Below are positions 1-7,384 of a stretch of 7,384 bases of DNA, in pieces. Within the stretch, counting starts at the first letter, position 1. Every line of letters begins with the position of its first letter. The stretch comes from a virus. Taxonomy: Duplodnaviria; Heunggongvirae; Uroviricota; Caudoviricetes. The stretch spans positions 1 through 7,384 of the IMG/VR virus record IMGVR_UViG_2606217102_000023; one strand, given 5' to 3'. The notes under the pieces were generated by a model. That model did no database searches. It had not been told where the DNA came from and saw only the letters and a list, made by a program, of their open reading frames with translations. The position numbers and the translations under genes were made by a program.

Positions 1-180
1 CGCTTATGGGAGCAAATCCCCGCCTCATTAGAGGTCAACGTAGCTTAGAAACCATCAAATTCATCATGCATTTTTTTCATATCAACCCCCTCATAGAAAT
101 CATAACCACGTTTTGTGGTTTTTGTGATGCATAAACTACATCAAAGGCAAGCTACGGTCAAATATATGGGCATGCTTACC

Positions 181-207
181 TGCACAAAAGTGCACAAATT
201 TGCACAA
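181..207. repeat. Three TGCACAA direct repeats phased at exactly 10 bp (181-187, 191-197, 201-207); a fourth copy lies at 273-279
   Basis: Read directly from the sequence: tgcacaaaag tgcacaaatt tgcacaa. Helical-turn phasing suggests a protein-binding array; function unknown. Confidence 0.5.
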
Positions 208-529
208 TTTTTTTGAACGACTTTTTACCCTTCCGGCCCGCGTGGCAGCTGGATCCGTCAGGGATCCGTGCATGCACAAAAAAACGCGTTTTTGTTGCGC
301 GCAGGTGCCGGGGGAACAGCCCGCAATTTGGGGTCTGAAAGCATCCTCAGAAATCGCCAGAAATGCTGCTGATTGTGCCCCTGACGCGATGTTTTATTGG
401 TTGTGTGGTGAAGTATGGGCTGATGCATCACATGCCTGTGATGCACTTTGATGCGACGTGTGCTGACAGGTTATTCAACCTGGTAGATCCCTGAGATGCC
501 TGGTGCGTGACACACCGGAGCTGGTGAGT

Positions 530-553
530 CGGGGCATAAATTTTTATGCCCCG
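530..553. other. Palindromic hairpin (11-bp arms cggggcataaa / tttatgccccg) 27 bp beyond the portal stop, no T-tract on either strand
   Basis: Near-perfect inverted repeat read directly. It is not followed by a U-run in either orientation, so it is not a canonical intrinsic terminator. Confidence 0.4.
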
Positions 554-579
554 GAGAAGCAGCAGACAAGCGGAGCGCG

Positions 580-1629
580 TCAGGATATGGGCGGGGTATC
601 CAGCAGTGCGTAAGGGTTAAAACGGATCACCTCTTCGCCCAGCCAGTCATTAACGTGCTTCATCGCCTCCATCACCGGCATCAGTTCGTTGATCGCAAAC
701 ACTCTGGCCGCCTTCTCCACATCACCAAAAGAACCCTGCCCGCTGGGCATTGCGCCCATCAGTTGTGGTGGTACACGGTGAGCGGCCAGCACATCATCAC
801 GGGAGGCCGCCTTGACGTTCATGAACTCATCCCGGGCGGTGATCTGCTGGAATGGCAGGATTTGCACACCGTCCTTCCCGCCGTTCGGTGCCTGGAGTAG
901 CAGGTTCTTGAATGCCCCACCGCCTCTTGCGCCCTGCAACGCTCTTTCGAGAGCCTGCATACTTTCGCGATCAACCTGTGCTGCCCCCACGTAAATGATG
1001 CAGCCTGCATGTGAACCGTTGTCATAGTAGAGTTTGCGGAAGCGATCTGCCGAGTGCGACAGACTGGCAGACAACAGGCCACCGAGATATTCCGGCATTC
1101 CGTACATCTCCTGGTTGATGTCGGGGTTCAGCACATGGCAGACGCGCCCCTGACGGAACTCGTGGTCCTGCTCCCCCGTCTGCACAAACCAGTACACATC
1201 CGGCTCAACACCACGACGGACGTATTTTGCCAGCGCGTGCCGTAGTTCCAGTTTTCCGCCCAGCCTGTTGGTGCGCAGTTCAAGAAACGCATTCCCGAAG
1301 ACAAACCAGTCCAGCGCAAAGGCGGAGAACGCCTGCCGGGAGAGCAGCCGGTGCGGAATGAAGCAGCCCAGTATGGCATTCCGCTTGAAGTACAGCGCCG
1401 ACTGGTGCCACGAGGTCTGCCGGGATGCCCGCGCCAGTCCGTACCAGTCAACGGGCGTTTCGTAGTATCTGCCGTTACTCAGGCAGTATGCGTTATCCAG
1501 CAGGTCGAGTGCGTGCGCATCGTAAGGGCCGTCGAACGAGAAGGCGCTTAACGACGGCTGGCGGCGCAGTGCCTCTGCCAGCGCCACGCCGTCATCGCGG
1601 CGCGAATATTTTCGTTTTTGTTTTTTCAT
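580..1629 (-). CDS. Phage portal protein (P2 gpQ / PBSX-type, 349 aa)
   Basis: Intact 349-aa ORF, a length typical of P2/PBSX-family portals (P2 gpQ is about 344 aa from memory). Its ATG overlaps the stop of the upstream terminase fragment (TGATG on the minus strand), matching the P-then-Q order of the P2 packaging operon. Family call is from recollection, not a search. Confidence 0.75.
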   Translation of the reverse strand: MKKQKRKYSRRDDGVALAEALRRQPSLSAFSFDGPYDAHALDLLDNAYCLSNGRYYETPVDWYGLARASRQTSWHQSALYFKRNAILGCFIPHRLLSRQAFSAFALDWFVFGNAFLELRTNRLGGKLELRHALAKYVRRGVEPDVYWFVQTGEQDHEFRQGRVCHVLNPDINQEMYGMPEYLGGLLSASLSHSADRFRKLYYDNGSHAGCIIYVGAAQVDRESMQALERALQGARGGGAFKNLLLQAPNGGKDGVQILPFQQITARDEFMNVKAASRDDVLAAHRVPPQLMGAMPSGQGSFGDVEKAARVFAINELMPVMEAMKHVNDWLGEEVIRFNPYALLDTPPIS

Positions 1630-2195
1630 CAGAACTCAATCACCCGCATTCCTGTTGCACCGTCCTCATCGCCCAGCGGCTCGTTAATGACGGCAAGCAT
1701 GGTTGCCCACGCGAGGTCGCCGTGGTTTACGCCGCGTGTGCGGTCTGTTTCATACGTTATTGCCCCGCCCGCCGTTTTTGCCTTGCGCACAGCGTTGAAT
1801 GCCCTGACCAGCTCACGTTCGCCCCGGTCATACTCCCAGCGCCCCGCACGAATAATCTGCAGCATCTTCAGCACAAGCGCGCGTTTGGATGCCAGCGTGA
1901 ACGTGTACGGCACGGCGGCAGGCCAGAACCGCCGCACTATCTGGTACACTGCCTCACCGTTACCGCCGGTCACGTCGATACCAATGTGCTGGACGTTGTA
2001 TTTGTGCGTGAACTGCTCAATCACACGGGCCTGCTCTTCAAATTCCAGCCCCTGCACCTGCAACGTCTCCACCGTGCGGAATTTGCCGCCCCTGACGGCA
2101 GGCGGTACAACAACAGACAGCGCCCCGCTGACGTAGCAGGAAACAGGGGGATTTGCCCCTGTTTTTTTGTTCAGAATGCAGCCTTCACCATTCAT
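1629..2195 (-). pseudogene. Terminase large subunit (P2 gpP-like), 3' fragment covering only the C-terminal nuclease domain; 5' two-thirds absent
   Basis: The translated ORF carries a GIDVTGGNGEA motif and an HGDLAW motif consistent with a terminase nuclease domain, and sits directly upstream of the portal with stop/start overlap. About 170 homologous codons remain where roughly 590 are expected. The first codons of the ORF (about 2140-2195) run through a hairpin/T-tract and gpU-derived DNA, so they are a spurious extension. Confidence 0.65.
2144..2168 (+). terminator. Hairpin (cagggg / cccctg, 6-nt loop) plus T7 run; part of repeat copy A
   Basis: Stem, loop and T-run read directly. The same hairpin-T7-ttcagaatgcagcc arrangement recurs at 2921-2965. 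Confidence 0.4.
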
Positions 2196-2300
2196 CTCTA
2201 ATCGTATTCAGTAATTCGCCCGCAGAAACAAACTAAAATTCATCCCCCGCATCACGCCACTGAAAGCAGACGGTAAACTCCAGATTTTCAAACCAGCGTC
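2175..2300 (-). pseudogene. Decayed second copy of the gpU-like gene 3' end (copy A of a diverged direct repeat)
   Basis: Nucleotide alignment to 2953-3080 by eye (shared ttcagaatgcagcc, agttcgcccgcagaa, catcac.ccgctgaaagc). In the gpU frame it reads FENLEFTVCFQWRDAGDEF*...SAGELLNTIRDEW*, against KKIEFSISFQRCDEDMRERFQSASAGELLNALKDKMPVAAF* in the intact gene. Two in-frame stops. Confidence 0.55.
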
Positions 2301-2534
2301 AGAAGTATTTAAATGGCACCAGATGTAATATGCAGGCGATTAATATGGTGTGCTTAAAGATCATAAAAGCGGGCAACATTAAAACTCCGGGCTGTGTAAA
2401 TTACCGCCACTCATAATCAGAGATGAAAACAGAATTAAACTGGCGGAGTGGATTGTATACATAAAATAAGTTCAGTTGTTGACTTTCACTTCCGTGAATT
2501 GATGAAGGTTATTACAATACATCGGTATGATCTC

Positions 2535-2559
2535 TCCTCCTTAAAAGGGAGGACTTTTC
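2535..2559 (+). terminator. Weak hairpin (tcctcc / ggagga) followed by cttttc
   Basis: 6-bp stem with 7-nt loop read directly. The T-tract is short and interrupted, so this is the weakest of the four. Confidence 0.3.
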
Positions 2560-2615
2560 AGAACGCAGAAATTATTTATAATCCCGTAGTGTTCTATACA
2601 TGCAAACATTCTTTT

Positions 2616-2639
2616 CCCGCCCCGTGCGGGCTTTTTTTT
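2616..2639 (+). terminator. Rho-independent terminator (cccgc / gcggg stem, T8 run)
   Basis: GC stem with 5-nt loop immediately followed by eight T, read directly. Confidence 0.6.
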
Positions 2640-2705
2640 GCCGCAAAGATACAGTAACAAACAAAATTGTAATCATGGCAATCAAAACACGAGAAACATT
2701 TTCAG

Positions 2706-2738
2706 CAATTGCAATAACAAATTAAAATATTGCAATTG
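2706..2738. promoter_or_regulatory. Inverted repeat CAATTGCAAT-N13-ATTGCAATTG (operator-like), right arm overlapping the -35 of the adjacent promoter
   Basis: Perfect 10-bp arms read directly, each containing the palindromic core ATTGCAAT, with arm centres about two helical turns apart. Confidence 0.45.
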
Positions 2739-2759
2739 ACAATCCCCGCTTAATATAAT
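2730..2759 (+). promoter_or_regulatory. Sigma70-like promoter: -35 ttgcaa (2730-2735), 18-bp spacer, consensus -10 tataat (2754-2759)
   Basis: Hexamers and spacing read directly. A perfect ttgaca also sits at 2736-2741 but only 12 bp from the -10, so it is not the functional -35. Confidence 0.4.
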
Positions 2760-2766
2760 CCCTTCC

Positions 2767-2827
2767 GGAACATAGAACATTAAATCTTCACACAATGCAT
2801 GTTGCCCTCTTTATGAGGGCTTTTTTT
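2767..2827 (+). ncRNA. Candidate small RNA of about 60 nt, from the predicted start after the promoter to the terminator T-run
   Basis: Promoter at 2730-2759 and intrinsic terminator at 2804-2827 bracket a short unit with no ribosome-binding site and no credible ORF. Purely structural inference, not homology to any known sRNA. Confidence 0.25.
2804..2827 (+). terminator. Rho-independent terminator (gccctc / gagggc stem, tttat loop, T7 run)
   Basis: Perfect 6-bp GC-rich stem, 5-nt loop and seven T, read directly. Confidence 0.6.
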
Positions 2828-2862
2828 ATTTCCAGAATATCACCATTGCCATCATCGGGCGA

Positions 2863-2890
2863 TTTATATATAGTCAGAATGTATTGACAA
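2863..2890 (-). promoter_or_regulatory. Minus-strand sigma70-like promoter: -35 ttgtca (plus 2885-2890), 16-bp spacer, -10 tataaa (plus 2863-2868)
   Basis: Hexamers read from the reverse complement. It would drive leftward transcription antisense to the candidate sRNA. Confidence 0.3.
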
Positions 2891-2920
2891 CATTTTGCTT
2901 CTTTTCCATGAAGGCCATAA

Positions 2921-2950
2921 GGGAGTGCTTTTTACACTCCCTCTTTTTTT
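2921..2950 (+). terminator. Hairpin (gggagtg / cactccc, 7-nt loop) plus T7 run, abutting the gpU-like stop; part of repeat copy B
   Basis: Perfect 7-bp stem and T-run read directly. Oriented to stop plus-strand transcripts before they run antisense into the gpU-like gene. Confidence 0.55.
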
Positions 2951-2952
2951 AT

Positions 2953-3411
2953 TCAGAATGCAGCCACAGGCATTTTGTCTTTAAGCGCGTTCAGCAGTTC
3001 GCCCGCAGAAGCAGACTGAAACCGCTCTCTCATATCCTCATCACACCGCTGAAAGCTGATGGAAAACTCAATCTTTTTTGCCTTTCCGTAACGATCCAGC
3101 TCGGAGCGGGTGGTCTGTAATCCTGTAATCACGTACATTCCGTAAATCTGCCCCGTGCCATCAATCAGCGGCCAGGGACATCCGGTGTAGGCCTGGGTGT
3201 TCAGCAGTGTCAGTGACACCTCACCACCGGTAATTTCCGGGTACAACAGACCGGACAGCGTGATCTGATCGTCACCTGCGCCAATATACTGCCAGGCCGC
3301 AGAGCGGTTAATGCGCTCATTTTTCACATGTCGCCATGTTTTGCTCTGCTGGATCTGCTGATGCGGAAGCGTTTTCAGCTCAAACACAAACATGCCAAAA
3401 ATCATCATCAT
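2953..3411 (-). CDS. Phage tail protein, P2 gpU-like (152 aa)
   Basis: The N-terminus MMMIFGMFVFELKT and the internal motifs ITLSGLLYPEITGG and WPLIDGTGQIYGMYVITG fit the P2 GpU tail-protein family as I recall it. Strong ribosome-binding site on the minus strand (AGGAG, 8 nt before ATG). No tape-measure gene upstream and no gpD downstream, so it is an orphan in a degraded tail module. Confidence 0.6.
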   Translation of the reverse strand: MMMIFGMFVFELKTLPHQQIQQSKTWRHVKNERINRSAAWQYIGAGDDQITLSGLLYPEITGGEVSLTLLNTQAYTGCPWPLIDGTGQIYGMYVITGLQTTRSELDRYGKAKKIEFSISFQRCDEDMRERFQSASAGELLNALKDKMPVAAF

Positions 3412-3616
3412 AATTGCGTCTCCTTTAGTCCCTGTCGCGGAAGCTGTTCATGCCTGTACGCGCCTGTCTGCGCATCTCTTCGCGGACGGCCTCACCAACC
3501 AGTTTTGCCAGTTCGCGCGGATTCTGTGTGTTGACGTTGTGCAGATGTACATGTATCTCACCGGAAAACGCAGCAGCCTGTGGTTGTGGCGTAGCTTCCC
3601 TTCTGGCCGCTTCGTC

Positions 3617-3874
3617 GTGTCTTTTCCGTGTCCTTTTTGTGGTGCGAGCACACGCACCCGCACCAGTCGCGCAGCGAACGATACCGGAACTGTCCGCTGG
3701 AAACTCTGCCAGTGCAACAACCCGGAATGCAGTCTCTCCTTCTCGACGCTGGAGAGTTTCGACAAAATCACTGTTAAACGTTATGGCTGCACTTCACAGG
3801 ATATTCCGTGGCAAAGCCTGCCTGCGTCTCACCGGGGTGATACGCAGTTGTCACTGCCGTTTCCGGTAATGTGA
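3617..3874 (+). CDS. Ogr/Delta-family zinc-finger transcriptional activator (about 85 aa from GTG 3617; in-frame ATG starts at 3545 and 3551 are alternatives)
   Basis: Translation MSFPCPFCGASTRTRTSRAANDTGTVRWKLCQCNNPECSLSFSTLESFDKITVKRYG aligns by eye with P2 Ogr (MFHCPLCQHAAHARTSRYITDTTKERYHQCQNVNCSATFITYES, from memory): CPxC, RTSR and the C..CS.xF.xES finger are shared. The gene is buried in the C-terminal half of the 160-aa ORF 3392..3874. Start codon uncertain, with no clear ribosome-binding site. Confidence 0.65.
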   Translation: MSFPCPFCGASTRTRTSRAANDTGTVRWKLCQCNNPECSLSFSTLESFDKITVKRYGCTSQDIPWQSLPASHRGDTQLSLPFPVM

Positions 3875-3930
3875 GCACATGCCTGTTTTTGTTTTTGTTT
3901 CTGTATTATTTTGATTCTGGAGTTTTATTT

Positions 3931-4695
3931 TTGACCGGATTTCAACAACGCATCGTGACCGAAAACCCCCGCCTGTACTGTGGCGACGCACTGGCAGTAT
4001 TACCGCATATTGAGCCGGACAGTGTGGACGCACTCATCACCGACCCGCCCTACAGTTCCGGCGCGACACACAAAGCCGGACGCAGCCTTCAGGGCAGCCA
4101 CGCAAAATATCTGAACAGTGAGAGCCTTCACCGCTTTGAGGGCTTCGCAGGTGAAAACATGGATGCCCGTTCATGGGCATACTGGATGCAGTTGTGGATG
4201 ATGCAGGCGTACCGCGCCGTCAGGCCGGGAGGGTATGCTCTGGTCTTTTCCGACTGGCGACAATTACCCGCCCTGACCGATGCTTTTCAGGCAAGTGGCT
4301 TTACATGGCGCGGCATTGTTGTCTGAAACAAAGGAAGAGCGGCGCGAACGCCTCATGTGGGGTATTTCCGGCATCAGTGCGAATTTATGGTATGGGGCAG
4401 CAAAGGCCATCTGGATAAATCCCCGAACGGCCCGTTTGACGGCTGTATGTCGTTTCCGGTCAGGCCGCAAAAGAAACTGCATCCGACCGGAAAACCGGAA
4501 GCGCTGATGGCAGAGTTGATCAGGACAGCAGGCGACGGCGGCACAGTCCTTGACCCGTTCATGGGATCGGGAACCACAGGCGTTGCCGCACTGAAAGCGG
4601 GCTGCAAATTCATCGGCATCGAGACAAGCCCGCACTACTTCAGTGTGACTGTTGAGCGACTGCGGCAGGCGCAGTTGATCCCCGCAGCAGCATAA
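3931..4695 (+). pseudogene. Beta-class DNA methyltransferase (N6-adenine / N4-cytosine type), interrupted by one in-frame TGA at 4324-4326
   Basis: Motif IV DPPY (ITDPPYSS) lies N-terminal and motif I FMGSGTT C-terminal, the beta-class order. ORFs 3871..4326 and 4357..4695 are in the same frame, separated only by TGA at 4324-4326. That TGA falls where the family has a conserved Trp (IVV*NKG here; E. coli YhdJ has RIVWSYD from memory). Probable start is TTG 3931 with GGAG 8 nt upstream; the stretch 3871-3930 is T-rich low-complexity sequence and probably non-coding. Confidence 0.8.
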
Positions 4696-4735
4696 GAAAA
4701 AGCCCGCGCATAACAGTGCGGGCTTTATGTTTCTC
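4696..4735 (+). terminator. Rho-independent terminator after the methyltransferase gene
   Basis: Stem agcccgcgc / gtgcgggct (one G-U pair), 6-nt loop ataaca, followed by T-rich tttatgtttctc and preceded by an A-run, read directly. Confidence 0.6.
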
Positions 4736-4767
4736 GAATATTTGGACACTACGTGGACACTGGAAGA

Positions 4768-4798
4768 TATTGATTTAAAAATCCTTTTTAAATCAATA
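4768..4798. repeat. 31-bp AT-rich palindrome (14-bp arms tattgatttaaaaa / tttttaaatcaata, 3-bp spacer) just upstream of the copA promoter
   Basis: Perfect inverted repeat read directly. It is all A/T and so more likely a protein-binding site than a terminator. Two TGGACACT direct repeats lie just before it at 4743-4750 and 4754-4761. Confidence 0.45.
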
Positions 4799-4809
4799 AT
4801 ATTAATTTC

Positions 4810-4840
4810 TTGACCTTCCCCTTGCTGGAAGGTTTAACCT
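4810..4840 (+). promoter_or_regulatory. copA promoter with CueR operator: -35 ttgacc, 19-bp spacer containing the dyad accttcc-N7-ggaaggt, -10 taacct
   Basis: Matches the published MerR-type architecture of PcopA (19-bp spacer with CueR dyad), read directly. Ribosome-binding site aaggag at 4868-4873, 6 nt before the ATG. Confidence 0.85.
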
Positions 4841-4879
4841 TTATCACAGCCAGTCAAAACTGTCTTAAAGGAGTGTTTT

Positions 4880-5091
4880 ATGTCACAAACTATCGACCTG
4901 ACCCTGGACGGCCTGTCCTGCGGTCACTGCGTTAAACGCGTGAAAGAAAGTCTTGAACAGCGTCCGGATGTTGAGCAGGCGGATGTGTCTATCACTGAAG
5001 CGCACGTTACCGGGACTGCCAGTGCAGAACAGCTGATCGAAACCATCAAACAAGCGGGTTATGACGCATCTGTAAGCCACCCAAAGGCTAA
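4880..5091 (+). CDS. copA: CopA(Z), a 70-aa copper chaperone made by programmed -1 ribosomal frameshifting inside copA
   Basis: Slippery heptamer C CCA AAG at 5080-5086 (codons 67-69, H-P-K). After a -1 slip the next codons are GGC then TAA (5089-5091), giving 69 aa + Gly. This matches the frameshift product described for E. coli copA (Meydan et al. 2017, from memory). Confidence 0.7.
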
Positions 5092-7384
5092 ACCGCTGGC
5101 GGAGTCATCAATCCCGTCGGAAGCACTGACAGCGGTTTCTGAGGCGCTTCCGGCAGCGACCGCCGATGACGATGACAGCCAGCAGTTGCTGCTGAGCGGC
5201 ATGAGCTGCGCCAGCTGTGTCACCCGCGTACAAAATGCGCTGCAAAGCGTACCGGGCGTCACTCAGGCACGGGTAAACCTGGCGGAGCGTACTGCGCTGG
5301 TGATGGGCAGTGCCTCCCCACAAGATTTAGTGCAGGCGGTGGAAAAAGCGGGCTACGGCGCGGAAGCGATTGAAGATGACGCTAAACGCCGCGAGCGCCA
5401 GCAAGAAACCGCCGTCGCTACGATGAAGCGCTTCCGCTGGCAGGCAATTGTCGCACTGGCGGTGGGTATCCCGGTGATGGTCTGGGGGATGATCGGCGAT
5501 AACATGATGGTCACCGCTGACAACCGCAGCCTGTGGTTGGTTATCGGCCTGATAACCCTGGCAGTGATGGTTTTCGCCGGCGGCCATTTTTACCGCAGTG
5601 CATGGAAAAGCCTGCTGAACGGTGCGGCGACGATGGATACGCTGGTGGCGCTGGGTACTGGCGTGGCGTGGCTCTATTCGATGAGCGTCAACCTGTGGCC
5701 GCAGTGGTTCCCGATGGAAGCGCGACATCTTTATTACGAAGCCAGCGCGATGATTATCGGTCTGATCAATCTCGGCCATATGCTGGAAGCGCGCGCACGC
5801 CAGCGTTCTTCTAAGGCGCTGGAAAAGTTACTCGATTTAACCCCGCCGACGGCACGCCTGGTTACTGACGAAGGTGAAAAAAGCGTGCCTCTGGCAGAAG
5901 TGCAGCCAGGTATGTTGCTGCGCCTGACGACCGGCGATCGCGTGCCGGTAGATGGCGAGATTACCCAGGGCGAAGCATGGCTGGATGAAGCGATGCTGAC
6001 GGGCGAACCAATCCCGCAGCAAAAAGGCGAAGGCGATAGCGTCCATGCCGGGACAGTGGTACAGGACGGCAGTGTGCTGTTTCGTGCCAGTGCGGTTGGC
6101 AGCCATACTACGCTGTCACGAATCATTCGCATGGTGCGCCAGGCCCAGAGCAGCAAGCCAGAAATCGGTCAGCTGGCGGATAAAATCTCAGCCGTATTTG
6201 TGCCGGTAGTGGTGGTTATTGCGCTTGTCAGTGCGGCAATCTGGTATTTCTTTGGTCCGGCACCGCAGATTGTCTATACCCTGGTGATTGCCACCACGGT
6301 ACTGATTATTGCCTGTCCGTGTGCGCTGGGGCTGGCGACGCCGATGTCGATTATTTCCGGCGTCGGGCGGGCGGCTGAGTTTGGCGTGCTGGTGCGGGAC
6401 GCTGACGCGCTGCAACGCGCCAGTACACTCGACACTGTAGTGTTCGATAAAACCGGGACGCTGACTGAAGGGAAGCCGCAGGTTGTCGCAGTGAAAACAT
6501 TTGCTGATGTTGATGAAGCGCAGGCATTGCGTCTGGCGGCGGCACTGGAGCAAGGTTCCAGCCATCCGCTGGCACGAGCGATCCTCGATAAAGCAGGTGA
6601 TATGCAGCTACCGCAGGTCAACGGTTTCCGCACATTGCGCGGGCTGGGCGTGAGCGGTGAAGCTGAAGGTCATGCGTTATTGCTGGGCAATCAGGCGCTG
6701 TTAAATGAGCAACAGGTTGGTACCAAAGCTATCGAAGCGGAGATTACTGCTCAGGCATCGCAAGGGGCAACGCCTGTGCTGCTGGCGGTTGACGGGAAAG
6801 CGGTAGCCCTGCTGGCAGTACGCGATCCGTTGCGTAGTGATAGCGTGGCGGCGCTGCAACGCCTGCATAAAGCGGGATATCGTCTGGTGATGTTGACCGG
6901 GGATAACCCAACCACCGCCAATGCGATCGCCAAAGAAGCAGGGATTGATGAGGTGATCGCCGGGGTGCTGCCGGACGGTAAAGCCGAAGCGATCAAACAT
7001 CTGCAAAGTGAAGGACGTCAGGTGGCAATGGTGGGCGACGGCATTAACGACGCGCCAGCGCTGGCTCAGGCGGATGTCGGCATTGCGATGGGTGGCGGCA
7101 GTGATGTTGCCATTGAAACCGCGGCGATTACCCTGATGCGCCATAGCCTGATGGGCGTTGCGGATGCGCTCGCTATTTCCCGCGCAACGCTGCACAACAT
7201 GAAGCAGAACCTGCTCGGTGCGTTTATCTACAACAGTATCGGTATTCCGGTCGCCGCCGGTATTTTGTGGCCGTTCACTGGAACACTGCTTAACCCGGTA
7301 GTTGCCGGAGCGGCAATGGCGCTCTCGTCGATTACCGTAGTGAGTAACGCCAACCGGTTGCTGCGGTTTAAACCGAAGGAATAA
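4880..7384 (+). CDS. copA: Copper-exporting P1B-type ATPase CopA (834 aa)
   Basis: Two N-terminal metal-binding domains with GLSCGHC and GMSCASC, the transmembrane CPC motif (IACPCALG), the DKTGT phosphorylation site and the GDGINDAP hinge. Length and sequence match E. coli CopA as I recall it. Confidence 0.97.

Follow-up and report, generated by a model that had tools for sequence, protein, structure and literature searches.

The window, a stretch of 7,384 nucleotides, is Escherichia coli chromosomal DNA, identical to AST19 (100% over all 7384 bases), in which a P2-like prophage remnant adjoins copA. Portal and truncated large-terminase genes are followed by a non-coding stretch, a gpU-type phage tail protein gene, ogr, a DNA-methyltransferase pseudogene and copA itself (Table 1). 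In the non-coding stretch, three cassettes follow one another on the plus strand, each running from a promoter-like site to a terminator: U1 (2555-2638), U2 (2730-2827) and U3 (2846-2950). A single non-coding promoter-terminator unit had been claimed at this site in the original prediction; that unit is present, but two more units on the same strand, the first and the third, had been overlooked, so the flagged unit is the middle one (U2) of three.

Table 1. Features of the window, with positions counted from its first base; promoters, RNAs and terminators are predictions.
Feature	Position	Strand	Remarks
Portal gene	580-1629	minus	
Large-terminase gene	1629-2129	minus	truncated
Non-coding stretch	about 2130-2950		
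Second copy of junction terminator and gpU 3′ end	2146-2300		terminator 2146-2160 (plus), then gpU 3′ remnant of ~140 nt (minus)
Tail-fibre-assembly pseudogene remnant	2390-2502	plus	in-frame stops; compared with the annotated TUM9803 fragment
U1 promoter-like site	2555-2582	plus	TTTTCA-16-TATAAT, 10/12 match
U1 predicted RNA, ~50 nt	2589-2638	plus	terminator CCCGC-CCCGT-GCGGG 2616-2630, then T8 run
Spacer between U1 and U2	2639-2698		variable columns 19/60 = 0.32, equal to gpU third codon positions (p=1)
32-codon ORF	2682-2780	minus	MFYVPEG...; inside a 37-codon TTG-start ORF, 2682-2795
Inverted repeat	2706-2738		CAATTGCAATA-N11-TATTGCAATTG; perfect 11-nt arms 2706-2716 and 2728-2738; overlaps U2 -35
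U2 promoter-like site	2730-2759	plus	TTGCAA-18-TATAAT, 10/12 match
U2 RNA 5′ end	2766-2781	plus	hypervariable, two main alleles; variable columns 10/16, faster than gpU third positions (p=0.025)
U2 RNA conserved body, terminator and T7	2782-2827	plus	body TTAAATCTTCACACAATGCATG; variable columns 4/46 (p=0.0011)
U2 terminator	2804-2820 (stem)	plus	GCCCTC-TTTAT-GAGGGC, T7 run to 2827; retained in all variants
U3 promoter-like site	2846-2874	plus	TTGCCA-17-TATAGT, 10/12 match
Minus-strand promoter claimed earlier	2863-2890	minus	TTGTCA-16-TATAAA as read in the sequence; judged weak or ambiguous
U3 predicted RNA, ~70 nt	2881-2950	plus	terminator AGGGAGTG-CTTTTTA-CACTCCCT 2920-2942, then T7
gpU-type phage tail protein gene	2953-3411	minus	identified by translation; convergent with the cassettes; stop codon 3 nt from the U3 T-run
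ogr	3617-3874	plus	
DNA-methyltransferase pseudogene			between ogr and copA in the gene order of the window
copA	4880-7384		

Of 5426 complete E. coli genomes, 72 contain the 601-base stretch around the flagged site, in each case on the chromosome. In intact prophages such as that of SCU-176, the cassettes are flanked on one side by the plus-strand tail-fibre operon and on the other by a tail operon that converges on it and comprises sheath, tube, tape measure and gpU; the FI-to-U tail operon of this lineage is inverted relative to the P2 order, which makes the site a convergent junction. Searches of phage records (megablast and blastn) and of plasmid records (megablast) returned no match to the cassettes, nor did an exact 22-mer scan of species-representative genomes, while a metagenome scan gave five true matches, all of already known classes, and seven others that were chance 19-mers. 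Anchors of all three units match the same five viral contigs, and the units thus travel together. The scan for tRNA and tmRNA genes found none. Elsewhere in the prophage of the commonest sequence class (class B, below), an annotated Hok/Gef gene lies next to ogr.

Each cassette combines its own promoter-like site with a Rho-independent terminator that ends in a T7-T8 tail, and the distance from the -10 element to the terminator stem is 34 nt in U1, 45 nt in U2 and 46 nt in U3. With start sites placed from the -10 positions, the predicted RNAs measure about 50 (U1), 62 (U2) and 70 nt (U3), and the predicted folds of all three have a mostly open 5′ body, then a G+C-rich hairpin and 7-8 U. In these features the cassettes look like unannotated small regulatory RNA genes. 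For the middle unit, the plus-strand promoter and the strong terminator after it were found where they had been claimed, and the proposed plus-strand RNA of roughly 60 nt, which we predict at 2766-2827, is supported at the level of sequence by the promoter-like site, the terminator and an invariant RNA body. As a chance control we made 5000 dinucleotide shuffles of positions 2500-2950 and scored promoters of at least 10/12 lying 25-60 nt upstream of the terminator positions; none of the shuffles had a promoter before all three (0/5000), and one had promoters before two of the three (1/5000). Likewise, plus-strand promoter-like sites of at least 10/12 numbered three against 0.14 expected (5000 shuffles).

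To this we added a comparison of 13 distinct variants, drawn from genomes of E. coli, viral contigs of IMG/VR and metagenomes, which fall into four sequence classes: class A, represented by the window and carried by AST19 and H1827/12, class B, the commonest and the one that includes ST131 isolates and SCU-176, and classes C and D. All three terminators are kept in 4/4 classes. As a local yardstick we took the neighbouring gpU gene at its third codon positions (49 of 152 columns variable), against which the non-coding block 2782-2950 is clearly constrained (20 of 169 columns variable, p=1e-5). The constraint reaches beyond the hairpins into promoters and single-stranded bodies, while the spacer at 2639-2698 varies at the rate of gpU third positions. 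The most conserved piece is the U3 promoter, with one variable column in 29 (p=6e-4), and the predicted RNAs of U3 (12/70, p=0.023) and U1 (7/51 vs 49/152, p=0.011) also vary less than the yardstick. The U3 RNA has a fold z of -2.8, and in strain TUM9803 its stem carries a single compensatory change (GTG..CAC to GTC..GAC), although with only about four independent sequence classes this amounts to minimal evidence of covariation. Overall, functional promoters and RNA bodies would be expected to leave such a pattern, but the independent lineages number only about four, and part of the contrast in conservation could stem from mosaic recombination instead of purifying selection.

At U2, constraint and rapid change lie side by side. 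The 22-nt body at 2782-2803 is invariant in 13/13 distinct variants, and the predicted fold leaves most of it unpaired, as expected of a conserved single-stranded seed region; the corresponding signal is weaker in U1 and U3. Upstream, neither TATAAT nor the TTG of the -35 changes in any variant, and 12 of the 18 spacer columns vary, faster than gpU third positions (p=0.008), yet spacer length stays at 17-18. The -35 hexamer itself reads TTGCAT in classes B and D, which is below the scan threshold, and TTGTTT in class C. Of the promoter-terminator pair first noted here, the terminator is kept in every class, as are TATAAT and TTG, but the -35 is poor in class B, the commonest.

The inverted repeat that overlaps the U2 -35 consists of two copies of an 8-bp palindrome, ATTGCAAT, 21 bp apart. 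It had been described as operator-like, and a perfect, statistically unusual repeat does exist (arms of at least 11 nt in 6/1000 dinucleotide shuffles of 2500-2950; fold z = -4.4), but it is present only in class A, being absent from classes B to D, and the motif has no further copies: beyond these two sites, ATTGCAAT was found nowhere else in 24.6 kb of the class-A prophage locus, a stretch that takes in the region next to the repressor-like gene. The intergenic stretch of the class-B early region held no motif related to the sequences upstream of U2. We considered control of U2 by the immunity repressor and rejected it on these two results. Because the repeat is class-A-specific and its motif occurs nowhere else in those 24.6 kb, an operator is unsupported as a general feature of the locus. 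The class-A repeat is better described as lineage-specific and outside the conserved design, and it is possibly a protein site.

Upon inspection of the opposite strand, we found little to sustain the minus-strand promoter that had been placed at 2863-2890. In positions 2500-2950, two scan implementations detected no minus-strand promoter-like site even at 9/12; this one was missed because its -10 lacks the last T, a near-invariant base, and it matches 10/12 only if that base is ignored. It also overlaps the plus-strand promoter of U3, so conservation cannot separate the two strands. Since the plus-strand site is the better promoter on the same DNA, these bases are better read as the putative promoter of U3, although some activity on the minus strand is possible. 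The lack of a minus-strand terminator, by comparison, was confirmed, with no terminator-like site on that strand anywhere in 2131-4113.

That minus-strand promoter had been part of a convergent layout likened to a type I toxin-antitoxin or sense/antisense pair, in which an mRNA starting at 2863-2890 would encode a 32-residue peptide and the plus-strand RNA of ~60 nt would repress it. The geometry is indeed there: the reading frame is present, the predicted RNA covers its ATG (2780-2778), which is a matter of position only, and the inverted repeat, though class-specific, is statistically unusual. In hok/sok, ldr/rdl and ibs/sib, too, a small ORF is overlapped by a short terminated RNA from the opposite strand. 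The ORF in the window differs from those loci in having no conservation, no ribosome-binding site, no family match and a weak promoter. It occurs in class A only, with no ORF in classes B and D and a different, 44-codon frame in class C, and it lies in the fastest-evolving stretch of the locus. The absence of a Shine-Dalgarno sequence agrees with the weak support originally conceded to the peptide, and searches of Pfam and NCBIfam at E<=1 gave no match for the peptides, to a toxin family or otherwise. Small ORFs on either strand fared no better: not one is shared between the classes, and several extend across the hairpin of a terminator. The 32-codon ORF is probably not a gene. With the ORF not conserved and no family match, the toxin-antitoxin layout is unsupported as a general feature of the locus, and the missing conservation already largely refutes it, leaving it a highly improbable account.

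As to the origin of the junction, other species (Citrobacter, Salmonella, Serratia, Enterobacter, Pantoea and others) yielded 43 loci that carry gpU relatives, and blastn searches with the 521-nt region matched none of these loci. In the relative loci that we inspected, a tail-fibre-assembly gene converges on gpU across a gap of about 10-160 nt, which in Pantoea contains a single bidirectional terminator. Because these relatives have a short junction without such DNA, the cassette region of ~450 nt appears to be a lineage-specific expansion. A phage moron is a promoter, a gene and a terminator inserted between conserved phage genes, and P2 Z/fun is such a moron gene, non-essential and located after the tail-fibre genes. 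The cassettes show a comparable make-up, as an insertion relative to related phages with predicted promoters and terminators of its own; like Z/fun, they are extra DNA directly after the tail-fibre-assembly gene and absent from relatives. They differ from it in that the cargo is non-coding, with no conserved ORF found, and in that the site is a convergent junction.

The flanks of the cassettes carry debris of both neighbouring genes. A diverged second copy of the junction terminator and gpU 3′ end, which shares 78% column identity with 2915-3125 and also shows up in repeat families D2 and D4, lies upstream. In repeat families D1, D2 and D4, sequence resembling the end of gpU follows several hairpins and recurs within the promoter regions of U1 and U2. 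Together with the tail-fibre-assembly remnant, these sequences show the region to be in part a graveyard of recombination. The -10 of U1 is invariant across all variants, and its -35 is TTTACA in class C. In classes C and D, the tail-fibre-assembly reading frame reaches into the U1 promoter: its 3′ end contains the -35 and part of the spacer, and the fragment ORF stops at a TAA within that spacer. As the ORF ends there, U1 looks like a unit of the 3′-UTR type, similar to an sRNA of that kind, for which a decayed tail-fibre-assembly gene seems to have supplied both the 3′ end and the terminator. DapZ and MicL are sRNAs derived from 3′ UTRs with an internal promoter (review PMC9438474), and U1 in classes C and D is alike in having its -35 within the 3′ end of the upstream gene, whose terminator it would share. 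In contrast to that type, the parent gene at U1 is only a fragment or pseudogene. A complementarity of 8-10 bp between U1 and U2 was treated as chance, since by inspection it is lost in other classes.

Such debris raises the possibility that the locus is nothing but scars of recombination, in which repeated exchange of tail-fibre modules stacked up terminators that stop or insulate the tail-fibre operon, the promoter hexamers are by-products of A+T-rich decay, and there is no functional sRNA. The second terminator with its gpU 3′ end, the D1, D2 and D4 repeats and the pseudogene fragment abutting U1 all fit this account, and one terminator suffices at the junction of the relatives. The search for partners is in line with it as well. 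Within the 35-kb class-B prophage, the best complementary k-mers were 9-11-mers, inside the range of shuffles, and a role of U2 as a GcvB sponge, examined because of its C/A-rich motif CACACAA, was dropped when the pairing proved no better than shuffles. Scars alone, however, do not readily account for promoter-like sites before 3/3 terminators, a placement that none of the 5000 shuffles reproduced. Nor do they account for constraint that takes in promoters and single-stranded bodies next to a spacer evolving as fast as gpU third positions, or for key promoter elements that persist within a hypervariable patch. We regard this explanation as possible, although on balance unlikely.

The orientation of the units suggests another role, in cis. 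All three face the gpU operon, the end of U3 lies 3 nt from the gpU stop codon, no minus-strand terminator-like site follows that stop in 2131-2952, and the three hairpins have no minus-strand T-run. The plus-strand RNAs or the convergent promoters could thus act on read-through from the gpU operon, by RNase III processing of a paired 3′ extension or by polymerase collision, and so shield the tail-fibre genes from antisense transcription. Other genera, however, use one bidirectional terminator at this junction, a mere roadblock needs no conserved single-stranded bodies, and gpU read-through is itself a supposition; we consider an antisense or insulator function quite improbable.

With the anatomy, non-randomness, conservation pattern and distribution of the array established, we estimate a probability of roughly 0.5 that it is a moron-like set of three independent, same-strand candidate small-RNA genes with U2 in the middle. 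The array occupies an expanded non-coding junction, between the plus-strand tail-fibre operon and the convergent minus-strand tail operon whose last gene is gpU, and belongs to a single lineage of P2-like prophages of E. coli. Sigma-70 RNA polymerase would read each cassette from its putative start site into an RNA of ~50-70 nt. The open 5′ body, G+C-rich hairpin and 7-8 U together make up the architecture of Hfq-type base-pairing sRNAs, which the short prophage RNAs of pathogenic E. coli share. The predicted RNAs may depend on Hfq and would act in trans, by short base pairing with transcripts of the host or of phages. In U2, pairing or Hfq contact would most likely involve UUAAAUCUUCACACAAUGCAUG, which is invariant and single-stranded. 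A bolder version, which we find doubtful, makes the array an RNA-only accessory module of three unrelated, independently transcribed and selected sRNAs at the moron site behind the tail-fibre genes. In that version, U2 would join an invariant seed to a promoter-proximal and 5′ segment that diversifies more rapidly than synonymous sites nearby, and the prophage would use the module to redirect the regulation of its host or in competition with other phages or satellites, its regulation or specificity differing from allele to allele.

Known RNA families offered no counterpart. In Rfam, neither the whole window nor positions 2480-2965, searched with permissive filters, reached the gathering threshold of any family; the matches below it were driven by terminators, the best in the region being SpF51 (22.8 bits vs a threshold of 50). 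Literature searches by topic and by sequence returned no description of the locus, and the P2 hotspot literature among them did not mention it. RNAs of the AgvB, AsxR and Pas type are short and end in an intrinsic terminator. They are encoded by lambdoid prophages of pathogenic E. coli (AgvB and AsxR, PMC4104026; Pas sRNAs, bioRxiv 10.64898/2026.05.13.724894). Like the cassettes, they are short stand-alone intergenic prophage genes beside structural (capsid or tail) genes, and they are strain-restricted, with sequences that vary between prophages. The differences are that the cassettes lie in a P2-like prophage, share no sequence similarity with these RNAs (no Rfam or literature sequence match), gave a negative result as a GcvB sponge, and form three unrelated candidate units in tandem.

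If expressed, the candidate RNAs would be a P2-like addition to the prophage-encoded riboregulators, which the papers considered here report from lambdoid prophages in pathogenic E. coli, and they would also show that the accessory site after the tail-fibre genes can hold purely non-coding cargo. As ST131 isolates are among the carriers, a target in the host, should there be one, could matter for the physiology of a clinically important lineage. Without expression of the RNAs, the locus would be no more than a record of repeated tail-fibre module exchange. Its one unusual feature is the fast-evolving patch of U2, which spans the promoter spacer and the 5′ end of the RNA and is embedded in constrained non-coding DNA; the constrained block and this patch, set against each other, give a concrete experimental handle.

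The prophage remnant in the window is characterized by two deletion joints, one at ~2130, where the end of the tail-fiber operon is fused to a terminase fragment, and one at ~3411-3610, where ogr lies almost directly after the tail protein gene gpU; strain H1827/12 retains the tape measure, tube, sheath and gene D between gpU and ogr. The small-RNA-like cassette of three tandem promoter-to-terminator units (U1 to U3) outlasted both deletions. Relative to the gene order of P2, the sheath-to-gpU tail operon of the prophages in L002 and L067 (the latter the class-B prophage of SCU-176) is inverted, while gene D and ogr retain the opposite orientation. It is this inversion of the tail operon that gives rise to the convergent junction housing the cassette.

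Features of the remnant and of related prophage loci
Feature	Location	Setting or remark
Diverged duplicate of the junction terminator plus the last ~140 nt of gpU	window 2146-2300	78% column identity
Tail-fiber-assembly gene remnant	window 2390-2502	in-frame stops
Patch running from the region upstream of U2 through its promoter spacer to the 5′ end of its RNA	window 2699-2781	
Strong hairpin AAAGCCCGCGC...GCGGGCTTT, 11 pairs	window 4648-4745	between methyltransferase pseudogene and copA
Genuine type I toxin gene, annotated as Hok/Gef family	L067 4909-5049	in the intact class-B prophage of SCU-176, at its ogr end
ParM/ParR-like plasmid partition genes	L001 5493-6771; L067 30780-32055	between replication gene and portal gene
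Longer gpU-tfa junctions	L019, L021, L012, about 4500-4650	Enterobacter and Serratia relatives

The diverged copy of the terminator and gpU end lies upstream of the true end of gpU by 800 bp and suggests that recombination at the junction swapped tail-fiber modules and left old junctions stacked. The tail-fiber-assembly remnant has a homologous fragment that is still open in sequence classes C and D (annotated in strain TUM9803) and terminates at a TAA within the U1 promoter spacer. Within the U2 patch, 39 of the 83 columns are variable, a higher proportion than at gpU third codon positions (49 of 152), and 5′ alleles and promoter-spacer types have recombined between classes; the variability reflects either diversifying selection or a micro-mosaic.

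The longer junctions between gpU and the tail-fiber-assembly gene tfa in the Enterobacter and Serratia relatives have in common a terminator and a conserved non-coding motif (TATCGAGTA..GTCATTTTTA.C..TGCT.CAGCAC); our scan of these junctions found no sigma-70-like promoter. A type I toxin-antitoxin system is thus present in prophages of the class-B type, but at a place other than the U2 site. Plasmid partition genes, found here in two prophage loci, likewise occur in about a quarter of P2-like phages (P2 hotspot paper, PMC9122126). For the hairpin preceding copA, the Rfam matches were to Thr and Leu leaders and all fell below threshold; a simple terminator is the likeliest reading.

Follow-up and report, generated by a model that had tools for sequence, protein, structure and literature searches.

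The right end of a P2-like prophage remnant beside copA of Escherichia coli raises the question of whether a late-gene activator gene that lies concealed in a longer reading frame, and faces the tail gene gpU at a distance of 205 bp, is a real gene, how it came to occupy this place and whether it can still act. The window, i.e. the whole stretch of DNA analysed (7,384 nucleotides, positions 1 to 7,384 of the IMG/VR virus record IMGVR_UViG_2606217102_000023), is E. coli chromosome, its right third being occupied by copA (4880-7384) and the rest by the prophage remnant. Proteins of the Ogr/Delta type are small C4 zinc-finger proteins that turn on the late (head, tail and lysis) operons of P2-like phages by binding to a TGT-N12-ACA dyad upstream of each late promoter and recruiting RNA polymerase. 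The explanation which we regard as very probable is that the window holds a genuine ogr gene in the wreck of a P88-like prophage, where deletion would have orphaned it from its Shine-Dalgarno (SD) sequence, its upstream DNA and its candidate targets, leaving what is most likely a silent relic. The features of the window are collected in Table 1.

Table 1. Features of the window, with coordinates, strand and the basis of each assignment
Feature	Coordinates	Strand	Basis
Portal gene (gpQ-like)	580-1629	-	Pfam Phage_portal, RefSeq; 97% identical to the strain 135 prophage
Large terminase C-terminal fragment (gpP-like)	1629-2129	-	Pfam Terminase_6C; RefSeq "missing N-terminus"
Intact tail gene gpU, formerly at the end of the FI-FII-E-T-U operon, whose promoter is lost	2953-3411	-	Phage_P2_GpU, RefSeq
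75-codon N-terminal extension of the 160-aa ORF, spurious	3392-3616	+	Antisense to the first codons of gpU and to the end of the tape-measure gene
gpT tape-measure 3' remnant, last 62 codons and stop, without start codon	3425-3613	-	Identity to H1827/12
Deletion junction, 4-bp CTTC microhomology common to the T side and the ogr-leader side	3610-3613		Three-way alignment, blastn
Gene of the ogr/Delta-family late-gene activator	3617-3874	+	GTG start, 85 codons plus stop, intact ORF
ogr-methyltransferase spacer, T-rich, with GGAG Shine-Dalgarno at 3919-3922	3875-3930	+	Sequence
Cargo N6/N4 DNA methyltransferase pseudogene, TTG start, in-frame TGA at 4324-4326	3931-4695	+	Pfam, NCBIfam, RefSeq
Intrinsic terminator-like hairpin, 11-bp stem	4699-4726	+	Terminator scan; same site in H1827/12
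Attachment core, attR copy, 29 bp, TATTAATTTCTTGACCTTCCCCTTGCTGG	4800-4828		Homology boundary, recurrence in strain 135

The initial annotation of this DNA had proposed that the C-terminal 85 codons of a 160-aa ORF form an Ogr-like C4 zinc finger, so that a real ogr gene would be hidden in a longer frame, and had suggested a profile search of the product from position 3617. This search gave a significant match of the 3617-3874 product to Pfam PF04606 (Ogr_Delta; E 6.4e-12, 45.6 bits, gathering cut-off 26.3), in which residues 5-51 were aligned with profile positions 2-46 of 47; within the 160-aa ORF the match is confined to the last 85 codons. PHROG 603 ("transcriptional regulator") was matched with E 2.4e-11, and RefSeq WP_032201616.1 ("ogr/Delta-like zinc finger family protein") of strain AST19, which differs from the window in one base across the full length, coincides exactly with 3617-3874 and is the identical protein. 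Both parts of the proposal are borne out by the agreement of Pfam, PHROG and RefSeq. The undeleted strain H1827/12 has the same ogr DNA without a single difference. The gene is an already known and already annotated one.

The comparison with P2 Ogr showed 42% identity over 52 aligned residues (E 1e-12), the cysteines C5, C8, C33 and C38 being aligned with the zinc ligands C4, C7, C30 and C35 of P2 Ogr. The spacing is CX2CX24CX4C, with a 24-residue loop as in the Xuanwuvirus homologue, and there is an additional, non-conserved cysteine at position 31. In P2, Ogr is a zinc-binding activator with the pattern CX2CX22CX4C, and four late promoters carry TGT-N12-ACA (PMC3931495). The NCBIfam equivalog for P2-type Ogr, NF007241, gave 33 bits against a cut-off of 116. 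The product is therefore a member of the Ogr/Delta family and not an equivalog of P2 Ogr.

Among named systems, P2 Ogr (NP_046785.1) and, by family, the B protein of 186 are likewise small single-domain C4 zinc fingers of PF04606. The likeness to P2 extends to the place of the gene in the undeleted relatives, directly after D at the right end of the prophage and beside attR, and to a TGT-N12-ACA dyad in the P/O intergenic region of a full-length relative. P2 Ogr comprises 72 residues with an X22 loop, whereas the window protein comprises 85 with an X24 loop and a C-terminal tail conserved only with P88-like homologues. Unlike P2 Ogr, the window protein has a GTG start, and its lineage has an inverted FI-U operon and a cargo gene after ogr; the window copy itself, again unlike that of P2, stands without SD, native upstream DNA or candidate targets. 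The closest phage homologue is the "transcriptional regulator" of Xuanwuvirus (P88, 500465-2 and 520873; e.g. YP_009965331.1), with 59% identity over 81 of the 85 residues, the same cysteine spacing and a common C-terminal motif, IPW..LPASHRG..Q.SLP. Its layout U←T..←FI / D→ogr→cargo is that of the window's lineage, the cargo 3' of ogr being hok/MokW in P88 and a DNA methyltransferase here. Because the identity of the Ogr proteins is only 59%, the window prophage represents a lineage of Peduoviridae related to, but distinct from, Xuanwuvirus. The P88 homologue is present as a 59% identical ORF found by tblastn (NC_026014.1, 34479-34727) and is unannotated in the RefSeq record.

Delta of the satellite P4 belongs to the same family and activates late promoters as Ogr does; it is satellite-encoded and has the finger twice, as a tandem duplication, in a protein of about 166 aa. 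A sequence search of the PDB returned no solved Ogr structure and only a weak match to the N-terminal zinc ribbon of NrdR (PDB 7p37, E 0.0018). The corresponding Pfam family, PF22811, scored 18.5 bits, below its cut-off of 27.2, and the window protein differs from NrdR in having no ATP-cone and in its context, so that the resemblance appears to reflect a common fold motif and nothing more.

The origin of the gpU-ogr neighbourhood was deduced from relatives. Megablast of window 2900-4800 against 5,426 complete E. coli genomes revealed the contiguous arrangement in only six; the remaining matches formed two classes meeting at window 3591/3610, one composed of "tail protein + tape-measure protein" and the other of "ogr + DNA methyltransferase". 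Strain H1827/12 contains both halves about 6.5 kb apart, in the order gpU←T←E←E'←FII←FI and, on the opposite strand, D→ogr→methyltransferase→copA. By blastn, window 2127-3613 corresponds to positions 1-1487 of the H1827/12 locus at 100% and window 3610-7384 to positions 8001-11775 at 99.97%; the deleted segment comprises locus positions 1488-8004, i.e. 6,517 bp between two CTTC tetranucleotides. In a three-way alignment the window tracks the 3' end of T to ...CTTCTGGCCG-CTTC and then the ogr leader from CTTC-GTC-GTG. Lost with this segment were T except for 189 bp (94% of the gene), E, E', FII, FI and D, as well as the ogr leader apart from the last 3-7 nt in front of the GTG.

The two genes are adjacent because this deletion removed those between them, and their adjacency is a deletion scar resembling a rearranged divergent module. 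The Ogr/Delta identity and the deletion model, taken alone, are considered close to certain. The same deletion is found in AST19 and in the EC0026B series, i.e. in no fewer than two strain backgrounds other than that of the window. Since deleted and undeleted strains do not differ in their ogr DNA, the intactness of the ORF says nothing on selection; we infer that it has stayed intact only because little time has passed since the deletion.

Of the 205 bp between gpU and ogr, 189 code for the tape measure, 13 form the T-U spacer containing the SD of gpU, and 3 belong to the ogr leader. The tape-measure part agrees at 100% with the 3' end of the gene for the 1016-aa tape-measure protein of H1827/12, and minus-strand translation of 3425-3613 gives the exact final 62 residues of that protein. 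Two PHROGs were matched at their C-terminal ends, 17114 with E 2.5e-20 and 5431 with E 7e-20, and PHROG 28 (tape measure) was matched weakly in an internal segment (E 0.01). As the interval is mostly tape-measure coding, neither a promoter nor an Ogr box is expected there. The gpU gene (Pfam Phage_P2_GpU, E 7e-40; RefSeq WP_032201606.1) is the last gene of the FI operon and thus has no promoter of its own to test; the promoter of the FI-U operon lay 5 kb away in the undeleted arrangement.

The consequences of the deletion for expression can be read from the ogr leader, which is GAAAAAGGAGGTCTTCGTCGTG in four of four undeleted relatives and CTTCTGGCCGCTTCGTCGTG in the window, the deletion endpoint falling between the SD (AAGGAGG) and the GTG. 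Predicted pairing with the anti-SD at the 3' end of 16S rRNA amounts to -12.3 kcal/mol in the undeleted form and -1.5 kcal/mol in the window, as compared with a window mean of -2.4 and with -8.7 for gpU and -8.5 for copA. All native DNA upstream of ogr is absent, and it is for this reason, rather than from a mapped promoter, that the promoter is taken as lost. A consensus scan of the plus strand at 2959-3617, within 650 bp upstream of ogr, found no sigma-70-like site, and the same kind of scan found none upstream of the native ogr in an undeleted relative; by eye, a weak TTGACG-17-TATCTC was noticed at about 3531-3559. Consensus scans are known to miss many real promoters. Since the deletion took the SD and all upstream DNA, ogr is more likely silent than an active regulator, and it is probably now untranscribed or untranslated, a relic in drift. 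An intact and correctly annotated ORF is thus probably non-functional because a deletion ended between its SD and its start codon, a loss that goes unflagged in automated pipelines such as RefSeq.

It could be argued instead that the orphan ogr is expressed at a low level, by read-through or from a fortuitous antisense promoter in T/U, and is kept in order to trans-activate another P2-like prophage or a P4-like satellite. The ORF is indeed intact with its four zinc ligands, the deletion allele is found in more than one sequenced strain, and Ogr, B and Delta are known to cross-activate among P2, 186 and P4; leaderless or SD-independent initiation at GTG also happens at a low level in E. coli. 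However, the ogr DNA is the pre-deletion allele, which makes its intactness uninformative, the start is a GTG whose SD is gone, the consensus scan found no promoter-like site, and the neighbouring genes are decaying, so that expression of this kind is judged unlikely. It is very unlikely that an SD-less ogr, made in small amounts, would serve as a domesticated trans-activator of a P2-like prophage or P4-like satellite, or would act at the copA promoter region, which comes into question as a target because the att core overlaps the presumed CueR operator (see below).

The targets of the activator were sought as well. No TGT-N12-ACA box had been seen by eye in 3412-3616, and the motif search of this interval agreed in finding no match; the single match in the whole window, at 123-140, compares with 2.1 expected by chance. 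In the full-length prophage of strain 135 an exact TGT-N12-ACA, TGTTGTCGGAGTGTTGCGACAA, is centred in the 151-bp P/O intergenic region, and a near-copy with one mismatch, TGTTGTAGGAGAGCGGCGAGAA, in the 163-bp FI/D region; the 35-kb prophage has eight exact matches, mostly inside genes. A lineage-specific extended box derived from these two sites had no match in the window at three mismatches or fewer, and in strain 135 it finds only its two source sites, its enrichment being circular and not independent evidence. Both the P/O and the FI/D regions, with their candidate dyads, are deleted in the window, and the likely Ogr targets are therefore gone from the remnant.

The strain 135 prophage has one TGTTGT...dyad per divergent late region (21668-21689 and 3034-3055; P/O, FI/D), each nearly midway between the start codons on its two sides, at a distance of 74-83 bp. 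A single Ogr site may thus serve both divergent promoters in the P/O and in the FI/D region; in phage Smp131 a site is likewise shared by the P/O pair (PMC3931495).

The locus had been described as unlike P2 in the orientation of U, which is confirmed by the inverted FI-U block. The order U←T←E←FII←FI / D→ogr was found in H1827/12, in strains 135, 2-1 and TUM9803, in Xuanwuvirus 520873 and in P88. The prophages of strains 135, 2-1 and TUM9803 are full-length and lie at the same copA site; that of strain 135 spans 35 kb between glsA and copA and follows the P2 order save for the inverted FI-U block and the extra methyltransferase. The succession D→ogr→methyltransferase→attR is common to H1827/12 and these three strains, D being deleted in the window. 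P88 is an inducible, viable phage (PMC5285337); a search of that paper for ogr or gene order showed that neither is discussed. The divergence of the FI-U block from D-ogr is thus the standard, ancestral layout of P88-like (Xuanwuvirus-type) Peduoviridae and not a local rearrangement.

These data bear on the earlier reading of the locus as a rearranged right-end module, in which ogr would diverge from gpU over a 205-bp control region, with the activator upstream of, and possibly coupled to, the methyltransferase. The geometry is real, with divergent starts at a distance of 205 bp and the methyltransferase on the strand of ogr, and in intact relatives ogr and the methyltransferase appear to form one unit with a terminator only after the methyltransferase. 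The interval, however, is no intergenic control region: 189 of its 205 bp belong to tape-measure coding DNA that recurs unchanged at the 3' end of an intact gene elsewhere, and it contains no promoter-like or Ogr-box-like site. Moreover, gpU is distal in an operon with its promoter 5 kb away, its adjacency to ogr was produced by the 6,517-bp deletion, and the methyltransferase is a nonsense pseudogene starting at 3931, hence without stop/start overlap with ogr. The synteny comparison with intact prophages that had been suggested places ogr at the right end, as expected, but shows the divergence not to be specific to this locus. The rearranged module is accordingly not upheld; the H1827/12 comparison already appears largely to refute it, and we regard it as highly improbable.

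The position of ogr upstream of, and co-oriented with, a cargo methyltransferase gene at the prophage right end agrees with the ORF coordinates. Pfam N6_N4_Mtase matches both halves of the latter gene, NCBIfam gives a match as well, and RefSeq notes an "internal stop". The TGG to TGA change at 4324-4326 is common to the window and H1827/12, and an intact 254-aa gene is present in strains 135, 2-1 and TUM9803. No terminator-like site was found by a scan between ogr and the methyltransferase; from this and from the strong hairpin after the methyltransferase, D, ogr and the methyltransferase probably once formed one transcription unit.

In the tetranucleotide GTGA at 3871-3874 the ogr stop overlaps a GTG that is in frame with the methyltransferase ORF, and this overlap of the TGA at 3872-3874 had been pointed out earlier. 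It exists in the sequence and seems to have no meaning, the start being assigned to TTG 3931, 57 nt after the ogr stop. Initiation at GTG 3871 would add 20 codons consisting of the T-rich spacer with its length polymorphism, and the site has no SD (-3.0 kcal/mol), whereas TTG 3931 is preceded at the correct spacing, eight nucleotides upstream, by GGAG. RefSeq starts the gene at TTG 3931 and the family profiles start near it, and GTG 3871 is very probably not the start.

At 3882-3899 of the spacer, the window and H1827/12 have one extra GTTTTT/TGTTTT unit relative to strains 135, 2-1 and TUM9803, i.e. a 6-bp tandem-repeat length polymorphism. Position 3967 is the only base of the window that differs from AST19 and H1827/12, being C in place of the A found in every relative; the change replaces Thr by Pro at codon 13 of the methyltransferase pseudogene.

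The 160-aa ORF (plus strand, 3392-3874) remains to be accounted for. In the undeleted strain the antisense frame that forms its first part is already open for 241 codons and unconnected to ogr, to which the deletion joined it in frame by chance. The in-frame ATG, GTG and TTG codons in 3392-3616 include none with an SD (energies +1.2 to -3.1 kcal/mol), and in P2 Ogr and the Xuanwuvirus homologue the first cysteine lies three residues from the N-terminus. The ORF is thus an artefact, a chance antisense frame fused to ogr. That it is translated in full, as an Ogr with a new, deletion-made 75-aa N-terminal domain, is scarcely credible: an open frame does run from ATG 3392 into ogr without a shift, yet the extension has no match in Pfam or PHROGs, is antisense to gpU/gpT coding and was open before the deletion, lacks a start codon with SD and has no counterpart in the P2 and Xuanwuvirus homologues, and the ORF is not called by RefSeq. 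The case is one of annotation hygiene, a small real gene being masked by a longer chance ORF in a mechanical ORF list.

Returning to the explanation favoured here, a P88-like prophage (Peduoviridae) is integrated in the glsA-copA intergenic region, where the native order is int ... A ... Q P / O N M L ... V W J I H G / U T E FII FI inverted / D ogr methyltransferase / attR / copA. One deletion removed the segment from the terminase N-terminus through the tail-fibre genes. The terminase N-terminus and the P/O promoter region are in fact deleted, window 2133 being the limit of homology to the full-length prophage. The other deletion, of 6,517 bp between the CTTC tetranucleotides, placed ogr beside gpU, made the 160-aa ORF and took away the SD of ogr with whatever promoter drove it. 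Both intergenic regions with Ogr-box-like dyads are lost, and the downstream methyltransferase carries its nonsense mutation. A deletion junction in a decaying prophage can in this way mimic a divergent regulatory module.

At the right end, prophage DNA ends at 4799, and core-genome homology begins at window 4800 in 5,423 genomes. In strain 135 the 29-bp att core flanks the full-length prophage on either side, one copy lying beside the integrase end (35850-35878). It includes the TTGACC hexamer and half of a CCTTCC...GGAAGG dyad just upstream of copA, a region which we take to be the CueR-controlled copA promoter. As the core lies within this presumed promoter, the phage would integrate inside the copA promoter/operator and regenerate it. 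Of the 5,426 complete E. coli genomes, only 12 have the element at the copA site. Scans of the window with Rfam and for tRNA genes found nothing, and a repeat search around the ogr locus gave only short repeats at chance level.

At the left junction, positions 2134-2415, chiefly 2157-2288, contain a second, diverged fragment resembling the 3' end of gpU, in direct orientation and 72-73% identical to 2939-3077. It lies between the terminase fragment and a tail-fibre-assembly remnant, and the roughly 280 bp around it are without counterpart in the full-length relative. This pattern points to a second P2-like element at the left deletion junction, which either recombined there or left a remnant. 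The early region of the lineage (26092-27367 of the strain 135 prophage) encodes ParM, "plasmid partitioning/stability" genes and a ParE-like toxin, an unusual cargo for a P2-like integrated prophage; in AST19 a copy of the partitioning gene survives by IS421, just left of the window.

Follow-up and report, generated by a model that had tools for sequence, protein, structure and literature searches.

The DNA methyltransferase gene that a P2-like prophage of Escherichia coli carries at its right end is very probably a recently inactivated cargo gene that was lost through ordinary decay of the prophage, and any readthrough of the in-frame TGA that interrupts it would be noise rather than evolved control. 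The gene was analyzed in a stretch of 7,384 nucleotides, hereinafter the window, that spans the end of the prophage and the adjoining chromosomal gene copA (Table 1). The original prediction left two readings side by side, a one-step recent pseudogene and a translationally throttled prophage methyltransferase. The former is supported, with Trp invariant at the position of the stop, TGG in the orthologues, no other lesion and the allele present in one clone; the latter has no positive support, with no conserved stop, a prophage that is a remnant, no RNA element and a release factor RF2 that carries Ala246. The pseudogene status as such is already known: RefSeq flags the same allele, with the PGAP label 'DNA-methyltransferase, internal stop', pseudogene, in H1827/12 and AST19, the two annotations inspected.

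Translation of the frame in the window contains one internal stop, at codon 132, and no frameshifts. This confirms that, as proposed, the two halves of the methyltransferase are in a single frame with one TGA between them and A as the next base, and that the TGA is the sole interruption. The peptide reads FTWRGIVV before the stop and NKGRAARTPH after it. With Trp restored at codon 132, the product matches the Pfam family PF01555 (N6_N4_Mtase; E = 1.4e-29, 104.1 bits, against a curated cut-off of 26.7 bits), and the gene product also matches PHROG 67, 'DNA methyltransferase' (1.1e-72). The order of the motifs, DPPY (residues 38-41) followed by FMGSG (210-214), is that of the beta class. Columns D208, G212 and S213 of motif I are invariant in an alignment of 120 homologues, and the same motif aligns in the structure of Helicobacter pylori M1.HpyAVI (5hfj). 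The frame does not run uninterrupted over both motifs: the TGA parts motif IV from motif I. No restriction partner gene adjoins the methyltransferase gene. The AlphaFold model of a 98%-identical intact allele (pLDDT 89.1, pTM 0.89) is matched by Foldseek with probability 1.00 to M.BceJIV, CcrM, M1.HpyAVI, M.RsrI and M.PvuII. Judging by family, motif order and the predicted class I methyltransferase fold, the product with Trp restored is a beta-class amino-DNA methyltransferase. The characterized PF01555 enzymes M1.HpyAVI (5hfj), CcrM (6pbd), M.BceJIV (8urk), M.RsrI and M.PvuII share its motif order, fold and length, and the Bpm protein of Bordetella phage BPP-1 (50% identity) and the methyltransferase of Escherichia phage Chuche (81% identity) are likewise phage-borne orphan enzymes; unlike in all these relatives, the frame of the window gene is broken at the invariant Trp132.

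Table 1. Features of the methyltransferase locus, the prophage remnant and the adjoining chromosome, in window coordinates
Feature	Position	Strand	Details
Phage portal gene	580-1629	-	Pfam PF04860
Truncated large terminase gene	1629-2195	-	Pfam PF17289; C-terminal nuclease domain only, 188 aa vs 580 aa in the intact protein
Deletion junction	2129-2130		14.3 kb gone relative to strain 2-1, between terminase and gpU
P2 gpU-like tail gene	2953-3411	-	Pfam PF06995, 7.1e-40
Deletion junction, 4-nt overlap	3610-3613		6.5 kb gone relative to H1827/12 and strain 2-1
ogr/Delta late-gene activator	3617-3874	+	Pfam PF04606, 6.4e-12; 56-nt gap to the methyltransferase gene
Shine-Dalgarno GGAG	3919-3922	+	8 nt upstream of the TTG start; read from the sequence
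Beta-class N6/N4 DNA methyltransferase pseudogene, orphan	3931-4695	+	254 codons; TTG start, TAA stop at 4693-4695
Private A to C change, Thr13Pro (A3967C)	3967	+	Sole difference between window and AST19; in no other copy examined
Catalytic motif IV, DPPY	4042-4053	+	Residues 38-41; 5' of the stop; D38, P39, P40 and Y41 invariant
Premature TGA	4324-4326	+	Codon 132; stands for invariant Trp (TGG); +4 base A (tga aac)
In-frame downstream ORF	4387-4695	+	ATG 4387, 102 aa; or GTG 4357, 112 aa
AdoMet-binding motif I, DPFMGSGTTG	4552-4581	+	Residues 208-217; 3' of the stop, so absent from the 131-aa product
Intrinsic terminator after the methyltransferase gene	4699-4726	+	11-bp stem, 7 GC pairs, T-rich tail
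attR, 29-bp att core TATTAATTTCTTGACCTTCCCCTTGCTGG	4800-4828		Right end of the prophage, in the copA upstream region
copA, copper-exporting P-type ATPase	4880-7384	+	Chromosomal gene flanking the prophage

The residue expected at codon 132 is indeed Trp, as the alignment proposed for checking this point makes clear: all 120 homologues aligned, with identity down to ~47%, have Trp at this position, which is one of 32 invariant columns and aligns with a Trp in the 5hfj structure. In the AlphaFold model, a core beta-strand has Trp132 as its penultimate residue (position 142 in the numbering of protein P0001; strand 135-143), and the 10-residue block around it is modeled with a mean pLDDT of 90. 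To look for further cases in the family, a degenerate pattern of 72 nt was built on the motif WRG...[W]xK....RxPHxGYFRHQ and scanned with either TGA or TGG required at the Trp codon. The TGA version had no matches in the 185,579 GTDB species genomes, where the TGG control had 82, and a single match in IMG/VR, against at least 120 for the TGG control; this single match is the same E. coli allele. Conservation of the stop among diverged homologues, the feature by which programmed readthrough is recognized, was thus not found. A 163-residue protein annotated as 'partial' (P0071) was considered as a possible second case and rejected, since its residue at the column is Trp and its end lies at a different place.

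The gene is rare in E. coli. Among 5426 complete genomes it is present in 13; 12 of these have a full-length copy at one shared position, where it follows ogr in the right-hand end region of a P2-like prophage adjoining copA. The comparison of TGG and TGA across related genomes that had been suggested bears out a change from TGG: the genomes TUM9803, 2-1 and 135 have an intact CDS of 765 nt with TGG at codon 132 in the same chromosomal position. Apart from codon 132, these alleles show 3, 17 and 21 differences to the window, respectively; many of them are synonymous and none changes an amino acid in the C-terminal half. Over the whole gene, the window is identical to the H1827/12 allele at 764 of 765 nt and to the intact TUM9803 allele at 761 of 765. 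The identical TGA is found in nine complete RefSeq genomes, which represent five independent isolates: H1827/12, E100341, AST19, AST205 and EC0026B together with its laboratory derivatives; EC0026B belongs to ST484 (PMC10569738). In a large protein collection, the 131-residue N-terminal product is recorded on 145 contigs and the 102-residue C-terminal ORF on 85. Over 3.8 kb, 1-2 SNPs separate the window from each of the ten distinct TGA contexts that were fetched, and the TGA copies as a whole differ by 0-2 SNPs; this wider sample was ascertained through the methyltransferase gene itself. Between the window and AST19 there is one SNP in 7384 nt. The corresponding N-terminal fragment with Pro13 was absent from the protein collection on exact look-up, where the Thr13 version is present. 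The TGA allele is confined to one young, near-clonal lineage of E. coli.

The element around the gene is defective and repeatedly decaying. The prophage is integrated between glsA and copA; its att core TATTAATTTCTTGACCTTCCCCTTGCTGG is repeated beside the integrase (attL) in AST19, and prophage-free E. coli genomes match the window from position 4800 onward only. About 11 kb of the prophage remains in AST19, which is equivalent to the window in this respect, vs ~38 kb in strain 2-1, where the P2-like gene set is near-complete, with an IS3 element breaking the tail-fibre region. The 14.3-kb loss removed the N-terminus and ATPase domain of the terminase, the scaffold, capsid, small terminase and lysis genes, the baseplate and the tail fibres; PGAP describes the truncated terminase of AST19 as 'incomplete; missing N-terminus', and the gene is intact in strain 2-1. 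The 6.5-kb loss took the tape measure, gpE, tail protein, tube, sheath and gpD genes, a block that members of the H1827/12 type keep. In the AST19 remnant, the replication endonuclease is truncated at the N-terminal end, and there is an insertion of IS421. The truncated terminase of 188 residues is common to every TGA context shown, and some of these contexts carry additional independent lesions, namely a split sheath gene, truncated gpU or gpD, or a lost portal gene. Given that the lesion is found in one clone inside a decaying element, the stop is best regarded as part of ordinary prophage decay. What is seen at this locus is what marks a pseudogene: a disabling lesion that intact orthologues in this position do not have, restricted to one recent lineage and lying within a defective element.

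These observations fit a simple scenario. A G to A transition that occurred in the common ancestor of a single clone of E. coli would have converted the TGG codon of the invariant Trp132 to TGA, and ribosomes would stop there and release a fragment of 131 residues, which keeps DPPY but lacks motif I along with half of the Rossmann-like core. This fragment is probably inactive since the cofactor site is missing. The stop would be one step in a series of prophage losses that includes large deletions, IS insertion and further independent lesions, and a small amount of the full-length protein would arise where Trp-tRNA(Trp) reads UGA as a near-cognate codon, an event of generic translational noise. 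Held against this scenario, besides the leaky context discussed below, are the state of the ORF, which apart from the stop and Thr13Pro in the window is undamaged, and its persistence in all nine complete genomes of the clone, from which adjacent parts of the phage have disappeared. However, a clone whose members have diverged by 0-2 SNPs in 3.8 kb is not old enough for such persistence to reveal selection. Nor is it old enough for a rate test of relaxed constraint; the one secondary mutation observed, the missense change T13P, is private to the window.

The same facts could be read as indicating that the TGA is kept and that readthrough by Trp-tRNA supplies a low, beneficial dose of the methyltransferase, possibly dependent on stress or temperature and varying from cell to cell, i.e. 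as a throttled 'pseudo-pseudogene'. We give this reading only a slim chance. The idea that UGA followed by A is a leaky context does have a basis in the literature, through a secondary citation: passages of PMC5289835 and PMC9122581 cite Engelberg-Kulka 1981 for the proneness of UGA with A at +4 to misreading by tRNA-Trp, and PMC5289835 gives C at +4 as the best-documented weak stop context. Trp is the residue usually inserted at UGA, and in K-12 reporters UGA readthrough increases at low temperature or under nutrient limitation (PMC11126739, PMC10570021). In Salmonella, proteogenomics detected low-level protein from many nonsense and frameshift pseudogenes (PMC9122581). The record of the allele on so many contigs and the otherwise undamaged ORF are also in line with a useful product. 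Against it, most of the high readthrough figures come from K-12, in which RF2 has Thr246, a reduced-function variant, and readthrough of the native UGA of nudL is undetectable with a non-K-12 RF2 (PMC5373646). The prfB gene of AST19 (L007, 33147-34245) encodes the efficient, non-K-12 form with Ala246, and its programmed frameshift site is the usual CUU UGA C. Of the elements of a recoding context, the A at +4 is in place, and no stimulatory structure was predicted: the fold of the 106 nt that include the stop and the sequence 3' of it is no better than that of shuffled sequences (z = -0.18). The gene has a TTG start, and no sigma-70-like promoter was found in a scan from 3400 to the end of the gene at 4695. 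Furthermore, the stop occurs in a single clone with essentially no divergence, the pattern scan yielded no diverged relative with TGA at this column, the host prophage is decaying around the gene, and the window copy has also gained Thr13Pro. An extended form of this proposal, that the UGA-A allele acts as a leaky switch in a domesticated remnant and delivers a small, heterogeneous dose under nutrient stress or cold, with epigenetic variation from cell to cell at less than the cost of full methylation, has in our view a very slim chance. If the throttled reading were true, this would be a natural functional bacterial UGA 'pseudo-pseudogene' that controls DNA methylation; the evidence points the opposite way. 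Under the pseudogene interpretation, trace readthrough that restores Trp132 is still physically expected, presumably at a low level, and the resulting full-length enzyme would be wild type in most members of the clone and Thr13Pro in the strain of the window.

It is scarcely credible that the locus encodes a split enzyme, in which the 131-residue piece with DPPY and a C-terminal piece with motif I, started at GTG 4357 or ATG 4387, reassemble into an active methyltransferase. In-frame start codons do occur 30 and 60 nt after the stop, and gene callers predict both ORFs and report the downstream one separately as 'DNA methylase family protein'; nevertheless, inspection of the sequence revealed no Shine-Dalgarno sequence at a workable distance from either restart codon, the nearest AGGA being 20 nt upstream of GTG 4357. 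The break would also fall within a core beta-strand of what the AlphaFold model depicts as a single-domain fold, and all of the aligned homologues are continuous, the divided arrangement being found in one clone only. The probability that the TGA encodes selenocysteine, or is an error of sequencing or assembly, is practically nil. UGA is the selenocysteine codon and the window by itself derives from one genome, read out once, but the homologues have Trp, not Cys, at this column, and an Rfam scan at E <= 1 gave no match to SECIS or any other element at the stop region, returning only two sub-threshold leader-like matches over the terminator (4648-4745); the fold downstream is unremarkable. An error is refuted by recurrence of the identical TGA in five independently sequenced isolates with complete genomes and on the 145 contigs, just as selenocysteine is refuted by the invariant Trp and the missing SECIS.

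The closest parallels to the inactivated methyltransferase gene are the nonsense pseudogenes of E. coli cryptic prophages that PGAP labels 'internal stop', which result from the same kind of point lesion in a cargo gene, are restricted to a lineage and reside in elements without morphogenetic or replication genes. In nothing material does the present case depart from these; its twist is that misreading of UGA restores the original amino acid. The extension of the phage Q-beta coat protein to the A1 protein, in which a low percentage of ribosomes in E. coli read through UGA with wild-type tRNA-Trp, offers a likeness if the window stop is read at all. In Q-beta, a functional protein naturally ends at the stop, which is conserved, and the extension is essential. 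Unlike that stop, the one in the window splits a single domain, is not conserved in any of the relatives compared and yields a short product that is without the cofactor-binding motif. The 'pseudo-pseudogenes' of Salmonella Typhi and Paratyphi A (Feng et al. 2022, PMC9122581) are likewise genes with in-frame stops and possibly a trace of full-length protein; those cases have proteomic and reporter evidence and mostly involve UAG with flanking C, whereas the window case is known from its sequence. The inactivation is of little import beyond annotation hygiene. As a case, it demonstrates that a stop which replaces a Trp codon can mimic recoding when its context is 'leaky', and that the data which separate decay from recoding are the same locus in relatives, conservation across the family and the state of the surrounding element.

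Several additional observations concern the prophage and its relatives. Among the TGA contexts, one (L011) has a split sheath gene, another (L012) has a truncated gpU and fused fragments of the tube and sheath genes, and a third (L016) has lost the portal gene and has truncated gpU and gpD. The IS3-family element of strain 2-1 (L006, 27683-28895) is frameshifted, and even this reference prophage, which carries the TGG allele, may be defective. The 6.5-kb deletion places foreign sequence directly 5' of ogr, and at 3392-3874 of the window a new ATG-initiated ORF of 160 codons runs in frame into the ogr gene of 85 residues.

A stretch of 0.75 kb in the window (2196-2952) is AT-rich (36-39% GC) and has no annotated gene in RefSeq. 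On its plus strand there are promoter-like sites at 2555-2582, 2730-2759 and 2846-2874 (10 of 12 matches), and terminator-like hairpins with a T-run at 2616-2630, 2804-2820 and 2920-2942, each ~30-50 nt after a promoter-like site; the stretch holds six terminator-like sites vs 0.7 expected. It has no match in Rfam. It looks like a series of tandem short units, each running from a promoter to a terminator, that possibly encode small RNAs, as judged from sequence features.

The att core contains a TTGACC hexamer and one arm of the inverted repeat CCTTCC...GGAAGG, which precede the start codon of copA by ~50-80 nt. We take these to be the -35 element of the copA promoter and the CueR operator, respectively, in which case the phage would integrate into and rebuild both. 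Finally, in the Bordetella phages BMP-1 (AY526908.1) and BIP-1 (AY526909.1), the homologue of BPP-1 bpm matches in two pieces at ~29791-30497 and is unannotated, while in BPP-1 itself the bpm adenine methyltransferase is one intact annotated gene; the homologue in BMP-1 and BIP-1 may be another disrupted phage methyltransferase.
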